A DNA stretch of 64,000 bases. It comes from a virus. Its lineage: Duplodnaviria > Heunggongvirae > Uroviricota > Caudoviricetes. Location: the IMG/VR virus record IMGVR_UViG_3300028888_000043, positions 169,756-233,755 of that record, one strand, 5' to 3'. Each line of letters begins with the position of its first letter. Position 1 is the first letter of the stretch. The notes below the pieces were generated by a model. It saw only the letters and a list, made by a program, of their open reading frames with translations. It was not told where the DNA came from and ran no database searches. The translations under genes were made by a program, and so were the position numbers. Below, in pieces: positions 1-64,000 of the stretch.

Positions 1-36
1 AAGTATATAGTTGTCAAAATCAAGAATGTTTTTCAT
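1..36 (-). CDS. 5' end of a late gene running off the window edge (MKNILDFDNYIL...), N-terminus resembles a T4 capsid-targeting sequence
   Basis: ATG at 36 on minus strand, open to window edge, 5 nt downstream of a CATAAATA motif. Confidence 0.5.
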   Translation of the reverse strand, partial: MKNILDFDNYIL

Positions 37-41
37 ACAAT

Positions 42-49
42 TATTTATG
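42..49 (-). promoter_or_regulatory. late promoter CATAAATA
   Basis: Recurrent intergenic motif; back-to-back with the copy at 54-61. Confidence 0.7.
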
Positions 50-53
50 AGAC

Positions 54-61
54 CATAAATA
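54..61 (+). promoter_or_regulatory. late promoter CATAAATA
   Basis: One mismatch to T4 late TATAAATA; 21 nt before ATG 83. Confidence 0.7.
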
Positions 62-82
62 TTCTATATATGTATTTTCATT

Positions 83-1393
83 ATGAAATTTGAATTTGAC
101 CATAGGACTGGTACAATGCAGCCAAAGAAAGATGACAATATTTATTTTGCCCAGTCACAAGGTGGTGGATTAATTGTCGATGACAAGAAGAACAATATCA
201 GATATATCATAGAAAGGAATGAAAGGATTACCAAGCTGTTCGGTAGTTTTGACAGAGACAAACTCAATTTCTATGATATGAGGGATGCCAGGATGATTGC
301 TGACAGGGTTGCCAGACTTCTTGGAAGAGACCACAAATATTCTGATTTCCATTATTTCCTGAAAGGTTATCATATGTCAGAGAATTTTGTCCAGAGTTGT
401 TCAAGTTTTTTGGACGAATCAGTGTGGGCAGACATTCATAAAAGGAGTAATGGCCAGGGCGCTGTGAAGAAAGAAGACTATGGTAGGGTGATAGGAACTC
501 TTGAAGATGGCACAAAACTGGTTATGCCTTATGACTATGTAGATAAAGGTGAACTTGTTGAGTTTGATGATGGAAACATTTATTCATTTGATGAATATAG
601 TGATGGTGATATTTATATTGCAGTGGTGAATCATAATTATGATGATACTTATTATAAGTATGATGAGGATACTGATGAAGGTGTCAATATGGTTGAATGT
701 TTCAAATGTGATGATTCATTGAGAACTGAAAATAATTTTGGAGCATTAAAGGCTTTGATGTTACAGGATGAATTTGATGATGAAGATTTTGAATATCTGG
801 ATGTTAATGTTCAAACAAATTGTTTTGAATTTACATTCTTTGACAACAAATTTAAAATCTACACCGATAAGGATAGTGCTGTTGAAGATGCCATTGAAAT
901 GGAAAAGGATTTACTTGAATCAGAAAGATTTACGAAAGATTTAGTTGAGCGTTTCAGGAATGCCCTTGGGGATGGTTTTCTTGATGAGAGTGAGATGAAA
1001 GATGCACTCAAAGAGAGTCAGGAATTTTATTACAATGATTTAAGTGAGGATGAGGCCATTGACAATTTGATTAGAAACAATATCATTGAAGACAGTGAGG
1101 AATATTTTGAACTGGATGAAGATGGGGAAATAGATCATTCACAACCAAAGTTTGATTATCAAGATTATTGTGATGCATATGTTGAAAAATGGATTGATAG
1201 TATTGATGATATTATAGATGAATATCTTATGAATTATGGATATGATGGTATTGAGAATTATATAGATATTGATAAACTTGCTGAACTTATTGTTAAAGCG
1301 GATGGTCCTGGAAATGAAATTGCAATGTTTGATGGTTTAGAAAGAGAAGAGACAGTGGATGATATAACATATTATATATATCGGGAAGAATAA
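83..1393 (+). CDS. acidic hypothetical protein with internal ESVWADIHKRSNG tag (putative virion-internal protein)
   Basis: 436-aa ORF; tag at nt 416-478 preceded by VQSCSSFLDE; late promoter upstream. Confidence 0.85.
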   Translation: MKFEFDHRTGTMQPKKDDNIYFAQSQGGGLIVDDKKNNIRYIIERNERITKLFGSFDRDKLNFYDMRDARMIADRVARLLGRDHKYSDFHYFLKGYHMSENFVQSCSSFLDESVWADIHKRSNGQGAVKKEDYGRVIGTLEDGTKLVMPYDYVDKGELVEFDDGNIYSFDEYSDGDIYIAVVNHNYDDTYYKYDEDTDEGVNMVECFKCDDSLRTENNFGALKALMLQDEFDDEDFEYLDVNVQTNCFEFTFFDNKFKIYTDKDSAVEDAIEMEKDLLESERFTKDLVERFRNALGDGFLDESEMKDALKESQEFYYNDLSEDEAIDNLIRNNIIEDSEEYFELDEDGEIDHSQPKFDYQDYCDAYVEKWIDSIDDIIDEYLMNYGYDGIENYIDIDKLAELIVKADGPGNEIAMFDGLEREETVDDITYYIYREE

Positions 1394-2037
1394 TGGTTTT
1401 AAATTTTAATGGTTATATAATAAATGAGGCCAGCTTGAAGAAACTCAAGAGGCAAGTACATGGTGCTCTCAATATGTCTGCCAGGAAAAGGATGAGAAGG
1501 GAGCTCCGTGACAATATCATTACCTTCAAGTTCAAGAAAAGGAATGGAGACATAAGGACTGCACATGGTACCCTTCATCCTGATTATCTCCCACCATTGA
1601 AAGGAGGCGGACCGAGACCGGAACACCAGATGGTCTATTATGATTTGGACAAGGAAGGTTGGAGAAGTTTCAGGTCATACACCTTTATAAAGATTCTGAA
1701 CATCAAACCTGTCGAGGCAAAACCTGTTACCAAACCACATCCTAAACCTATAACAAAGGAAGAAGATGAAGAGGAAGTAAAGAAGAAACCTATCCACACA
1801 GAGGATGAAGAAAAGGTGAAGGAGAAAGAAGAGAAGGTCAAGGAGAAGGAGGAAAAGAAGAAAATCCGTGAGATTGATGATGAGATAGAGGATGATGATG
1901 ACCACAAGAGTGTGTTGGATGATAAGGAAACTCCTGAAGAGAAAGAAGTTATCAGGAAGGACAAGGAGAAGGATGAGGAGGAAGATGAAGAAAAAGACAA
2001 GGAAAAAGACAAGGATATAAAGAGTGAAGATGAATAA
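1393..2037 (+). CDS. WYL_2/SH3-like (DUF2693-type) domain protein with acidic/basic tail
   Basis: IITFKFKKRNGDIRTAHGTL...YYDLDKEGWRSF signature; N-terminal MVLNFNGYIINE. Confidence 0.7.
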   Translation: MVLNFNGYIINEASLKKLKRQVHGALNMSARKRMRRELRDNIITFKFKKRNGDIRTAHGTLHPDYLPPLKGGGPRPEHQMVYYDLDKEGWRSFRSYTFIKILNIKPVEAKPVTKPHPKPITKEEDEEEVKKKPIHTEDEEKVKEKEEKVKEKEEKKKIREIDDEIEDDDDHKSVLDDKETPEEKEVIRKDKEKDEEEDEEKDKEKDKDIKSEDE

Positions 2038-2049
2038 TCTTCACTTTTT
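2023..2049 (+). terminator. intrinsic terminator
   Basis: AGTGAAGAT/ATCTTCACT stem followed by T-run. Confidence 0.55.
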
Positions 2050-2059
2050 GTTATATTTA
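2048..2059 (+). promoter_or_regulatory. TTGTTATATTTA promoter (middle-type)
   Basis: Recurrent intergenic motif upstream of dnaK. Confidence 0.7.
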
Positions 2060-2138
2060 AGTTTGAAGAAGACTGTTGAGTTCCCTTTTGTGGAACTTCA
2101 AGTAGTATAAAATAAATTAAAAAAAGTTTTATTAAGTT

Positions 2139-4022
2139 ATGAGTAAAAAAATTATTGGTATTGACCTCGGAACCGGTTTCTCCTGTGTTGCAGTTGTAGA
2201 GGGTGGTAAGCCGAAGGTCATTATTAATTCAGAAGGTAAGACCACCACTCCTTCTGTCATTTCATTCAGTGGTGATGAAATCAAGGTTGGTACCGCTGCC
2301 AGAAACCAGGCAGTGATGTATCCTACTGAAACAGTTTCATCCATCAAGCGCTTTATGGGTGAGAAGTTCAGCAATGTCCAGGATGAGGTTGCCAGGGCAC
2401 AGTATAAGGTGGTAAAGGGTAAGAATGACTTACCAAGAGTTGATATCAAGGGTAAACTTTATTCACCGGAGGAACTGTCCGCTATGATTCTTCAGAAGAT
2501 GAAGAAGACTGCGGAGGATTATCTTGGTGAGGAAGTGACAGATGCTGTCATCACCTGCCCTGCCTATTATGATGATACAGCACGCCAGGCTGTCAAGAAT
2601 GCCGGTGAGATTGCTGGTCTCAATGTGAAGAGGGTTATCAATGAGCCTACTGCTGCTGCACTTGCCTATGGTATCAGTACTGACAAGGCACAGAAGATTA
2701 TGGTGACTGACATTGGTTGCGGTACTTCTGACTTCACTATGTTGGAGATTGCTGATGGTGTCTTTGAGGTGATGGCCACTGATGGTGACACCCATCTTGG
2801 AGGTGATGACTTTGACCAGGTGATTGTCAACTGGGTTGTAGAAGAGTTCAAGAAGGAATATGGTACTGACATCTCAAGTGATTCTATGGCAATGCAGAGA
2901 GTGAAGAATGCAGCGGAGGAAGCAAAGATTGAATTGTCTTCCCTTACTTCCACTGACATCAACCTTCCTTATCTCTCACCTGTGAATGGTGTTCCCGCTC
3001 ACTTTGTGAAGAGTCTGTCCAGGGCCAAGTTCGAGCAGATGTCGGAAAGCCTCATCAAGAGGATTGTGGACAAGTGCAATTCCTGTCTTGCGAAGGCAAA
3101 GGTTGACAAGTCCAGTGTTGATGAGATTATCCTTGTTGGTGGATCCACCAGAATCCCTGCTGTCCAGGATGCCATTGAGAAAATCTTTGGAAAGACTCCT
3201 AACAAGACTGTCAATCCTGATGAGGCAGTTGCATCCGGTGCTGCTATCCAGGGTGCTATCCTTGCTGGTGACAAGGGTATGGGTGACATCCTTCTTCTTG
3301 ATGTCATTCCTCTTTCTCTTGGTATTGAAACTCTTGGTGGTGTGTTCACCAAGCTTGTTGATGCCAATACTACCATTCCAGTCAAGAGGACAGAGACTTT
3401 CACTACCGCTGCTGACAACCAGCCTTCCGTTGAGGTAAAGGTTCTCCAGGGTGAGAGACCTATGGCAAAGGATAACAAGCAGTTGGGTATCTTCCATCTT
3501 GATGGAATCATGCCGGCAAGAAAGGGTATCCCTCAGATTGAGGTTACATTTGACATTGATGCCAATGGTATCCTTTCTGTTTCTGCTACTGACAAGGCAA
3601 CTGGTAAGGCTCAATCTATCAGGATTGAGGGTAGTTCCGGATTGAGTAAGGAAGAGATTGAGAGGATGAAAGCAGAGGCGGAGGCAAATGCAGAGGCAGA
3701 TAAGAAGGAACTTGAAAGAATCCAGGTTCTCAATGCTGCCGAGTCAACCATCTTCCAGACAGAAAAGAACATCAAGGAGTATGGTGACAAGATTACAGAG
3801 GAACAGAAGTCTGAACTTGAGAATGGCCTCAATGCTTTGAGGGATGCTCTTGAACAGAAGGATGTGGATGCTTGTAAGTCCTGTATGGAAATCCTTTCAC
3901 AGTCCTGGTACAAGATTTCAGAGGAACTGTACAAGAACACAGGTGAAGCGCCTGGTGCCGGAGATACAGGTCAGACTGACAATCCATTTGGTGAAGGATT
4001 CAATTTCAACAATCCACAGTAA
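2139..4022 (+). CDS. dnaK: Hsp70 chaperone DnaK (phage-encoded)
   Basis: [65 protein letters not shown] motifs. Confidence 0.97.
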
Positions 4023-4025
4023 TGA

Positions 4026-4060
4026 AAAGGAGGGTGTAAATGACACTCTCCTTTCTTTTT
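4026..4060 (+). terminator. intrinsic terminator
   Basis: AAAGGAGGGTGT/ACACTCTCCTTT stem plus T-run after dnaK. Confidence 0.7.
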
Positions 4061-4062
4061 AT

Positions 4063-4070
4063 CATAAATA
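4063..4070 (+). promoter_or_regulatory. late promoter CATAAATA
   Basis: Recurrent motif, 24 nt before ATG 4095. Confidence 0.7.
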
Positions 4071-4094
4071 ACTTATATATAGTTACATTAAATT

Positions 4095-6077
4095 ATGACT
4101 CCTACTCCATATTTGAAAAAGTTTAATACTGAAGGTGGTACATTGTATGTGTTCCCATCTGTAAGTAGAGATCTTACAAAAACTCTTGTGAGTAATGATT
4201 ATGAATTCAAGTTCAGTCATTATGCATGTCTGAATCTTCCTGAAATATATGGTGGTAAATATACTTCTGACAAACCGAAGGGTTTGTATATTGAGACATT
4301 ATTACCTAATGGCAGTATTACCACTTGGGATAATACATCTATGCAGGATGCCATCACCACCAATCTTCAAAACTATGTGATGAACTTTGAGACTGCAATC
4401 ATCAATGGAGAAGGTGACAATGATAACTATGACAATGATGTCTTGACCACAGTATCTGAAAAGGTGTTTTGGAATTGGATGCAGAAGATAGGTGCAATCA
4501 AGTTTAATGAGTCTGGTACACTTGAAGATTATGACAACATACATGACAGGACAATCCAGTATCTTGGAAGTCTTGATATGATGAATGCGGTTGACATTGA
4601 CGGTGATACTTTCCAGGAATTGTACATCCATATTCCAAGTACCGCCGGTGCAAGTACAACTATCTATTTTAGACCTGGTGAGATGACTGACAACAAGAAT
4701 TATCTTCACAAGAACTATACTATCACAAATGGAAGATATAATCCTGAACAGATAATCGGAAGGGATTCTGAAGATGTAAGTCCATATGGATTGGGCATAA
4801 CAGCAATTTATGACAATGATGCGGGTAGTAACATCTATGTAGGTGATATGGGTCACACCATTGATTTCAGGGATTCCAGTTATGACAATGGTTATGGTAT
4901 AAGCAATATGAACAGCAAGAGTCTTGAAGACTTTGAGTTCAATGCTGTTCTTATCTTCTATGATATAACAGAGAAGACAAATGTCCCTGGTGTCAGGAGG
5001 ACTGCTACTAACCTGTATGGTATCTTGTTCTTGGATCAGGTTACAGATATGCCTGATACTGATAGCAGGAAGGGTTACTTCCAGAGATACCCGAAGAAGA
5101 AGGAGACTGTTTATGGAAACGGTAACAGTTATGGTCTCAAACTTGATTTGAAGATTGATACCATTGGTGATAATACATGGACATATAATACTATCACTGT
5201 TCCTGTATATGCAGACCCAGAATCAACTGCGGAAATCAATGCATCTGATTGGGGAAGGGAAAGGATAGCATCTATGATACATTATACCAAGGCGCTTACC
5301 GAACTCCAGAAATGTATTGATATTTTCTTTGAACAGAAGAATGAATTAATAAAACTTTCACAGAGAGTTGCCACACTTGAAAATCTGGTACTTGGCATTG
5401 ACAGTGTTAAATCCTTGAAGGATGACATAAGGAGATTGTATGACCTCTGTGACGGTAATGCTATTGTTGACACTGCAACTCTTTTAAGTCTCATAGATGC
5501 CAACACCAAGAAACTTGATAATATTATGAGGGGTGGAAAGGATTTGAAACTCCAGTTTGACACTGATGTCATCCAGCCTGGTAATGGTATTGGAATCAAG
5601 AAAGAACTCAACAGGGTAACAATCAGTTCTGAACAAAGGTATTCCATCAATACTGTATATGATGGTAATCAGTCAAATGAGGTGGAGTTCTCTGCAAATC
5701 ATCCTCTGGATACTCATTCCAGTACCGCACAGATATGTAGGATTCCTTTACTGACCGGTGAGAACTTTGCAGTTGTGTATCTTGAAGACACAGGTGACTG
5801 TGACAAGAACATCACCATAAACATTGATGACAGTAATTATAACTGGGAGGTTGGTCAGTCATTGAAGATATATTTTGTATGTGATAATGGATCTTTGAGG
5901 TTTACAGACTCCATCAACACTGGTGTTGTAATCAAACCAAAGTTTAGTTCCACACTTTCAATTCCTGGATTTGAAGTTGAAGGAAACAATCTCATCGAGG
6001 TTGTATGTGTCGCCCTGGCAGGTACCAATGATAATGGAAATGTCAATGAAGACAAATTTATATACTTAATCAAGTAA
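4095..6077 (+). CDS. putative virion structural protein (coiled-coil segment, beta-rich C-terminus)
   Basis: 660-aa ORF under a late promoter; no enzyme motifs seen. Confidence 0.6.
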   Translation: MTPTPYLKKFNTEGGTLYVFPSVSRDLTKTLVSNDYEFKFSHYACLNLPEIYGGKYTSDKPKGLYIETLLPNGSITTWDNTSMQDAITTNLQNYVMNFETAIINGEGDNDNYDNDVLTTVSEKVFWNWMQKIGAIKFNESGTLEDYDNIHDRTIQYLGSLDMMNAVDIDGDTFQELYIHIPSTAGASTTIYFRPGEMTDNKNYLHKNYTITNGRYNPEQIIGRDSEDVSPYGLGITAIYDNDAGSNIYVGDMGHTIDFRDSSYDNGYGISNMNSKSLEDFEFNAVLIFYDITEKTNVPGVRRTATNLYGILFLDQVTDMPDTDSRKGYFQRYPKKKETVYGNGNSYGLKLDLKIDTIGDNTWTYNTITVPVYADPESTAEINASDWGRERIASMIHYTKALTELQKCIDIFFEQKNELIKLSQRVATLENLVLGIDSVKSLKDDIRRLYDLCDGNAIVDTATLLSLIDANTKKLDNIMRGGKDLKLQFDTDVIQPGNGIGIKKELNRVTISSEQRYSINTVYDGNQSNEVEFSANHPLDTHSSTAQICRIPLLTGENFAVVYLEDTGDCDKNITINIDDSNYNWEVGQSLKIYFVCDNGSLRFTDSINTGVVIKPKFSSTLSIPGFEVEGNNLIEVVCVALAGTNDNGNVNEDKFIYLIK

Positions 6078-6084
6078 TTAAGAT

Positions 6085-6858
6085 ATGGCTGTATCTATAA
6101 AAGGAAATACAAGTAGTGTGGTATATGGAAAGGGAGACATATGTCTTAAACTCAATCCATTTGACAATTTCAGGTTGTTCACACTCTATGAAGATTGGCG
6201 AAGCGACGATCGCAAACCCATTGACCTCTCCAATGGACAGAAAATCTATCTTGTGTTCAAGTCAAAGAACAAGGAGATAAGGATTCCTGAATATGATATG
6301 ATTGACAGTGATTACACTGTTGACAAGGTTAATGGTCAGGTGTTGTTCAAGATTGCCAAGAAGCAGGCCATTGACATCCTGGCAATGGATACCAGGGTGT
6401 TCTATATCACCAGGATTTATAACATAACAGATTATACAGGTGAGAAGGTGTTATCTTCCGAGGAGGAAGTCCTTTATACAGGTCAGTGGAAAGATGAGAC
6501 TTCCAATACAGTTGACAACTACACAGCACAGTTGAAAAACCTGATGGATATTGTGAATGAAAGGAACAAGCAGATTCAAGACCTTCAGGAATCCAATGTG
6601 AAGTTGATGGAACAGAATACAGACTTCGCCACAACCCTGACCACACTCCAGGAAGAAAATGACAAGTTGTTGTCGGAGATTGCCACACTTGAAGCCAAGT
6701 TGGCAGAATATGAGGCAGGTAATGAATACAATGGCATGGTTGTTGGAGAAGGTACACATCACACTGTTATCACAGGTAGGACTCTCAATGGAAACGAGTA
6801 CACAGAGGAACAGTTGGCAGACGCCCTGAAAACTCTTGAAATAAAAGTTTCCGAATAA
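6085..6858 (+). CDS. putative structural protein, BppU-like N-terminus plus coiled coil
   Basis: PIDLSNGQKIYLVF motif; heptad-rich C-terminal half; co-transcribed with 4095. Confidence 0.5.
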   Translation: MAVSIKGNTSSVVYGKGDICLKLNPFDNFRLFTLYEDWRSDDRKPIDLSNGQKIYLVFKSKNKEIRIPEYDMIDSDYTVDKVNGQVLFKIAKKQAIDILAMDTRVFYITRIYNITDYTGEKVLSSEEEVLYTGQWKDETSNTVDNYTAQLKNLMDIVNERNKQIQDLQESNVKLMEQNTDFATTLTTLQEENDKLLSEIATLEAKLAEYEAGNEYNGMVVGEGTHHTVITGRTLNGNEYTEEQLADALKTLEIKVSE

Positions 6859-6875
6859 TCATATTTCACAAAAGT

Positions 6876-6887
6876 TTGTTATATTTA
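6876..6887 (+). promoter_or_regulatory. TTGTTATATTTA promoter (middle-type)
   Basis: Exact motif upstream of the SSB gene. Confidence 0.7.
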
Positions 6888-6955
6888 GTTTGTATCAGTT
6901 GAGAACATTGTCCTTTTGGACATAGTTTATATAAGTTTAATTAAGTTTTAAGTTT

Positions 6956-7993
6956 ATGGCAGAAGTAAATTTCAATGAACTGTTCGGATCATTTTCCGCA
7001 GCAGATGCCCTTGCGGCAACCGAGACCAGTAACAATTCTGGTTATTCTGGAAGAGCAGACCTCTTCAAACCATCCATCAAGGATGAAAAGTGTACGGACC
7101 AGAACTACCGTGCCCTCATCAGATTCATTCCTTTCTTCCATGAGGGAAAGTGGCGTACCACTGTCAGTCGTTGGGAATGCTTCCTGAAGGATGTGAATGG
7201 TGAAAACGGTATCTTCGTTGTTTCACCAAAGACTGATGGAAAGAAGTGTCCTATGAGGAATCTTTCCTACAAACTCTACACAAGTGATAGTGCAATCGAT
7301 AAGGAAAACTCCAAGAAGATTAATGTCTATCAGCAGTACTATGCCCTCATTGAGGTAGTCAAGGATGTACAGCATCCTGAATATGATGGAAAGGTTTTCA
7401 TCTATCAGTTCGGTCAGAAGATCAATGATAAGATTGAGGCTGCTATGAAGAGCACCGAGTTCACCGAGGGATTTAACCCGTTTGACCTTTATGATGGTCG
7501 CCTCTTTGAAATCAACATTACAAAGGATGCAACCAAGAAGATGGACAACAGACCTGTTGCCAACTATGATGCATGCCGTTTCATCGAGAAGACTTCTCCT
7601 ATCCACTTCACTGTTGGTGAAGAGAAGATGACTCTCTCCCGTGATGACAGGGATTCCCAGAGGGCTTTCTTCGAGTGGTTGGAGAAGGGTGCTCCGAAGA
7701 TTAAGGACTACTTCTGGAAGGAGTGGGATGCAGAGACCACTGAAAAGGTCAATGCCAATCTTGCCACCTATACTTCCAGTTATGTTGCTCCCCGCACAAC
7801 TGTTGCAGCAGCAAAGGAGACTGTGAGTGCGGCAACTGCACCTGTGGCACACCAGGAAGCACCTGCATCTGTGACTCTTGATCCTGTTGAGGATATGCCT
7901 GATTTCACTGCGGCATCCCCTCAGATTCCAGAAGATGAAACTCCGGTTTCAACTGCTGATGATGACTGGATCAACAGTGTCCTGAATGGATAA
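6956..7993 (+). CDS. gp32: T4 gp32-like single-stranded DNA-binding protein
   Basis: ALIRFIP, KKCP, YYALIEVVKDVQHPEYDGKVFIYQFGQKINDKI, NPFDLYDG, NYDAC motifs; acidic C-tail DDDWINSVL. Confidence 0.88.
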   Translation: MAEVNFNELFGSFSAADALAATETSNNSGYSGRADLFKPSIKDEKCTDQNYRALIRFIPFFHEGKWRTTVSRWECFLKDVNGENGIFVVSPKTDGKKCPMRNLSYKLYTSDSAIDKENSKKINVYQQYYALIEVVKDVQHPEYDGKVFIYQFGQKINDKIEAAMKSTEFTEGFNPFDLYDGRLFEINITKDATKKMDNRPVANYDACRFIEKTSPIHFTVGEEKMTLSRDDRDSQRAFFEWLEKGAPKIKDYFWKEWDAETTEKVNANLATYTSSYVAPRTTVAAAKETVSAATAPVAHQEAPASVTLDPVEDMPDFTAASPQIPEDETPVSTADDDWINSVLNG

Positions 7994-8004
7994 TTTCTAA
8001 ATAT

Positions 8005-8034
8005 GGTGGTGGGAAAGTTCTTCCCACCACCTTT
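8005..8034 (+). terminator. intrinsic terminator
   Basis: GGTGGTGGGAA/TTCCCACCACC 11-bp stem plus TTT. Confidence 0.7.
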
Positions 8035-8049
8035 AATCAAAAAACATAT

Positions 8050-8586
8050 ATGCCTAAAATTTTTGCTATTAGTGACACTTGGATTAACCGCCTGTTAGTG
8101 GAAGATCCAAATGCAAATGTTGTAGATAATAATGACCATATCATTCAGAGTTGGAATGATGTAGTGGACAAGGATGATACAGTTTATGTCCTGGGTGGAT
8201 TTGGTATTGCAGATATGTATCATATTCTTGTAAGACTGAATGGACAGATACACTTCCTCGCCAATTATTTCAACAATGATGAATCTGAATGCATGTCAAT
8301 GTTGAAGAAGGCTGTTGAGAAGACAAGTGATGTATCATTCAAGGAAAAGATACATTTTGACAATGAGCAGATTGTTGTACTGAATGATCTTGATGCAGTC
8401 CTTTCATACTTTCCACTTCAAGATTGGCCAGGTAAAAATACAGGAACATATTGTTTTCATGGTCTGAATGATAGTATGAATCTTGAAGAACACAATATCA
8501 CCTGTCTTGGTAGTAAATGGGATTTCAGTCCTGTTGATATTGAGGATGTTCAAAAAAATATCTCCACATTCAATAGCAAACTTTAA
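8050..8586 (+). CDS. calcineurin-like metallophosphoesterase-fold protein with degenerate metal ligands
   Basis: FAISDTW, WNDVVDKDDTVYVLGG, LNGQIHFLANY, FHGL align to the phage phosphoesterase pattern SDxH...WN..V...D.VY.LGD...GNHD...HGH. Confidence 0.7.
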   Translation: MPKIFAISDTWINRLLVEDPNANVVDNNDHIIQSWNDVVDKDDTVYVLGGFGIADMYHILVRLNGQIHFLANYFNNDESECMSMLKKAVEKTSDVSFKEKIHFDNEQIVVLNDLDAVLSYFPLQDWPGKNTGTYCFHGLNDSMNLEEHNITCLGSKWDFSPVDIEDVQKNISTFNSKL

Positions 8587-8593
8587 TGATTTA

Positions 8594-8620
8594 GGCATCC
8601 TGTAAACAACAGGATGTCTT
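8594..8620 (+). terminator. probable terminator hairpin
   Basis: GGCATCCTGT/ACAGGATGTC stem. Confidence 0.5.
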
Positions 8621-8647
8621 GATCTGTTTAAAAGAATTTGTCAAAAA

Positions 8648-8679
8648 TTTGTTTTTTTGACAAAAAATCATTATACTTG
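8648..8679 (+). promoter_or_regulatory. host-type Bacteroidota promoter (TTTG-N20-TATACTTG)
   Basis: Fits the Bacteroides -33 TTTG / -7 TAnnTTTG layout with one mismatch; upstream of the sigma70-like gene. Confidence 0.55.
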
Positions 8680-8746
8680 TATTAGGTATTCATATCTGAT
8701 ACCAATATAATCACCCAAACATAAGTAAAAATAAGTTAATTTAGTA

Positions 8747-9424
8747 ATGGATAGTAAGTTGTATAATGACATTGGTAAGACTGTTGAAGCTGCCAAAAAG
8801 AACAATGGTTCTCTGACAGAACAAAATCTTCTTTATGTGGTAAAGGTTGCCACAGACATAGCTAACAAGACCGGAGCAGATTTTGATTCTCTTTTTGCAG
8901 AAGGTGTAATCGCTATGAAGAAGATGGAAGAAAAGTTTGACATAACCAAGAATGACAAGTTCACCAAGGCAGCAGCAATGGCAGTCAGGGGTTATATGTT
9001 GAACTCCATCAATCGTCAGAGTACATTGGTTCATATCCCTGCCAATCATATGAAGGGTTTCAAGAAAGGTCAGGACAGACTTGACTCTTCAAAGGTGGAG
9101 TATTGTCAGATTGATGCAACCAATTATGATACATTGGGTTATGTGGATAACTCTGCATTTGAGGTTGACCGGGAGGCCATTCTTGAAGAAGGATTGAAGA
9201 CATTGGATATCAATGGGCGTATTGCTATGGAGATGAAGTTGCATAGAGGTAAATATTCTGAACAGCTTCCCAGTGAGGGTAAGGACAAGATAGTCTGGAA
9301 ATACAAGAACTCTATGCAGGATATTGCTGATGAACTTGAAGTTCCTCTCAATACTGCAAACAAAATTTATAAGGAAGCATATAATAAGTTGAAAAAATAT
9401 TGTATGACTGCCGCAAATGAATAA
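8747..9424 (+). CDS. sigma70-family RNA polymerase sigma factor (phage)
   Basis: Region 2-like QNLLYVVKVA...DSLFAEGVIAMKKMEEKFD...KFTKAA; region 4-like HTH SMQDIADELEVPLNTANKIYKEAYNKLK. Confidence 0.85.
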   Translation: MDSKLYNDIGKTVEAAKKNNGSLTEQNLLYVVKVATDIANKTGADFDSLFAEGVIAMKKMEEKFDITKNDKFTKAAAMAVRGYMLNSINRQSTLVHIPANHMKGFKKGQDRLDSSKVEYCQIDATNYDTLGYVDNSAFEVDREAILEEGLKTLDINGRIAMEMKLHRGKYSEQLPSEGKDKIVWKYKNSMQDIADELEVPLNTANKIYKEAYNKLKKYCMTAANE

Positions 9425-9435
9425 ATGAAACTGAT

Positions 9436-10065
9436 ATGAAAAGGGTAAATCCAAATCATGATCCAAAACACAGAAGTAGAAGATGGGATTACAAGAGTAT
9501 CAAGAAACAACCCCAGAAGGACAATGATGTCAGGAAATATGACACTGAAGTAAAGTGGATGCGCAGGAATGAATCTCTTGAAGATGTCATCCGTAAGGCA
9601 ATCCGTAAGGCCAGGGATAGTTGGAGGACCCCATATTGGATTGTTGAGGCGGAGGATTATTCATATGATGTTCCTGATGACCAGAAGAAATATAAGAAGG
9701 AACACTTCACTCCTGATGACAGTCTGACCATAAGACAACTCCTTGAACAGGATGATGCCAAATTCAGAAGTACTTCTCTTGCAAAAAGGTGTAGATATGT
9801 GAGAGTTCCCTCATTGAAAAGAATAGACAGGGAATGGGTCAACTTCTACAGGACTTGGCCAGGTATTGCGGAGGATGTCGCCATTGGAGAGGAAAGGTTT
9901 GCTGACGGGGCAAAACTCAAATACATTCCGTTATTCAAGAAGATACTTGATGAAGAGTGGCCTGAAGACCTGAAGATGTGGACTGACGAGCAATATGAAG
10001 AACTGATGAGGAAAGGTGTCATAAAACCGTATGACCAAGTGATGATAAAGAATCTGATTGATTAA
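9436..10065 (+). CDS. hypothetical protein
   Basis: 209-aa ORF in operon with the sigma factor. Confidence 0.75.
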   Translation: MKRVNPNHDPKHRSRRWDYKSIKKQPQKDNDVRKYDTEVKWMRRNESLEDVIRKAIRKARDSWRTPYWIVEAEDYSYDVPDDQKKYKKEHFTPDDSLTIRQLLEQDDAKFRSTSLAKRCRYVRVPSLKRIDREWVNFYRTWPGIAEDVAIGEERFADGAKLKYIPLFKKILDEEWPEDLKMWTDEQYEELMRKGVIKPYDQVMIKNLID

Positions 10066-10068
10066 TTT

Positions 10069-10080
10069 TTGTTATATTTA
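10069..10080 (+). promoter_or_regulatory. TTGTTATATTTA promoter (middle-type)
   Basis: Exact motif, followed by a non-coding two-hairpin stretch. Confidence 0.65.
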
Positions 10081-10084
10081 ATAT

Positions 10085-10165
10085 GGAGTGCAAACTCCAA
10101 AGAATTTAACATAAATCTATCATGATTTTTTTCCGGGGTTTGCTGTGAAGTACACCCCGGTTTTT
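10085..10165 (+). ncRNA. candidate small RNA (~80 nt) with two GNRA-capped hairpins
   Basis: Promoter, then GGAGT-GCAA-ACTCC, A/U linker, CCGGGGT..CT-GTGA-AG..ACCCCGG plus T5; no ORF after the predicted start site. Confidence 0.5.
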
Positions 10166-10177
10166 ATATTATTGAAC

Positions 10178-10185
10178 CATAAATA
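10178..10185 (+). promoter_or_regulatory. late promoter CATAAATA
   Basis: Recurrent motif, 5 nt before ATG 10191. Confidence 0.65.
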
Positions 10186-10190
10186 CATAT

Positions 10191-10367
10191 ATGAGGTTTA
10201 ATTTTTTTAAACATAAGGATAAAGAAGAACCAAAGACTTTTGATGGTAGGTTCATCACTGATGAAGAGATAGAGGAGATGGCCAAACCAAAGACAGGTAC
10301 ATTCATTGGCAAGGAACTCAAGGAGATCCAGGATATGATGGATGAATTGAAGAAACAAGTCAATTAA
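10191..10367 (+). CDS. small hypothetical protein (58 aa; MRFNFFKHKDKEEP...DELKKQVN), absent from the ORF track
   Basis: Read directly from sequence; fills the gap between the late promoter and ORF 10379. Confidence 0.65.
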   Translation: MRFNFFKHKDKEEPKTFDGRFITDEEIEEMAKPKTGTFIGKELKEIQDMMDELKKQVN

Positions 10368-10378
10368 ACTATATACAG

Positions 10379-10972
10379 ATGGCAGAGAAAGAGAATAAAG
10401 AAATATTAAGGGACAGTATCGCTGACCTATTGATGGACAATGACATCAATCTCAATGATGACATAAATGAGAACACATTGACTTTCAGAAAGACTCCTTC
10501 CACAGTATCTCAATATGATATGATGACATTGGAACAGTCCCGGTCAAAGGCAAAGAAAGTGATGGAGTCTCTTCTTAAAGTTTACCTTTCTGAAAACTTC
10601 ATTTCAAAGAGTGAGTATGTCCAGGCAAAGGTGAACCTGGATGCTATGACTCTCGGTAACATCATCAACCAGATGGAAATCAGTCAGAGGGCAATCCAGA
10701 TTCTGATGGACAATATTGAGATTGGTGATGTCAATCCCAAACTATTTGAAGTACTCGGTAAACTCCAGGGTACATTCATTGACTTGGTGAGAGCACAGAC
10801 CAATTACATTGTAAATGTGAGTGATGAGTATGAGAAACTGGCACTGGATAAGGATACTGCAATAGATGCCAGTCCATCCACAGCAAAGGAAATTTCATCC
10901 GGATTCAAGTCCAACAGTCAGAAGGATTTGATGAGACTCATCAGGAAGGTTTCTGAAAAAGACGAAAAATAA
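10379..10972 (+). CDS. possible terminase small subunit (T4 gp16-like)
   Basis: Helical; NPKLFEVLGKL resembles the gp16 PRxxEV motif; C-terminal SQKDLMRLI; late operon. Confidence 0.45.
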   Translation: MAEKENKEILRDSIADLLMDNDINLNDDINENTLTFRKTPSTVSQYDMMTLEQSRSKAKKVMESLLKVYLSENFISKSEYVQAKVNLDAMTLGNIINQMEISQRAIQILMDNIEIGDVNPKLFEVLGKLQGTFIDLVRAQTNYIVNVSDEYEKLALDKDTAIDASPSTAKEISSGFKSNSQKDLMRLIRKVSEKDEK

Positions 10973-11514
10973 TGGTAAGGACATATAACATAGGTACGGA
11001 ATGTTATGCTATCATAACATCTCCAAATGAACCTGAATTCCTTCTTCCTGTAAAGATTGTCCTTCTGGAAAAATACACACAGGCAGAGAGGACTACATAT
11101 AAGGTGAAGATAAGGGAGATATTCGAGACTGACATCAACTATCTGAAAGAACATTTTAGTAATGTGAAGGTTTCAACCAATCTGAAAACTTTCAATCTCA
11201 CCACACTGTTGAGAAAAGGTGAGTTGGATTCCATCAAGACTATGAGTGAACTCATCCAGAAATTGAATGACAAACCATTCTATCTTGAAGACAACTATAT
11301 TGTTCCTGACAAGATTGGACTTGTTGATATGTATAATAAATTTGTGAAATACATCATCAATTATCATTTCAGGAAACTGTTCCAACTCACCAGTAGGAGT
11401 TTCCTTGCCAACCAACCTGTGTTCAACAACCAGAAGGATTTGTTTTTGAGAAGAGTTGAAAACCTTGGGTTTGGTGATGTACTGAAAAAATATGATTTGA
11501 AATTAGACATTTAG
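10972..11514 (+). CDS. hypothetical protein
   Basis: 180-aa ORF translationally coupled to 10379. Confidence 0.75.
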   Translation: MVRTYNIGTECYAIITSPNEPEFLLPVKIVLLEKYTQAERTTYKVKIREIFETDINYLKEHFSNVKVSTNLKTFNLTTLLRKGELDSIKTMSELIQKLNDKPFYLEDNYIVPDKIGLVDMYNKFVKYIINYHFRKLFQLTSRSFLANQPVFNNQKDLFLRRVENLGFGDVLKKYDLKLDI

Positions 11515-11537
11515 GAGGCTTGGACGCCTCCTTTTTT
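11513..11537 (+). terminator. intrinsic terminator
   Basis: AGGAGGC/GCCTCCT stem plus T-run. Confidence 0.7.
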
Positions 11538-11545
11538 CATAAATA
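11538..11545 (+). promoter_or_regulatory. late promoter CATAAATA
   Basis: Recurrent motif before the neck gene. Confidence 0.7.
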
Positions 11546-11568
11546 ACTATATAAGTTGAATTGTATCA

Positions 11569-13443
11569 ATGGCAAAGGGAGTTATTGAATCCAACATAAT
11601 GGAATACACTGGAATAAAGTCCTTGACAGGTTTCACAGCGGTTGTAATTGGTGAGACCAAGGATACTTATTATGACAAGCAATTCAGGTATTCACCAGAC
11701 AAGATTCTTTGGAGTGATTATAAGGATTTGACAAACAAGAATCTGTCTGCTGTCAAGATTTATGATGACACTGTTTACATCCAGTACAAGTTCACACAGG
11801 TGGGTGATGGAAACTTGTCAGTAGAAAGTATCTCATTGGATGTGGATTATGTGAAGGATGAGACAGTCATCCCAGAATGTTTCTGGACAAAGGGTGCATC
11901 AACCCCGCAGATTGTCTATAATCAGGGTTCAGGAAGTAATCTCTTCAACCCTTATGCTGTCGGACAGTCTCTTGACATTTATAACCAGATGTCAACTGTC
12001 ATCTCCAATATGTTCGGTTTCTGTGTACTTTATTTCAAGACTGAACCTAATGCAAGAAGTAGGGATGTGGTGTTGAAGGAATACTCCATTGAACATGTCA
12101 TTGATAAACAGAACATCAAAATACTTATTCCTGACAACCAGCTTCCTACAAGGGAGTTGCAGTTCAATTCAATGATGATAGACTATCCTGTACAATTTGA
12201 AATCAACATAGTGAAGTCTGAATTCTGGAAGGTGTTTGGTGCTGGTTCTCATCCTGATCCACATGATTATCTTTATTTCAGTACTTATATGAACAAGATG
12301 TATATGGTGGATTCCGTATCTGATCCTGATGACTTCGGTTATGTTGCCTCTTATTGGAGAGTGAGTCTGGTACCTTACCAGGAGGTGTCTTCCGTACAGT
12401 TCGGTAATGACAACCTTATGGAAGATACTGAAAGTCTCATCTTCTCTGCTGAAGGTAAGTTCAAGGAGGAAGTTCAGGAAGAGTTTGAAGACACAAGGAA
12501 AGACAATCAGCTCAATAATATCGGTGACCTTTATGAAGGTCAGGATATGGTCAGGAGAATCCTCCATGAGAATGTCAGGATTGTTGAGGAGAACATCTAC
12601 AATAACTGGACAGTAGTTGCCAAGCAATACTACAATCTCTCCACCATTGATAAAGGTGCTATTGCTGCTGAATACAAATACAAAGGTCTTTCATCAGATG
12701 ATGAAAGGATGATAACCTTTGCTTTCAGACCTACCAATATGAAGAATGTGTCTGACAACATTATGATAGATTCCGTATCCAATAATAATGGAAAGGTCAG
12801 ACTTAAATTGAAAGGTTGGGATAACAAACTCCTGGACACTGGAAATATGATCAAAATTTCAAGGGTGTCAGGTCTCAATGGATGGCATAGGATTACAGCG
12901 GTTGACAGAGGTAAGTTGACCATTGATATTGATGCTGATTACAGTGATGTGATGAAAGTTCTCTCCTGTGGTAAACTTGTCAGTTATGAGGCCAACACAG
13001 GTGTCTATTTCGGTGATGGATTTGAGATTATACAGATGCCTGACAAGATGGTTGTCAGACTCAATGGAAAGAATTATGATTATACATTTGAAGGATTCTC
13101 TTCATTTGAATCCAAGTGGTACTTCTGTGTACTTGGTATGAAGAGAGGAATGTCCAATATGTGGTTATATGAAGTCAAGGGTAGTGAAACTATCAACAAC
13201 ACACACAGTGAAATCCAGAAGATAGGTTGTGCATCTGTTGACCTGGGTAAGTTCAATATTGACGGTTACTGTGGTCTTCGTGGTGGCGGACTTCATCTCA
13301 CCAATTTCAGACTATGGAGTAAACTCTGTGAGGAAGATTTACACAACCTCATTTTGAGTCAGTATGTGGTTGATGACACACATAATACTCTTGTTGTCGA
13401 TAATGCACAGAATGAGTTGCTGGTGAACTATAAATGGAGTTAA
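11569..13443 (+). CDS. gp14: neck protein (T4 gp14-like core) with extra beta-sandwich/LamG-like domains
   Basis: FGFCVLYFK...DVVLKEY...FEINIVKSEF...PDPHDYLYF...NKMYMVDSV pattern of gp14-like head-closure proteins. Confidence 0.6.
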   Translation: MAKGVIESNIMEYTGIKSLTGFTAVVIGETKDTYYDKQFRYSPDKILWSDYKDLTNKNLSAVKIYDDTVYIQYKFTQVGDGNLSVESISLDVDYVKDETVIPECFWTKGASTPQIVYNQGSGSNLFNPYAVGQSLDIYNQMSTVISNMFGFCVLYFKTEPNARSRDVVLKEYSIEHVIDKQNIKILIPDNQLPTRELQFNSMMIDYPVQFEINIVKSEFWKVFGAGSHPDPHDYLYFSTYMNKMYMVDSVSDPDDFGYVASYWRVSLVPYQEVSSVQFGNDNLMEDTESLIFSAEGKFKEEVQEEFEDTRKDNQLNNIGDLYEGQDMVRRILHENVRIVEENIYNNWTVVAKQYYNLSTIDKGAIAAEYKYKGLSSDDERMITFAFRPTNMKNVSDNIMIDSVSNNNGKVRLKLKGWDNKLLDTGNMIKISRVSGLNGWHRITAVDRGKLTIDIDADYSDVMKVLSCGKLVSYEANTGVYFGDGFEIIQMPDKMVVRLNGKNYDYTFEGFSSFESKWYFCVLGMKRGMSNMWLYEVKGSETINNTHSEIQKIGCASVDLGKFNIDGYCGLRGGGLHLTNFRLWSKLCEEDLHNLILSQYVVDDTHNTLVVDNAQNELLVNYKWS

Positions 13444-13446
13444 TGT

Positions 13447-16110
13447 ATGGGAATTATTAATGCTGGAATGAGAAAAGGTATCAAGATGATGGCTGTGGTG
13501 GCTCAAACTGCACAGTTTGTTTCATTGATGCCAAAACCAAAAGATTTTGTCACGAGAATCGTAGGTGATGTGGTTTATTTGTCATCAAGGGTTATCAAAC
13601 TTTCTGATGATATGAATAGACTTCTGGACAGTTATGCAGACATCCCTACCAATTACTTGATGACACAGATGAACAGTATAACAGGTTCTTTGTCAAGGAT
13701 TACTGACAGGGTTAGTATATATGGTCAGAATGCAGTCAACCAAGTAGTGGGACTTGGAGAGAATGGTGTCAATATGGTTACTGAACTTACAGGTTCAGCA
13801 ATAGATACCGCCGGAGCATTGTCCGGGGCCATTGTGAGTCTTGGTGGTGCTGTTGCAGAATCATCTGCAAACATCCTTGGACAGACAGATATTGGTGAAG
13901 ACATACATGATTCCGTAGAGGTTGTGATGGAATGGACTGATGAAGGATTCAAGAATGTCAATACCAGGGCAACAGACCCTCTCAGGAAGGTGTCACAGAA
14001 ACTTACTGATTACAGGACAGGTGTTACCAATGCCATTGATGACAAGGCAAATGCAGTGACAGACAAGATTGAAGAATCAAGACTGTGGGTAGAAAGACTC
14101 ATTACCGAACTCCGTGAGAAGGTTGAGAAACTTTGTAATGTGGTTGATACCGGATTCAAGGATGTGACTGGATTGAGTTCCGTTGCGAGTGGTGCTACCA
14201 AGATTTCACAGGAACTAAAAGATTATGATGATGGTCTTGCCGCCCAGGCAACCACTGCGGTTGCGGGTGCAGTCGCAGCAGTCATAAAGAATTTCAGTAT
14301 AGGAAAGATGGCGAAAGCATTCGCCGGATTACTTACACAGTCGGGTATTGTGAGTCTTGGTCTTGACAAACTTCCTCCCATTGATTTTGAATCAATGATG
14401 TGTAAGATACGAAATGATCTTACTGTATCTTCAAAGGAATTATATCAGAGGTATAATGACTTGACAGAAAGTACATATAACAATCTCATTGAGTTTGGTG
14501 AGGAAGCTGCCAAGATTCCTACGGAGGACAGACATTACAGTTCAAAGAACTATGATGCCTTTGTACAGGAGTTTGAAGAACAGTTGAAAGCAAAGAGGGA
14601 TGAGATTAGATTAATGATGAAGAATACTTCTGATGTGGTTGACAGGACAGATGTGAATAGTGTCGCCTTGGAAACACAGAAGAAAACGGAGTTGAGGTCT
14701 GCCATAAAGGAGATTGAAAAATACAGAAAGAAAATCAACAATGCCAGATGGGCAAATAATATGAAGTCCATCCTTGGAGAGGAATTGATGAACTTCAAGA
14801 AAGAAGCGGAATACAGATGTAATTCCTTGAAGGCAGACTGGAAGTCTATGATGGACCAGTATAAGAAGTGTATTACTGAAATCAAGGAGTTCTTCTCCAA
14901 TGGAGGTGCATGTGATATGTTCATCAATGATTGCTGTGAGGCGATCAACCATGACTTTGATGAGATAAAGTCTCTTTGTAAAAATTTGATTTCACAGTTG
15001 GTCGGTACATCCATCAAGGTTGTAATGCCGGCGGACATCGGTACAGTTGTTCCAAACCCAGTTTATAAGATTGCTGATTTCATTATGGACATCAAGACCA
15101 TATTGAAGTTCATCAAAGACCTTATCACACTGATAATAGACATTATCAACCATATCAACAAACTGGCAAGAATCATTCTCAATGGTATCAATGACCTGGC
15201 TGAAATCATCAAGCAACTTATGGAGATTGTTGGTCTCAGATGGTTGATGAACCTTGTACAGAGTATCATTGATTTGTTCGGTGACAATATTATGAATGCC
15301 AGGGAAAGACTGGAGAACACATTGTCACCTGTTCATTTCAGTGACACTGAAGAATACAACAATGCCCTGGAAGCATTGGATGAACTGATGGAAGGTGACG
15401 GAACCAAGATGACTGAAGAAGGAAAGGCATATCTCTCTGATGTTGCAAACTTACTAAATTCCCTTGGTGATGACAAGGACATCAAGAGTCTCATCAAGGA
15501 CATCAATTCAGTGAAGAACAAGAAATCTTTCAATGAGAATGATGCAGAGAAGATTGATGAACTCATTGAGGATATGGAAAAACAGGGTGAAATGGTCATT
15601 GCCTACAAGTCTCCTATCATCAAACAACTTGGTCCGGAAGACAGTACACCTGTATCATCTATGGTTAATGGTGTAGATTTGGAGAATGACATCAAGTTTA
15701 TAGGTTGGCATTTCTTCCATCCAAACCTCAATCATACCAAAAATACTTACTATTCTTCAAAGTTCATGAAGAAAATCAAGAGTAAGATTATCAAGAAAGC
15801 ATCCAAGACAGGACATAAGAGAAGTGGTGGTGTCAACAGGTTGAAAAAGAAGAATGTAGGAAACATCTTCAAGAAGAGGGATAAGGCATATGTAGCATTC
15901 TACTGGTACACATATTATACAGAAGACCTGGAGAAGGATTGCTTCGAGATGTCAACTGTTGACAATTCCATCATCATTGACAATGTAGTGCATACTGAAA
16001 ATGGTTCAGTTGTTGAACTCAATGATGGAAGGAAGGTGTTTGTTGCTAACAATATGGTCAGAAGCGGTGACTATGTGAATGTAGATGGTGTTAAATATAG
16101 AGTGAAGTAA
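13447..16110 (+). CDS. large helical putative virion protein
   Basis: 887 aa, long amphipathic helical runs, in a late structural operon. Confidence 0.6.
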   Translation: MGIINAGMRKGIKMMAVVAQTAQFVSLMPKPKDFVTRIVGDVVYLSSRVIKLSDDMNRLLDSYADIPTNYLMTQMNSITGSLSRITDRVSIYGQNAVNQVVGLGENGVNMVTELTGSAIDTAGALSGAIVSLGGAVAESSANILGQTDIGEDIHDSVEVVMEWTDEGFKNVNTRATDPLRKVSQKLTDYRTGVTNAIDDKANAVTDKIEESRLWVERLITELREKVEKLCNVVDTGFKDVTGLSSVASGATKISQELKDYDDGLAAQATTAVAGAVAAVIKNFSIGKMAKAFAGLLTQSGIVSLGLDKLPPIDFESMMCKIRNDLTVSSKELYQRYNDLTESTYNNLIEFGEEAAKIPTEDRHYSSKNYDAFVQEFEEQLKAKRDEIRLMMKNTSDVVDRTDVNSVALETQKKTELRSAIKEIEKYRKKINNARWANNMKSILGEELMNFKKEAEYRCNSLKADWKSMMDQYKKCITEIKEFFSNGGACDMFINDCCEAINHDFDEIKSLCKNLISQLVGTSIKVVMPADIGTVVPNPVYKIADFIMDIKTILKFIKDLITLIIDIINHINKLARIILNGINDLAEIIKQLMEIVGLRWLMNLVQSIIDLFGDNIMNARERLENTLSPVHFSDTEEYNNALEALDELMEGDGTKMTEEGKAYLSDVANLLNSLGDDKDIKSLIKDINSVKNKKSFNENDAEKIDELIEDMEKQGEMVIAYKSPIIKQLGPEDSTPVSSMVNGVDLENDIKFIGWHFFHPNLNHTKNTYYSSKFMKKIKSKIIKKASKTGHKRSGGVNRLKKKNVGNIFKKRDKAYVAFYWYTYYTEDLEKDCFEMSTVDNSIIIDNVVHTENGSVVELNDGRKVFVANNMVRSGDYVNVDGVKYRVK

Positions 16111-16111
16111 T

Positions 16112-17953
16112 ATGGATTTACAGACAATTTATAATAAGATATTCCCCATTGGAGGAGTTGATGACAATAACAGGTATACTGAACTGACAGGAGATAAAAT
16201 CAGTTCAGTACAACTTGTTGAACCCACATTGGGTGTAAGTGAGTTCATATTGACAAAGAAGGATACTTATGATAAGAATAACATTCCCTATAAGTATGCT
16301 TACAGGATTCCTATGGTGTCCATTGAGGATAACATCATCAATCCTGTTGACCTGACAGCATTCAAACTTGATTACACAGGATTCCTTCCAACATTGATGT
16401 TTGAATTTATGGATCCTTCCAACAGTGTCCTTTCAACAGAAGTTCCAAAGGATGGTACACTTATAAAGGTATATATCGGCGGTCAGGGTGATGAACTCTA
16501 TTATAAACCAATCAGACAGGACTTTGTACTGACCAATATCAGGAAAATCAGTTCCAGTGGTATGAAGTACAGGGTATATGGTAAACTCAATGTACCTTAT
16601 GGATACAGGAAAGAATCCTGGTGTAGTGGAAAAAGTACAGCGATGCAGGCATTGTTCAACATAGCAGTGTGGACAGGTCTTGGTTTTGCTACCAATTTCC
16701 CAAATAAAAACACCCTTGACATAATGAACTGGAGGAACAATGAGACAGGTACATATTTCGATTTTATGGAGGATATAACAGCACACGCCTGTTATTCCCC
16801 GAACACCTTCTTCACGTCCTTTATAGACCAGTATAATGTCCTTAATTTTGTGGAATGTCACTCACTTCTGTCACATGGTGGTAAGAAGGATGATGTTCCT
16901 GCTATGATATACAAATGCTATCCTCCACAGGAACTTCCTCCATATGAACCAGGAACAGAGAAGACCCCGCAGAACCAGTTACCATTGAAGGATGGTGAGG
17001 ATGAAAATAACAATGCATACCAGAGATTGAGTTATTATTTCATCTCCAATCATTTCTTCTTTGATGGATGGTCAAACTATATAGAGTCATTCCAGGAGAT
17101 TTCAAATGGTAGCTCGGCATTGTCTGATGGATTCAGGACACATGTAACTTATTCTGATTCAAATGTTGACAACAATTTTGATGGTCATGTGTTTGATTTC
17201 CTTATCAGACCAATAGACAATTTGAAGAGGGATGGTTCAACACAGAAGATTCAGTCTCTCCCGGAAAATGTTGCACAGGAATCCTATATTCCTTTGAACC
17301 TGATGCAGATGACAAAGAAGGAGTTCCTTGAAGAATTGTCCAGTGTTGACAATATGACCAATGTGGAATCATTCAACAACTTTGGTGAGATTGATTCATC
17401 CAACACATTCCCTCAATATTTCTTTGCGGAGATACAGAATAAATACCAGATGAAGTGTCTGAAGAAATGTGGTCTGAAGGTGAAGATGCAAAACTATGAC
17501 CCAGCAATCACAAAGTTCAGTAGGATATGGGTTGACATTTATGATGAACATCCTATTTCAAGTTATCAGGTATCAAAGGATGAAAGGGCAGAAGAATTTA
17601 TAAAGAAGAATTCACAAAGTGATTATGCAACAGAGTACAGGGAGTATATAGACCGGAAGAATGACAATATCATTAATTTTGAAGGTGAAGGTGTATTGGA
17701 TATCATAAATGATGGTATAGGTCCATCAAATTACTGGCCAAAGGAGAAATACAACAGGTCATTGTCTGGATGGTATGTGGTTACTGAAATAGAATTGGAG
17801 TATGATCACAATGACAATAATATTAGAATGAACCTTACCCTTAACAGGATTGAATACCAACCTATTTTTAAGAGTGATTATGAACTTGCCAAAAAGGCAG
17901 TTGAGATATATAAGGAACACAACCTTGTCGAGGATATATTTAAAACAATGTAA
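16112..17953 (+). CDS. baseplate hub protein (gp27/late-control-D-like)
   Basis: C-terminal LSGWYVVTEIELEY motif typical of hub proteins; structural operon. Confidence 0.6.
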   Translation: MDLQTIYNKIFPIGGVDDNNRYTELTGDKISSVQLVEPTLGVSEFILTKKDTYDKNNIPYKYAYRIPMVSIEDNIINPVDLTAFKLDYTGFLPTLMFEFMDPSNSVLSTEVPKDGTLIKVYIGGQGDELYYKPIRQDFVLTNIRKISSSGMKYRVYGKLNVPYGYRKESWCSGKSTAMQALFNIAVWTGLGFATNFPNKNTLDIMNWRNNETGTYFDFMEDITAHACYSPNTFFTSFIDQYNVLNFVECHSLLSHGGKKDDVPAMIYKCYPPQELPPYEPGTEKTPQNQLPLKDGEDENNNAYQRLSYYFISNHFFFDGWSNYIESFQEISNGSSALSDGFRTHVTYSDSNVDNNFDGHVFDFLIRPIDNLKRDGSTQKIQSLPENVAQESYIPLNLMQMTKKEFLEELSSVDNMTNVESFNNFGEIDSSNTFPQYFFAEIQNKYQMKCLKKCGLKVKMQNYDPAITKFSRIWVDIYDEHPISSYQVSKDERAEEFIKKNSQSDYATEYREYIDRKNDNIINFEGEGVLDIINDGIGPSNYWPKEKYNRSLSGWYVVTEIELEYDHNDNNIRMNLTLNRIEYQPIFKSDYELAKKAVEIYKEHNLVEDIFKTM

Positions 17954-17958
17954 GAAGT

Positions 17959-20900
17959 ATGAGTACAGAGGTAAATGACATAAGATTCTTGAACAGGACC
18001 TCATTGAGACAATTCTATGAGAATTCAAGAAACAACATTGAGGATCCGATCTTCACAGGTTTTACTATGGAGATTGATAAACTGCATTCCCCTTTGTTCT
18101 TCGCCCTGGCAGGTGATGAGTATATTGCTTCTGAAACATTGAGGTCTGCCGATGGTACTGATACCACTTTGGCAGGAAAGATTGAAGAGAAACTGGCTGA
18201 TGTAAACAGATTGGCAATAACAGGTAATCCTGACAGTTATGAGATAAACACAATACAGGCAAAGGATAAATTCGGTTCTACCAATGACAGGAGACCTGGA
18301 TATGGACTCTGGGATAAGTATCCTATTGACAATGTACTCTATGGTGCAGCAGATTATATCTATATGGTTGACAAGGTATCTGATGGTGCATATACTGATG
18401 ACTATGGTGTGGTTGATTTGGGTAATGGTACACCTACATCTGGTATATATAACCAGTACAACCAGATACTGGCATCTGACCCTGAACTGAATGTACATGC
18501 AGATACTGTGGAAGGAAAAATCAATGACCTGGCATCCAATCAGGATACTGAGGTTTTCTTTGCAAATGATGAATGGGAGATTCTTCCTGATCAAAAAGTA
18601 AAGTTGGATAATTTCATAAAGTTCCTGAAAGAAAATCCAAATTGTAAAATCCAGGTTGACGGTTATGCCAGTAAAGATAATGCAACAGCAGCACACAATA
18701 TGGATTTGTCTGTTCACCGTGCTGATGAAGTTAAAAATTATTTGATTCAGAATGGTATTGATCCTTCACAGATATTGACAGCATCCTATGGAGATACTGT
18801 ACAACCATTCACCGGTGTACAGAACAGGGCTGCAACCTGCAAGGTGATTGGTGAGTATTCACAGGAATCTGCTCTTCAAAGAAAGATAGATGACACAAGT
18901 AATTTTTCAGAAGAGGATACCAATCAACATAATGAAAATGTTAATGCCCTTGAAAGTGCAAAGGCATTGTATGAATCTTTGATTAATAAGGATTCTGAAT
19001 ATCAGAAGGTTCAAAATGAACTAAATGATTTGAAAGAAAGAATAGATTCAGAAAAAAACAATGTCAACTTTGAATTGAGATATTATCAGAATGAGATGAG
19101 TAATCTGGAAGGATTATTGAAAGGTAGTTTTGATGAGGACAGAAAACAAGAATACAGGGTTAAAATAGATAATCTCTATAAAAAGTTTGAAAAGCTGATT
19201 CAGTATTTTGGAACACCAAGTATAGATTCTACCAATATAGATTCAAAAGGTATAGAGTTCACATATTCTGATACTTATAAACATATAAAAGCAGACATAA
19301 TTACAGTAACTGAAAATAGTGAATCTGTATTTGAAAGAGAATTGAGGGGGTTAAGTGATACAGAAATACTTGATGTTGATTTTTATAAAAAAATCTGGGC
19401 TGTCACCAAAACAAAGTTGAACAGTACTGTAACAGCCAATGATGTTTCAGATAAAATAAAATCTGCACAAAATAAGATAGAAGAAGAGACAAAGAAGATA
19501 TTTGGCGTCCATCCTGATGGAAGACTTGGTTCAGAGAATGACCCAGCACCAGGAAGTAAATGTTTTGAATACTTACAGGCAAAAAGTAAAGTGGATAATG
19601 ATCCATTCACACAGCAAATGAACAAGCTCAATGAGTTACAGGACATTCAGGCAAACTATAATGACCTTCAGGATTATAATGCTTATCAGGCAAACAAGAC
19701 AACCATTGAGAAGACAATGCCTTCCATTGATTACACTATGAGTCCACAGGAAGAGAAAAACCCTACCTTATACAGTGAGAGAATCAATCGGGCAAAGAAT
19801 ACCAGGGCCACATATGAAGTACCACAGACTGTCTATGATATGATGGGATTCATCAGAGGTATGGATGACCTTATTCATAAGTATCCATATGCCTTACAAT
19901 CTATCACTGGTCTTGATGAGGCATACAAGAAATACTTTGACTTGAAGGATCCTTATATGGGTTCAGGTGATGGTAAGATTACTATCAATTGTCTTGACTA
20001 TCTTGATATGAGGGTGTCTTCAATGTTCAACAAGTATTTCAATGCTGTGTATGACCGTCAGTATAGAAGGGAGAGAGTTCCTATCAATTTGAGGAGATTC
20101 CAGTGTTCAATATTTGTACATGACATCAGGAACTTCAAGGACACCATATATAATGCTTATGTCAAGAATAGTGGAGACCTTTCACTCATAACCGAGATTG
20201 CTCTCAATTATCTGTCAGCAGTTGAATTCAAGTTCTATGACTGTGAGATTGTTCCAGAAGAAACCGGAAGTATCTTTGACAATGTGACCAATATCACTGG
20301 TGGAGAAATGAGGGGAACAAATTTTACATTCACTTATGGTAACTGTGTCATCAACTTCCTGCCATTCGAGGATTTGAGGAGATATGTACTTGGTAAAAAA
20401 GAGAATAGAGAAATCAAACCTCCTGTTAATTCCAGTGAATATCTATCAGACAACTTCACAGAGGATTATATCAAACTCAATGAGACTTCTATCATCAATA
20501 ACAGGTTGGCGCTCAACAACACAAAGAATGATTATGATGGTAGATACTCTGCCGAGAATCCATCTGGTGCAGACCTGGCCGGTAATTTCAGGAGATGGTT
20601 TGACAAGAGTGAACTTGGTAATGTGAACAACAATGATTACAGGGAATATATCAGACATGATTCCGCAGTTGCAGTTGATGATTATTACAAGACCACAATA
20701 GTGAATGACTTTGCTCTTGGTTCAGTCGGTCAGAAGAACAAACAACTGACAGCAATGGATGATGCATTGAGAAGGATAGTGGTAGGTATATCTGCATCGA
20801 CAGGTATCCCTGTCAAGGGAGTCACAGATGCATTGAACATCCAGTTCATTGATCCTATCCTTAATGAGAAAGACCTGGCAACACCGATTGTAAAGAATCT

Positions 20901-21024
20901 TGGAAATGTAACCAACAGTAGGGTTGTAGATGAGAAGACAATGGAATATGTCGGAACGGTCCAGGGTGATGAAACAAAGGAAACTGAAACTGTCAAGGAT
21001 TTAGGAAATGTGGAAAACAAATAA
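17959..21024 (+). CDS. tail/baseplate protein (tail-tube-like C-terminus) with inserted OmpA-like peptidoglycan-binding domain and coiled coil
   Basis: VFFAND...IQVDGYAS...HNMDLSVHRADEVKNYL..GID..I...SYG...NRAA at ~18553-18846; C-terminal KITINCLD...NLRRFQCSIFV...KFYDCEI. Confidence 0.75.
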   Translation: MSTEVNDIRFLNRTSLRQFYENSRNNIEDPIFTGFTMEIDKLHSPLFFALAGDEYIASETLRSADGTDTTLAGKIEEKLADVNRLAITGNPDSYEINTIQAKDKFGSTNDRRPGYGLWDKYPIDNVLYGAADYIYMVDKVSDGAYTDDYGVVDLGNGTPTSGIYNQYNQILASDPELNVHADTVEGKINDLASNQDTEVFFANDEWEILPDQKVKLDNFIKFLKENPNCKIQVDGYASKDNATAAHNMDLSVHRADEVKNYLIQNGIDPSQILTASYGDTVQPFTGVQNRAATCKVIGEYSQESALQRKIDDTSNFSEEDTNQHNENVNALESAKALYESLINKDSEYQKVQNELNDLKERIDSEKNNVNFELRYYQNEMSNLEGLLKGSFDEDRKQEYRVKIDNLYKKFEKLIQYFGTPSIDSTNIDSKGIEFTYSDTYKHIKADIITVTENSESVFERELRGLSDTEILDVDFYKKIWAVTKTKLNSTVTANDVSDKIKSAQNKIEEETKKIFGVHPDGRLGSENDPAPGSKCFEYLQAKSKVDNDPFTQQMNKLNELQDIQANYNDLQDYNAYQANKTTIEKTMPSIDYTMSPQEEKNPTLYSERINRAKNTRATYEVPQTVYDMMGFIRGMDDLIHKYPYALQSITGLDEAYKKYFDLKDPYMGSGDGKITINCLDYLDMRVSSMFNKYFNAVYDRQYRRERVPINLRRFQCSIFVHDIRNFKDTIYNAYVKNSGDLSLITEIALNYLSAVEFKFYDCEIVPEETGSIFDNVTNITGGEMRGTNFTFTYGNCVINFLPFEDLRRYVLGKKENREIKPPVNSSEYLSDNFTEDYIKLNETSIINNRLALNNTKNDYDGRYSAENPSGADLAGNFRRWFDKSELGNVNNNDYREYIRHDSAVAVDDYYKTTIVNDFALGSVGQKNKQLTAMDDALRRIVVGISASTGIPVKGVTDALNIQFIDPILNEKDLATPIVKNLGNVTNSRVVDEKTMEYVGTVQGDETKETETVKDLGNVENK

Positions 21025-21050
21025 AAAGGTGGTAAGTTACCACCTTTTTT
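21023..21050. terminator. bidirectional intrinsic terminator
   Basis: AAAAAGGTGGTAA-G-TTACCACCTTTTT between convergent genes. Confidence 0.75.
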
Positions 21051-21055
21051 CATAT

Positions 21056-21095
21056 AAAAAACAGGGCACGAAATGATTCTCTGTCATTCGTGCCC
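21056..21095 (-). terminator. GC-rich hairpin, probable minus-strand terminator
   Basis: GGGCACGAA/TTCGTGCCC stem with A-run on the left. Confidence 0.5.
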
Positions 21096-21124
21096 CGAAA
21101 CTCCTTCTGTCATCAGATGAGCAA

Positions 21125-21409
21125 TTATAACTTCGGCATTTTGATTTCAGGCATCTTTGGCATATTCCTTTGTGCCTGACGCATCATACTTTCAGGTGTG
21201 TACTTCTTATCATCAAAACCCTGTTCTTTCATCTCTTCCTTTTCTGATTTCTTCCTTTCTTCAAGGATGTCAGCATAATGTTGAAGGATGTTTTCAAAAA
21301 TGTAGAACTGGAGACCCATGATTGTGTCATAAGACATATGGAGCTGTTCCATAGCTACGACAATATTATCATAGAAGTTCGTCTCCGAGATCAGAAATTG
21401 TTGGAACAA
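21125..21409 (-). CDS. gp51-like baseplate hub assembly protein (start uncertain, TTG)
   Basis: NFYDNIVVAMEQLHMSYDTIMGLQFYIFENIL resembles the gp51 pattern; directly follows the gp26-like gene. Confidence 0.55.
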   Translation of the reverse strand: MFQQFLISETNFYDNIVVAMEQLHMSYDTIMGLQFYIFENILQHYADILEERKKSEKEEMKEQGFDDKKYTPESMMRQAQRNMPKMPEIKMPKL

Positions 21410-22352
21410 ATAAGGATCTGAATCCTTCGGGAAAGGTGACAGGGATTCTCAACTCACCTCCACATTGAGCACAGGTATCAGTAATCTCATATTCAATACC
21501 TACATTGATTTCATCTTTCAATCTGAGGACCAGGGAGAACTTCTCTGTTGACCAACCTGCCAGTTCAGTGATTTTTGAAAAGACCTGGTTGATGGTGAAT
21601 CCTCTCCAATCCTTGATGGTATAAGGAAGGATGTCAACCAAGGCAATGTCAAACTTCTTGTTATCCAACTGCTGTTCCCTAATCCAATCAGAAATCACTG
21701 TGGTGACACCTATTGTTGGAGGATACAACTTGATTATACCAAATCTCTTTGTCTGTACACAGTAGCACCTCTCTGCCGGATCATAGTACTTTTCAATCTG
21801 TGCGCTTGGTTTCTGGAATTCAAGTTTACTTGAATCAAAATAGACTTCACTCTGTGGATGACAACCAGGTGTCTGACATGCACCATCAGGTACAGGAATC
21901 TTGATACTTGACTGACCATCTACAAAAGTAAGTTCCCTGATTTTGAATACAAGAACAATCCTGTCATCTTCAAGAAGGTCTTTATAATGACCAAGTGAAT
22001 TACCATAATAAACCTTTGTACACTGTGAGACAATATATGTCATCTTGTCCCTGATGTCCTTAGGGTCTTCCTCATTGATGATAGAGAACTCTCTGATTTC
22101 ACCAACCCTTGCTGCACGGATTAAGACTCTTGTTCCTTCCGGATAGAATCTACCGCCACTTGGTAAAGTGTCCAATGGAATATTCACATAATCCATTGAG
22201 TCCTTGATTCTCTTAAGCTCCGGATCCTCCAAAGTCTGGTTGAGATTTACCCTTCCCAAATCCTTTACAGAATCCTTTGTTTCAACTTCTTCTTGAGTAG
22301 ATTCAAATTCTTTACGAACCTGCTCTTCATAGTTATCTGTCTGCTTTGGCAT
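21369..22352 (-). CDS. gp26-like baseplate hub assembly chaperone
   Basis: LPSGGRFYP...IRAARVGE, two Cys pairs (CQTPGC, CAQCG), next to the tape-measure gene. Confidence 0.65.
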   Translation of the reverse strand: MPKQTDNYEEQVRKEFESTQEEVETKDSVKDLGRVNLNQTLEDPELKRIKDSMDYVNIPLDTLPSGGRFYPEGTRVLIRAARVGEIREFSIINEEDPKDIRDKMTYIVSQCTKVYYGNSLGHYKDLLEDDRIVLVFKIRELTFVDGQSSIKIPVPDGACQTPGCHPQSEVYFDSSKLEFQKPSAQIEKYYDPAERCYCVQTKRFGIIKLYPPTIGVTTVISDWIREQQLDNKKFDIALVDILPYTIKDWRGFTINQVFSKITELAGWSTEKFSLVLRLKDEINVGIEYEITDTCAQCGGELRIPVTFPEGFRSLFVPTISDLGDELL

Positions 22353-22374
22353 AATTATGAAATATAATATAAAC

Positions 22375-22386
22375 TAAATATAACAA
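22375..22386 (-). promoter_or_regulatory. TTGTTATATTTA promoter (middle-type)
   Basis: Exact reverse-complement motif upstream of the gp26-like gene. Confidence 0.65.
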
Positions 22387-22393
22387 AAAATAT

Positions 22394-25300
22394 TTAATCC
22401 TCCAATGTCAGAATAACACGCCTACCTGAATCACCATTGACAACAAGTCTGATGTCTGGTATTGTATTTTCAATGTTGATAGGCAATGCCTTGATTGCTT
22501 CTGCAATTGCAGATGCCAAGGCCTGTGGATTGTTGATATTAACACCTTCTGTCATACTGATTGTACTTTCTGTTGATTCACCAGAACTACTGCTTTCCAC
22601 ATTATAGTTACTGTTGAAATTGTTCAAGGCATCAATAAGGTCACCGGATGATTCAGCAAACTTGTTTACTGCATTGGTGAACTTGTCAAATGGTTTCTTA
22701 TTGATGTTTGAGAATGACTTAAACAGGTCAATCATTATGGATGCCTTTGTGATGTCAAGGGCATTGATTACATCTACTGTCTTCTTGAATGGAACTTCTG
22801 ATGTCTTCAGTATCTCTGCTCTTCTCCAACTGTCAGCAAGATTGTTGATACCTCTCTTTATACTTTCAGTTGAGACCTCGAAGTATTTGGCATTTGACTG
22901 TTTGAGACCACGAGGTTCATTGTTTCTGATTGTAGAAATCTGTGTGAAGAGTGTGTTGATACCACCAACGGCTGCACTTATGTTTGATATGGCGGGAGAT
23001 GAATTATAGGAATCCCAAGGTTCAAGAGCACCCTTCATTGAGAACATAGCGGATGTAGCCTGTAATATACTTGACATCTTTGCCATAGTCTTACCACCTT
23101 CCGCTATGTTGGATGCAGTCTCCACAAGACTACTTGCAGTATTGAAAGCATCAGAGATGACATTACCAACCTTTTTGAGACCACTACCAACCTTACCCCA
23201 GAAACTGTTGTTTTCAGCCACTTCTGCTTCTTCCCTTCTTATCTTGGTGAGACCAAACACATCAAGGAGACTGTCTATTGCAACCTTGACATTGGCAATA
23301 GGTGCGCTTGAATTGAAACTGTTCCAGGATGTAAGGTTTTCCTTGATTCTGTCAAGCATACCGGTAGCAAGGGTTATGGTACCCATCTTGGTAAGGACAC
23401 CGCCGGCATTCATAAGGGTTGTACCCATATCAATCATACTTCCTGCCAGGTTTCCAATCTTACCAAGTACACTATGACCTCTTTCTTCAAGACCGAAGAG
23501 ATTGATTAGAGAACCAATTGTAAGACTCATATTCTCTATGGCCGGTTCGGCATTGTAGGACTCCCAAGGTTTGAGTTCCAATCTGATGATATCCGCCATA
23601 CCTGTGGCCATTGTGATTGCACCCATCTTGGCAAGAGTACTACTGGAGTTCATAAGTGCAGTACCCATATCAAGAGTACTACCAACCAGTTTACCTATCT
23701 TACCGAAGAATCCCTCATTATTCTCTCCAAGACCGAATGCATCCTTAAGTCCTTCAATGGCAATCTTCAAGTTCTTTGCAGCTGGTCTTGCATCATACCT
23801 GTTCCAAGGAATCAGGAAGAGTCTTATCATATCTGACAATCCAGTGGCAACAGTGATGACACCCATTTCAGCAAGTGCCTTACCACCCTGCATGATAGCG
23901 ATACCCATTTCAAGAGGACCACCTACAAGTTTCCTGAGATTACCCTTCAATCCATCACCAGTCTCGCCAATACCGAATGCTTCCTTCAATGCTCCGACAG
24001 CAACCTTGATATTATTGGCCGCCTTTGTTCCATTGAAATTATCCCACTTCTTCAATCCATGGTAAAGCATTCCGAGTGAAACTGCTGAAAGAAGGAGTGA
24101 ACCCATAATGAAGAATGTCTTACCGAAATTAAGAAGACCCATAGCAATATCAAGTACACCACCTGTGAGTCTCTTGAATGTACCCTTCTTTTCATCACCC
24201 TTTCCAAGTTCAAGACCGAATGCATCCCTTAATCCATCAATGGCAAGTTTCACATTACCTATGGACTTCTTGGCATCAATATTTCTCCAGGCAAGAAGGG
24301 CAAGACCGAATACACCAAGGGATGCACCCATCAACAACAGGGATGCACTACCTATGGCAATAGGAACTGCAAGAAGACCTATACCTGCCATGGTGAGACC
24401 CATTCCAGCCAGGCTGGCAATCATCAATCCCACATCCTTGAGTTTCATATTCTTGACTGCCTTTGCCATCACACCAAGACCAAGACCAAATGTGATGATA
24501 CTTGTACTCATTATGAGAAGAACAGCAGAGCCTTTTATTACAGACTTCCTGGATCTCCTCAACATCTTGAATGTACCAATCAGCAACCAGATGACACCCT
24601 TCATCAACAATGCACCTGCCATAGCAGGAATACCAACCACAGCAATACCTGCCAGGACCATAGATGTAAGAAGCATTGAACCACAAGTCTTGGCAATCTT
24701 ATCCATAGACCTGTGACTGACATCAATATCTCTCTTATGTTTCCTGATTTTCCTGAACAGTCTTAACAGACCACCCTCACCTCGCTTACCAAGGTATATC
24801 TTTTCAATTGCCTTCTCACCCCACTGGGCAGGTTTTGACAATGCTGAAAGTTTACCCAGTTTCTTTACTATATCAATAGCGGAATCAATAAATCCCAATG
24901 TTCCATCCACTTCCTTCTGGTCTTTGAACATCCTGAACATATTCAAAGACCTTGATATAATCTTTCCTATGTTCTTCATCTTCCTCTTGGCAAAGATGAA
25001 ATCCCTTGTCTTCAAACCCCTCAGTCTCTCTACAATCTCTACTGACCTTGATATTCCTTCAAGATGCTTTGCCTTTTCTCCTCTTCCATACATGAAGTTT
25101 TCAGCACCGAGTCTGGTCATCTTTGCACTTGTCACTCCATTCTTGGTTGACATTGTTTTCATCTGACCGAGTATCTGGGTAAGAGTCCTGTTTATGGAAC
25201 TGGTATTGTTGAGTAAATTCCTTTTGGCAATATCGGCAGCCCTCTGTTTTCCTGTCAGTTTCTTCAACTGCTCTTTCTTCTGAATCTTGTCAAGTCTCTC

Positions 25301-25447
25301 ATTGATGGCATTAACTGCTTCAAGGATCCCTGTAGGTCCGCATATAGCATCCCTGAGATCCTTCACATCCTTTTGTACTTTAGGATAGATTTCTGCAATC
25401 CTAACAACTGACCCTGATAACTCTTTTAAACTCTTATCTGCTGCCAT
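22394..25447 (-). CDS. tape measure protein (putative)
   Basis: 1017 aa, Ala/Gly/Leu-rich helical, hydrophobic segments, ~75-80-aa repeats W..(F/Y)...A..N...(A/T)I..L...FG(L/I). Confidence 0.7.
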   Translation of the reverse strand: MAADKSLKELSGSVVRIAEIYPKVQKDVKDLRDAICGPTGILEAVNAINERLDKIQKKEQLKKLTGKQRAADIAKRNLLNNTSSINRTLTQILGQMKTMSTKNGVTSAKMTRLGAENFMYGRGEKAKHLEGISRSVEIVERLRGLKTRDFIFAKRKMKNIGKIISRSLNMFRMFKDQKEVDGTLGFIDSAIDIVKKLGKLSALSKPAQWGEKAIEKIYLGKRGEGGLLRLFRKIRKHKRDIDVSHRSMDKIAKTCGSMLLTSMVLAGIAVVGIPAMAGALLMKGVIWLLIGTFKMLRRSRKSVIKGSAVLLIMSTSIITFGLGLGVMAKAVKNMKLKDVGLMIASLAGMGLTMAGIGLLAVPIAIGSASLLLMGASLGVFGLALLAWRNIDAKKSIGNVKLAIDGLRDAFGLELGKGDEKKGTFKRLTGGVLDIAMGLLNFGKTFFIMGSLLLSAVSLGMLYHGLKKWDNFNGTKAANNIKVAVGALKEAFGIGETGDGLKGNLRKLVGGPLEMGIAIMQGGKALAEMGVITVATGLSDMIRLFLIPWNRYDARPAAKNLKIAIEGLKDAFGLGENNEGFFGKIGKLVGSTLDMGTALMNSSSTLAKMGAITMATGMADIIRLELKPWESYNAEPAIENMSLTIGSLINLFGLEERGHSVLGKIGNLAGSMIDMGTTLMNAGGVLTKMGTITLATGMLDRIKENLTSWNSFNSSAPIANVKVAIDSLLDVFGLTKIRREEAEVAENNSFWGKVGSGLKKVGNVISDAFNTASSLVETASNIAEGGKTMAKMSSILQATSAMFSMKGALEPWDSYNSSPAISNISAAVGGINTLFTQISTIRNNEPRGLKQSNAKYFEVSTESIKRGINNLADSWRRAEILKTSEVPFKKTVDVINALDITKASIMIDLFKSFSNINKKPFDKFTNAVNKFAESSGDLIDALNNFNSNYNVESSSSGESTESTISMTEGVNINNPQALASAIAEAIKALPINIENTIPDIRLVVNGDSGRRVILTLED

Positions 25448-25470
25448 TCAAGACATTTATCCTTATTAGT

Positions 25471-25478
25471 TATTTATG
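25471..25478 (-). promoter_or_regulatory. late promoter CATAAATA
   Basis: Upstream of the tape-measure gene. Confidence 0.7.
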
Positions 25479-25528
25479 AGATTTTCTTCCGTGAGAAATG
25501 GCCCGTTTGTATATTATAATAAATAAGA

Positions 25529-26020
25529 TTATAAAAAAATCAAGTTGGACTTCTCCGTGACATAAACAAAAATATAACCATTATCAGAACACCACTTCTT
25601 GGCATATTGTCTCTTACAACTATTCTTTATGAAAGCTTCCATGAGATAATTGTAGTTCTTGATTGCAGTCTGTGTTTTCCTCTTTGGTTCTTCTGGTTTC
25701 TGTAATTGGGATGTTGGTTTTACCTCAACAATGTATTTCAGAATCCTTCCATCAGGTTTCTTGTAAGCAAAATAAAAATCCGGATAATAAGTGTGCATCT
25801 TATTGTCCAGGGTATAGAAATATTTTATGGATACCGGTTCAGAAGCCCATTCAATAACCTCCGGGGTGAGATCCAGCCATTTACACAATTTGAATTCCCA
25901 GGATGACCTGTAAATAATCTGCTTTGTGTTGGTCTTGTACTTTTCAGGATATGATGGGTGATAGTATCCTTGCTTGAACTGACTGTCTCTTTTTGGTTTC
26001 AGGTCTTTGATTCCTGACAT
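25529..26020 (-). CDS. gp4: head completion nuclease (T4 gp4 / TnsA-like)
   Basis: QGYYHP..PEKY, IIYRSSWE, WASEP..I.Y, HTYYPDF, IVEVKP motifs. Confidence 0.88.
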   Translation of the reverse strand: MSGIKDLKPKRDSQFKQGYYHPSYPEKYKTNTKQIIYRSSWEFKLCKWLDLTPEVIEWASEPVSIKYFYTLDNKMHTYYPDFYFAYKKPDGRILKYIVEVKPTSQLQKPEEPKRKTQTAIKNYNYLMEAFIKNSCKRQYAKKWCSDNGYIFVYVTEKSNLIFL

Positions 26021-26024
26021 AAGT

Positions 26025-26036
26025 TTGTTATTTTTA
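26025..26036 (+). promoter_or_regulatory. TTGTTATTTTTA promoter (middle-type variant)
   Basis: One mismatch to the motif; upstream of ORF 26059. Confidence 0.55.
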
Positions 26037-26053
26037 TAGAAGATAATTTTAAA

Positions 26054-26061
26054 TATTTATG
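26054..26061 (-). promoter_or_regulatory. late promoter CATAAATA
   Basis: Upstream of gp4; overlaps the ATG of the divergent ORF. Confidence 0.55.
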
Positions 26062-26757
26062 GACAATTCTTATTTTTATACAAAAGGAAGCAAGGAAGAC
26101 ATTGTGATGAGGATAAATCAAGTACACTCTATCACAATATTTTGCCCATTGGGTGATTTTTGTGTGAGGTCTTTGAGAGATACCTTTGAAGTGATGCTTA
26201 CTGGATATAAGACTGATAATAATATATGGCTTGAAGTTCCTGCCATCGATGCTTTGAATGCTTTCATTGTCACAGCATCATTTCAACAACAAGTTGGTAT
26301 TGAAGCAGATAAAGACATAATGGGTCTCATTGTAAGTTCATTGAAGATGTTTAACAGACTCAAAACCATAAGTTTTGAATTTACAGATGATGAGGAAATA
26401 ATGAATACTTATAAAATCCTATTGAAGAATGAGAAAAGCGGTATCAAGAAATATATTTACAGACTTGATATGCTTGAGATGAATCTTGGTGATATGTTTT
26501 CACAGGGAGTTATTGATATGTTGAACAAAGTATTCATCTGTAATGAACTGATTCCAAATTCTTATCTTAACAGGAGGTTTATCCTGGATTTCAAGTATGA
26601 TGATTATACCAGTTTTATGGATATGTTCATTGAGAACAATCGGGAGAACCTGAATCTGCTGGATAAGAACATCTGTGATTATTTCAGGAAATTTCCAAAA
26701 ATGGTGGAGGAACAGAAACCTATGATTAGACTTGTTACCAATTATAGTGAAAGGTAA
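26059..26757 (+). CDS. hypothetical protein
   Basis: 232-aa ORF. Confidence 0.75.
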   Translation: MDNSYFYTKGSKEDIVMRINQVHSITIFCPLGDFCVRSLRDTFEVMLTGYKTDNNIWLEVPAIDALNAFIVTASFQQQVGIEADKDIMGLIVSSLKMFNRLKTISFEFTDDEEIMNTYKILLKNEKSGIKKYIYRLDMLEMNLGDMFSQGVIDMLNKVFICNELIPNSYLNRRFILDFKYDDYTSFMDMFIENNRENLNLLDKNICDYFRKFPKMVEEQKPMIRLVTNYSER

Positions 26758-26763
26758 TAGTTT

Positions 26764-26775
26764 TTGTTATATTTA
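26764..26775 (+). promoter_or_regulatory. TTGTTATATTTA promoter (middle-type)
   Basis: Exact motif 4 nt before ATG 26780. Confidence 0.7.
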
Positions 26776-26779
26776 GTAT

Positions 26780-27967
26780 ATGAAAAGGTTTACACTTATT
26801 ATAGATGGACATAATTTCTTCTATAGAAGTCTTTGGTCTAATTTCCGACAGGGAGGTAAGACCAAGGTTCTTTCTACCCAGAAAGACAGGGATGTATATG
26901 AGAAGAAATTGATGCTTGATTTCTGTTCGCTTATCAAGCAGGTTAACCCTATCATCAATGATGTGGTATTTGTCAAGGATAGTCATTCTTGGAGAAAGGA
27001 TTTACTTCTTCAACAGGAATATAAAGGAAACCGCAAGAAGATACAGGAAGATATTGATAGAAAAGGTTTTGATGCCACTATTGCCAATTTTACGAATACA
27101 TTGAATTCAATTGGTGTGAAAGTGAGTCAGACAGAGAGAAGTGAGGGTGATGATTTGATTTATGCATGGAGTGATCATCTTTTTAATGAAGGAAAGTCAA
27201 GTCTCATCATCTCTACTGACCGTGACTTGAACCAGTTGGTGAAGTGTGTAAATGATGTTCATATCATCCAGTATGGTCCGGTTAACAATAAACTTTGGGT
27301 ATCAGAAGGTTCAAACAATATCATTCAGAAACTGAATGAGAAACATGAGATAACACAGGAGAACCTGTTTGATGAACTTTTTGTTGTATCCATTGAAAAT
27401 GATCCCTTCTCCAGGTTTGTTGAGACAACCAACATAGAAGTGGTGGATCCAGAAAAGGTAAGGTTTATGAAGATTGTTGGAGGTGATACTTCTGACAATA
27501 TCTTCCCTGTTTATTATAAGGCCGGTACAGAAACTACCAGGGCAAAGGGTCTTGGACCGAAGACTGTTGAAAAGATTTACAGTCAATTCAAGGAGAAACT
27601 TGGTTGTGAATTTGATTATCATATTTATAATCAAGAAGATACAATCAAACTTCTTTGTAATATCATCTATGATGTTGCAAAGATAAATGATGAGGAGTTC
27701 ACCAGGAGGATGCTTTTTGAGAACATAAAAACTAATACTTCCCTGGTGTCATTGACTAATGAGAGTATCCCGGAGGATGTGATACAGAATATGAGTGTGG
27801 ATATTGATTTTGAGAATACCAAGAATCCAACCATATCATCCAAGATAACAAAGGAACTGATGTTCTCAAAGTCGCGGTTCAAGGATTACAAGACCAGCAT
27901 CCAGATGAAGAGTAATATCTTGAAAGGTGTAAAGGATGATGGTGATATGAGTTTCATAAAAGGTTAA
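26780..27967 (+). CDS. rnh: T4 RNase H-like 5'-3' exonuclease / flap endonuclease
   Basis: LIIDGHN, D..SWRK, YKGNRK, EGDDLI, ISTDRDL.QL, GGDTSDNI motifs. Confidence 0.9.
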   Translation: MKRFTLIIDGHNFFYRSLWSNFRQGGKTKVLSTQKDRDVYEKKLMLDFCSLIKQVNPIINDVVFVKDSHSWRKDLLLQQEYKGNRKKIQEDIDRKGFDATIANFTNTLNSIGVKVSQTERSEGDDLIYAWSDHLFNEGKSSLIISTDRDLNQLVKCVNDVHIIQYGPVNNKLWVSEGSNNIIQKLNEKHEITQENLFDELFVVSIENDPFSRFVETTNIEVVDPEKVRFMKIVGGDTSDNIFPVYYKAGTETTRAKGLGPKTVEKIYSQFKEKLGCEFDYHIYNQEDTIKLLCNIIYDVAKINDEEFTRRMLFENIKTNTSLVSLTNESIPEDVIQNMSVDIDFENTKNPTISSKITKELMFSKSRFKDYKTSIQMKSNILKGVKDDGDMSFIKG

Positions 27968-27976
27968 GATTATATT

Positions 27977-28156
27977 ATGGAGAAAAGATTGGTAAAAGGT
28001 AAGGACAGGAAACTATTTGGTGTATGTAGTGGTATTGCTGATTACTTTGGTTGGGATCCCACTCTTGTGAGGATTGGGTTTGCTGTTCTGGTCCTGGGTT
28101 ATGGTGTGGGACTTCTTGCTTATCTGGTTGCCGCCATTGTAATGCCTAATGAATAA
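27977..28156 (+). CDS. pspC: PspC-domain membrane protein (59 aa), absent from the ORF track
   Basis: Translates to MEKRLVKGKDRKLFGVCSGIADYFGWDPTLVRIGFAVLVLGYGVGLLAYLVAAIVMPNE, a typical PspC signature. Confidence 0.9.
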   Translation: MEKRLVKGKDRKLFGVCSGIADYFGWDPTLVRIGFAVLVLGYGVGLLAYLVAAIVMPNE

Positions 28157-28161
28157 AAGAC

Positions 28162-28626
28162 ATGGAATTGTATGAGGTACTGAACTGCTACTGTAATAGG
28201 AATTCTGGTGCTGTGTCAAAGGAGGATAAAAGGAAATATTCTTATATGCTCCGGAGACTTTTTTCAGCCCAGTTTCCTATCCAGTGTGAGTTGGTGAATA
28301 GACTTGATAGTGATCCTCTTGTGGATGCCGAACTCATTGCCCTTCTGGCGATGAGGTTTAATGGTTTGCCTTCTTTCCTAAAAACAAGAATTGATCAAAC
28401 AAAGAAGAAGGAGAGTATCAGGAAGTTCTATGAGGATGATGTGTTGAACAAGTATATGGAAATCAATGGATGTGGTATCAGGGAGGTGGAGGAAGCATAT
28501 TCTATTAATAAACCTGAACTGGATAAGGCATTGAAACTAATAAAATCGAATTTCTTTAATAATAAAGAGAAGGTTATTGTTAGTAAGAATATTGAGAAAA
28601 AAGAAGAAGAAAAATCATTATTTTAA
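28162..28626 (+). CDS. possible clamp-loader small subunit (gp62-like)
   Basis: LYEVLN...KYSYMLRRLFSAQFP...VN resembles the gp62 N-terminal pattern; weak. Confidence 0.4.
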   Translation: MELYEVLNCYCNRNSGAVSKEDKRKYSYMLRRLFSAQFPIQCELVNRLDSDPLVDAELIALLAMRFNGLPSFLKTRIDQTKKKESIRKFYEDDVLNKYMEINGCGIREVEEAYSINKPELDKALKLIKSNFFNNKEKVIVSKNIEKKEEEKSLF

Positions 28627-28628
28627 TT

Positions 28629-28838
28629 ATGTATCTGAAAGTATCTACTAAATTTGATATTGGTGACAAGGTTTGGTACATCTCTGATAATAAAGTTAAT
28701 GAGAATGATATAACCGGTGTCAGTATAAGTGTTGATAACAATGAATTGGTTAATGTTGATTATACACTTCACTTTAACGATAAGGTTTCTGAAAATTTAT
28801 TGTTTTTAACAAAGGAAGAATTAATCAAATCTCTGTAA
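28629..28838 (+). CDS. small beta-barrel hypothetical protein (paralog of 28840)
   Basis: FDIGDKVW...LFLTKEELIKSL. Confidence 0.7.
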   Translation: MYLKVSTKFDIGDKVWYISDNKVNENDITGVSISVDNNELVNVDYTLHFNDKVSENLLFLTKEELIKSL

Positions 28839-28839
28839 T

Positions 28840-29073
28840 ATGGTAAAGGAATTTAAAAAGAGTATCGGTGATGAGGTATGGGTAATGCATAATAATTTCC
28901 CGATACAAGGGACTATCAGGAAAATTTGGTATACAAAATTCACAAGTTATACTGATTTTGAGGATGTTACAGAATCAGAATTTTATTCTGTGTATTATCA
29001 GGATAAGAAATTGGGTGATTATACTCTCAAAGAAATGTTTGATACAAAAGATGAGTTGTTAAAAACATTATAA
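28840..29073 (+). CDS. small beta-barrel hypothetical protein (paralog of 28629)
   Basis: SIGDEVW...MFDTKDELLKTL. Confidence 0.7.
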   Translation: MVKEFKKSIGDEVWVMHNNFPIQGTIRKIWYTKFTSYTDFEDVTESEFYSVYYQDKKLGDYTLKEMFDTKDELLKTL

Positions 29074-29074
29074 T

Positions 29075-29086
29075 TTGTTATATTTA
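29075..29086 (+). promoter_or_regulatory. TTGTTATATTTA promoter (middle-type)
   Basis: Exact motif. Confidence 0.7.
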
Positions 29087-29118
29087 GAATAGAGTTTTTT
29101 AAACATTAACATAAAAAT

Positions 29119-29943
29119 ATGACAGAAGAATTAAAGAATGTTACTGAAGAGCAGATTTCTGCTGCGGTAAAAAGAGTGGAAGAATTGCAGAAGGTCCGTA
29201 GTGACATTGTATCTTTCAAGGAAGAGTTAGTTGCACATCAGAAAGACCTGGCCAGTGCAGAGACTGTGTTTGGTGTTGGTACAAAGGAGTATGAACTCCA
29301 GAAAGATCATGTGGACCGCACTTTGTCTCTTATTGAAGAGGCACAGAAGAAGGAGGCTGAACTTGCTTTCAAGCAGTCAGAGTTGAAGCCTGTCCTGGAT
29401 GCTCTGGCAAAGAAGTTTGAGGATGCTTACAGAAATGATACTTCCAAGGAATATCATATCGAGATGGCCCCGAAACCGGAGAAAGATGATGAACCTATTG
29501 ACCCTTCAAAGGGTAAGAAGGTGTTCAAGCAGCTTCTTGATTATCTTAACAACAATGTTTCCTTCACTGCAAAGAGTGCTGTGAACCTTATGATTCTTGT
29601 CCGTAATATGGAGGAGAACAAACCCTGGGTGAACTCAAAGGAGTTTGATAATGTCATCATTCTCCGTTCAGCCAGTGTACTCAGTCTGTGGAGATCTATT
29701 ATGGAGGACTTCAATGGAAAGGGTTTCTTTGAAGCCCGTAAGTTCCTGGAGTGCTGGGCTAACTGCGGTCAGTCAATTTCTGATGCAGTCCGCCAGATTC
29801 AGAAGGACAATGCCGCTACCCGTCAGATTGGTACGGACCTCAATAATGTTGAGGAGGAATTCAACCGTAGCGAGAATGACCTTCCAAAGGATGAGGCAAA
29901 GCCGACAACCCAAGAGGAAGTTGATCCCAATGTGTCTGAATAA
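29119..29943 (+). CDS. helical/coiled-coil hypothetical protein
   Basis: 274-aa ORF with its own promoter. Confidence 0.8.
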   Translation: MTEELKNVTEEQISAAVKRVEELQKVRSDIVSFKEELVAHQKDLASAETVFGVGTKEYELQKDHVDRTLSLIEEAQKKEAELAFKQSELKPVLDALAKKFEDAYRNDTSKEYHIEMAPKPEKDDEPIDPSKGKKVFKQLLDYLNNNVSFTAKSAVNLMILVRNMEENKPWVNSKEFDNVIILRSASVLSLWRSIMEDFNGKGFFEARKFLECWANCGQSISDAVRQIQKDNAATRQIGTDLNNVEEEFNRSENDLPKDEAKPTTQEEVDPNVSE

Positions 29944-30023
29944 AATAAATGACTCCCCGGAAAATTCCGGGGATCAAGTAACAAATGTCCATATACTTCA
30001 CAACTCCGGGGAGTCATTTTATT
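29944..30023 (+). repeat. inverted repeat with duplicated right arm (terminator/switch-like)
   Basis: AAATGACTCCCCGGA pairs with TCCGGGGA at 29966-29973 or with TCCGGGGAGTCATTT at 30005-30019. Confidence 0.7.
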
Positions 30024-30027
30024 CTTA

Positions 30028-30035
30028 CATAAATA
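30028..30035 (+). promoter_or_regulatory. late promoter CATAAATA
   Basis: Upstream of the S1-like gene. Confidence 0.65.
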
Positions 30036-30081
30036 CTTTGTATGTTTAACCGTTCCATTCTGGAATTTAAAGAAATTATAA

Positions 30082-31251
30082 ATGGGTATTATAACTCAAA
30101 GAGTAGAAATCTATTCTGAATCAGATCCATTAAACTCAACATTTGTTGACATCCCTGTACATAAAGGTGAGAAGATTATGTGTCATGAACCCTATGTGGT
30201 TGAGGCAATGAAGATGTATGCACAGTCTTGTACCGATGAAGTATTGGATGCCATCAATGAATATGAGAGACTGGGTAAGTTCAGAGATGTAAGGGAAGGA
30301 CATATCACAGGTTATGATGAGAAGAAGTCAACCGCTGATATTGCCCTTTCACAGAAACATTCAGTGGCTGTTGATATCAACTCCAATGAGAAAATCAGTG
30401 TCGGTGACAAGATTGATGTTGTTGTCACCAAGGCAAGAGGTCACCTCTCTGCCGATGCTTCTTCAAAGACTGCACAACTTGAAAGGTTGAAGCAGGAACT
30501 GGTGAAGGAAATTCAGACTCCTACATCTGCCTATGCCGGTACAGTCAAGGAGATTGTTTACAATGGTGCCAATGTATTCAATGGTTTCATTGTGGACATC
30601 AAGGGTGTCAGGTGCTTTATGCCTGGTACCGAGTCTGATGTCGTTCCTCTCAATGACTTCAAGGAGTTAGTTGGTAAGGAACTCTTCGTGATGCCTGTCA
30701 ACCTGATTAAGGACAGTATCATTGTCTCCCATAAGGAGTATCTGAATACTCTCAAACCAAGTGTTCTTGATGAACTGGAGAACCTTGAAAAGGGTACTGT
30801 GGTCACTGGTGTTGTTTCATCTATCAAGCATTTCGGTGCTTTCATCCTTATCAAGGAATGTGTTGCTACACTCCTGTCAGTGTCTGAAATGAATGAGGTC
30901 ACGGAGGCCAAGTTCAAGGCGGGTCAGTTGAAGGTCGGAGATCCTATTGACTTCTACATTGAAAGTATCAATGATGAGAAGGTCATCATCACTCAGACTG
31001 TCAGTAAGACAGAGGGTTGGGACAAACTCAAGGAGACTATCGAGAAGTCAAGTGATTACAAGTTGAAGGGTGTTGTGAAGAACCTCTTTGACAATGGTGT
31101 GGTCATCATCTCTGAAGAGTTTAATGGTATCACATTCTTCCTCTCATCAAAGGTTGTTCTCCTGGATAACCTCAAAGTAGGTCAGGAGGTTGAACTTCCA
31201 GTTGAGAGTGTGGATACTGTGAAGAAGACTGTGAGGTTGAAAATCTCATAA
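30082..31251 (+). CDS. ribosomal protein bS1-like protein (about 4 S1/OB domains)
   Basis: GFIVDIKGVRCFMPG, IIVSHK, GTVVTGVVSSIKHFGAFI, LKVGD, LKVGQEV S1-repeat motifs. Confidence 0.85.
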   Translation: MGIITQRVEIYSESDPLNSTFVDIPVHKGEKIMCHEPYVVEAMKMYAQSCTDEVLDAINEYERLGKFRDVREGHITGYDEKKSTADIALSQKHSVAVDINSNEKISVGDKIDVVVTKARGHLSADASSKTAQLERLKQELVKEIQTPTSAYAGTVKEIVYNGANVFNGFIVDIKGVRCFMPGTESDVVPLNDFKELVGKELFVMPVNLIKDSIIVSHKEYLNTLKPSVLDELENLEKGTVVTGVVSSIKHFGAFILIKECVATLLSVSEMNEVTEAKFKAGQLKVGDPIDFYIESINDEKVIITQTVSKTEGWDKLKETIEKSSDYKLKGVVKNLFDNGVVIISEEFNGITFFLSSKVVLLDNLKVGQEVELPVESVDTVKKTVRLKIS

Positions 31252-31278
31252 GTTCATTTTTATTTTTATTTTAGGGTG

Positions 31279-31308
31279 TGGTCATTCCTTTGGGAATGAC
31301 CATTTTTT
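31279..31308 (+). terminator. intrinsic terminator
   Basis: TGGTCATTCC/GGAATGACCA stem plus T-run. Confidence 0.75.
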
Positions 31309-31316
31309 CATAAATA
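31309..31316 (+). promoter_or_regulatory. late promoter CATAAATA
   Basis: Upstream of ORF 31342. Confidence 0.7.
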
Positions 31317-31341
31317 CAAGTATAGTAACAATGATATCATA

Positions 31342-31914
31342 ATGGCATTTCTGAGTGGATTAAATAATAACTTCAAGTTCACTTTCCCAAAGGTTTTTGT
31401 TCCGGAAGAAATAGAAAAGAAGTATCTTCCTATCCTGAACAGAATACCAGGGAATATGTGTACTACTGTTATTGATTTTCTGAATATGAGTATCAAGTCA
31501 GTTGAACTTGAAGTGAACCCTGTGACATATGAACCTATCGAGCAGGTTGACAGGGGAACACCTTACGGTAGATTACATCGTTCAGACTTCTTTCCTGATT
31601 TCTTATGGAAGAAAGATATGACTATAACCTTTCAGTTGGATTCTGCATATATCATTTGGTCTATCCTGACAGATTTGTTTATGTATTATTATTGTGCTGA
31701 ACCGGATCCAAAATATATCCCTGCGTGCCCAGGTATGGAGATTCTGGATTGCTATAATCATTCATTATACAGGATTACATTTGATGACCTTCTCTATACA
31801 GGTGTAAGCGGATTGGAATTTGATTTCAGTTCAAATGAGGTTGACCAGAAGGTTGTGACAACAACCTGGGTTGCCAACAAGGTCAATGTAGTACTTGAAC
31901 CGTCAAGAGTATAA
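31342..31914 (+). CDS. tail-tube-fold protein (gp3 tail terminator / gp19-like)
   Basis: FLSGLNNNFKF start, MTITFQLD, RITFDDL..TGVSGLEFD pattern; late promoter. Confidence 0.55.
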   Translation: MAFLSGLNNNFKFTFPKVFVPEEIEKKYLPILNRIPGNMCTTVIDFLNMSIKSVELEVNPVTYEPIEQVDRGTPYGRLHRSDFFPDFLWKKDMTITFQLDSAYIIWSILTDLFMYYYCAEPDPKYIPACPGMEILDCYNHSLYRITFDDLLYTGVSGLEFDFSSNEVDQKVVTTTWVANKVNVVLEPSRV

Positions 31915-31943
31915 AAAAGAGAGAACTTTATGTTCTCTCTTTT
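31913..31943. terminator. bidirectional terminator
   Basis: AAAAGAGAGAAC/GTTCTCTCTTTT between convergent genes. Confidence 0.7.
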
Positions 31944-32401
31944 AGTTTATATTCATCTTGTCTTTTCAACTTATATTCTTCATATGCTGCCGCCTTTTGT
32001 TCATCTGTCATATAGAACCCTCCATTTTTAATGTAAGCATAGAACACTATCTTTTCATATGAGTGTTTGTTGTCCATATACTGGAGAAGTCTTTCCATAC
32101 TTGCAAGTTCCTCAATAGTCAAACCTAACCATTCAGCATATTCTGGACAAAGGAATTTCTGGATGAATGTACCCATATATACATTATGTATATGATAGTA
32201 TAACAAATCTTCTTTTGATATGTTTGCCCAACAGATATAATGAATATTGTCATCTTCTGGATCATGATACTGTGTTTCCAACCAATAGTCCGGGTCATCA
32301 TGTATCAGAAGAATGTCTGTATCAGTTGTATAGTCTTCAAAATCTTTGTATCCAGTGAAGATTGCTCTTGAACCAATTATGAATCTTTTTACTTCTTTCA
32401 T
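31928..32401 (-). CDS. nucleotidyltransferase-like hypothetical protein
   Basis: IIGSRA...TDTDIL resembles the Pol-beta NTase GS/DxD motif. Confidence 0.45.
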   Translation of the reverse strand: MKEVKRFIIGSRAIFTGYKDFEDYTTDTDILLIHDDPDYWLETQYHDPEDDNIHYICWANISKEDLLYYHIHNVYMGTFIQKFLCPEYAEWLGLTIEELASMERLLQYMDNKHSYEKIVFYAYIKNGGFYMTDEQKAAAYEEYKLKRQDEYKLKERT

Positions 32402-32404
32402 ATT

Positions 32405-33259
32405 TTATTCTGGTATTGTAAGTTTTGAATATTTTGGATGTATGACGCCTCTTATATTATATTGATTATATTTGAAGGCAGTAGAAATCCAGATTTCATT
32501 ACGGCTTGAAAATTCAGCTATATGTAAAAAAGATGCCTTTGAAGTACTGTATATATATTTATTATTTGATGTAGAATATCCAGTAGCGCTTGTTGATGAC
32601 CATAGTCTAAAATAATCCAGTACATCTCCACCATCATTATGATCTATACCTGAAAATGTTAAAATATTACCATTTGTTTTTGATGTAAATGTTATAGTAT
32701 ATACTTTCTTATTATATGTAGTATTAGTAACATAATTACTTCCCCATGTAGTGTTTGCAGAATTAATCAGTTCACTAAAGTCATCTGCTGTTGGGATACA
32801 CCAAACTCCTCCAAATGTTTGCGTGATGATATCATCTTCTGGTTCAAGTATAACTTTATTATCAGCTAAACCATATTTTGTAAATCCATCATCAAGTCCA
32901 TCCGATACATTTGATTGTTCTTTACCACCAAATTTATAATTTGTCCAATTGCTTGTTTCTTTATGCTCAAGTTCGCCCCAGGGTAAATAAATACCTTCAT
33001 TCCAACCCAATACAGTACTATCTTTATCTATATAAATTTGTTGAGCACCAAGATTTTTTGTCATCCACAATGTACCTGATGGAAGTCCCAAATCTACATA
33101 TTCAATATTATCTTTATATATATTGTATCTGTTGTAGGTTTTAATGTTCTGGTTATCAGTTGAATTTTTATCAACAACACCTATCCAAGGTTCTTGATAT
33201 TTTGTATCAAGAGCCGTGTTTAGTTCTTGTTCTGAATTGAAATAATGTAGATACTTCAT
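32405..33259 (-). CDS. Fib_succ_major/DUF1566-like (C-type-lectin fold) putative adhesin
   Basis: EYVDLGLPSGTLWMTKNLGA, W.IPT.DDF.ELI, WSST, IRGV motifs. Confidence 0.75.
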   Translation of the reverse strand: MKYLHYFNSEQELNTALDTKYQEPWIGVVDKNSTDNQNIKTYNRYNIYKDNIEYVDLGLPSGTLWMTKNLGAQQIYIDKDSTVLGWNEGIYLPWGELEHKETSNWTNYKFGGKEQSNVSDGLDDGFTKYGLADNKVILEPEDDIITQTFGGVWCIPTADDFSELINSANTTWGSNYVTNTTYNKKVYTITFTSKTNGNILTFSGIDHNDGGDVLDYFRLWSSTSATGYSTSNNKYIYSTSKASFLHIAEFSSRNEIWISTAFKYNQYNIRGVIHPKYSKLTIPE

Positions 33260-33262
33260 ACC

Positions 33263-34261
33263 TTACTCTTCCTCTTCTCCACCACATTCACCATTTTCCA
33301 TCTCTGGATCATAATCCGGGTCATCCGGGTCATCACAAGACTTTTCACCAAACTTGTCATATTTGCAGGATTCCTTGATTGCGGCATAGTCCTCATAGAC
33401 AAACTCATCAAATGTCTTCACAGCATGCTCTGTGAATGATGTGATTTTGTAGATTGTAGAGTCAATAAGGGCAAAGAGTTCATCAATGGTTGAATTGATT
33501 TCACTGTGTTCACCCATTATATACTTGTTTGTTTCAATGAAGTTCTTCAAGTCAAGAAGATACTCTGATTCAGTCTTGTCATCGCCGATGATGCAGTTGA
33601 CAAATGGATCCTCAACCACACCATTGATACCCTGATACTGCTCGATGATATCATCAACAATATCAAGCGCTTTTTCATAGAACTCATTGAGTGCAACATG
33701 TACATGGTGCTTTCTTGTTTTGAGATGATATCTCCAAACAATGGATACACACTCCTGGATGGTACCGAAGAAGTTACCGATAGTCATAGCAGACTGTGTA
33801 GAACAGATGTCAGTAGGTGCTCCATCACAACATTCCGGACCTGGACAGGCATCACCAGGACAACCATCAATAGGTGTCTCATCACCCATTTCAGGAACGA
33901 CATCACTGACAACAGGTGCCGGTTCCTCTGGAAGTTCAACAGGAGTATCGCCAGGTGCAGGGATTACATCATCAGTAGGTGCAAGTGTCACATCTTCTGC
34001 TGGAGGAACAATAGGTTCAGTTACTGGTTTATCAGCATCGTGGACATCAAACACTGGTGGAACAATATCTGCCAGCGGAGCGTCAACTACTGGTTCAGCA
34101 GCAGGTTCAACTGATGGAACATCCTCTGGTTCAATTACAGTATTGTCATCTACCTGTTCCATATTTGGATTTTCATCTTCTGGATTTTCTACTACAACAT
34201 CCTTGACATCAATAGTATCATCTACTACTGGTTCAATTATTGTTTTCTCATCTTTTTCCAT
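33263..34261 (-). CDS. Pro/acidic N-terminus plus ferritin/Dps-like four-helix domain
   Basis: YHLKT..HHVHVALNEFYE....IVDDIIEQYQG; C-terminal VKTFDEFVYE. Confidence 0.6.
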   Translation of the reverse strand: MEKDEKTIIEPVVDDTIDVKDVVVENPEDENPNMEQVDDNTVIEPEDVPSVEPAAEPVVDAPLADIVPPVFDVHDADKPVTEPIVPPAEDVTLAPTDDVIPAPGDTPVELPEEPAPVVSDVVPEMGDETPIDGCPGDACPGPECCDGAPTDICSTQSAMTIGNFFGTIQECVSIVWRYHLKTRKHHVHVALNEFYEKALDIVDDIIEQYQGINGVVEDPFVNCIIGDDKTESEYLLDLKNFIETNKYIMGEHSEINSTIDELFALIDSTIYKITSFTEHAVKTFDEFVYEDYAAIKESCKYDKFGEKSCDDPDDPDYDPEMENGECGGEEEE

Positions 34262-34281
34262 AATAATCTAAATTAAAATTC

Positions 34282-34539
34282 TTATTGCTGTTCGGTGATA
34301 TGAACATTACTTTTCTTGAAGATATATTTAATAGAACCTCTGTCAACAGAATAATCATTACTAATTGTAATCTTTGATGCATCAACATCAGTCCAACCGG
34401 TCAATTCATAATCTGTGAGAGTACTGGTTAAACCTGTAATAGTAATATCTGCATTACTTGATGATGAATCATTATAATGTAAAGTAACATCAAATGTTTC
34501 ACCAGGAACATCATGCTTAAGATTAATTATGTAAGCCAT
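34282..34539 (-). CDS. 85-aa stand-alone copy of the MxYxIxIKH N-terminal domain (start revised from 34584)
   Basis: MAYIINLKHDVPG...ELTGW aligns with N-termini of the 37852 and 39041 ORFs; late promoter lies inside the longer ORF call. Confidence 0.7.
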   Translation of the reverse strand: MAYIINLKHDVPGETFDVTLHYNDSSSSNADITITGLTSTLTDYELTGWTDVDASKITISNDYSVDRGSIKYIFKKSNVHITEQQ

Positions 34540-34565
34540 ATTTATAATAATTTGTTTATGTATAT

Positions 34566-34573
34566 TATTTATG
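34566..34573 (-). promoter_or_regulatory. late promoter CATAAATA
   Basis: 26 nt before ATG 34539. Confidence 0.65.
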
Positions 34574-34580
34574 AAAATTT

Positions 34581-35468
34581 TCAATAGACAATGTTCACAT
34601 CATTCAGTCCGAGCGCTTTCAGAAGCATAAATCCCATATAACAATTAGAATGAGGGATATATGAACCATCGACAGAATTTTCACCATAGAACATATATAT
34701 TTCCATTTCATCAGTGTCTATACCGACAGGAAATCCAGCTACCCTGCTGATTGTTGAACAATATTCCGGATGATTCACTCTGTCAAATCCTGCATCACAT
34801 GGATCATCGCCATGGAATAAAAACTGTTGTCCATAAGAACTACTTAATCCAAAATAATGTCTGTATTCATGTATGAGTGCTGGAATTTGTGAATTGCTGG
34901 CATTATATAGAACTATTTTACCTTTATATCCCTCACAATATCCTCCTGAACCAAAAGTTGCACTATCTGGATCAATGTAAAACTTTGCTGAAAAATATGT
35001 TCCATCATTATATGGATGTGGTGTCCTTGCTTCTGTTACCTTATAGTCATAACCAACTGCAATCATCCTGGCCTTAAATTCATTCACAAGTTCATCCATC
35101 GCTTCTTGTGTGGTAGAACCTGATAACACACCATAGTCTTTGAATTCAAAATCTCCAAGAGATACAGTTGTAAATTCCTTTTGACTTGTTTCAGAAGGAA
35201 TACTACTATCTCCTTTTTCTGTGACTACAAGTTTTATCTGATATGTGGTGTTCGGTTCCAATCCATCCAAATCATAAAGTAATGTTTTTGCCCGGAATAA
35301 AGGGAACTCATTTGTCTGGAATGAACTCATCGGACCTTCTTCTGTATAAGTACTAACACCTTTTTTCCGATACAAGATTTTCCATTTTGTTTGTATATTA
35401 TTTACTCTTGCAACTATTTTAATTCTTATCACAGCACAAGTTGCACCTGGAATAATTGAAATGTCCAT
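34581..35468 (-). CDS. fibronectin type III domain plus HExxH zinc-metallopeptidase-like domain
   Basis: LDGLEPNTTYQIKL (FN3) and LIHEYRHYFGL (zincin motif). Confidence 0.7.
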   Translation of the reverse strand: MDISIIPGATCAVIRIKIVARVNNIQTKWKILYRKKGVSTYTEEGPMSSFQTNEFPLFRAKTLLYDLDGLEPNTTYQIKLVVTEKGDSSIPSETSQKEFTTVSLGDFEFKDYGVLSGSTTQEAMDELVNEFKARMIAVGYDYKVTEARTPHPYNDGTYFSAKFYIDPDSATFGSGGYCEGYKGKIVLYNASNSQIPALIHEYRHYFGLSSSYGQQFLFHGDDPCDAGFDRVNHPEYCSTISRVAGFPVGIDTDEMEIYMFYGENSVDGSYIPHSNCYMGFMLLKALGLNDVNIVY

Positions 35469-35476
35469 AATTGATA

Positions 35477-37852
35477 TTAATTTATTGTTATAATAAATCC
35501 ATCATGGCGGTTACCGTCAGATTCATATTTTTGTGTGGATTTGAAGGTATATGTGAGTCTTGTATTGATTGAAAAATGATTTGACTCTGTAAGAGTAACC
35601 TCATCACCATAAAGACTTGTTACAGTAATTTTATCCTTAATGTCTTGACCCAATAAACATATCTTAAAGTTATCAGATCTTTGTGAAAGGTTTATATTGT
35701 ATGAATGGCCATGATCGGATAAGTCAATTTCTGAAATGACATATGCACAATTGTTGTATTGATAAGCGATATTGGAATAAACACATCTTATATTCTGTGA
35801 TTCTTGAATTACAAAATATCTACAGTTTGTTGGATATAAACTGATGACACCAAATTTTAATCTATCCAAATTATTTGGAAGTATTGAAAATCTCAAATGT
35901 GAATATTTCCTTGCAAGTTCATATGTTATATTTTGAAACATTGATACACTATCAAATGCTATGGTTTTTTGTGTGGAGTATATTCCAGAACCATTATAAT
36001 ATCTGTAATAATTTAAGCATTCAAAGGTGACTTCATTGGATGGATAATCCTTTCCTTCATTATAGTCTCCAGTGTAAAATTTTATTGTATTTCCATCTAT
36101 TACAGCAGCACCATCATCAGCACCAATAAATTCAAGGTCTATATTTGTATTATTGGTACTATATGGAATTATATCAACATTACAGAATATTCCAGAATAA
36201 CTTCTGAATCTTATATTACTATAATGTTCAGAATTACCTGATGCATCAACTTTAATTTCTATATCTTCTGATTTTTCAGAATGTATGGTAAATGTACCAG
36301 TAGTATCAACCATCTCATGAGATGTCATACCATATGCGCCTCGTGTTGCTATGAATATTGAATATTCATTACCGATGTTAATTTGAGAACTACATAAACT
36401 GAAATCTCTCTTTTTTCCTGTATAACCTCCTCTATGCTCACTGGTTACAGATACTGTATAATCAAGTAATTGGTGTTTATCATTTGATATTATTATTGGG
36501 AAATAACCTCTCTCTTGATACAAATGTGTTTGTGTACCATCAGTTTCATTATATGATGAAGGCAATGCCATAGCACTGAGGACAACAGTATCATTCAATA
36601 CAACTGTTATGTTCTCATTTACAGTTCCATCTATTGCAACAATCTGGTCAGTATAGTTTTCAGCAGATACCTTTATCCATAATTTTGATAATGGAGTATA
36701 GAACTTATTGTTTCCTGTGAATGTACCATCTTCTGATGTAACTGGTGTCTCACAAGTTTCATCCTTGTACCACTCTATGGTTGCATTTTCATCTGCTGGA
36801 TCAATGGTTATCTCATAAGAGAAATATTCCTTTTCCAGAATTACATCTTTTGTTGATTCATTTTGTGTGAGATGAACTTTGGTAGGTTTGTAAAAACCAT
36901 CAACATGATATGTTACAACTGCCCATACTTCATTTTTAGATGAGTATAGGGTACCAGCTGGGTCATCCTGTGACAAGAACTTATTATTTTCTGTACAGTC
37001 TTCATTAGTATACCAATCTACTGAATAATTATATATATCCATTGGATCTGTTTCATCTGGTTTATATACATTCAAAGTATATTTGTTTGCACCTGATATG
37101 TAAACTTCTGCCCAAGGTAAATCCTTTGTTATTTTTCCAGATGAAGGGGTTACTGTGAAATTATCTATTGGTTCTAACTTGAACCACACTTCTTCATATA
37201 ATGTTTGGTCTAATGAATTTGACCAGATATGTCCATCTACTCCATCTATAATTCTATGTGATTCATCCAAATCGGAATTACTATACCAGGTCAATTCCAT
37301 TGATTTCATAAGTATTAAATCAATGTCTTCTGGGAAGATGGCATAAGAATATTCTTCTACTTCATGGACAGTACCATTAATATTTACTTCAACCTCTTCA
37401 ATTTCAATGGTACCATCAATATGGACTTCAACTTCTTCCTTCTTTACTGTACCTTCAATGTTTACCTCAACATCTTCTTTCTTGACAGTACCCTCAATGT
37501 TTACTTCAATTTCTTCCTTTCTGATACTACCATTGATATTGACTTCAATCTCCTCTTTCTTGACAGTACCCGTGATTTCAACATTCTGTTCTATTGTTTC
37601 TACTACACTTGCAATGTTGAGATTACCTACAATATATACTTTATTACCTTCATTGATTGAACCTTCAATCTTTACTTTATTGGGATCAATGAATCCACGT
37701 ATGGCGTCCCATCCAGTCAGTTCAACTACCTGGAAAGTATCAGACATATTAACCCCAATAACAGGGAGGTTTAATGAAGGGTCATCATACCTCAAAGTCA
37801 AAGGGAATACCTTGTTTGGAACTTTATGTCTGATTCTTATTTTGTAAGTCAT
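35477..37852 (-). CDS. modular putative tail fibre/adhesin: shared N-terminal domain, 6 VxIxG(T/S) repeats, three WY-containing beta modules
   Basis: MTYKIRIRHKVP...ELTGW; EVNIEGTVKKE repeats; LTWYSNSD, VDWYTNEDCT, IEWYKDETCE modules. Confidence 0.65.
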   Translation of the reverse strand: MTYKIRIRHKVPNKVFPLTLRYDDPSLNLPVIGVNMSDTFQVVELTGWDAIRGFIDPNKVKIEGSINEGNKVYIVGNLNIASVVETIEQNVEITGTVKKEEIEVNINGSIRKEEIEVNIEGTVKKEDVEVNIEGTVKKEEVEVHIDGTIEIEEVEVNINGTVHEVEEYSYAIFPEDIDLILMKSMELTWYSNSDLDESHRIIDGVDGHIWSNSLDQTLYEEVWFKLEPIDNFTVTPSSGKITKDLPWAEVYISGANKYTLNVYKPDETDPMDIYNYSVDWYTNEDCTENNKFLSQDDPAGTLYSSKNEVWAVVTYHVDGFYKPTKVHLTQNESTKDVILEKEYFSYEITIDPADENATIEWYKDETCETPVTSEDGTFTGNNKFYTPLSKLWIKVSAENYTDQIVAIDGTVNENITVVLNDTVVLSAMALPSSYNETDGTQTHLYQERGYFPIIISNDKHQLLDYTVSVTSEHRGGYTGKKRDFSLCSSQINIGNEYSIFIATRGAYGMTSHEMVDTTGTFTIHSEKSEDIEIKVDASGNSEHYSNIRFRSYSGIFCNVDIIPYSTNNTNIDLEFIGADDGAAVIDGNTIKFYTGDYNEGKDYPSNEVTFECLNYYRYYNGSGIYSTQKTIAFDSVSMFQNITYELARKYSHLRFSILPNNLDRLKFGVISLYPTNCRYFVIQESQNIRCVYSNIAYQYNNCAYVISEIDLSDHGHSYNINLSQRSDNFKICLLGQDIKDKITVTSLYGDEVTLTESNHFSINTRLTYTFKSTQKYESDGNRHDGFIITIN
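37361..37585 (-). repeat. six ~13-aa (39-nt) coding tandem repeats EV(N/H)I(E/N/D)G(T/S)(V/I)
   Basis: Visible in the translation and in the DNA. Confidence 0.85.
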
Positions 37853-37868
37853 ATATCAATGATTTATT

Positions 37869-39041
37869 TTAGTTGCTTGTGAACAATGAATCTGGAAGTC
37901 CCCATTTGTTCTGCTTTGCCTGATTGTATACATCTGAATAAATACCATGATTATGATTATCATTGAAGACAACAATCTTCAGGATATTATCAGAATAAAG
38001 AGGCATTGTTACATAGTGGTTACCAAGAGTTTGCCAGTCTGTCATACTCATAAATGAGATACCATCAGCAGTGATAACATATTGTCTTCCCTTTTCAAGT
38101 CTTACTCTTACAAATGTATCATTGCTCAAAATCTTTACACCATCAACATAGATGTTACCTTTACATGGTCTGAAAGATGTACTTGATTCAGTATAATCTG
38201 GTGCAAAAGTGATTGATAACACATCTGCATTTTCATCAGGACCATCATAAACATTTACTATTGTATCAGTCTTGTCAGGTATTCTGATGTCAATAGTACA
38301 CAATCTATATTCACGTCTTAATAATCCATAAGAAGCAGAACCATTCTTTCTTCCTTCTTCATTGATAGATTGGGATCCAACAATTGCTTTTTCCCAAGTC
38401 TGAAATCTTGCATACTGTGAGTTTGCTTCAAGAAGAATACTATTAAAATAAATAGAACCATAAGTTATTCTTCCCTTATATCCAGAAGGTGTTCTTTGAC
38501 CAAGAAATGCACCCTTCATAATTGTACCATATTCTGCTGCAAAATCATCATCATTTGGGTAATGAGTTGAATTATAAGTAGTGTTTCTAATAGAATATGT
38601 TATATCATAAAGATGTTTTGATTCATCTTCACAAATCAATTGTCCAATTGCTGTATTGTAATTTCCAGTTGAATAACTTGAATTAAATTCAGCAATAATA
38701 GCTTCTTGATTACTTTGTACAGATGTATCAATAGATACTTCTTCATTCATTGCCTCATCAATAACTTCTTGGTCAGAAGTATATGCGCCTTTACCAATAT
38801 TGATACCTACAGATTCAATAACATAAATTTTGTCATTGATTTCATACTGTGGTTCTCTAATCTTTATTTTTTCAATATCAAGACCTTCATCACCAGGTTC
38901 CCAACCAACTAATTGAATAGTTTGTGGTTGGTCAGTCAATGTGATAGGGATTTCAGGGAAATTATCATTTGATTCATATTTCAAATGTAAATCCATACTT
39001 ACACCTTCAATGTTGTGTTTAATGTTTATTCTGTAAGCCAT
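37869..39041 (-). CDS. putative tail-associated protein with shared MxYxIxIKH N-terminal domain
   Basis: MAYRINIKHNIEG...QLVGW...DIEKIKI; downstream of baseplate wedge genes. Confidence 0.65.
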   Translation of the reverse strand: MAYRINIKHNIEGVSMDLHLKYESNDNFPEIPITLTDQPQTIQLVGWEPGDEGLDIEKIKIREPQYEINDKIYVIESVGINIGKGAYTSDQEVIDEAMNEEVSIDTSVQSNQEAIIAEFNSSYSTGNYNTAIGQLICEDESKHLYDITYSIRNTTYNSTHYPNDDDFAAEYGTIMKGAFLGQRTPSGYKGRITYGSIYFNSILLEANSQYARFQTWEKAIVGSQSINEEGRKNGSASYGLLRREYRLCTIDIRIPDKTDTIVNVYDGPDENADVLSITFAPDYTESSTSFRPCKGNIYVDGVKILSNDTFVRVRLEKGRQYVITADGISFMSMTDWQTLGNHYVTMPLYSDNILKIVVFNDNHNHGIYSDVYNQAKQNKWGLPDSLFTSN

Positions 39042-39064
39042 ATTATTAAATTATTTTATTGCAT

Positions 39065-42000
39065 TTAATTATTTTCTTCAAGTGTTCCGTCAACATCAAC
39101 TGGGATTGTTTCAGTACCGGAGTCTATTGTACCGTCAACATCAACTGGAATTACTTCAGTACCAGAATCTATTGTGCCATCAACTGTGACAGGTATTGTT
39201 TCAGTACTGGAGTCTATTGTACCATTAACATCAACCGGGATTGTTTCAGTACCAGAATCTATTGTTCCATCAACATCAACAGGGATTACTTCTGAACCAG
39301 ATTCCAAAGTACCATCAACATCAACTGGGATTATAGTATAGTTAATTTTAACAGTACCATCAATATTGACATCTACCTCTTCTTTTATAGTACCATCAAT
39401 ATTGACATCTACATCAAGAGTATCTGTATTGAATATAGTACCCTCAACATCAATGTTTACAGTTTCTTCTCCTGGTTCTGGCTCATATCTCACTGAACCG
39501 GTGATAGTAACATCATGTTCTGTTGGTGGTGTAGTAATATCTCTTACAGTACCTTCAATACCAACTTCAATTTCTTCTCTTAATGTACCTTCAATACCAA
39601 CTTCAACCTCATCAAGTTTACGTCTTACACGTCCATGGAGAGATACTTGTCTTTGTCTCTGTTCAAATCTGACTTTACCGGTAATGGTTACATCATGTTG
39701 TTTAGGATGCTCCCTGACTGAACCATAAATAGAGACCACAGTGATTGGTGTCAAATTCTCTTCATCAGCTGGAACAATATAATCCGGGTCATCATTATAG
39801 AATGAATTGAATTCATTGAGTTCTTTGAGAAGATTCTGTTCAAGAAGATAGTCATAATCCTTCTTGAATGTCTGGTATAACTTATAGTTTGCAGCCTTGT
39901 CAACTACAATTATGTTTCTTGACAATGTGTACTTGTTTCCAAGTTTATCCTCAAGGTCAAGAGTAACAGTGTAGTTTCCTTCTTTCTTTAACAACAGTGT
40001 AAGGTATCTACCACCTTTATTGTTTTGGTCTTTTGGCCATCTTTTTTCAATACCTGTTGTATTGTTTTTTATTCTCCATTGTGGATTGACCTTACCTGCA
40101 ATCTTACTGTATTCATATCCGAGAATGAACCAGGTGTATGGTTTCACATCAACACCATTCCTGATGTATCTGGTGTATTTTGTGAGAGGTACCAGTTTTG
40201 ACATTTCCCAGGTGATGTTGTCTGCCATATACCATTCATCGTCCACATTCTCATTGTAATATGGACCAGTGTTGGTCATATGACCTTCTGCATCATATAA
40301 AGGAACAGACATATCATCAGGATATGTAAAATCAGTTCTTTCAGATACTGCCCAACCATACATCTTCTCAATATTCTTCTGGATGAAACTGTACATCTGA
40401 CTGTCTGCATCAAGAGGATATTTGATGTTCTTTGGAAGTTCACGGATGTCATAGTAGAATCCAAGCATTTCAATGTTATATGGTTCTACCTTGATACACT
40501 TTTTCTTTGTTCTCTTCTGTCCATGTACCTCCATTGTGACATCATAGTAACCAATATAAGGAAGTTCAAGGAAGAATTGACCTGTCCTGTCAGTGTCAGT
40601 CCAAACCTTTTCAAAATCTTTGTGTTCATACTGTAAGGTAATTCCGGCAACTTTTAGGTCATCATCATATTGATTGTCAGGTTCTGACATCTTCACAGTC
40701 CATTTGATTAAATTGAGGTCATATACATATTCAATGTTATCAAATGTGTAATGTTGTATATTGTTATAATTTGTAGTACCCTCATCATAATATGTTTGTA
40801 ACCCACCAGGAGTCTGTTCCATTGGGGTTTCAAAGTCCATAGCATGACCATCAGATGTTGATGTCGGATAGTTTGGCTGACCATTACTGTCAGTGTCTGT
40901 ATAATTATAAGTTGTACAATCAAATTTCAGGTCACTGTTGTCAAATGTAATCGTAGAATAATCATTACATCTCAAAACCACCTTGGCAGAGAATCTTTCT
41001 GCATCAGAATAATAAGCATATTCTTCATTATCAAGGTTTTTATAATCATATGTGTAATCATCATTGTCCTCTATTTCCTTGAACATTGTATGATTCTCAC
41101 AGGTGTCTTCATAGAATTTGAGATAATAATCACACAACTGTGTATTTGACAATGATGCCATAGCATAGGTATGATTATTCAAATACACATTATTAGTATT
41201 CAAATAATCATTGACAGAATCATTCAACAGGTCAGAAAGCATCTGATTCTGTAAAGGAACATTGTCTTGACCTTCATTTTTCTTGATACTGATGTATCTG
41301 TTGAAATACTCATTATCAGTGATATGCGCATATTTTTTAGGATAGACATTGAAGTCAATATCCCAATCACTCACTGTTGTGTCAATGTCAGAAAATTCAC
41401 CTACCTTATAGATGGACTGGATACCGAAATAGTTACCCTCACCTATGATGTCAATAATCCTGCTGGATCCAGGCATAAACTCCTTGTTGAGTTTTTTCCT
41501 GAGGGCAAACAACTTGATGAGAGCTTCCTCTATGGTGTAGGTAAATTGTTCCTTCACCTTTGGAAGTTCCCATTCATCAATCTCTCCTGTTGGCTTGTTG
41601 ATGTCATAGACAAGGGCAAGGGCATTGACTTTCCTGTAATCCTTGTTTGGAAGTACGATTCGTCTCGCACCGATGGTTAATGCCTCTTTCTTTTTGAGAC
41701 TGTATCTTGAACTGTGATATATCTTACCGAAATTCTCATCATTCCTGTTGATGTTCCTCCAGTACTCAATGATGTTCAGGTTGTCATAACCGAAGAACTT
41801 GATGGCATTGATGATAGCCTTGTATGAACCTATATATGGATAGATGTTACTACCTTCCAGCATCAACTCCTTTCTCTTCTCATTGAGAAGGATATAGTCA
41901 GGCATATATTCCTTGATGTCACTCTTGTAGAACATTATAGTGTCTTCCGGAGTGATGTTGTAACCAAGGTTGGCATTCCATATCTTCAACCTTTCATCTT

Positions 42001-42535
42001 CCTCCACAGTCTCTGCATAGAACTTTATCCTGGCGATTGTCTTGTTGTTGTAAGACATAACCAGAGTCCTTGTGTAAGTGGTGGCATCATGCTTTTCATT
42101 TGCCCTGAATGCTATATGAACAGGAAGTGCCTTTGGAGTAAGATTGTTATCAAGATATACATCATATGTATCAAACCTGTTGATAATAAGTGTATTACAG
42201 TCCGGACCATCATTAGGTGTATAGATAAGTGCAGATGTTTCTTTGATGGTATAAGTCTCATCAAAGTTGAACATAAAGAACTCATCAACAAAGGTATTCT
42301 GTGTATCCCAACTGAATGTTATCTTACCAGGACCGGAAGGAAAACTGAACTCATTGGAGAATGTATCATCATTATTGGGTGTCTCTTCAAGAATATAGAT
42401 GGTTGTATTGGCATATAGACCTACACTGACCTTGGGAAGATAAATCATACCTTCCCAGTATCCCTGTCTACTATTCCAATCAAAGTTAAGATTGTAACCG
42501 TTATAGTTGAAAAATTGTAACTTCCTTACATCCAT
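39065..42535 (-). CDS. large baseplate wedge protein (gp7-like) with C-terminal VxVxGT repeat array
   Basis: Follows gp6; YIGSYKAIINAIKFFGY...EYW wedge-like motif; about 15 strand repeats at the C-terminus. Confidence 0.6.
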   Translation of the reverse strand: MDVRKLQFFNYNGYNLNFDWNSRQGYWEGMIYLPKVSVGLYANTTIYILEETPNNDDTFSNEFSFPSGPGKITFSWDTQNTFVDEFFMFNFDETYTIKETSALIYTPNDGPDCNTLIINRFDTYDVYLDNNLTPKALPVHIAFRANEKHDATTYTRTLVMSYNNKTIARIKFYAETVEEDERLKIWNANLGYNITPEDTIMFYKSDIKEYMPDYILLNEKRKELMLEGSNIYPYIGSYKAIINAIKFFGYDNLNIIEYWRNINRNDENFGKIYHSSRYSLKKKEALTIGARRIVLPNKDYRKVNALALVYDINKPTGEIDEWELPKVKEQFTYTIEEALIKLFALRKKLNKEFMPGSSRIIDIIGEGNYFGIQSIYKVGEFSDIDTTVSDWDIDFNVYPKKYAHITDNEYFNRYISIKKNEGQDNVPLQNQMLSDLLNDSVNDYLNTNNVYLNNHTYAMASLSNTQLCDYYLKFYEDTCENHTMFKEIEDNDDYTYDYKNLDNEEYAYYSDAERFSAKVVLRCNDYSTITFDNSDLKFDCTTYNYTDTDSNGQPNYPTSTSDGHAMDFETPMEQTPGGLQTYYDEGTTNYNNIQHYTFDNIEYVYDLNLIKWTVKMSEPDNQYDDDLKVAGITLQYEHKDFEKVWTDTDRTGQFFLELPYIGYYDVTMEVHGQKRTKKKCIKVEPYNIEMLGFYYDIRELPKNIKYPLDADSQMYSFIQKNIEKMYGWAVSERTDFTYPDDMSVPLYDAEGHMTNTGPYYNENVDDEWYMADNITWEMSKLVPLTKYTRYIRNGVDVKPYTWFILGYEYSKIAGKVNPQWRIKNNTTGIEKRWPKDQNNKGGRYLTLLLKKEGNYTVTLDLEDKLGNKYTLSRNIIVVDKAANYKLYQTFKKDYDYLLEQNLLKELNEFNSFYNDDPDYIVPADEENLTPITVVSIYGSVREHPKQHDVTITGKVRFEQRQRQVSLHGRVRRKLDEVEVGIEGTLREEIEVGIEGTVRDITTPPTEHDVTITGSVRYEPEPGEETVNIDVEGTIFNTDTLDVDVNIDGTIKEEVDVNIDGTVKINYTIIPVDVDGTLESGSEVIPVDVDGTIDSGTETIPVDVNGTIDSSTETIPVTVDGTIDSGTEVIPVDVDGTIDSGTETIPVDVDGTLEENN
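39068..39743 (-). repeat. about 15 coding repeats, consensus V-x-(I/V)-x-G-(T/S); the last six are 15-aa IPVDVDGTIDSGTET units (45 nt)
   Basis: Visible in the translation and in the DNA. Confidence 0.85.
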
Positions 42536-42819
42536 TAGTCAATGCGTTTGTAATCTTTTCTGACAGCATAGTTATTGAAGTTCCTCAAATACTTTACACT
42601 GTTGATGAGATGGGACATTATCCTGTTGAGATAAGGAAAGAACTGTCTCATCATAGGGTTCTTTTGGAGATACCTACTGGTGTTGTCTTCCATCAGTGTG
42701 TTCTCATATTTGTAACCCTCATTCTTTGTTTCCCATCTACTCTCATTTATCTTGTCATAGATGGAGTTGAAACCTTTGTACTTAATGATGTTCAAATCAG
42801 TATTCTTTGAAGTATCCAT
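42535..42819 (-). CDS. small baseplate-region protein
   Basis: 94 aa, coupled between gp6 and the gp7-like gene. Confidence 0.7.
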   Translation of the reverse strand: MDTSKNTDLNIIKYKGFNSIYDKINESRWETKNEGYKYENTLMEDNTSRYLQKNPMMRQFFPYLNRIMSHLINSVKYLRNFNNYAVRKDYKRID

Positions 42820-42822
42820 CTA

Positions 42823-44598
42823 TTAGTAGTTGTTTTTTAATAATGTATTGAGTTTTCTCTGCATAGCAAGATTATAAGCAGAACTATCTACCTTGTCAAT
42901 GAAGAAGATGTTGAGAGGTCCGAGCTTTCCTTCTTCTGGAGTCTCTGTGTAGTAGTTTCCATCCCTGTCTTTCCATCCACCCTTTGGGATGAAGATTTCA
43001 TATTCATTGACTTTGAGATTACCGAAATTGTCAAATCCAATCCTTGGGTCTTCATCATAACCCACATAGACCTTCTGTCTCTTCTCTATGTATTCAAGAC
43101 CATCCCAGGTCATCTCATTCTCATAATAGTAACCATTGACGATTGCCCTTTCATTCTCTTCATTGACAAAGAATACATCACATGTATCTACACCGTCAAT
43201 ACCCTCCACAAGGGAGATGATGTCAGAGAGAGGAACAATGTCATTCCTGTTGATGTTGAGGAAATACTGACCGAGACGCTTCCTGATACTTGCCCTGATA
43301 CTTGTCCTGTCAATGTCCTCGAAGTAGCGGATAATGATGTTGATGACAAACCTCTTCACAGTGGGGTCGACAATCTGGACTTCAGCATTGACAAGCATCC
43401 TTCCTGAATCATCCAATGCACTGATGATGGAATTCTTCTCATATTCACTCAAAGTGAACTCATTTGCCGGAAGTTCAAAGTAGTCTTGATTACTGGAAAG
43501 TTTCTTCTTCATATTAGGGATGATTTTCAGATAGACTACATTGTCATCATAGATGTCCGCATCATCCTTTGTGTTATAAGCATATATGAAGGAATACTGG
43601 TTATACTTTGAGAGATAACTGACATAGTTTTCAGGTGTTGCAAGTACAAATGACTTACTGGCCTTCGGAGCAATCATCTTTGTGAATTCAGGATCCTCAA
43701 AGTCACTACCCAACATAGGTGGTGCTACTGTCTCCACTATAAGTACATCATTGAGATTCACTTCATTACCATATTCATCAACACCAGTATCATCAAAGAG
43801 ATAGGTGAGATGAGATGTGTTTGCATTACCTTCTGAACCGGTTGTCCTGATGTATGTCACTTCTATCAATGAACCTGCTGGCGGAATCTTTCCGAATTCA
43901 CCATTTCCAAAGAAAATTGAGAGACCAACATTGACTGATGACTTGGCAATGAAGCATTCCGAACTCTCACTGATGTCATCATCGGCAGGCATATCATAAA
44001 GACTGTTAACTCTTTTCCATACTTTTCCATTGACAGAGACAGCCACATTGTCATTGTCAGTCATATTCTTGATAATGGGATTGAAGGACTGGAGTGGTGT
44101 TCCATCTGATGTGAAGGTCTGCGTTTCAGGAATTCCCTGAATAAAATTCACATTGGTAAACGTTGTATCTGCAACATTGAGTCTAATATAATCAGAAGGA
44201 AGGTTCAAGAAGTAAGTACATCCTGTTTCTGCAATTGTGAACTTTGTGAAATTATTGATAGTAACAAAGTTACCTTCAATCAAATCTGATGAAGTGTTAA
44301 GTTTCAATGCCATCATACCATAGGCACTTCCACCCCTGTAAGCATCATGTCCTGTCATCTGGGCCAGACCATAGATTGTCTCTATATTCTGGGCAGTCTT
44401 GATATTAAGTTCTTCTGCTGTATGAGCAATATATGTGAATATGAGTTCAGCCATATTTGATACAACAATAAGTAGTTGTCCAAATGGAGAAGCAGATGTA
44501 AATACATGTGCTGCTTGATTATATTTGTTATGTAGGAACACAACTGCTTGTTCCATCAAATCACTGGCTTTGAGCCTTGTTCTGGATAAAAATCCCAT
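42823..44598 (-). CDS. gp6: baseplate wedge protein gp6-like
   Basis: ELNIKTAQ..ETIYGLAQMTG, QGI...QTFTSDG, IFFGNGEFGKIP..GSLIEVTY.RT.G..GN, LATPENY. Confidence 0.85.
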   Translation of the reverse strand: MGFLSRTRLKASDLMEQAVVFLHNKYNQAAHVFTSASPFGQLLIVVSNMAELIFTYIAHTAEELNIKTAQNIETIYGLAQMTGHDAYRGGSAYGMMALKLNTSSDLIEGNFVTINNFTKFTIAETGCTYFLNLPSDYIRLNVADTTFTNVNFIQGIPETQTFTSDGTPLQSFNPIIKNMTDNDNVAVSVNGKVWKRVNSLYDMPADDDISESSECFIAKSSVNVGLSIFFGNGEFGKIPPAGSLIEVTYIRTTGSEGNANTSHLTYLFDDTGVDEYGNEVNLNDVLIVETVAPPMLGSDFEDPEFTKMIAPKASKSFVLATPENYVSYLSKYNQYSFIYAYNTKDDADIYDDNVVYLKIIPNMKKKLSSNQDYFELPANEFTLSEYEKNSIISALDDSGRMLVNAEVQIVDPTVKRFVINIIIRYFEDIDRTSIRASIRKRLGQYFLNINRNDIVPLSDIISLVEGIDGVDTCDVFFVNEENERAIVNGYYYENEMTWDGLEYIEKRQKVYVGYDEDPRIGFDNFGNLKVNEYEIFIPKGGWKDRDGNYYTETPEEGKLGPLNIFFIDKVDSSAYNLAMQRKLNTLLKNNY

Positions 44599-44625
44599 AT
44601 ACTTGATGTGTATATATTATATAAG

Positions 44626-44633
44626 TATTTATG
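44626..44633 (-). promoter_or_regulatory. late promoter CATAAATA
   Basis: Upstream of gp6. Confidence 0.7.
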
Positions 44634-44643
44634 GTTTATAGTA

Positions 44644-44689
44644 TTTGTACCACCAAAAAAGTTTGTACCACCTTTTTTAGTGGTACAAA
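44644..44689. repeat. TTTGTACCAC twice direct plus one inverted copy
   Basis: 44644-44654, 44662-44672 and GTGGTACAAA at 44680-44689. Confidence 0.75.
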
Positions 44690-44714
44690 AAAAGAGATGA
44701 CTTAATGTCATCTC
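44686..44714 (-). terminator. intrinsic terminator after gp25
   Basis: GAGATGAC/GTCATCTC stem with A-run on the left. Confidence 0.6.
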
Positions 44715-45074
44715 CTATACCAAGTATGATGCAACCTTTTTGTTGTTTATCACCAAATCGACGATCATTGCCACATTCAGTTTCCATCTGACAAACTGCA
44801 CATCAACATCAACACTGTATGAACCGTCAAGATAGATGAAACTCCTAATCTGATTCATAATGATGTTCTTTATCATACTTTCATTGTATGTTGTGTCAAA
44901 CAGATACCTTCCAAGACCACATCCAAATTCAGGCATGCACAGAACATCACCTTTATTGGTGAACAGAATCATATCAACCTGCTGTATGATTTCATCCAGT
45001 TCACCGGTGATTTCAAGTACATTGTCCTTATATCTTGGTTCCTCTTCAGGAATGGCATAGATGTCTTTTAACAT
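44715..45074 (-). CDS. gp25: baseplate wedge protein gp25-like
   Basis: IIQQVDMILFTNKGDVL.MPEFGCGL..YLF motif. Confidence 0.88.
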   Translation of the reverse strand: MLKDIYAIPEEEPRYKDNVLEITGELDEIIQQVDMILFTNKGDVLCMPEFGCGLGRYLFDTTYNESMIKNIIMNQIRSFIYLDGSYSVDVDVQFVRWKLNVAMIVDLVINNKKVASYLV

Positions 45075-46360
45075 TACTGAATTTCATTTACATTTGTCTT
45101 CTCCACATCATCATCAATCTCTGCCATAGATATGATGACTGTTGTGTTCCTCAGTGAACCGCCTTTCATGGATCCTCCCATCTTACCGAGCTGACCGGAT
45201 ACATTACAGTCTTTCAACTTGATGTTCCTGCTGATGAAAGAATCCCTGATCTTACAGTCCTTGCAGTCAGCATAACCGAAGAGATTACTCTTGATGATGG
45301 ATGACTTCTCAATCTTTGTGTCATACACATCACAGTCCCTGATGGTACAGTTGGTGAGTTCACTATCAACAATGTCAACACCATTGATGTGATAACACTT
45401 CTTGATTTCCAGGTTTTTCAACTGGAGTTTGGAGATGTCTGAATCATAGTTGATTTCAGCTTCCTTGATACCACTCTTAATAACAATGTCAAAAAGTTTG
45501 TCCTTTATGGAAGGGAAGATGACATCAATTTCCATACTGTCATTGTTGAGGTCTTTGGTGAACTTGATTTTTTTGTATCTCTCCCTGAACAGTTCATAAC
45601 ATGAGAATGCTCCGGCAATATCCTTATATGTCTTGTCAAGTTCATCCAACTTCTTTGTTTCTTCTTCCGTGAAGTCATATGATACACAGGAATTGTAAAG
45701 GGTGATGATTGTATGGTTCATACATTTCAGAAGTTCTTCCCATTTGTTCCTGTAATTGATTTCCCTTGCATATGTGAAGGTGATGTAACCAAGTTTGATG
45801 GTACTGAAATCAATACCATATATATCTTCATAATCAGTGAATTTCAATACATCCATTCTCTTCCTGATAGTGTCAGAACATGATTCCAGGTTCAATGGTT
45901 TGATGTCAGTGAGTTTTTCAAAACTACCATCCAGTGTCAAATCAGTAATATGCTTCAAGATATAATCCTCATTGAATTCAAGGACAAACTTCATTACATT
46001 GATCTGGGATACATCACAGAACCCATCATTGAATCCGATTCTGAAATAGAGATAGGAGTTCTTCTCATCTTTGAGACCTTTCAACAGTTCAAGGATTTTA
46101 GGAAGGATGAATAATGCCTCGAAATAACTGTATTGTGGAGTCTTCACTTCACACATCTTACCATCAATGGTCATCACTGCATGACTGTCAGTGGGTTCAA
46201 GGAGTTTATACTTGATATTGGAGAATGACACATCTCTGTTGAGAATATCTTTCAGTTTTGTCAACAATATATTTTCATCATCTTTGAACAGACCTTTGAA
46301 CTCAAATCCTATCGTTGAGTTACCTGTAATATGGTCATTCTGAAATAAGTTATTGTTCAT
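45074..46360 (-). CDS. amidoligase (COOH-NH2 ligase)-like fold, degenerate, with C-terminal beta-helix-like repeats
   Basis: TIGFEF, CEVKTP, IDFS....GYITF pattern; C-terminal ...DCKIRDSFI... repeats; coupled to gp25. Confidence 0.5.
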   Translation of the reverse strand: MNNNLFQNDHITGNSTIGFEFKGLFKDDENILLTKLKDILNRDVSFSNIKYKLLEPTDSHAVMTIDGKMCEVKTPQYSYFEALFILPKILELLKGLKDEKNSYLYFRIGFNDGFCDVSQINVMKFVLEFNEDYILKHITDLTLDGSFEKLTDIKPLNLESCSDTIRKRMDVLKFTDYEDIYGIDFSTIKLGYITFTYAREINYRNKWEELLKCMNHTIITLYNSCVSYDFTEEETKKLDELDKTYKDIAGAFSCYELFRERYKKIKFTKDLNNDSMEIDVIFPSIKDKLFDIVIKSGIKEAEINYDSDISKLQLKNLEIKKCYHINGVDIVDSELTNCTIRDCDVYDTKIEKSSIIKSNLFGYADCKDCKIRDSFISRNIKLKDCNVSGQLGKMGGSMKGGSLRNTTVIISMAEIDDDVEKTNVNEIQ

Positions 46361-46380
46361 AAGTATACACTATTATAAGG

Positions 46381-46388
46381 TATTTATG
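46381..46388 (-). promoter_or_regulatory. late promoter CATAAATA
   Basis: Upstream of ORF 46360. Confidence 0.7.
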
Positions 46389-46417
46389 AAAAAAGGAATG
46401 ACCTGGGTCATTCCTTT
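46389..46417 (-). terminator. intrinsic terminator closing the gp55 + tRNA-like transcript
   Basis: AAAGGAATGACC/GGTCATTCCTTT with A-run on the left. Confidence 0.75.
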
Positions 46418-46442
46418 GAGGTTATATATTTGTTGTTCAAAT

Positions 46443-46586
46443 TAATGAGGATATAGAAGGATTGGAACCAACATTCATAATGCAAGAGGATTCGAACCTA
46501 CTATCCCTACCGCTATTAGCCTCGGATTTCCTAAACCATTAGAAGATACATTTGTCTTAACCATTTTAGACGATATATCCTCATTA
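46443..46586 (-). ncRNA. nested tRNA-like structured RNA (tRNA-in-tRNA), no canonical anticodon loop
   Basis: 13-bp terminal stem; two D-arm-like motifs (GTCT-AAAATGGTTA-AGAC; TTCT-AATGGTTT-AGGA) followed by two T-loop-like motifs (GGTTCGAATCC; GGTTCCAATCC). Confidence 0.65.
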
Positions 46587-46622
46587 TTGACAACTGATAT
46601 ATAATTACTCATTCTGTTTCAA

Positions 46623-47309
46623 TTAGATGTTGTACAAATCGAATGGTTTTCCATTTTCATCCAGACAGGAGATGGAAATCGTTCCATTGTACTTCTTGGG
46701 ATGCAGGATTCTGTGTGCCCCAGCAATTCCAAAATAGGCAATCTGTGAACAGAAAGCAAATGCACTGTTACTTTTTCCATTCAAATCAATGGGTTCATAC
46801 TTCCAGAAATTTGAACAGAGGTCCAGGACTGCATTGGCCTTACAGTCCTGTCCGTCATCTGGGTTAGACCAGTAGAAACTTCTTGAAATGTTTTCTACTA
46901 TGAGTTGAAACATCTTTGCGAGTCTGTCACTGACAATGGGTTTCCTCATCTGGATATCAAGTTTCAGGGCATCCTCCTTGGTCATCTCTCCATTCCTGAC
47001 CATTTCATCGATAACATCCTTGTCATATTCCCTGATCATTCTAACCCAATATGACCTTTCAGGCATATACCCATTCTTTATAGCAAGATTATATTTCTCA
47101 ATCATCTCACTATTGTTACTTGTGAATTTGAATCCGATAGGAAATACAGTCGTTTCTTCATCCTCATCAGATTCACTACCCGGATATGCCCACACTGGAA
47201 GTGATGGATCAAATCCATTAGCAACTGCCTTTTCATAACCATCAGTTATGCATTTTAAAATCTCATCCCTTAATTCTACATTACTTAAATAATTTTTCTT
47301 TTTGGCCAT
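46623..47309 (-). CDS. gp55: T4 gp55-like late sigma factor
   Basis: KNYLSNVEL, LAKMFQLIVENISRSFYW, D.QDC...A..DL...FWKYEP, NSAFAFCSQIAY match the gp55 layout. Confidence 0.8.
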   Translation of the reverse strand: MAKKKNYLSNVELRDEILKCITDGYEKAVANGFDPSLPVWAYPGSESDEDEETTVFPIGFKFTSNNSEMIEKYNLAIKNGYMPERSYWVRMIREYDKDVIDEMVRNGEMTKEDALKLDIQMRKPIVSDRLAKMFQLIVENISRSFYWSNPDDGQDCKANAVLDLCSNFWKYEPIDLNGKSNSAFAFCSQIAYFGIAGAHRILHPKKYNGTISISCLDENGKPFDLYNI

Positions 47310-47337
47310 TATTAGTTAAAGGAGATATTGTATATAA

Positions 47338-47349
47338 TAAATATAACAA
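47338..47349 (-). promoter_or_regulatory. TTGTTATATTTA promoter (middle-type)
   Basis: Exact reverse-complement motif upstream of gp55. Confidence 0.7.
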
Positions 47350-47353
47350 AATT

Positions 47354-47387
47354 AAAAATGTGGGGATTCATATCAATCCCCACATTT
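47354..47387 (-). terminator. intrinsic terminator
   Basis: AAATGTGGGGATT/AATCCCCACATTT. Confidence 0.75.
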
Positions 47388-47663
47388 CTACACATCTATC
47401 TGTAGATTCTTTTTCTGTGTGATGAGTTCTTCATCATCCTTATAACAAGTCACAAATGATTCCGGATCCAGTTGACCGAACTCCGTTGCTGAAACCAATA
47501 CCTTGTCACCTTTTTTGAGACCCTTTACCGGTACCACTACGGTAACTTCGGTATAACCATTTTTCATCATCTTCTTCTTGTTGTGGTTGAGAAGTTCCGC
47601 ATCGGCAGGATTTTCAAGGAAGGTTTCATTGATAAACTCTTTGAAACACTTTACCCTTTCCAT
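47388..47663 (-). CDS. small protein with capsid-targeting-like N-terminus
   Basis: MERVKCFKEFINE. Confidence 0.7.
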   Translation of the reverse strand: MERVKCFKEFINETFLENPADAELLNHNKKKMMKNGYTEVTVVVPVKGLKKGDKVLVSATEFGQLDPESFVTCYKDDEELITQKKNLQIDV

Positions 47664-47667
47664 AATC

Positions 47668-49248
47668 TTACTCTACATATGTTTCCTGAAGTTCCTTCTC
47701 GAACTTTCTGATTTCACCTTCAACAAGGTCAAGGGCTGACTTCACCTGCTCATTGTTATTGGTCTGCTGAAGACCTTCAATGAGCTGAGCCCTCTTCTCT
47801 GAAAGGAAAGCAAGTGTTTCCTTGATTTCATTTCTCTTTGACTCAATGATAGCATTCTTAATACCTTCTGCCTGAAGTTTCTCTGAAAGGATTTCAGTTG
47901 CATCATACTTCATAAAGTCCCTGATAGCATCAAGTGCCTCCTTGGCAGTATTGTAGTGAACCATCTCATTGATGTGGAGAGGAATGTTGACCTTATTCAC
48001 ATATACACCTTCCTGGACATTGATGATAGTCACAAAGAGTCCGGCAATCTTGTTGCTCTGGATGGTAGTGATAGGACTGTCAAGTTCAACAAGGATGTCC
48101 TTTGATTCAAAGAACTTCACGAGTTTCTCGCAGTTTCCGATAGTCTCCCTGTCAAAGATACCACATCTCTTCAATGTCTCATTGATGTCAATGATGGACA
48201 TCTCATTGATGTTATCCACACCGGTAAGAGAGAGTTCATCTGTCTGGCAGTTGTATTCAAGAACCATATTGTTCTTACCATAGTAAACAAGTCTGTCCTT
48301 GTCTGCCTCATACTTCAAGATTGAAAGACCTTCAAGAACATTGATGTATTTCCTGTCAGTGACTGTTGCCTCTTCAAGGGTGTTACCATCAAAAATGTAG
48401 TTCTTTCCATTGAGGTGGAAAACTTTCTTGTTCTCATCAACAATGAGTGGTGAGAAGTTCTTTCTTACTGAACAGTTGGAGTTCTCATATACACTGGTGT
48501 TGATTTCACCCTGTTCTGCCTTTTCCTCTGCTACGATAGAAGAAAGGAGAGACTTTGCATCCGCATTCCAGGAGTTCTCAAGAAGAACATCTTTAAGTGC
48601 AAGTCTCACATTGTCCTCATCAATGAGGACATCAAGAAGACTTTCATAAAGGTTGGCGAATGAAGGGTTTGAAGACTGTCCAGCAAGACTGTTGGCAAAG
48701 TTTGCTGCAACATAACTCCATTTGTCGCCAACAAATGTTTCAGCAATCATATTCCTGAAATCAGAAACAGGCATAATCCAGTCATACTGTGTGAGAACCT
48801 TATAAAGACTTTCAGCAACAGTGTATTTCAAAATTGGATTCACGAGTGTGTCATCAATCTTGTAACCAGCCTTGATTTTTTCCTCCATCACAGTCTTGTC
48901 ATCCTTTGTCATCTGAAGCTGTGCCATAGCATTCTCAATAATCTGCTTTGCACTGGATGCAGAGAAACCAAGACTGTTGTCAGACATCATCTCTTCAAGA
49001 GCCTCGATGGTCTTTTGAGACTGAGTGTGCAATTTTTCAAGTGTTAGTTTCATATCTTTATTTTCTTTTACGATGTTTATGTCCTTGTTAATCTGTGCAG
49101 TATGTTTGTTATAATAGTCCAGGTGTGCTTCCACAATCTCTGGAATCATACCTAACTGCCACATACACTGCTTTATAACCTCATCAGACTGACCGGTCTT
49201 TTTATAAGAAGCGATCAGGTTGATTAAGTTCTGATTCAAATTATCCAT
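47668..49248 (-). CDS. late hypothetical protein (possible head/core component)
   Basis: 526 aa, late promoter, C-terminal coiled coil. Confidence 0.65.
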   Translation of the reverse strand: MDNLNQNLINLIASYKKTGQSDEVIKQCMWQLGMIPEIVEAHLDYYNKHTAQINKDINIVKENKDMKLTLEKLHTQSQKTIEALEEMMSDNSLGFSASSAKQIIENAMAQLQMTKDDKTVMEEKIKAGYKIDDTLVNPILKYTVAESLYKVLTQYDWIMPVSDFRNMIAETFVGDKWSYVAANFANSLAGQSSNPSFANLYESLLDVLIDEDNVRLALKDVLLENSWNADAKSLLSSIVAEEKAEQGEINTSVYENSNCSVRKNFSPLIVDENKKVFHLNGKNYIFDGNTLEEATVTDRKYINVLEGLSILKYEADKDRLVYYGKNNMVLEYNCQTDELSLTGVDNINEMSIIDINETLKRCGIFDRETIGNCEKLVKFFESKDILVELDSPITTIQSNKIAGLFVTIINVQEGVYVNKVNIPLHINEMVHYNTAKEALDAIRDFMKYDATEILSEKLQAEGIKNAIIESKRNEIKETLAFLSEKRAQLIEGLQQTNNNEQVKSALDLVEGEIRKFEKELQETYVE

Positions 49249-49272
49249 ATAATGAGATATTTATTATATTAT

Positions 49273-49280
49273 TATTTATG
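49273..49280 (-). promoter_or_regulatory. late promoter CATAAATA
   Basis: Upstream of ORF 49248. Confidence 0.7.
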
Positions 49281-49285
49281 AAAGA

Positions 49286-50947
49286 TTAAAGATTGGCAAG
49301 AGGATTGTTATCTTCTTTCTCATTATCATTCTTTTCTTCTTCCTTTGGTTCTTCCTCAGACTTCTCATCTTCCTCATTTGAAGGTTCTTCCTCCTTCTTC
49401 TCCTCCTTCTTCACATCCTCTTTCTGGTCTTTCTCATCCTTCTTGTCCTCAGATTTTTCCTCTTTTTCTTTCTTTTCCTCTTTTTCCTCTCTTTCCTCTT
49501 CTTTTTCTTCCTGCTTCTTGACGGAACCTTTCAGCTTATCCATATCTTTCTGAAGGTCTTTAATCATATCCTCTATGGATTTGATTGCTTTCTGTTCCTT
49601 CTTTTCATTCTCTTCATCCTTGTCTTTCTTCTTGAAGTCTGCAAATGAGAGTGCCTGGATGGGTTGTCTTTCCTCTTCCTGTTTAGGCTGTACATTATCC
49701 TGTACATTTTTTACATCAAGTGTCATGATGTTTTTTGGATGTATGGTGTTCAGATAGGAAGAGAATGATAGGTCATTACCATCAGTCTTGTTTGAAATCT
49801 TGTCCTGTATCTTGTCAATGATACCATTGAAAATCCTTACAACACCTGGTGACATAACCAGTGATTTGTAGTCTTCCGGTTTCTTTGCCTTGAAACTGCC
49901 AAGCAGTGTCTTGAAGATGGATTTGTATTCCGGATTGTCTTTCAGGAGTTTCTTTGTTGTCTCATTGGAGATTTCATCAAGGTTGACATCAAAGTCAACA
50001 TCAATGGACTCCTTCACTATGTCATTGGTGTCCACATCGAAATCTTCAAGTTGTGACTTCTTGTATTTGATATACCTGTTGAACAATCTGTAAAACAATT
50101 CAAGGTATCTCTGACTCTCATCATCACCATGCAGAAGGATTGAATCCATATCCTGTCCTGCCATAAAGACAGCAAAATCAGACAACAGAACATCAGTATT
50201 GTCCTTGAATCCCTTGTTAGACTTGTTCTTCAATATGATATTGGTCATATAAGGGTCAATGAGCTTTGCCGATACCGGCTTTGTGATTCCGTCATCTGAT
50301 ATGAACTTGAATATGAATCCGTCAATGGGTGAATCAAAACCATCATTTTGATAAAGTGAATGGGTAAGGTTAGGATTCAGCAATGTGATTATAAACCTGG
50401 CGAATGATTCCTTTGTGGATCCGCTCTTTAAATAATCATACAACCTTTCCTTCTGATACTGTGTGAGATACCCTCTGAATACAGGCTCCTGGTAAGCAAT
50501 GTCAAACATCTCTGCCCAGGGTCTCAAATCTTCCACGTCCTCAATCTTTGTACCACCGGATGTGATGATACAAGAAAGAACCAAGTTGTTCTTCGGTAAG
50601 ACCGAATAATTGATGAAACTTGGTTGATGATTAGGGAAATACTTACAGACAAAAGTCCAGTTACTTGGAATCTTGTCTATGATGATTTTACTTAAATTAC
50701 TCAAATATGTCATACCACTGGAATAGAAGTTAGTCATAACCCTATCCGCTATGGTTATCTCTCTTTTGTTAACACCTGAACCCTTGTAGAAGGTCAGTTT
50801 CCTGTTCAGGTCTGTCTCGGATGTTGCCTTCTTCTGAAATGAGAGTGTTGCAGCATTGAGTTTTTCATTGACCACAACCTCTTTGTTCAAAAGGTTATCC
50901 AAAAATTCCTGACCTTCAGAGTTAAGTATGTTTTGTAAACTTATCAT
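49286..50947 (-). CDS. RNA-ligase/nucleotidyltransferase-like domain protein with charged C-terminal tail
   Basis: VVVNEKLNAATLSF (motif I-like), EPVFRG, IDGFIFK (motif IV-like), SAKLID (motif V-like). Confidence 0.55.
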   Translation of the reverse strand: MISLQNILNSEGQEFLDNLLNKEVVVNEKLNAATLSFQKKATSETDLNRKLTFYKGSGVNKREITIADRVMTNFYSSGMTYLSNLSKIIIDKIPSNWTFVCKYFPNHQPSFINYSVLPKNNLVLSCIITSGGTKIEDVEDLRPWAEMFDIAYQEPVFRGYLTQYQKERLYDYLKSGSTKESFARFIITLLNPNLTHSLYQNDGFDSPIDGFIFKFISDDGITKPVSAKLIDPYMTNIILKNKSNKGFKDNTDVLLSDFAVFMAGQDMDSILLHGDDESQRYLELFYRLFNRYIKYKKSQLEDFDVDTNDIVKESIDVDFDVNLDEISNETTKKLLKDNPEYKSIFKTLLGSFKAKKPEDYKSLVMSPGVVRIFNGIIDKIQDKISNKTDGNDLSFSSYLNTIHPKNIMTLDVKNVQDNVQPKQEEERQPIQALSFADFKKKDKDEENEKKEQKAIKSIEDMIKDLQKDMDKLKGSVKKQEEKEEEREEKEEKKEKEEKSEDKKDEKDQKEDVKKEEKKEEEPSNEEDEKSEEEPKEEEKNDNEKEDNNPLANL

Positions 50948-50977
50948 TCTCTGTCAAATTAAGATTTTAATACTCTA

Positions 50978-50985
50978 TATTTATG
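50978..50985 (-). promoter_or_regulatory. late promoter CATAAATA
   Basis: Upstream of ORF 50947. Confidence 0.65.
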
Positions 50986-50995
50986 GTATTATTGA

Positions 50996-51904
50996 TTACT
51001 TGATTTTTCTTCTTAATATCAAATCCTCTTTCAAGTCCTTTTGTTTCAGGTCATCCAAAGACCTGACTCTCATAGGGACCTTATGTGTGTTGGACTTCAA
51101 TGTGGGATCCTCAATATTGTCTGCATATGTTGATTCCACAATCTCTTCCATAACACCACCGGCTCTCATACCATAGACACCGAATTCATCAGGTCTGTAC
51201 TCAATGATACCCTTGGCATCTTTTGGTACTTGGAGAAGGAGTTCATCAATCTCACAAAGGAGAAGTCCATGTTCAAAGGCTGGAATGAATGACTTCATCT
51301 CCACACTGAATGATGTGGAGAATTCTTTCTTCTCGTTCAGTCCGAATTCCTGAGGGAGTTCATGGTTGTAATCCGGAGGTACTGTGAGACAGGCATCAAC
51401 ATTGAACATACCGAAATCAACCTTGAAGTAGTTTGGGTTCTTGTATATCTTGGATACAATGGCCTCGGTCACTTTTAACAATTCAATGTTATTGGAACAA
51501 ATGACTCTGCAATCAAATGAAAGGGTGACAGGTATCCATTCCACATTCATATAGAGTGTCCTCAATATACCCTGACTTTCCCTGACAATCTTTGTCCTGT
51601 TATACTTGTTTGTCTGCTCTGCCTGGTTGACTCCGAAACTTGTGAGATTTACCATACATCTTGGTACTTTCTCATAGTCACCAAGAGCCTTACCCTGTGC
51701 CAGGGCATCATAATAGAATTCATCTTTCAGAAACCTTTCGCCTCCTGTTATGGAATAAAGACAAGGTATATCCACTTTTTGAACACTACCATCATCCATA
51801 CGGTTATAGATGTACAACTTCTTGTTCATTTCTGCAAGAAGGCATACTATCATACTGCGGATGAAGACATCATCCTTGTTGTATTTCTGATTATAATCAC
51901 TCAT
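50996..51904 (-). CDS. gp15: tail sheath stabilizer / tail terminator (T4 gp15-like)
   Basis: KVDIPCLY....ERF, VPRCMVNLTS, IPVTLSFDCRV......LLKVTEAIV motifs. Confidence 0.75.
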   Translation of the reverse strand: MSDYNQKYNKDDVFIRSMIVCLLAEMNKKLYIYNRMDDGSVQKVDIPCLYSITGGERFLKDEFYYDALAQGKALGDYEKVPRCMVNLTSFGVNQAEQTNKYNRTKIVRESQGILRTLYMNVEWIPVTLSFDCRVICSNNIELLKVTEAIVSKIYKNPNYFKVDFGMFNVDACLTVPPDYNHELPQEFGLNEKKEFSTSFSVEMKSFIPAFEHGLLLCEIDELLLQVPKDAKGIIEYRPDEFGVYGMRAGGVMEEIVESTYADNIEDPTLKSNTHKVPMRVRSLDDLKQKDLKEDLILRRKIK

Positions 51905-52383
51905 TACTCTTCTTCCTCTTCTGCATCAGGTTTCTCATAACCGGCATCATTAAGAGCCTTTTCAACCTTGTCAAGTGTCTTGTCATCATCAGGGTCAATA
52001 CCAAGAAGATTCTCAACATCACCAACCCTGTCATTGAGGTCAGCAATCTGCTCTTCAGGACTCATATCATCAAATCCCCTGTCTTTGTCCTGCTGGTCAA
52101 AATCTTCTTCATCAGTTTCATCATTGATATGGACATAACCTGTAATCTGCGGGTTGTAGTCGGCAATCATATTCTTGGTAAGGTAGTTGATGTAGAACTT
52201 GTTCTTACCATGCAGTTTGGTGTCCAACATTTCTCTCCAACCCATTTCTCGCTTTGCCCTGGATGTATTAAGATATTTGACAATATCTTTATCAAATGCA
52301 AGGTGTCTTGCCAAGTCTTTAACAATATCCTTGTCTGATTTTACCTCTAAAAGGAAATCACTGTAACTCTTTATATTGTTCAT
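51904..52383 (-). CDS. acidic late protein with capsid-targeting-like N-terminus
   Basis: MNNIKSYSDFLLE; late promoter. Confidence 0.7.
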   Translation of the reverse strand: MNNIKSYSDFLLEVKSDKDIVKDLARHLAFDKDIVKYLNTSRAKREMGWREMLDTKLHGKNKFYINYLTKNMIADYNPQITGYVHINDETDEEDFDQQDKDRGFDDMSPEEQIADLNDRVGDVENLLGIDPDDDKTLDKVEKALNDAGYEKPDAEEEEE

Positions 52384-52409
52384 ATAATTGATATGTACAT
52401 AGTATAGAG

Positions 52410-52417
52410 TATTTATG
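52410..52417 (-). promoter_or_regulatory. late promoter CATAAATA
   Basis: Upstream of ORF 52383. Confidence 0.7.
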
Positions 52418-52419
52418 AT

Positions 52420-52451
52420 AAAAAAGACAGGACTCTTAAAAGTCCTGTCTT
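52420..52451 (-). terminator. intrinsic terminator
   Basis: AAGACAGGACT/AGTCCTGTCTT with A-run on the left. Confidence 0.75.
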
Positions 52452-52471
52452 CTGAATAACAAAAATACTAA

Positions 52472-52708
52472 CTAATTGAGTACACCGAGAATTTGTGTTT
52501 CCTTTACATTGGCAATTCTCCACTCTGCCATTGTGCCGTCATACTCTTTCTGTACAATCTTGTTGGCCTCTTCTGTGGTCTTTGCATGGACAAGCCATTT
52601 CTCCTGCCACTTCTTGATTTTAGGATTCCCAGCACGGTCTTCCACATCAGTCTCCTCCTGGAGTTTCACAGTTACTTCAAAGTAATTGATTTCAACATCT
52701 TTTGCCAT
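52472..52708 (-). CDS. DUF4494-like small protein (Bacteroidota-associated family)
   Basis: YFEVTVK...G..K.KK..EKWLVHA.T.EEA...I.NVKET pattern. Confidence 0.6.
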   Translation of the reverse strand: MAKDVEINYFEVTVKLQEETDVEDRAGNPKIKKWQEKWLVHAKTTEEANKIVQKEYDGTMAEWRIANVKETQILGVLN

Positions 52709-52710
52709 AA

Positions 52711-53292
52711 TTAAAATAATTTAACATTGTTATTAAGAATCTCATTAGGTAGTTTGCTTACTTCTTTCAGGTCTTCCAGAATCTGTATCTGCAAGTAGGT
52801 ACTCAATCTTTTCCACATTGTCTGTAGTCCTACACCGCAGTATTCACAAACAAGGACAAATATCTTGGCCATCGAGTAATCCTGTTTCAACTTTGGATAA
52901 CAGTATATGATGATGTCATTGATGACCTGATAGTTTACTGTGACTTTCTCTTCCCCGAGAAGGAGTTCCTTGTATTTGGAGTTTTCAATGATTTTCTGGA
53001 ATGCCTTTTCAAATTCTACATCCTCATAGGAGGAGTTATATTGATAGCTGTGAGGGTCAATGGTTATTTTCTCGTTACTGAAATCTTCCGTGAAGTCAAC
53101 CTGGTTCCATTTGTTGTTTTTTATTTTCAGTGACCTGGAAGTTTTTATTCTTTCCTCAACAGTCTTTTCTCCTGATTTCTTTGAGAATATGTCCACACCG
53201 TTTTCATCAAGGAATGTTCTCTTGTCAACGGCAATGTCATCATCTTCAATCAAGTCATTATCGAGATTTCTGGTCTCATTCTTATCACTCAT
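52711..53292 (-). CDS. possible late-transcription coactivator (gp33-like)
   Basis: C-terminal SMAKIFVLVCEYCGV......KRLS..LQ..ILEDL resembles the gp33 helical core; weak. Confidence 0.35.
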   Translation of the reverse strand: MSDKNETRNLDNDLIEDDDIAVDKRTFLDENGVDIFSKKSGEKTVEERIKTSRSLKIKNNKWNQVDFTEDFSNEKITIDPHSYQYNSSYEDVEFEKAFQKIIENSKYKELLLGEEKVTVNYQVINDIIIYCYPKLKQDYSMAKIFVLVCEYCGVGLQTMWKRLSTYLQIQILEDLKEVSKLPNEILNNNVKLF

Positions 53293-53319
53293 TTTTAATT
53301 AGACATTCATTATATATGA

Positions 53320-53331
53320 TAAAAATAACAA
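53320..53331 (-). promoter_or_regulatory. TTGTTATTTTTA promoter (middle-type variant)
   Basis: Divergent from the polymerase promoter. Confidence 0.6.
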
Positions 53332-53349
53332 ATTATTTTCAAATGGATT

Positions 53350-53361
53350 TTGTTATATTTG
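53350..53361 (+). promoter_or_regulatory. TTGTTATATTTG promoter (middle-type; also a perfect TAnnTTTG)
   Basis: Upstream of the DNA polymerase. Confidence 0.7.
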
Positions 53362-53408
53362 TTTTGAACTAAATCCAGCTTCTAAACTGGATATAAAATT
53401 ATGTATGT

Positions 53409-56348
53409 ATGCTACTTGATATTATCCAAGACAAATCAAATTTACAGGTATCTTACTGGGGTCCTGACGGGAAAACACACATTGAAATCATTCCTATTCC
53501 AGATGAAGAGCAGTACATCTGGCTCACCAGTCAAAAAGACAAAACTGACCTGAAAGTAAAGAATGTCCATAATTGGAATGGAAAGGCTGTATATAAACAC
53601 AGGGTCAATCCCTTCAATGAGAAACTTAACCGTTACAGGCAGTATGAAATACTTGATTCTCAACCAGATGAAATAAAGGAGAAAATCTTCTCTTATAACC
53701 TTCCTGATTTGTTTTTCATAGATATTGAAAATGAAATGCAGGATGGAAAACCCAATCCTGAAAAACCTGACAAACCAATTACTGTCATAGGTGTATGTTG
53801 TCCTAATGATAGTGTGATGGTTCTTTCTGGCGGATATAACCTTACAGAGAAGGAACAGGTCAGTATCCAGGAAAGGATTGATGAACACTTCAAGCAGGTG
53901 AACAGACACTTCAAGTTTGTGTTCAGGTATTTCAAGACTGAATATGACCTTCTTTATTTCTTCTTCTCAATGCTCATCCCAAAGATGGCGATGATGACAG
54001 GATGGAACTTTGAGGACTATGACTGGAGGTATATGTATAACCGTGCCAAACTCCTTGGTATAGACCCATCACTTGCATCACCTACAAGGATTCTTACCGG
54101 ACCTGTTGACAGACCGGCCCATGTTGGTCTCATTGACTACCTTAAAGCATACAAAAAGTGGACCTGGAACTCCAATGAGAATTACAGGTTGGACACCATT
54201 GGTGAGAAGTTGTGTAAAATTAAGAAAGTACAGCATGCAGAGTCTCTTGATGACATGCTTCACAACAACTTTGAGAAGTATGTTTATTACAATGCAATTG
54301 ACTGTTGTCTTGTAAAACTCATCCATGAGGCATGTAATGCATTGACCTGTGGCCTTACTACTGCCTGGTTGGGTAGGATTAAGGCTATGGATTGTTTCTC
54401 CACGACTTATATTCCTGAAAACCTGTTGAGGGCATCATTCTCTGGTGACCATAAGGTTCTGGGTGTAGACCCGTTCGCCAAAAAGAAGACAGGTGAGAAG
54501 TATGAGGGTGCATTTGTGAAGCAGCCTATTCCAGGACTTCATAAGTTCTGTACCTGTAATGACTATGCATCTCTGTATCCAACACTGATGAGGCAGTTCA
54601 ATATTGGTCCGGAAACACTGGTGACACTTCTCCCTGAAAAGGATGAAGTACTCAAACAACAGTGGAGGGACAAGGGTTATATTGTCTGTGCATCGGGGGC
54701 AGTCTATCAGAAGAAGGATGGTCATCTTAAGAACATCATCACTGACCTTTACTTCAAGAGAAAGGCATATAAGAAGACTTCCTTCAAGTTCACCCAGATT
54801 TATTATGACCTGAAAGACTTCCTCCATGCCAATGCATCCCCGGAAGAGATTGAAGATTATCTCAACAAAAATGACTTTGCCGGCAGAAAGGCAAGTGAGG
54901 TCAATGAGATTATGTCCTACTGCCAGGTACAGGCAGACATTTACAACAACTTCCAACTTGGAACAAAGGTTGTCATCAATGGTATCTATGGTGCATTTGG
55001 ATTCTCCGGATTCTATTTCTACAATCCCGTGATTGCCGAATCTGTCACCAAGCAGGGAAAGGATGCCATTCTGAATGCAGAAAGACTCATCAATCTCTGG
55101 GCAAACAAGATTTGGCAGAAGGATTCAAAGACACATCTTGCTATGGGTATCAAGATTACTGATCCAGAAAAGGACATCAAACCTATCACCAGATACATTG
55201 ATACCGATTCCATCTACACTTCTTATGATGATATCATCAGGGTGACAGACTGGTTTGATCATGATGTGTGGAGACTGACTAAAATCAACAAGCAGAATGA
55301 CCAGAAGGATTTCACCTATGTATCAATGGGAGGTTATCCCACTGAAGATGATGCAAAGAAATATTTTGATACTGATTCCATAGATACTACGAAGTATGAC
55401 TGGCATATTGACACCATTGAACCTGAAGGAAGGGAGTTCTGCCTTACTATTAATAGGGTGTTTATGTCCAACTATTTGAAGAAAATTCATGAGGAGTATG
55501 CCAAGAAGAATGGTACCCCTGCACTTCTTGACTTTGAGTTGGAAGCATACAATGAGGCGGGTATCTGGCTTGCCAAGAAGAAGTACATCAAGAATATGAC
55601 CTGGGCTGAACCAAATGTCTATTATGATTCCTGTTCCAAGATTAAGGCAACAGGTGTCGAGATTGCACAGACAAGTAGTTCACAGTGGGTGAAGAATCAG
55701 TTGATTGATTTGGTGAAGTGGATTTTCCAGCAGGAGGAGTTTGTCCTTGACAGTTTTGTGAAAAAATTGGCAGGTGTTAAAAAACAATTTATGCTCCAGA
55801 GTCCTGAAACTATCAGTGTTAATAAGGGTATGAACAAATACAGTGATTATGTGTTGAGTGATACTGGGGAAATTGACATGAATTCCAAGGCGATGATAAC
55901 AGTTCAGGGCGCTGCACTTTATAATTATATCTTGAACAGTAATGAGAAGTTCAAGAGGAGATACAGTCCTCTGTTTGATGCAGATAAACTTTGTGTTGTC
56001 TATGTGAAACCAACTTCAAAATACAAGTATTGGAAAAAGGAGACTAATGTTCCTGTGAAGGAATATAACAAGAATCCTGATATGTATAAACTTATAAGTG
56101 ATACAAAATCAATAATCAGTACACAGTCTGGTTCATATGAGGTATATAATGATATTATGAGTAATCAGTTCTGTGAAGCATTTAGTTATCCTGCTGGTAT
56201 GTACCCTATGGATATGGCATCAAACCTGGAGATTGACAAGAACAAGATGTTTGATCTCCTCATTTTGAGTCCTGTAAACAGGATTGTTGAGGCTATGGGT
56301 TATCAACCTATTGATATTTCTATGACAACTGAGACTGGATTGTGGTAA
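53409..56348 (+). CDS. gp43: family B DNA polymerase (T4 gp43-like)
   Basis: ExoI FIDIE, ExoII GWNFEDYD, ExoIII YNAID; Pol motifs DYASLYP, KVVINGIYG, YIDTDS, KKKY. Confidence 0.96.
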   Translation: MLLDIIQDKSNLQVSYWGPDGKTHIEIIPIPDEEQYIWLTSQKDKTDLKVKNVHNWNGKAVYKHRVNPFNEKLNRYRQYEILDSQPDEIKEKIFSYNLPDLFFIDIENEMQDGKPNPEKPDKPITVIGVCCPNDSVMVLSGGYNLTEKEQVSIQERIDEHFKQVNRHFKFVFRYFKTEYDLLYFFFSMLIPKMAMMTGWNFEDYDWRYMYNRAKLLGIDPSLASPTRILTGPVDRPAHVGLIDYLKAYKKWTWNSNENYRLDTIGEKLCKIKKVQHAESLDDMLHNNFEKYVYYNAIDCCLVKLIHEACNALTCGLTTAWLGRIKAMDCFSTTYIPENLLRASFSGDHKVLGVDPFAKKKTGEKYEGAFVKQPIPGLHKFCTCNDYASLYPTLMRQFNIGPETLVTLLPEKDEVLKQQWRDKGYIVCASGAVYQKKDGHLKNIITDLYFKRKAYKKTSFKFTQIYYDLKDFLHANASPEEIEDYLNKNDFAGRKASEVNEIMSYCQVQADIYNNFQLGTKVVINGIYGAFGFSGFYFYNPVIAESVTKQGKDAILNAERLINLWANKIWQKDSKTHLAMGIKITDPEKDIKPITRYIDTDSIYTSYDDIIRVTDWFDHDVWRLTKINKQNDQKDFTYVSMGGYPTEDDAKKYFDTDSIDTTKYDWHIDTIEPEGREFCLTINRVFMSNYLKKIHEEYAKKNGTPALLDFELEAYNEAGIWLAKKKYIKNMTWAEPNVYYDSCSKIKATGVEIAQTSSSQWVKNQLIDLVKWIFQQEEFVLDSFVKKLAGVKKQFMLQSPETISVNKGMNKYSDYVLSDTGEIDMNSKAMITVQGAALYNYILNSNEKFKRRYSPLFDADKLCVVYVKPTSKYKYWKKETNVPVKEYNKNPDMYKLISDTKSIISTQSGSYEVYNDIMSNQFCEAFSYPAGMYPMDMASNLEIDKNKMFDLLILSPVNRIVEAMGYQPIDISMTTETGLW

Positions 56349-56351
56349 AAT

Positions 56352-56363
56352 TTGTTATGTTTG
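56352..56363 (+). promoter_or_regulatory. TTGTTATGTTTG promoter (variant)
   Basis: 4 nt before ATG 56368. Confidence 0.55.
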
Positions 56364-56367
56364 TATT

Positions 56368-57132
56368 ATGATAGATGTATTAGAATTCAACATACCAAAG
56401 GATGTACTTGAAATTCTTTTGAAGGACAGGACTACGGGTAACAATATCCTGTGGGGTACTGACCAGTATGGATATGATCCAAAGTCCGAGATTCAGGTTG
56501 ACCAGATTATCTCTGGTGATGTAATTAAACCAAGAGTTTTGAAATCTCAGGAAACCCAGAAGTCCAGGACCGATTCAAAGGCCGAGGTCTACACCCCCAT
56601 TGAAATTATCAAGAAGATGAATGACTCTGTTGATACGGAAGAACCAGATACTGAAAAGTATATCAGAAAGAAAGTCCTTGAAGTGACTTGTGGCGAAGCC
56701 CCTTATCTGGTATCCAGGTATGATGTGTCAACTGGTAAGATGATTCCTTTGTCAGAGAGACAGGGACTTCTTGACAGGAAGATGAGAAGAATCAATGGAT
56801 TACAGGTGACAAGTGACTGTAAACATTGGTATCTTTGTACCTGTTATGCCCTTGAATCTACTTATGGATATGAATGGCAAGGTGATTCCCTTCTTCTGGC
56901 AAGGGAGAATATCCTGTATGACGTGATTGACTGGTATGAAGAAAAGTTCCAGAGAGCACCTGCACCAAGTATTGTTGAAGAACTTGCTGAAATTATTTCC
57001 TATAATATCTTCCAGATGGATGGAGTGACAATGTGTATTCCTTATTCAGATGTTCCTGCAAAGGTGATGAACTGGGAACTGGATGAAATGGAAAGATTTG
57101 ATGGGAAGCCTGAAGAATTGTCATTATTTTAG
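56368..57132 (+). CDS. restriction-modification M-subunit-like protein (SAM-binding half, no NPPY motif)
   Basis: LLKDRTTG.NILW.TD, AEVYTP, LEVTCGEAPYLVSRYD, YGYEWQGDSLLLARENI, NIFQMDG. Confidence 0.75.
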   Translation: MIDVLEFNIPKDVLEILLKDRTTGNNILWGTDQYGYDPKSEIQVDQIISGDVIKPRVLKSQETQKSRTDSKAEVYTPIEIIKKMNDSVDTEEPDTEKYIRKKVLEVTCGEAPYLVSRYDVSTGKMIPLSERQGLLDRKMRRINGLQVTSDCKHWYLCTCYALESTYGYEWQGDSLLLARENILYDVIDWYEEKFQRAPAPSIVEELAEIISYNIFQMDGVTMCIPYSDVPAKVMNWELDEMERFDGKPEELSLF

Positions 57133-57139
57133 TGATTTT

Positions 57140-57151
57140 TTGTTATTTTTA
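57140..57151 (+). promoter_or_regulatory. TTGTTATTTTTA promoter (middle-type variant)
   Basis: Upstream of the clamp-like gene. Confidence 0.6.
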
Positions 57152-57182
57152 TTGTAAGAAACATCTTTAAGTTTAATATAGT

Positions 57183-58040
57183 ATGAAGAAAATTGTTTTA
57201 AAGAATTGTGATGTAAAGGAGTTTAATACCCTCATCAAGAGAAGTGCGTCTCTGGACAACTTCATTTTTATCAATCTCCATGGCAGTAAGTTTGAATCAA
57301 CTGCCTATAACAAGAACAAGTCAGCATTGAAGTCCATCACCGCAGACCTCACCAAGTACTGTGAGGCATTTGTCAGTGATTGTGGGGATGAACTTGTCAA
57401 GATTCAGTTTACCAATGCAGGTAAGCTCATCTCTGTCCTTGGTCTTGTAGGTACAGAGGGTGTTGATGTCACCTTCTTCATCGAGGACAATGGTTATGCC
57501 AAGAAAGTTGTTGTTGAGAACACCGAAGTCAATCTCACCGTTCCCGCTGCTGACAAGGATGCTCTGGCATTCCTTGAGATTCCTGACCATGCCCGTCACA
57601 CCATCTTTGAGGATACCACCACCCTGGAGTACAAGGTTGGTATTTCTGAAAATGAGTTCAAGTATCTGTCACAACTCTTTGCCCTTAACAAGGAGTCTTG
57701 CAGGGTCTGCTTCTCCATCAGTAATGATGTTGTGACTGTCTCCGAAATTGAGAGTACTGATGAGAATGTCCGTGAGATTGTCAATGGTTATCTCTCTGAT
57801 GGTAACATTCCTGAATTTGATGCCTTTGACAAGTTGTATTCCAAGAAGCTCACCTATGAGTCTTTTGAGAATTTCAGCGAGGAAGGTTATCTCCGCTGCT
57901 TCAACAAGTCATACTTTGTCTGGATTGATTCCGATGAGCACTATGACATTGAGTTCCACAGCAACAAGATCAAGTTTATCTCTGTTGATGAAAAGGGAAC
58001 AAAGACATATGTGGTACTTACTCCAGTACCGTTTGCATAA
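57183..58040 (+). CDS. probable sliding clamp (gp45-like)
   Basis: Size, alternating beta/alpha pattern, location next to the polymerase; no diagnostic motif. Confidence 0.5.
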   Translation: MKKIVLKNCDVKEFNTLIKRSASLDNFIFINLHGSKFESTAYNKNKSALKSITADLTKYCEAFVSDCGDELVKIQFTNAGKLISVLGLVGTEGVDVTFFIEDNGYAKKVVVENTEVNLTVPAADKDALAFLEIPDHARHTIFEDTTTLEYKVGISENEFKYLSQLFALNKESCRVCFSISNDVVTVSEIESTDENVREIVNGYLSDGNIPEFDAFDKLYSKKLTYESFENFSEEGYLRCFNKSYFVWIDSDEHYDIEFHSNKIKFISVDEKGTKTYVVLTPVPFA

Positions 58041-58066
58041 ACAAATTTTTAAGGTTGAACAATGTG

Positions 58067-58097
58067 AAAAGAGAGAGGTCAGAACCTCTCTCTTTTT
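58067..58097. terminator. bidirectional terminator
   Basis: AAAAGAGAGAGGT/ACCTCTCTCTTTT between convergent genes. Confidence 0.75.
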
Positions 58098-58665
58098 ATT
58101 TATCCTTTACCAATCTCACACAGAGTTTTGCTGTTCTGTCTGTGTCTATTATATCCATTATACTGTAATGATTAGTTAATGGTGTATAAAGGACATCATT
58201 ATCAGTAATGATAAAACAATGTACCGTTGAACCGGCGCTAACTTCTTCAGATGTCCAGCCCCAGTACTCTGTAAGATATGTGACTACTTCATTTCCATGA
58301 GTTACTGATGTATTGTAAATCATACCATTTCTATTGAATGTGAGGCCTTGAGATTTATTTGTAAAATATAAATAATCTTTGTTAGATTTCAGAACACAAT
58401 ATCTATCTAATTCATCAATATCTTTCCTTGTCGGTAATCTCCATCCTGAATTTTGAATCAATTCTTTGATTTCATCAAACAAGAAATGTATTTTTCCGTC
58501 ATATTTTAAATCTGCATCAGCCCAGTAGATAGACCCTCCCATATCAACAGGTTTCAGTTTGTGTAGGTTTTCTATCTCATCTTCCTTCCTGATGGCATCT
58601 CCATTACTTCTCTTGTGAATGTCCGCCCAGACAGATTCAGTTAATATGTTACTTAACTTTTTCAT
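58096..58665 (-). CDS. ESVWAD-tag protein with Fib_succ_major/CLec-like payload
   Basis: MKKLSNILTESVWADIHKRSNGDAIRKED; PVDMG..IYWA, GWRLPT, WTS, VRLVKDK. Confidence 0.85.
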   Translation of the reverse strand: MKKLSNILTESVWADIHKRSNGDAIRKEDEIENLHKLKPVDMGGSIYWADADLKYDGKIHFLFDEIKELIQNSGWRLPTRKDIDELDRYCVLKSNKDYLYFTNKSQGLTFNRNGMIYNTSVTHGNEVVTYLTEYWGWTSEEVSAGSTVHCFIITDNDVLYTPLTNHYSIMDIIDTDRTAKLCVRLVKDK

Positions 58666-59447
58666 AATTCATCATCGTCTTCATCATCTATATCATCTGT
58701 TCTCTGCGCACCTTCTTTCAGTTTAAGAAAGCATAAATCATCTGCACCAGATGGACTCTCGAATGGATCCATCTCATGGTTTGTAGATTCAACCCATCCA
58801 AGATTTGTATATGCTTCCCTTAAATCATTTTCAAGTTCCTCACGCCAGCCGTCTATGACAGGATAGAATATGGTATTGGCATCCAATATGTCATTTTTGT
58901 CATATTCAACATCATCAGGACAGTAATCTATACCTGCACTTACTTCAAAGCAGATGTTACTTAAGAAGTCAGATGTTGATAAGTCATTGAGGACAAATTC
59001 AGCATACTCCGACATATGGTTGTCAGTATATATCTTCTTTAAGTAATCTTCAAGTATCTTCTGGATTGGGTGATTGTTCATAGTGTCAACATATCCCTTT
59101 TCCATCATTTCCTTGATGTGTTCTTCAGGAGTTTTTTCAATATATTGGCGAAGTACATATATGTCATGGTTGTCCCGGCAGTACTCGCCATGTCCTACAA
59201 ACTCGCAGTTGTTTTCAAGTCTGATGGTGTTATCTGATGATTTGTCAAATCCAAAACCATCCCATTCCATCTCATAATCTTCAACATAATCTTCACCAAG
59301 TGTCATTACTTCCCTGGTGATGTTGTACTTGACACCATCAATAGTTACAAGAATACCAACATCTTCTTTTCTGAATTCATCACCATTACTTCTGCGGTGC
59401 ATGTCAGACCAGACAGATTCTTTCAGTATGTTACTTAATTTCTTCAT
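58662..59447 (-). CDS. ESVWAD-tag protein with acidic payload
   Basis: MKKLSNILKESVWSDMHRRSNGDEFRKED. Confidence 0.85.
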   Translation of the reverse strand: MKKLSNILKESVWSDMHRRSNGDEFRKEDVGILVTIDGVKYNITREVMTLGEDYVEDYEMEWDGFGFDKSSDNTIRLENNCEFVGHGEYCRDNHDIYVLRQYIEKTPEEHIKEMMEKGYVDTMNNHPIQKILEDYLKKIYTDNHMSEYAEFVLNDLSTSDFLSNICFEVSAGIDYCPDDVEYDKNDILDANTIFYPVIDGWREELENDLREAYTNLGWVESTNHEMDPFESPSGADDLCFLKLKEGAQRTDDIDDEDDDEL

Positions 59448-59454
59448 ATCATTA

Positions 59455-60372
59455 TTATTTATCTTTTACAAGGAATACATATAATCTGGTTTGGTGGATA
59501 TTGGAAGAATCAATGTTGAATTTTGACATATTGTCATATCCATAATCATATGCAAGGTTCTGCCATTTCTCATGTCTGTCTTTTGTCCAGGCATGGAATC
59601 CATAGATACTTTCTTCTGTCTTGATTCTCAATGTACCATTAGGGTATTCAAGCCATACATATCCAGTTCCATCATCATCTCTGTACCAACGTTTCCGGAC
59701 ATGTCTGAAATCAACCTGTTTCACCTCTTCAAGTGTAGGAAGCCTCCATCCATTGTTGTTGTAGTTCTCTACATCTTCAAAATAGAACTTATTTTTCCCA
59801 TCAATATCAAGAGCATCCTTGGCCCAGTAAACAGTTGTGTTCTCACCGAAGTCAACATATTCAGGATTGAATTTGTCTTCCTTTCTCTCTTGTTCACCAT
59901 TACTTCTCTTGTGTATGTCAGACCAGACAGATTCTTTTATATCAACTATGTCAATGTTATGAAGGATGAAATTCACAAGGTTCAAGAAAGTGTTGTTTGA
60001 AATTGTACCATCCTTTTCCTTAATCCTGAATGTTGTAGTGTTTATTTTTTCAATGTTGAAATTATCTGCAATCACAACAGTTTCCAATCCAACATTATCA
60101 AGGAGGTCAATGAGGATGTTATATATCTTGTCATTTGAAAAGTTTATTGACACTTCAAGACCCATAACTATTTCAACATTGACATGCTTTGTATTTTGCC
60201 CTTCCATAAAGTTGACATACTCAACCTTATCCTTATAGTTTGAATTGGTATATTCATACAACTGTTCCGGGTCAAAAAGATTGACATCATCTTCCTTTTT
60301 AACCTGTTCTCCATTACTCCTCTTGTGTATATCAGCCCATACAGACTCATCTATTTTACTTAATTTTTTCAT
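59455..60372 (-). CDS. two-module ESVWAD-tag protein (module A plus CLec-like module)
   Basis: Tags at nt 60348-60289 and 59934-59875; second module has EYVDFG..VYWA, GWRLPT, LVKDK. Confidence 0.85.
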   Translation of the reverse strand: MKKLSKIDESVWADIHKRSNGEQVKKEDDVNLFDPEQLYEYTNSNYKDKVEYVNFMEGQNTKHVNVEIVMGLEVSINFSNDKIYNILIDLLDNVGLETVVIADNFNIEKINTTTFRIKEKDGTISNNTFLNLVNFILHNIDIVDIKESVWSDIHKRSNGEQERKEDKFNPEYVDFGENTTVYWAKDALDIDGKNKFYFEDVENYNNNGWRLPTLEEVKQVDFRHVRKRWYRDDDGTGYVWLEYPNGTLRIKTEESIYGFHAWTKDRHEKWQNLAYDYGYDNMSKFNIDSSNIHQTRLYVFLVKDK

Positions 60373-61001
60373 ATGCTTCTCAATATACCATAAGAATCCA
60401 CAAGGTCATCAATGGGTTTTATATTGTTATAATCAAGTTCATTCTCCTTGCAGTACTTCCAGAAAGGACATCTCTCTATGTCAGGATCTTGGGTCTTGTT
60501 CTCAATGAATGCCTTTATCATATCATCCTTTTTGGCATTTCCCTTTCCTGACAGTCTCTTCTTTCCTTCTGTTGGTGAGATGATGACCAGACAGTCCTCC
60601 CCAAAGTACTCCAGGAGTTTGATTCTCAAAAATGAGTTGAACAATACCAGGTCAATGGTGGAGGAAGAGATACTTCCATATGAGAATCCTTCCAATCCTA
60701 TTATGACACTATCATCACCTACAATCTCTACAAGTCTGTTGGAGATTTTGTGTGCGATCATCTCCGCAGCCGCCATCTTGGTCTTCTGTTCCTCCCTGTA
60801 ATCTTTCTTGTCTATATGCCTGGTGTAAGGATTCATCTCCATGAACTTGTTCAGTTCCCTGTGATAGTTGAATGTTTTCATCTTTCCACCTTCCCAGTCC
60901 TTACCATAATCATCAAAGAAGGAGATGAAAGAATACTCTCCATCTTTATAAACACATATCGCCGGGGATATGAGACTGAAATCTATACCTATCTTTATCA
61001 T
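60369..61001 (-). CDS. RuvC-like (RNase H fold) Holliday junction resolvase
   Basis: IGIDFSL, IGLEGFSYG, ISPT..KK...GKGNA.K..M, DDLVDSY. Confidence 0.8.
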   Translation of the reverse strand: MIKIGIDFSLISPAICVYKDGEYSFISFFDDYGKDWEGGKMKTFNYHRELNKFMEMNPYTRHIDKKDYREEQKTKMAAAEMIAHKISNRLVEIVGDDSVIIGLEGFSYGSISSSTIDLVLFNSFLRIKLLEYFGEDCLVIISPTEGKKRLSGKGNAKKDDMIKAFIENKTQDPDIERCPFWKYCKENELDYNNIKPIDDLVDSYGILRSI

Positions 61002-61984
61002 TTTAGCAATATACCTTTTTCACCTTCATATTCAGGATCTTCTCTCAATATATATCCTTTCTTTGAACCGTATAAATTATATTTATATAAATAGAATGTT
61101 TTGTTCTCCAATCTATATCTTATACCCCTCTTTTCTCCCAAAGTCATTTTTGCCCATGTTATTGGAGTATATGATCTACCTCCATTAACATTCAATGAAT
61201 ATATATCACTACCATATGGAGTTATATGTTCTATTTGGAGTCTCCAATAATGTTCATTTTTAAAATATATATCCACCTTTTCAGGCCAATCATCTTTTGT
61301 TATTTTTCTGATTTTGTTTATCACAAATTCATATGCTATATCAAGACCCCTTAACTGTTCTTTTGTATATTTTGGTGCTTGTGGTAATGCTATAATTGCC
61401 CACCAGTGTTCTGGGTTCTGTTCTGGAAGGTCTTCCTTTCTGAACATACTTCCATTACTTCTACGGTGAATATCTGCCCAGACTGATTCATTCATATTAT
61501 CATTTTTAACAAGTATCCTCGTAAAGAAAACATTTGTATTTTCCAAAAGGAAATTTATAATTTCAATGAAGAACTTATTTGATGATTTACCAGTCTTAGG
61601 TGTAATCAAAAAATTATCAGTAAAATTTCTGTGTATGTGATACTTTTTGACATTATATTTTCTCCTGATCTTGTCAAATAATTTATCATCTTTATTCAGG
61701 AAATGATCCCAGATAAGTACTGAATTATCAGTGCAGTCATATTGTATGAACCAAGTTGATTTTGTACCAAGTTCAGTCTCAAACATAGGAACAGTTATAA
61801 CATCATTCAAATCTTTAAAGATATAGAAATCAGTATCTACATTTTTATAGAGGTCTCGAAGATATTCAACAAAACCTTGTGCATCAAGAATATTAGGGTC
61901 ATCTTCTTTTCTTGTCTGCTTTCCATTACTCCTCTTGTGCATATCTGCCCATACAGATTCATCTATTTTACTTAACCTTTTCAT
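60998..61984 (-). CDS. two-module ESVWAD-tag protein (module A plus basic module)
   Basis: Tags at nt 61960-61901 and 61489-61430. Confidence 0.85.
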   Translation of the reverse strand: MKRLSKIDESVWADMHKRSNGKQTRKEDDPNILDAQGFVEYLRDLYKNVDTDFYIFKDLNDVITVPMFETELGTKSTWFIQYDCTDNSVLIWDHFLNKDDKLFDKIRRKYNVKKYHIHRNFTDNFLITPKTGKSSNKFFIEIINFLLENTNVFFTRILVKNDNMNESVWADIHRRSNGSMFRKEDLPEQNPEHWWAIIALPQAPKYTKEQLRGLDIAYEFVINKIRKITKDDWPEKVDIYFKNEHYWRLQIEHITPYGSDIYSLNVNGGRSYTPITWAKMTLGEKRGIRYRLENKTFYLYKYNLYGSKKGYILREDPEYEGEKGILLK

Positions 61985-62733
61985 GCATTAAACCAGTCTC
62001 TTGTGTATTCTCTGTATTTCTTGAAGTTGACAAGGTTGTTGAGATTGGCAGGAAGTGCTATGCTACATCCATCATAGAATGTCCAACCAACAAAATCCTC
62101 ATCCCTCAATTCCGGGAAGTCGTCACATATGGAGTCTATGAATTCCTCAATTTCAAAGCCATCATTGTCACAGGCATATGAATATACATCTCCCTCATCA
62201 ATGAGTTTTAACAGATAATCTCCACCATAATCACATTTCCTGTCAGCTGCACCGATGATGATTGATTTTGTAGAAGGTGCATGACTGAAATACTGTCCTA
62301 CTTCCTTTAACTTGGTAGCAATACCTCTGCATAGTGAGATATAATCCTCTTCTGATACCTCATTGGCAATATCCTCTTCATATTCAACAAGGTTATCATA
62401 TGTGTAGAAATCCGCTATAAGTGAATCTCCATGTTTGCTATCATATATGAGATAGTCATATGGTGCTTTCCAATTTGATATATTTACCATCTCATCAGGA
62501 GAGAAATTCATATATCTTGCATTGTCAATGGAAACACCATAAGTGAGGTTGGGATTCTTCTCCAATATTTCTTTTATCCAATAATCATATCTACAGGATG
62601 AGTCCTTGATGATGATATCCACTCCAAGACAAGTGGAGACTTTCTTTCCGTCTTCCTTTCTGATGACATCTCCATTGCTTCTCCTGTGTATGTCTGCCCA
62701 GACGGATTCATCAACTTTACTTAATTTCTTCAT
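61981..62733 (-). CDS. ESVWAD-tag protein with acidic payload
   Basis: MKKLSKVDESVWADIHRRSNGDVIRKED. Confidence 0.85.
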   Translation of the reverse strand: MKKLSKVDESVWADIHRRSNGDVIRKEDGKKVSTCLGVDIIIKDSSCRYDYWIKEILEKNPNLTYGVSIDNARYMNFSPDEMVNISNWKAPYDYLIYDSKHGDSLIADFYTYDNLVEYEEDIANEVSEEDYISLCRGIATKLKEVGQYFSHAPSTKSIIIGAADRKCDYGGDYLLKLIDEGDVYSYACDNDGFEIEEFIDSICDDFPELRDEDFVGWTFYDGCSIALPANLNNLVNFKKYREYTRDWFNA

Positions 62734-62756
62734 ATTTTTTAAAATAACAGATATAA

Positions 62757-62764
62757 TATTTATG
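62757..62764 (-). promoter_or_regulatory. late promoter CATAAATA driving the tag-protein operon
   Basis: 23 nt before ATG 62733. Confidence 0.7.
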
Positions 62765-62769
62765 AGGTT

Positions 62770-62781
62770 TTGTTATATTTA
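62770..62781 (+). promoter_or_regulatory. TTGTTATATTTA promoter (middle-type)
   Basis: Exact motif upstream of metK. Confidence 0.7.
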
Positions 62782-62819
62782 GATTGTTGAAAGACATTAA
62801 ATCTTAAAGTTATATAAGT

Positions 62820-63614
62820 ATGTTTGAAAAAGTAAATCCAATGCATCCTGATAAGGTTGCTGACCGTATTGCAGGTGCTCTTGTTGACCTTGCCTATGCC
62901 AACCAGGAAAATCCGAAGGTCGCAGTTGAAGTACTTCTTGGTCATGGTAAATGTACCATCATCACAGAGTCCAGTTTCAAGTACACAAAGGAGAATGTCC
63001 TTCCAATCGTTCAGAGAATTGCAGGAGATGAAGTGAAACTTGATCTCAAGGCAGTTCCTCAGGATGAACATCTTGCTCATAATCAGGATGGTCAGGTCCG
63101 TTGTGGTGATAACGGTATCTTCAAGGGTATGCCTCTCACCAATGAGGAAATGGAACTGTCTGAAATCGCCCAGAAGATTTATGAGATGTATCCAACCGAT
63201 GGCAAGTACATCATTGATGATGACACCAATACTCTCATTGTGTGCCAGAGTTGCTGTAACTCTGATGAACTCAAGAATGAACTGGAGTATCTGTATCCTG
63301 ATTACAAGGTGATTGTCAACCCTCTGGGTGACTGGACCGGAGGTACCAATGTGGACACCGGCTGCACCAACAGGAAACTTGGTTCTGATATGGGACGCTC
63401 TGTCACAGGTGGTGGACTTCATGGAAAGGATGTATCAAAGGCGGATGTATCTGTGAATATCTATGCCTACCTCCATTCTCCACAGGAACTGTTTTGCGCC
63501 ATTGGTGATACTGATGTGAATGGTATTCCTTATTCACAGATTGTCCAGGAGGCCAAGGAATATATTGATTCCATTGGTGGGTTTGAGGCACTGGCTGAAT
63601 GGGGACTTATCTAA
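62820..63614 (+). CDS. metK: S-adenosylmethionine synthetase, short phage-type
   Basis: EKVNPMHPDKVADRI, GDNG, DGK, VNPLG.WTGG...DTG.TNRK, GGGLHGKD.SKAD. Confidence 0.9.
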   Translation: MFEKVNPMHPDKVADRIAGALVDLAYANQENPKVAVEVLLGHGKCTIITESSFKYTKENVLPIVQRIAGDEVKLDLKAVPQDEHLAHNQDGQVRCGDNGIFKGMPLTNEEMELSEIAQKIYEMYPTDGKYIIDDDTNTLIVCQSCCNSDELKNELEYLYPDYKVIVNPLGDWTGGTNVDTGCTNRKLGSDMGRSVTGGGLHGKDVSKADVSVNIYAYLHSPQELFCAIGDTDVNGIPYSQIVQEAKEYIDSIGGFEALAEWGLI

Positions 63615-63635
63615 TCCTGTAACTGATTGTCAATG

Positions 63636-63661
63636 AAGGGGGTGAGATAATTACCTCCTTT
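63636..63661 (+). terminator. probable terminator
   Basis: AAGGGGGT/ACCTCCTT stem. Confidence 0.5.
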
Positions 63662-63662
63662 G

Positions 63663-63674
63663 TTGTTATATTTA
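63663..63674 (+). promoter_or_regulatory. TTGTTATATTTA promoter (middle-type)
   Basis: 4 nt before ATG 63679. Confidence 0.7.
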
Positions 63675-63678
63675 ATAT

Positions 63679-64000
63679 ATGGAAAATAGAAAGATTTGGC
63701 TTATTGCTGACACACATTTTGGATATAAGGGAGATGATGAGGAGTGGCTTGATGACTATGCTGGTTACTTTGAGGATGTTCTGATTCCACTTATGAAGGA
63801 AGAGGCAGGGAAAGATGATATCCTTGTCCACTGCGGTGATGTGTTTGACAACCGGTCTATCCTTGGACTCAACACCATCAACAGGGTGATTTCCATATTT
63901 GAGAAATTTTCTGAAATATTCAGTGACATCAGGATTACTGTCGGTAACCATGATATGCTGAAAAAGTCAAGTACTTATACCACATCTGTCAATATCCTGA
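63679..64000 (+). CDS. gp47: Mre11/SbcD-like nuclease (T4 gp47), 5' part, truncated by the window
   Basis: Translates to MENRKIWLIADTHFG...HCGDVFDNR...VGNHD; absent from the ORF track. Confidence 0.88.
   Translation, partial: MENRKIWLIADTHFGYKGDDEEWLDDYAGYFEDVLIPLMKEEAGKDDILVHCGDVFDNRSILGLNTINRVISIFEKFSEIFSDIRITVGNHDMLKKSSTYTTSVNIL

Follow-up and report, generated by a model that had tools for sequence, protein, structure and literature searches.

Little is known about how huge phages mount many different host-recognition modules on each baseplate, and few of their tail genes are annotated. The locus described here raises this question in an uncultured jumbo myophage whose whole genome is 411,604 bp (412 kb). 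The window that we analysed is a stretch of 64,000 nucleotides from this genome (positions 169,756 to 233,755 of IMG/VR record IMGVR_UViG_3300028888_000043). It encodes a large baseplate protein that ends in an array of short strand repeats, the carrier, and, downstream of it, three proteins that share an N-terminal domain, the anchor domain. We propose that these elements form a two-part attachment system for distal baseplate modules, in which domain and strand are predicted to dock by beta-strand addition. We give this reading slightly less than an even chance.

The baseplate locus and the strand array

All genes and gene parts given below lie on the minus strand. The gene order is a gp25-like baseplate wedge gene (44715..45074; 119 aa; Pfam GPW_gp25, E 1.8e-4, weaker than the curated cut-off), a gp6/J-like baseplate wedge subunit (42823..44598; 591 aa; phrog_219 'baseplate wedge subunit', E 4.7e-32), a conserved 94-aa gene (42535..42819) and the 1156-aa carrier (39065..42535), and the same order is found in relatives. 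The 94-aa protein shows 88-100% identity in the syntenic relatives and has no family match in Pfam or PHROGs. The carrier was originally predicted to be a gp7-like wedge protein. Its position after the gp25-like and gp6-like genes agrees with this, but no homology to T4 gp7 was found, and the 'gp7-like' label is used because of gene order only. The sole family match of the carrier is in PHROGs (phrog_28177, E 1.7e-22, 'unknown function'), and searches of Pfam, NCBIfam and PDB sequences gave no match. Its N-terminal third has matches in proteins of Bacteroidota jumbo phages, and a protein atlas placed it in 'Tail protein' clusters (0.79-0.86), which is taken as a lead only.

The core of the carrier is followed by a terminal array (residues 925-1156; 39068..39763) of 15 copies of VxIxG(T/S)(V/I/L) with a spacing of 12-19 aa. 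Thirteen copies (residues 934-1152) fit the strict motif [VIL]x[VIL]xG[TS][VIL], and VTITGKV and VSLHGRV are relaxed copies, in agreement with the earlier estimate of about 15 spaced repeats at the end of this protein. The last six repeats keep an exact 15-aa period. The strict motif is expected about once per 10,000 random residues; it was matched 21 times in the arrays' own frame within this region, and 0-4 times in each of the other five frames of the whole 64-kb window. A second array of six strands at a 13-aa period lies in the downstream protein P0003 (residues 91-168; 37349..37582), with the motif copies themselves at residues 91-162.

The strand consensus, E-(I/V)-x-V-x-I-x-G-T-V, is short and amphipathic, and the strands are separated by variable polar linkers of 5-12 aa. 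Over 70 units, the consensus has V at position 0, I at +2, G at +4 and V at +6, which gives the alternating hydrophobics and the small residue expected of a donor strand. In the strands of two related loci (L013 and L014), the G is frequently replaced by A, S, V or N. At the DNA level, Tandem Repeats Finder detected a period of 45 with 5.6 copies in the carrier array and a period of 39 with 4.9 copies in the P0003 array, and both arrays are recent tandem duplications.

The anchor domain and its free form

The first gene after the carrier, P0002 (37869-39041; 390 aa), has a copy of the anchor domain at residues 1-85 (38787..39041), followed by a C-terminal module of ~300 aa without repeats (37869..38786). 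P0003 (35477-37852; 791 aa) carries the second copy at residues 1-85 (37598..37852), then its six repeats, and then a distal module at residues 169-791 (35477..37348), as expected from the original prediction of one gene with both the domain and six repeats. P0005 (34282..34539) is the domain alone, 85 aa from its ATG. Pairwise BLASTP of the three N-termini gave E values of 1e-11, 2e-12 and 3e-09 at 31-38% identity, which confirmed that three downstream genes share a domain of ~85 aa; these are the only copies in the whole 411,604-bp genome. AF2 modelled the domain alone as an eight-strand beta fold with a mean pLDDT of 77.7, dropping to 55-66 in the last 20 residues. Comparison of this model with structures gave no pilin-like match above noise, and the closest baseplate entries (Z 3.5-3.8) are not meaningful. 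For both the anchor domain and the strand repeat, searches of Pfam, PHROGs, PDB sequences and 50,697 GenBank phage records gave no match.

An exhaustive profile search with the anchor domain returned a small family of 34 proteins at E<=0.001. All 27 matches better than E 1e-5, a count that leaves out repetitive proteins and a weak internal second stretch of P0003 itself, have the domain at residues 1-84 in proteins of 71-1544 aa, and six of the 27 are free forms of 83-87 aa. The domain is N-terminal in this family, the C-terminal parts are unrelated and differ between members, and the genes adjoin baseplate or tail structural genes at the 13 loci examined.

P0005 was also predicted to have its own promoter, and a late-promoter-like motif, CATAAATA, is indeed present (34566..34573, minus strand), 26 nt ahead of the P0005 start codon at 34539. 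The window contains 17 copies of this motif against 4.0 expected, and another of them (44626-44633) lies upstream of the 591-aa wedge subunit. Orthologues of P0005 (83-92 aa) lie at the equivalent place in L007, L010-L014 and L017, and its reading frame is retained in eight loci with dN/dS of 0.18-0.83. The stand-alone domain was found in every syntenic relative, in one of which it is the sole domain copy within ~10 kb on either side. It is the most conserved member of the anchor-domain set and therefore not merely a cap, and the earlier idea that the free copy caps empty sites was revised. Judging from its conservation, the stand-alone domain belongs to the core of the system and does not simply cap spare sites.

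Between P0003 and P0005 lies P0004 (34581..35468; 295 aa), which has no anchor domain. It shows an fn3-like N-terminus (Pfam fn3, E 0.004, weaker than the cut-off) and a HEYRH motif that is invariant in seven members of its family. A P0004 paralogue comes after the module-bearing genes in L007, L011, L012 and L017 as a companion of such genes.

The recent duplication of both arrays in the DNA would suit the explanation that the repeats are low-complexity tandem duplications without specific function and that the shared N-terminus is a remnant of gene duplication. We regard this as highly improbable, since the motif is conserved across lineages with less than 35% domain identity (28-35%) and is also present on non-homologous carriers. 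Moreover, the first five carrier strands keep their position among relatives with carrier cores ~58% identical, and the free-domain reading frame is kept at 83-92 aa in eight loci.

Docking, stalk or fibre

The strand was found at the ends of three carrier families. The gp7-position family, which includes this window, has 13-18 terminal strands with domain genes directly downstream, and two other families directly upstream of domain genes have 4-7 strands (L019/L020) or 2 and 1 strands (L015/L016); these counts come from metagenome contigs and are uncertain, with assembly gaps inside the arrays of two relatives. The one or two strands of L015/L016 are a weak signal (pairwise E 0.24, for a motif found by chance about once per 10,000 residues). 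The three carrier cores showed no mutual homology by BLASTP or by profile-profile comparison (probability 0.1% each, from shallow profiles of 2-8 sequences that remote homology could escape), and the strand is the sole feature common to them. Complete open reading frames of the domain followed by one, two or four strands only were also found (P0026, a 122-aa protein of L020, and P0027). In five phage genomes with carrier-core homologues, neither the anchor domain nor repeat arrays were found. Taken together, the co-occurrence of domain and strand at three carrier families, the domain-plus-strand proteins and the joint absence in five phages support the view that the two elements are functionally linked components of one modular system of attachment. 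Repeat number was compared with domain copy number, as the original prediction suggests, and 1-18 repeats stand against 1-3 domain genes without proportional scaling.

In the window, L013 and L014 the repeats of the carrier have a bare end, and directly after it in all three comes a gene for a P0002-type domain protein. In L007, L011, L012 and L017 the carrier is a fusion of core, repeats and module, and the P0002-type gene is absent in all four; L010 has such a gene too, with the carrier lying outside its contig. As samples, the six syntenic relatives are not independent of one another. Orthologues of the P0002 C-terminal module are found in L010, L013 and L014 at 42-64% identity, and residues 451-791 of P0003 match the module fused to the carrier in the relative P0039 (34% identity, E 2e-51). 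This shows that what appears by homology to be the same distal module alternates between covalent attachment to the carrier and a place on a separately encoded protein. Because close relatives place the repeats covalently between the wedge core and a P0003-like distal module, the repeats also act as a stalk and recombination joint, and the proposal of a modular docking system was retained with this revision.

It is possible, though we think it unlikely, that the repeats are a stalk only. In this reading they would be a spacer sufficient in itself, a rod of the beta-meander or solenoid-like type, that determines how far the distal modules reach and acts as a recombination joint. The domain would then dock elsewhere on the baseplate and co-occur with the strand through a shared mobile fibre cassette. 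The order core-repeats-module in the four fused loci and domain-repeats-module in P0003 are consistent with this, and copy number shifts by recent tandem duplication, as for a length-variable spacer. In L006 (a contig of just 1.75 kb), a carrier homologous to that of L019/L020 lacks terminal repeats and the next gene encodes the domain with four strands, so the domain may take the place of a covalent link between the repeats and a repeat-less carrier. On the other hand, arrays that end bare, without any distal part, are common (the window, L013, L014, P0027, P0026 and the 122-aa protein of L020), a rod is impossible from the one or two terminal strands of L015/L016, and spacing is irregular inside a single array. 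Furthermore, with no homology detectable among the three carriers, each of them would have to provide a separate docking surface for what is one homologous domain. The AF2 monomer of the array reached no confident fold (pLDDT 30.8, from 5 sequences only), which is weak evidence against a self-sufficient rod.

Some observations are counterpoints to docking. In the fused-module relatives the repeats clearly serve as a covalent connection, a role that requires no docking, and if the domain binds strands only, nothing visible would root the L006 arrangement on the virion.

The repeats described here, each a short strand, a Gly and a variable loop at a 12-17-aa period, resemble the shaft repeats of adenovirus-type and T4-type fibres and lie between anchor and distal module, where a shaft is expected; the repeats of three chains, homo- or hetero-oligomeric (e.g., the carrier with P0003-type proteins), might intertwine as a triple beta-helix or beta-spiral. 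We consider such an oligomeric fibre quite improbable. The protein that bears the array takes the place of the wedge protein gp7 (an identity from gene order only), and gp7 is present in one copy per wedge in T4-type baseplates. In addition, some carriers end in single strands, the spacing varies from 12 to 19 aa, the repeat-less domain proteins P0002 and P0005 are left unexplained, and the array has no PDB sequence match. The homotrimeric fibre named as the alternative in the original prediction is thus less likely, given the single terminal strands, the variable spacing and the fusion to a wedge-position protein.

In the docking model that we favour, the first part would be the all-beta anchor domain of ~85 aa, heading proteins with unrelated C-terminal modules and also kept as a conserved free protein. 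The second part would be the strand array, located either at the end of the large baseplate protein, whose gene is immediately upstream, or right behind an anchor domain. The distal modules are likely receptor-binding or enzymatic. The array would act as a stalk that carries a distal module covalently in some relatives and has a bare end here, and anchor domains would bind its strands, most likely by beta-strand addition. P0002, P0003 and the free P0005, the last from a promoter of its own and in many copies, may be recruited to the bare array of the carrier, with the P0003 repeats offering additional sites. Unequal recombination within the repeats would alter strand number and swap modules between covalent and docked forms. 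A fuller version, a scaffoldin-like viral assembly, is more doubtful; here each donor strand would take one small beta-sandwich domain, adaptors of the domain and n strands would extend or branch the structure, and excess free domain would fill the rest, turning a floppy peptide into a beaded stalk.

Two recognisable sequence elements thus mark a putative attachment interface in at least three uncultured jumbo-phage lineages. Should docking take place at the strand, the interface would be unusually simple and countable, with one short peptide per site; fibre stoichiometry would be predictable from sequence, and a small peptide-domain pair would be available for protein engineering. If the scaffoldin-like reading is true, host-range modules could be added, removed or multiplied via strand number and unequal recombination. 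Even without such a role for the strand, both elements are useful in practice for annotating receptor-binding genes of metagenomic phages.

Comparison with known systems

The anchor domain and the strand repeat are two previously undescribed parts, and modular attachment of receptor-binding proteins (RBPs) is itself of a known kind. Branched multi-RBP phages have conserved N-terminal attachment domains, as in CBA120 TSP1-4 and G7C gp63.1/gp66. As in these phages, RBPs with different distal modules and a common N-terminal attachment part are encoded together beside baseplate genes, and some proteins are adaptors bearing sites for others. For the Klebsiella jumbo phage phiKp24, 'hyperbranched tail fibers' are reported (PMC9700779). 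Unlike the folded gp10-like domain of the branched systems, the docking candidate here consists of 7-10-residue strands in tandem, and the free anchor-domain copy is a conserved gene. No sequence or fold relationship to their attachment domains was found by Pfam, PHROGs or structure searches.

In T6SS TssG-TssK and siphophage Dit-RBP assemblies, loops or arms of a wedge or hub protein bind N-terminal beta-sandwich 'shoulder' domains of receptor-binding-type proteins. The predicted docking here likewise has a wedge or hub protein presenting short extended elements to N-terminal beta domains; unlike the one or two loops per carrier in those systems, each binding a trimer, there are up to 18 tandem strands.

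It is reported that in the handshake of contractile sheaths, a short strand of one subunit joins the beta-sheet of another (PMC10811340). The strand described here, with its alternating hydrophobics, is similar to those of the handshake and of chaperone-usher donor-strand complementation, and P0026, a domain with one strand, has the parts for head-to-tail chaining as in donor-strand systems. In contrast to chaperone-usher pili, no chaperone or usher is present, and no homology of the anchor domain to pilins or sheath handshake domains was found.

Cohesin and dockerin Pfam families gave no match at E<=0.1 in any of the five proteins, and the repeated element here is a strand, unlike the cohesin, which is a 150-aa domain. 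By analogy only, the arrangement is like a cellulosome scaffoldin, in which the docking element is repeated along the scaffold, the various catalytic or binding subunits have a small docking module in common, and adaptor scaffoldins combine both.

Setting of the cassette and its strand arrays

The source phage record is 411,604 bp long and 94% complete according to CheckV, and the window covers its bases 169756-233755. The region is part of a minus-strand late operon, which includes a weak gp25-like gene (44715-45074, -), the gene of a 591-aa wedge subunit (42823-44598, -; phrog_219, E 4.7e-32), the gene of a 1156-aa carrier protein (39065-42535, -) and, between the latter two, a conserved 94-aa gene (-). 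In its N-terminal third the carrier is similar to hypothetical proteins encoded by jumbo phages of Flavobacterium, Chryseobacterium, Tenacibaculum and Prevotella (Lak) and by several uncultured huge phages. The original prediction called this protein gp7-like; the gene position agreed with the name, but homology to T4 gp7 was not found by sequence or profile searches.

The repeats predicted at the end of the carrier proved to be real. Residues 934-1152 contain 13 strict and 2 relaxed copies of the strand V-x-I/V-x-G-T/S-V/I/L, with a spacing of 12-19 aa and the final six copies exactly 15 aa apart. P0003 (791 aa), which carries the N-terminal anchor domain described below, also has the repeats expected of it, six copies with a 13-aa period. 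The motif was counted 21 times in the coding frame of the region versus 0-4 times in each of the five remaining frames across the whole window, and each array is also visible as a tandem repeat in the DNA. Modelling of the array as a monomer with AF2 gave no usable structure (pLDDT 30.8).

Comparison of the array with PDB sequences gave nothing meaningful, and tblastn of the array, and of the domain plus repeats, against GenBank phages gave no match. A word-based search with the array retrieved only P0039, the carrier orthologue in the related locus L011, and P0040, a truncated version of it. The word-based search and tblastn against GenBank phages found no array-like sequence outside the domain-bearing lineages. 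Calcium binding by the acidic VDVDGTIDSGTE units in the manner of an EF hand was considered and dropped as a general explanation, since basic and neutral repeat classes are without Asp ligands. The repeats may also form an oligomeric fibre, which we consider improbable.

The anchor domain and its free copy

P0002 (390 aa), P0003 and P0005 (85 aa, the domain alone) indeed share an N-terminal domain of about 85 aa, with 31-38% identity and pairwise E values of 1e-11, 2e-12 and 3e-09, and a fourth copy was not found in the 411,604-bp genome. When 1.84 billion representative proteins were searched exhaustively with a domain profile, 34 matched at E<=0.001. A few repetitive piecewise matches set aside, the domain occupies residues 1-84 in every family member, and the members vary from 71 to 1544 aa in total length with unrelated C-terminal parts, six of them being free forms of 83-87 aa. 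The long repetitive proteins P0024, P0025 and P0036 were rejected as members, their matches being Ig-like or junk repeats. Searches of Pfam, PHROG, NCBIfam and PDB sequences, including one with the domain profile, found no meaningful relatives of the domain, and neither 50,697 GenBank phage records nor pattern scans of IMG/VR with the domain alignments gave a match.

From a 25-sequence alignment, AF2 predicted an eight-strand all-beta fold for the domain (mean pLDDT 77.7). Searches of this model against the PDB with Foldseek and against BFVD gave no match with E<1, the best Z in a VIA-align wide search was 4.5, within noise, and the ESM Atlas returned assorted CBM- and Ig-like sandwiches at TM 0.52-0.57. 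The predicted fold is a generic beta-sandwich to which no family is assignable. A repeat-like strand inside the domain (VKIEGSI, residue 60 of P0003) was rejected, as a PSSM from 70 repeat units gave the domain no advantage over shuffled sequences (mean -8.0 vs -9.5; null 95th percentile -0.6).

Two short forms of the family are chimeric. In P0011 (95 aa) the anchor domain is followed by the last 10 residues of a P0004-type protein, and in P0023 (71 aa) the first ~54 domain residues run into the C-terminal end of P0015, a 680-aa relative. They are likely deletion variants, which would indicate frequent rearrangement in the cassette.

It was predicted that the stand-alone domain gene has its own promoter, and a promoter-like motif, CATAAATA, was found 26 nt upstream of the P0005 ATG at 34539. 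The window contains 17 copies of CATAAATA versus 4.0 expected, usually just upstream of gene starts (for example 34566-34573 (-), 44626-44633 (-) and 30028-30035 (+)), and this pattern fits a late-promoter element of the phage. A free domain of 83-92 aa lies between P0004-like and DUF5856 genes in every syntenic relative (L007, L010-L014, L017/L018), and in L017 no other copy of the domain lies within about 10 kb on either side of it. Its reading frame is kept (dN/dS 0.18-0.83, with many pairs saturated). It evolves fast, at 31-43% identity versus 52-59% for the carrier core and 72-91% for neighbouring genes. The free domain had been proposed as a cap for unused sites, which is not favoured; its universal retention in these relatives and its own promoter-like motif fit a stoichiometric structural partner better.

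The DUF5856 protein (33263-34261, -; E 1e-11), whose gene always comes next after the free-domain gene in the relatives, has a variable N-terminal part (48-69% identity). P0004 (295 aa; 34581-35468, -), encoded between P0003 and P0005, has a weak fn3-like N-terminus and a metallopeptidase-like HEYRH (HExxH) motif that is invariant in 7 family members, and paralogues occur in L007, L010, L011, L012 and L017. In L007, L011, L012 and L017 the paralogue comes after module-bearing genes, comparable to fibre-specific assembly or tip proteins. Its N-terminus in L017 is joined to a distal module (770 aa), a fusion that suggests a second anchor type.

The array as stalk and recombination joint

P0039 (1557 aa) has a core 89% identical to that of the carrier and the same array, which runs on into a C-terminal module that matches the P0003 C-terminus at 34% identity (E 2e-51). 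This fused core-repeats-module architecture was also observed in L012, L007 (1707 aa) and L017. The carrier and P0039 diverge at a point inside the repeats, and the P0039 repeats just ahead of the module resemble the 13-aa repeats of P0003. The array is thus a joint at which core-repeats and domain-repeats-module units have recombined, and one and the same distal module occurs in carrier-fused form or on an anchor-domain protein. Through the array, a distal module can be linked covalently to the core or to the anchor domain. In P0003 (residues 169-791; 35477-37348, -) the distal module seems to start with 2-3 weakly similar units of ~85 aa marked by W-Y-x-D/N-E-x-C (self-comparison E 0.002), and the C-terminal ~340 aa are the part in common with the carrier-fused modules of relatives.

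Arrays with no fused module have 15 strands in the window, about 15 in L013 and about 18 in L014, and are followed by a P0002-type gene (domain plus ~300-aa module), which is absent where the carrier has a fused module. In L013 and L014, A, S, V or N often stands in place of the motif Gly, so that the conserved motif core is I/V-P-V-x-I/V-x-x-x-I/V.

Coupling of strand and domain, and the docking model

In two further lineages, large proteins with similar strands at their ends are directly followed by domain genes. The large proteins are 1258-1325 aa long with four to seven terminal Y-D-x-D-F-x-G-S-L units in L019/L020, and 675 and 978 aa long with two and one terminal units in L015/L016. The 978-aa carrier of this latter, distant lineage (L016, 7049-9985) has its single unit followed by an acidic low-complexity tail of ~55 aa, rich in Gly, Ser, Glu, Pro and Asp, and its core matches phrog_31887 (function unknown). 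Homology among the three carrier cores was not found by BLASTP, and the profile-profile probability was 0.1% for each pair, with shallow profiles. Complete small ORFs composed of domain, linker and strands were also found, with one strand in P0026, two in a 122-aa protein of L020 and four in P0027. Both elements exist, are conserved, and co-occur on carriers without detectable homology. In five phage genomes with carrier-core homologues (LR756500.1, MA9V-1, MaF61, pT24 and LR756502.1), neither the domain (E<=0.01) nor the repeat array was found, and the same method recovered all three domain copies in the window's own genome.

The anticipated co-variation of repeat and domain number was at best weakly positive, as repeats (1-18) rise only loosely with domain genes (1-3), and repeat counts from short-read contigs are unreliable because of assembly gaps within the arrays of two relatives. 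The N runs at L011 7031-9112 and L017 4816-4915 fall exactly within strand-repeat arrays, and short-read counts, possibly including that of the window, may be collapsed.

The strand can occur singly, its linkers vary, and it is conserved between lineages with domains <35% identical, so it would be a short linear motif in need of a partner. As the strand is the only feature common to the three carriers, this partner would be the anchor domain. The bare 15-strand array would then recruit P0002, P0003 and many P0005 copies, and the six strands of P0003 would offer additional sites. We regard binding of the strands by the anchor domain as having a little under an even chance, and the donor-strand step as plausible. 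When the free domain, represented by a 25-row alignment, was co-folded with carrier residues 1040-1156, the scores were 0.14 and 0.18 against a mark of 0.32, in a single run without controls that speaks neither for nor against binding. The main evidence against docking came from L006, where the carrier, of the L019/L020 family, has no terminal strands and is followed by a gene for the domain with four strands. This fits a model with the carrier core as docking site of the domain and another role for the strands. The contig is just 1.75 kb, so other strand-bearing proteins are possible. A model in which the repeats are a stalk only is considered less likely than docking on the strands, but more likely than an oligomeric fibre. 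Taken together, the predicted observation was confirmed, and its interpretation as strand-domain docking was supported in part.

The system appears to be a modular receptor-binding-protein attachment from two undescribed sequence families, with membership in any named family not established. Phages CBA120 and G7C have several receptor-binding proteins with a common N-terminal attachment part, some of which act as adaptors, and loop-into-shoulder attachment is known in TssG-TssK and Dit-RBP. The proposed strand-domain contact would be similar to the latter. It would also be similar to strand donation in pili and in contractile sheaths (PMC10811340). A further phage with multiple receptor-binding proteins is phiKp24 (PMC9700779). 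In contrast to these known systems, the candidate docking element here consists of a 7-10-residue strand repeated in tandem, the free anchor-domain copy is a conserved gene, and the array doubles as covalent stalk and recombination joint.

Follow-up and report, generated by a model that had tools for sequence, protein, structure and literature searches.

A conserved 20-residue tag on exchangeable protein modules of a very large uncultured T4-related phage

The prohead protease gp21 of phage T4 cuts after L/I-x-E (PMC9026906). Inner-body and ejection proteins of the giant phages phiKZ, 201phi2-1 and SPN3US are cleaved after S/A-x-E by gp175/gp245 (PMC9026906, PMC7411985). Polyvalent proteins of phages and conjugative elements combine exchangeable domains in one polypeptide, are predicted to be packaged and delivered with the DNA, and are possibly cut (Iyer et al. 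2017, PMC5512222). The proteins reported here, which share a 20-residue tag, were found in a 64-kb stretch (the window) of the genome of an uncultured T4-related phage. A further comparison is offered by the cargo-loading peptides of encapsulins, in which a short conserved flexible peptide directs unrelated cargo to an HK97-fold shell.

With the T4 internal proteins (IPs) IPI-III and Alt, the tagged proteins have in common a propeptide of ~10 residues ending in aliphatic-x-Glu, late transcription (here predicted from the promoter motif) and a gp21-family protease (PMC9026906). In both systems unrelated payloads stand behind one shared N-terminal signal. One leader of the phage, leader C (MIPDFKTYIGE), resembles the sequence of T4 IPIII (MKTYQEFIAE). 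The T4 capsid targeting sequence (CTS), however, has no conserved peptide after the cut, where the phage here has one of 20 residues, so that the tag itself is without T4 precedent. Unlike the T4 IPs, the proteins chain their modules (up to seven tag-plus-module profile matches per protein), have leaderless paralogues outside the late regions and show genome-specific tag dialects. No Pfam or PHROG family of IPI, IPII, IPIII or Alt matched any member. The resemblance is functional, so the locus is not classed as a member of these families.

The giant phages likewise possess large paralogous sets of head proteins cut after Glu at several sites (here predicted from sequence), a gp21-related protease and a very large capsid, but they belong to another phage lineage with another P3 preference, and no shared post-cleavage tag is described for the phiKZ, 201phi2-1 or SPN3US proteins. 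Polyvalent proteins are similar in their many exchangeable domains per polypeptide. They would be processed by a built-in peptidase, whereas the phage here has a repeated tag with a protease-like site between modules, and a Pfam scan of 40 large members contained neither such a peptidase nor polyvalent signature domains (MuF, ArdC/MPTase, ART and others). With encapsulins the family shares a short conserved flexible peptide on unrelated proteins and a single partner, here a proposed one, binding of the phage tag to the capsid being a candidate. The peptides of encapsulins are not known to be uncovered by proteolysis or to be linked with a protease site or early paralogues.

Tag family and gene order in the window

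The tag has the consensus S(V/I)WxD(I/M)H(K/R)RSNGxxx(R/K)KED and defines a phage-specific modular family, the unit of which consists of a propeptide or the end of the preceding module, the flexible tag and an exchangeable payload. Eight copies occur in the window, each with E 1e-11 to 1e-15 against the tag HMM (Table 1). The initial annotation had described five ORFs with an MK(K/R)LS leader and the tag, a second internal copy in two proteins and an eighth copy in ORF 83-1393. All were recovered: the five ORFs on the minus strand with leaders ending in (I/V/L)xE, the internal copies at residue 148 (305-aa protein) and residue 167 (328-aa protein), and the eighth copy at residue 113. An HMM search of the whole genome, which the annotation had proposed, detects 43 tags across 30 genes in 411,604 bp (genome G000), a family larger than first noted, with more than 40 exchangeable modules behind the tag in this 412-kb genome. 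A profile built from the tag and the module that most often follows it matches 695 metagenome protein clusters, many of them carrying 2-7 modules.

No family of Pfam, PHROG or NCBIfam covers the tag, in agreement with the earlier remark that it was not recognised from any described family. GenBank phages gave no matches to the 305-aa protein (tblastn) or to the phage Hsp70 gene (megablast), the tag family was not found in 185,579 scanned species genomes, and a pattern scan of IMG/VR using the alignment of the module reached no relatives, probably because it did not cover close records, since the capsid protein did reach them. With its hundreds of clusters, separable tag and genome-specific dialects, the family is undescribed even if cleavage is wrong.

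Table 1. Features of the two tag-bearing loci (positions in the window)
Feature	Position	Strand	Description
Late promoter core CATAAATA	54-61	+	22 nt upstream of ATG at 83
436-aa protein	83-1393	+	112-residue N-domain ending FLDE; tag nt 419-481; 324-residue payload
16-bp hairpin	58064-58099		Between convergent genes
189-aa protein	58096-58665	-	Leader MKKLSNILTE; tag 58573-58635; C-type-lectin-like domain
261-aa protein	58662-59447	-	Leader MKKLSNILKE; tag 59355-59417; very acidic payload
305-aa two-module protein	59455-60372	-	Leader MKKLSKIDE; tag 60283-60345; common module
305-aa protein, second half	59869-59931 (tag)	-	Tag preceded by IKE; C-type-lectin-like domain; weak Lcl_C match
RuvC-like Holliday junction resolvase, untagged	60369-61001	-	PHROG 159, E 1.5e-13, residues 1-207
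328-aa two-module protein	60998-61984	-	Leader MKRLSKIDE; tag 61895-61957; then common module
328-aa protein, second half	61424-61486 (tag)	-	Tag preceded by MNE; then second payload
250-aa protein	61981-62733	-	Leader MKKLSKVDE; tag nt 62644-62706; acidic payload without recognised fold
Late promoter core CATAAATA	62757-62764	-	24 nt upstream of ATG at 62733, first operon gene

The region 58096-62733 is a single operon, predicted to be late, and the hairpin at its end is likely the terminator. Both the operon and ORF 83-1393 lie behind late promoters, as annotated, at the spacings given in Table 1. The 250-aa protein has no match in Pfam or PHROG and nothing usable for its payload in the protein atlas; its orthologue is found within the syntenic operon of the relative L011. 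An orthologue of the 261-aa protein (payload net charge ~-41; no above-threshold match in Pfam, PHROG or NCBIfam) is also present in L011. The payload of the 189-aa protein is putatively Lcl_C / Fib_succ_major-like and ends RLVKDK.

The second module of the 328-aa protein corresponds to a separate 173-aa gene in L011 (52% identity, E 7e-56), which has its own leader, MIPDFKTYLKE, and is split exactly at the E↓S junction (↓, boundary between Glu and tag or predicted cut). ORF 83-1393 combines a payload of net charge ~-66 with an N-domain 55% identical to a protein of the tag-less relative G002, the homology ending exactly at phi-x-E; at this junction the G002 counterpart reads FINE↓N and continues into an unrelated untagged C-terminus. 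Both cases point to fusion or fission at the junction. The earlier description of the operon is to be corrected by a sixth gene, the untagged resolvase amid the tagged genes, which has no NCBIfam match and keeps its position in L011, G001 and G002.

Junctions, payloads and tag dialects

The residues before the eight window tags are LTE, LKE, IDE, IKE, IDE, MNE, VDE and LDE, as listed in the initial annotation. Of 403 copies, 401 have E at P1, 389 have S at P1' and 395 have one of I/L/V/M/T at P3. The leaders belong to three types, MK[KR]LSxIxE, MKKLSE and leader C (MIPDFKTYIxE), all ending in aliphatic-x-Glu. A protease of the gp21 family (PF03420, Peptidase_S77; 37.3 bits, cut-off 27) is encoded at 269685-270026 of G000, fused to a scaffold in a 659-aa ORF (269592-271571). 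In the phage's capsid protein, LNE↓S occupies the position at which T4 gp23 is matured; 20 relatives keep it, and one relative at 32% identity reads INE↓A there. LNE↓S is a predicted maturation site. The tag junction, aliphatic-x-Glu↓Ser, matches both the T4 gp21 rule and the phage's own capsid site. The sequence before the tag looks like a cutting site of the head protease. A hydrophobic P3 also fits the periodicity of an amphipathic helix. A general excess of phi-x-E[SAG] leaders beyond the family was rejected: in the first 16 residues of genes outside it, the motif occurs in 17 of 479, about the chance rate.

The late promoter core CATAAATA is present in 17 copies in the window (4.0 expected), and genome-wide 75 of 101 copies lie no more than 60 nt upstream of a gene start on the same strand. 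It also precedes the capsid, portal, protease-scaffold, terminase and gp5-like genes. Leader-bearing genes are located in operons headed by CATAAATA, adjoining the terminase and gp5-like genes, a promoter context that suggests their late transcription. One third of the family genes fall outside the late class. Non-late gene arrays of G000 contain 14 small leaderless paralogues, which lack CATAAATA, one having TATAAATA. All 14 begin exactly with M-S(V/I)W, a start seen also in nearly all of ~70 relatives from metagenomes; the Glu is therefore present only where residues precede the tag. Cleavage and removal of the initiator Met would yield the same free N-terminus, and the idea of the annotation that a free SVW terminus matters gains new support from these paralogues.

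The payloads, described earlier as divergent, are so in part: ~25 in the genome are unrelated by BLAST, but 13-16 modules behind the tag are homologous. A common module of ~140 aa forms the first module of both the 305- and the 328-aa protein, and the 189-aa protein has a putative C-type-lectin-like domain in common with module two of the 305-aa protein. The lectin-like payloads of the window reach 15-16 bits against PF07603/PF09603 (cut-offs 34-35), PF07603 is carried by four clusters homologous to them, and one large family member matches it with E 2e-9. Foldseek found no match at E <= 0.001 for the 189-aa model; its weak rows include the Lcl C-terminal domain 8q4e (prob 0.94, TM 0.51 by target) and LOX-1. 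The payloads to which a name can be given are C-type-lectin-like, BspA-type LRR/DUF285, Peptidase_M15_4, GNAT and WYL_2, and in 40 large family members Pfam detects DUF285/LRR, GNAT and Lcl_C and nothing else. The named payloads comprise binding modules together with a cell-wall peptidase and an acetyltransferase but no classic toxins, and do not support the effector library of the annotation; payloads that bind or act on walls would be as suitable for display on the surface as for injection. The GNAT was rejected as a RimI-type N-terminal acetyltransferase, the match to that profile being generic (27.5 bits, cut-off 86). A six-tag protein of 1029 aa has at its end a copy, 40 residues long, of residues 65-104 of the capsid protein, and a 65-aa leaderless member contains one of residues 98-130.

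In AlphaFold models of two proteins with unrelated payloads, leader and tag have pLDDT <50 and the payload mostly >85; for the 189-aa protein, residues 1-30 are <50 and residues 31-189 range from 79 to 97 per 10-residue block. In both models the tag is unpacked against the payload, and by these predictions it is separable from the payload folds, contrary to the integral part of one domain family that the annotation had named as the opposite outcome.

Copies of the tag core are 90% identical when they belong to one protein and 57% when they come from different ones, and among 50 multi-tag proteins 47 have the same residues throughout at the variable positions 7 and 10 (1.0 expected). G000, G001, L011 and L013 each possess their own tag dialect, which in G000 and in G001 is common to leaderless and leader-bearing copies. 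Leader C is 81% conserved, the tag 60%; payloads are ~26% identical while the tag evolves in concert. Genome-specific dialects together with a more conserved leader point to one fast-evolving partner. A DNA-level repeat or recent gene conversion was rejected, synonymous codons differing at nearly every tag position. As partner, the common module is unsupported, with no column covarying with dialect (maximum normalised MI 0.21 versus 0.44-0.55 within the tag), and so are the scaffold repeats, which are almost identical in G000 and G001 despite the differing dialects. The capsid proteins of these two genomes are 92% identical, and again the dialects differ.

Possible roles of the tag

Judged by sequence, the tagged leader-bearing proteins are probably loaded into the capsid, trimmed, and equipped with one shared address label. 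A T4-CTS-like loading followed by a cleavage that would expose a common address peptide has, in our estimate, about even chances; we infer packaging, cleavage, injection and partner binding as its steps. Late members would enter the prohead as T4 internal proteins do via the capsid targeting sequence, and a gp21-type head protease would cut after Glu, removing leaders and splitting multi-module proteins, so that every module would begin with the Ser of its tag. The 14 leaderless paralogues would acquire the same N-terminus by loss of the initiator Met, and the exposed tag would be the common address peptide for one lineage-specific partner. The annotation's placement of these proteins inside the virion is favoured by the late promoter, the gp21-family protease, the E↓S junction, the capsid LNE↓S and the separability of the tag, and disfavoured by the third of the genes that is non-late. 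The capsid-segment copies in two members also count for loading and cleavage, and the untagged resolvase within the operon against them. If loading and exposure are true, a group of very large phages from gut and rumen has widened the T4 capsid-targeting principle into a two-part code: the leader, conserved and removable, would serve loading, and the exposed peptide, specific to the lineage, a second interaction. This code would be present on more than 40 modules per genome and be common to early proteins. It would provide a sequence rule predicting particle-borne proteins of uncultured phages, a handle for tracing the targets of packaged proteins, and two portable peptides, a natural pair, with which phage-capsid cargo could be loaded and addressed. 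A further reading, which we regard as less probable, makes the tag a phage-wide address label at an obligate free N-terminus, by which injected proteins and those made early would meet at a single fast-evolving partner. The head protease would expose it on proteins accompanying the DNA and Met removal on those made first; the partner in the newly infected cell would be a host hub or phage organiser, tandem tag-module chains would be a means to deliver many copies, and the GNAT heading one chain might modify the new Ser termini.

The nameable payloads are of the sort that typically adheres or acts on walls, the tag sits as a flexible stretch between folded modules, and its dialects fit any co-evolving partner. 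These features also agree with an uncleaved linear docking motif that tethers binding modules and enzymes to a hub, e.g. the virion surface or fibre, the Glu being merely part of the motif and multi-module proteins remaining intact. Such a motif is doubtful, since leaderless members never have the Glu or an extra residue and sit in non-late small-gene arrays, three unrelated leader types all end in aliphatic-x-Glu, the tag-less G002 has the same junction, and modules are found fused or as separate leader-bearing genes, split exactly there. It is unlikely that the tag itself is the capsid-loading peptide, binding the inner shell or scaffold in the manner of encapsulins with the leaders as removable caps: capsid and scaffold repeats are near-unchanged between G000 and G001 while the dialects differ, non-late leaderless members would predate proheads, and leader C is the more conserved part. 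In favour of such a role, every member has the tag in common, segments of the capsid protein are copied in two members, and late members lie among head and packaging genes.

A DnaK-like (Hsp70) gene at 2139-4022 of the window adjoins the tagged ORF 83-1393, a J-domain protein is encoded at 356449 of G000 and a Cpn10 (GroES-like) in L011, which would be in keeping with a folding or turnover signal recruiting a phage or host chaperone or protease. Nothing beyond co-occurrence in the genome ties these genes to the tag. The motifs that chaperones bind are degenerate, and genome-specific dialects would be unexpected in them; such a signal is very improbable. Least credible is a conserved N-terminal piece of one expanded paralogous family with no separable role, as the homology of 13-16 post-tag modules might indicate, given that ~25 payloads of G000 are BLAST-unrelated, what comes after the tag spans at least three distinct folds or Pfam families, the tag is unpacked against either modelled payload, and it evolves in concert ahead of payloads only ~26% identical.

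Fold of the common module

Foldseek returned nothing significant for the common ~140-aa module. Its best VIA-align match is 6k4y_M (Z 6.8, rmsd 3.1 over 100 residues), followed by several secretion chaperones (Z 4.5-5.7), where a meaningful Z is ~8. At this sub-threshold level, the modelled module resembles the MotA C-terminal 'double-wing' or type III secretion chaperone-like fold.

The tag family in the phage genome and its relatives

The phage genome under study, G000 (an IMG/VR virus record; 411,604 bp, 39% G+C, estimated 94% complete; the window is C1:169756-233755), possesses 43 tag copies in 30 genes, according to the whole-genome HMM search that the initial annotation had suggested. 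Tags occur in four contexts: behind a leader MK[KR]LSxIxE, behind a leader MIPDF[KR]TYIxE (leader C), internally with aliphatic-x-Glu before each copy, and in leaderless proteins starting M-S(V/I)W (14 proteins of 55-173 aa, at 29-67 kb and 286.7 kb). Neither leader type is seen without the tag within G000. A common domain of ~140 aa follows the tag in 13-16 modules; by BLAST, the other payloads comprise one domain found in three, a lectin-like domain found in two, and ~25 singletons.

The genes of the window's operon (Table) are arranged back-to-back or overlapping. Its five tagged proteins start MK(K/R)LS..(I/V/L)xE, followed by S(V/I)W(A/S)D(I/M)H(K/R)RSNGxxx(R/K)KED. Second, internal copies are present in the 305-aa and 328-aa proteins, and the eighth copy of the window lies at residue 113 of ORF 83-1393; the initial annotation likewise counted two internal copies and an eighth in this ORF. 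The motif CATAAATA heads the operon and also precedes the capsid, portal, protease-scaffold, terminase and gp5-like genes; 75 of its 101 copies in G000 have a gene start on the same strand no more than 60 nt downstream. It is the predicted late promoter core of this phage, which agrees with the earlier proposal. Downstream of ORF 83-1393 follow a 214-aa protein, with the start MVLNFNGYIINE↓A (↓, junction or its counterpart) and a long Lys/Glu/Asp-rich tail, and a full-length DnaK-like Hsp70; a J-domain protein is also encoded in G000, and a Cpn10-like gene in the relative's contig L011.

Table. Location of tag-associated features. L001, L002, L003, L007 and L009 are stretches of G000; L037, L042 and L043 are stretches of the relative's genome G002; L011 is a relative's contig.
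Feature	Location	Strand
Six-gene operon (five tagged, one untagged)	window 58096-62733	minus
RuvC-like resolvase, untagged, sixth operon gene	window 60369-61001	minus
Predicted late promoter core, 24 nt before first operon ATG	window 62757-62764	
16-bp hairpin closing the operon	window 58064-58099	
214-aa protein	window 1393-2037	
DnaK-like Hsp70	window 2139-4022	
J-domain protein	G000 356449-357219	
65-aa leaderless member	L003:1258-1452 (G000 29257-29454)	
1029-aa protein	L002:2092-5178 (G000 235847-238936)	
Protease-scaffold	L007:1408-3342 (G000 269592-271571)	
262-aa untagged protein	L009:149-937 (G000 272140-272928)	
183-aa protein	L001:16520-17071 (G000 358019-358570)	minus
G002 orthologue of the 183-aa protein	L043:1299-1838	
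Second leader-plus-tag look-alike	G000 10386-11315	
383-aa protein of the relative's syntenic operon	L011:11654-12805	
G002 DUF285/BspA-LRR proteins	L042:656-4971, L037:3602-5235, L043:703-1275	

A profile of tag plus common module, searched against 1.8 billion proteins, retrieved 695 clusters at 50% identity (483 at E <= 1e-10), many with 2-7 tandem modules. Few of the retrieved homologues have recorded source names, all of them only 'hypothetical protein'. GenBank phages and 185,579 species genomes yielded no match to the family, and no family in Pfam, PHROGs or NCBIfam covers the tag, in line with the initial annotation, which did not recognise it from any described family.

Tag and common module are absent from G002, a genome of 363 kb (96% complete) whose capsid protein is 75% identical. 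G002 possesses eight DUF285 proteins starting MGILxNLTxEYFGExERxED (8 pattern matches, 0 in the control), some at syntenic places where G000 has tag genes, adjoining resolvase and terminase. The MGIL start may be either a truncated tag homologue or just analogous to the tag.

Payloads and separability of the tag

Two AlphaFold models were built from family alignments, one of a leader-C protein with the common module and one of the window's 189-aa protein. In the former, pLDDT is mostly >90 at residues 30-172 and almost all <50 at residues 1-26; in the latter, it is 79-97 per 10-residue block at residues 31-189 and <50 at residues 1-30. In both models the tag forms a short unpacked helix and is predicted to be separable from its payload.

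The best fold match of the common module is the 'double wing' of the T4 MotA C-terminus (Z 6.8), followed by type III secretion chaperones (Z about 5), both below the trust level of the tool; no decisive match was found. For the payload of the 189-aa protein, the structural matches are weak ones to the C-terminal domain of Legionella Lcl and to C-type lectin-like domains; they agree with a weak lectin-like Pfam signal and with PF07603 on some homologues. Nameable payloads among 40 large relatives are DUF285/BspA-type LRR (6), GNAT (2) and Lcl_C (1), besides Peptidase_M15_4 in a relative's operon and WYL_2 on one leaderless member; several payloads are extremely acidic. The initially proposed effector library is not borne out by the nameable payloads, which are of binding, wall-acting or enzyme types; neither classic toxins nor anti-restriction domains were recognised.

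The 383-aa protein of L011 starts MKKLSKI without a tag there and continues with Peptidase_M15_4 (E 4e-22), then KMNE↓tag leading into a lectin-like domain. Were this junction cut, a cell-wall peptidase would part from a binder. Directly upstream of the capsid gene of G000, a 262-aa untagged protein contains lectin-like motifs (LPSGNLWAA, GGLWEMPTAEDFEELI) resembling tagged payloads.

The junction before the tag

Among 403 tag copies from the homologues fetched, 401 have Glu directly in front, 389 begin with Ser, and 395 have I/L/V/M/T three residues before the putative cut. In T4, cleavage by the prohead protease gp21 follows L/I-x-E, and the ten N-terminal residues of IPIII are enough for capsid loading (PMC9026906). 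The G000 protease (PF03420) is fused to a repeat-rich scaffold. The capsid protein of G000 contains ...KQALNE↓SALGY... where T4 gp23 is cut; 20 relatives keep this site as LNE↓S, and one with only 32% identity has INE↓A. The protease-scaffold contains ~nine tandem 13-residue repeats (H-x-D/N-Y-L-A-E-x-M-N-x-x-I) and, in its C-terminal part, phi-x-E↓S/A sites (AVNE↓S, KVEE↓S) kept in relatives.

Leaderless proteins, gene fusion or fission, and a junction without tag make the junction look like a site of processing and not a piece of the binding motif. All 14 leaderless members in G000 begin exactly with M-S(V/I/L)W, as do nearly all of ~70 metagenome relatives; an upstream in-frame start is not possible, and the Glu is never retained. 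The syntenic operon of L011 has a separate 173-aa gene with its own leader MIPDFKTYLKE, and the product shares 52% identity with residues 164-328 of the 328-aa protein in the window. Up to FLDE↓S, the N-domain of ORF 83-1393 shares 55% identity with a protein of the tag-less G002, where the counterpart reads FINE↓N; the sequences beyond are unrelated. Ser after the initiator Met permits Met removal by methionine aminopeptidase, so both routes would give the same N-terminus. Of the maturation proposed initially, the E↓S junction and a gp21-type protease stand; the processing look comes from sequence comparison, and cleavage itself we infer.

A 183-aa protein with a leader-C-like start and a tag-like stretch (MMPSWKQFLNE↓GILSNYRNEREGRKL), whose orthologue in the tag-less G002 reads MRDFLPDFSTFVSE↓GALTNYRKEKDG, may represent an ancestral form of the leader-plus-tag unit. 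G000 has a second look-alike, which reads MIPSFNYYNLLKE↓SVSLGDL.

Dialects, readings and capsid links

Tags are nearly uniform inside one genome and different between genomes, the dialects being W(A/S)D(I/M)H(K/R)RSNG in G000, W(N/G)DIR(K/R)RGNG in the relative G001 (345 kb, capsid protein 92% identical), WSDIHKRSNGEQ in L011 and WGDIYKRGAGEQ in the contig L013. Leaderless and leader-bearing copies follow one dialect in both G000 and G001; a Q-D dialect is common to leaderless metagenome proteins and leader-bearing proteins, and a SAWG type occurs in homologues P0312 (ESAWGEM), P0313 (ESAWGDM) and P0286 (MSAWGEM). Within multi-tag proteins the 12-residue tag core shows 90% identity, against 57% between them; at variable positions 7 and 10, all copies agree in 47 of 50 of these proteins (1.0 expected from shuffling). 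As their payload modules are only about 26% identical and synonymous codons vary among tag copies, selection from one shared partner would more likely account for the uniformity than recent gene conversion. Leader C is 81% conserved versus 60% for the tag core in the same 114 proteins, which suggests a conserved leader reader and a fast-evolving tag reader. As tag readers, neither the common module nor the scaffold repeats are supported: the module does not covary with dialect, and the repeats hardly differ between G000 and G001.

Late members would be loaded into the prohead in the fashion of the T4 capsid targeting sequence, and cleavage after Glu would expose a common N-terminal address peptide, the same that early leaderless paralogues would show; to this reading of the sequences we give roughly an even chance. 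Packaging, timing and injection of the tagged proteins we likewise infer. The main rival, an uncleaved docking motif, e.g. for showing lectin-like and LRR binders on the particle, fits the payload types. It does not account for the leaderless members, for three leader types ending convergently or for fission at the junction, and is rather unlikely. That the tag itself is the loading peptide is more doubtful still, since its dialects vary whereas capsid and scaffold sequences are conserved. Distinctive of this tag family are the conserved peptide after the putative cut, its two predicted exposure routes and its dialects.

Two members carry capsid-like sequence. The 1029-aa protein, 2.1 kb beyond the window's end, possesses a GNAT N-domain (Pfam E 1e-8), six tag-led modules and, after IYE↓C, a C-terminal stretch of 40 residues 50% identical to capsid residues 65-104, followed by poly-Lys and a conserved tail with Cys/His; this architecture is kept in metagenome relatives P0007, P0012, P0116 and P0134. 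In the 65-aa leaderless member, the remainder copies capsid residues 98-130 (39% identity, E 5e-7), with a weak match to the Pfam Gp23 model. Leader-bearing members elsewhere adjoin terminase and a gp5-like gene.
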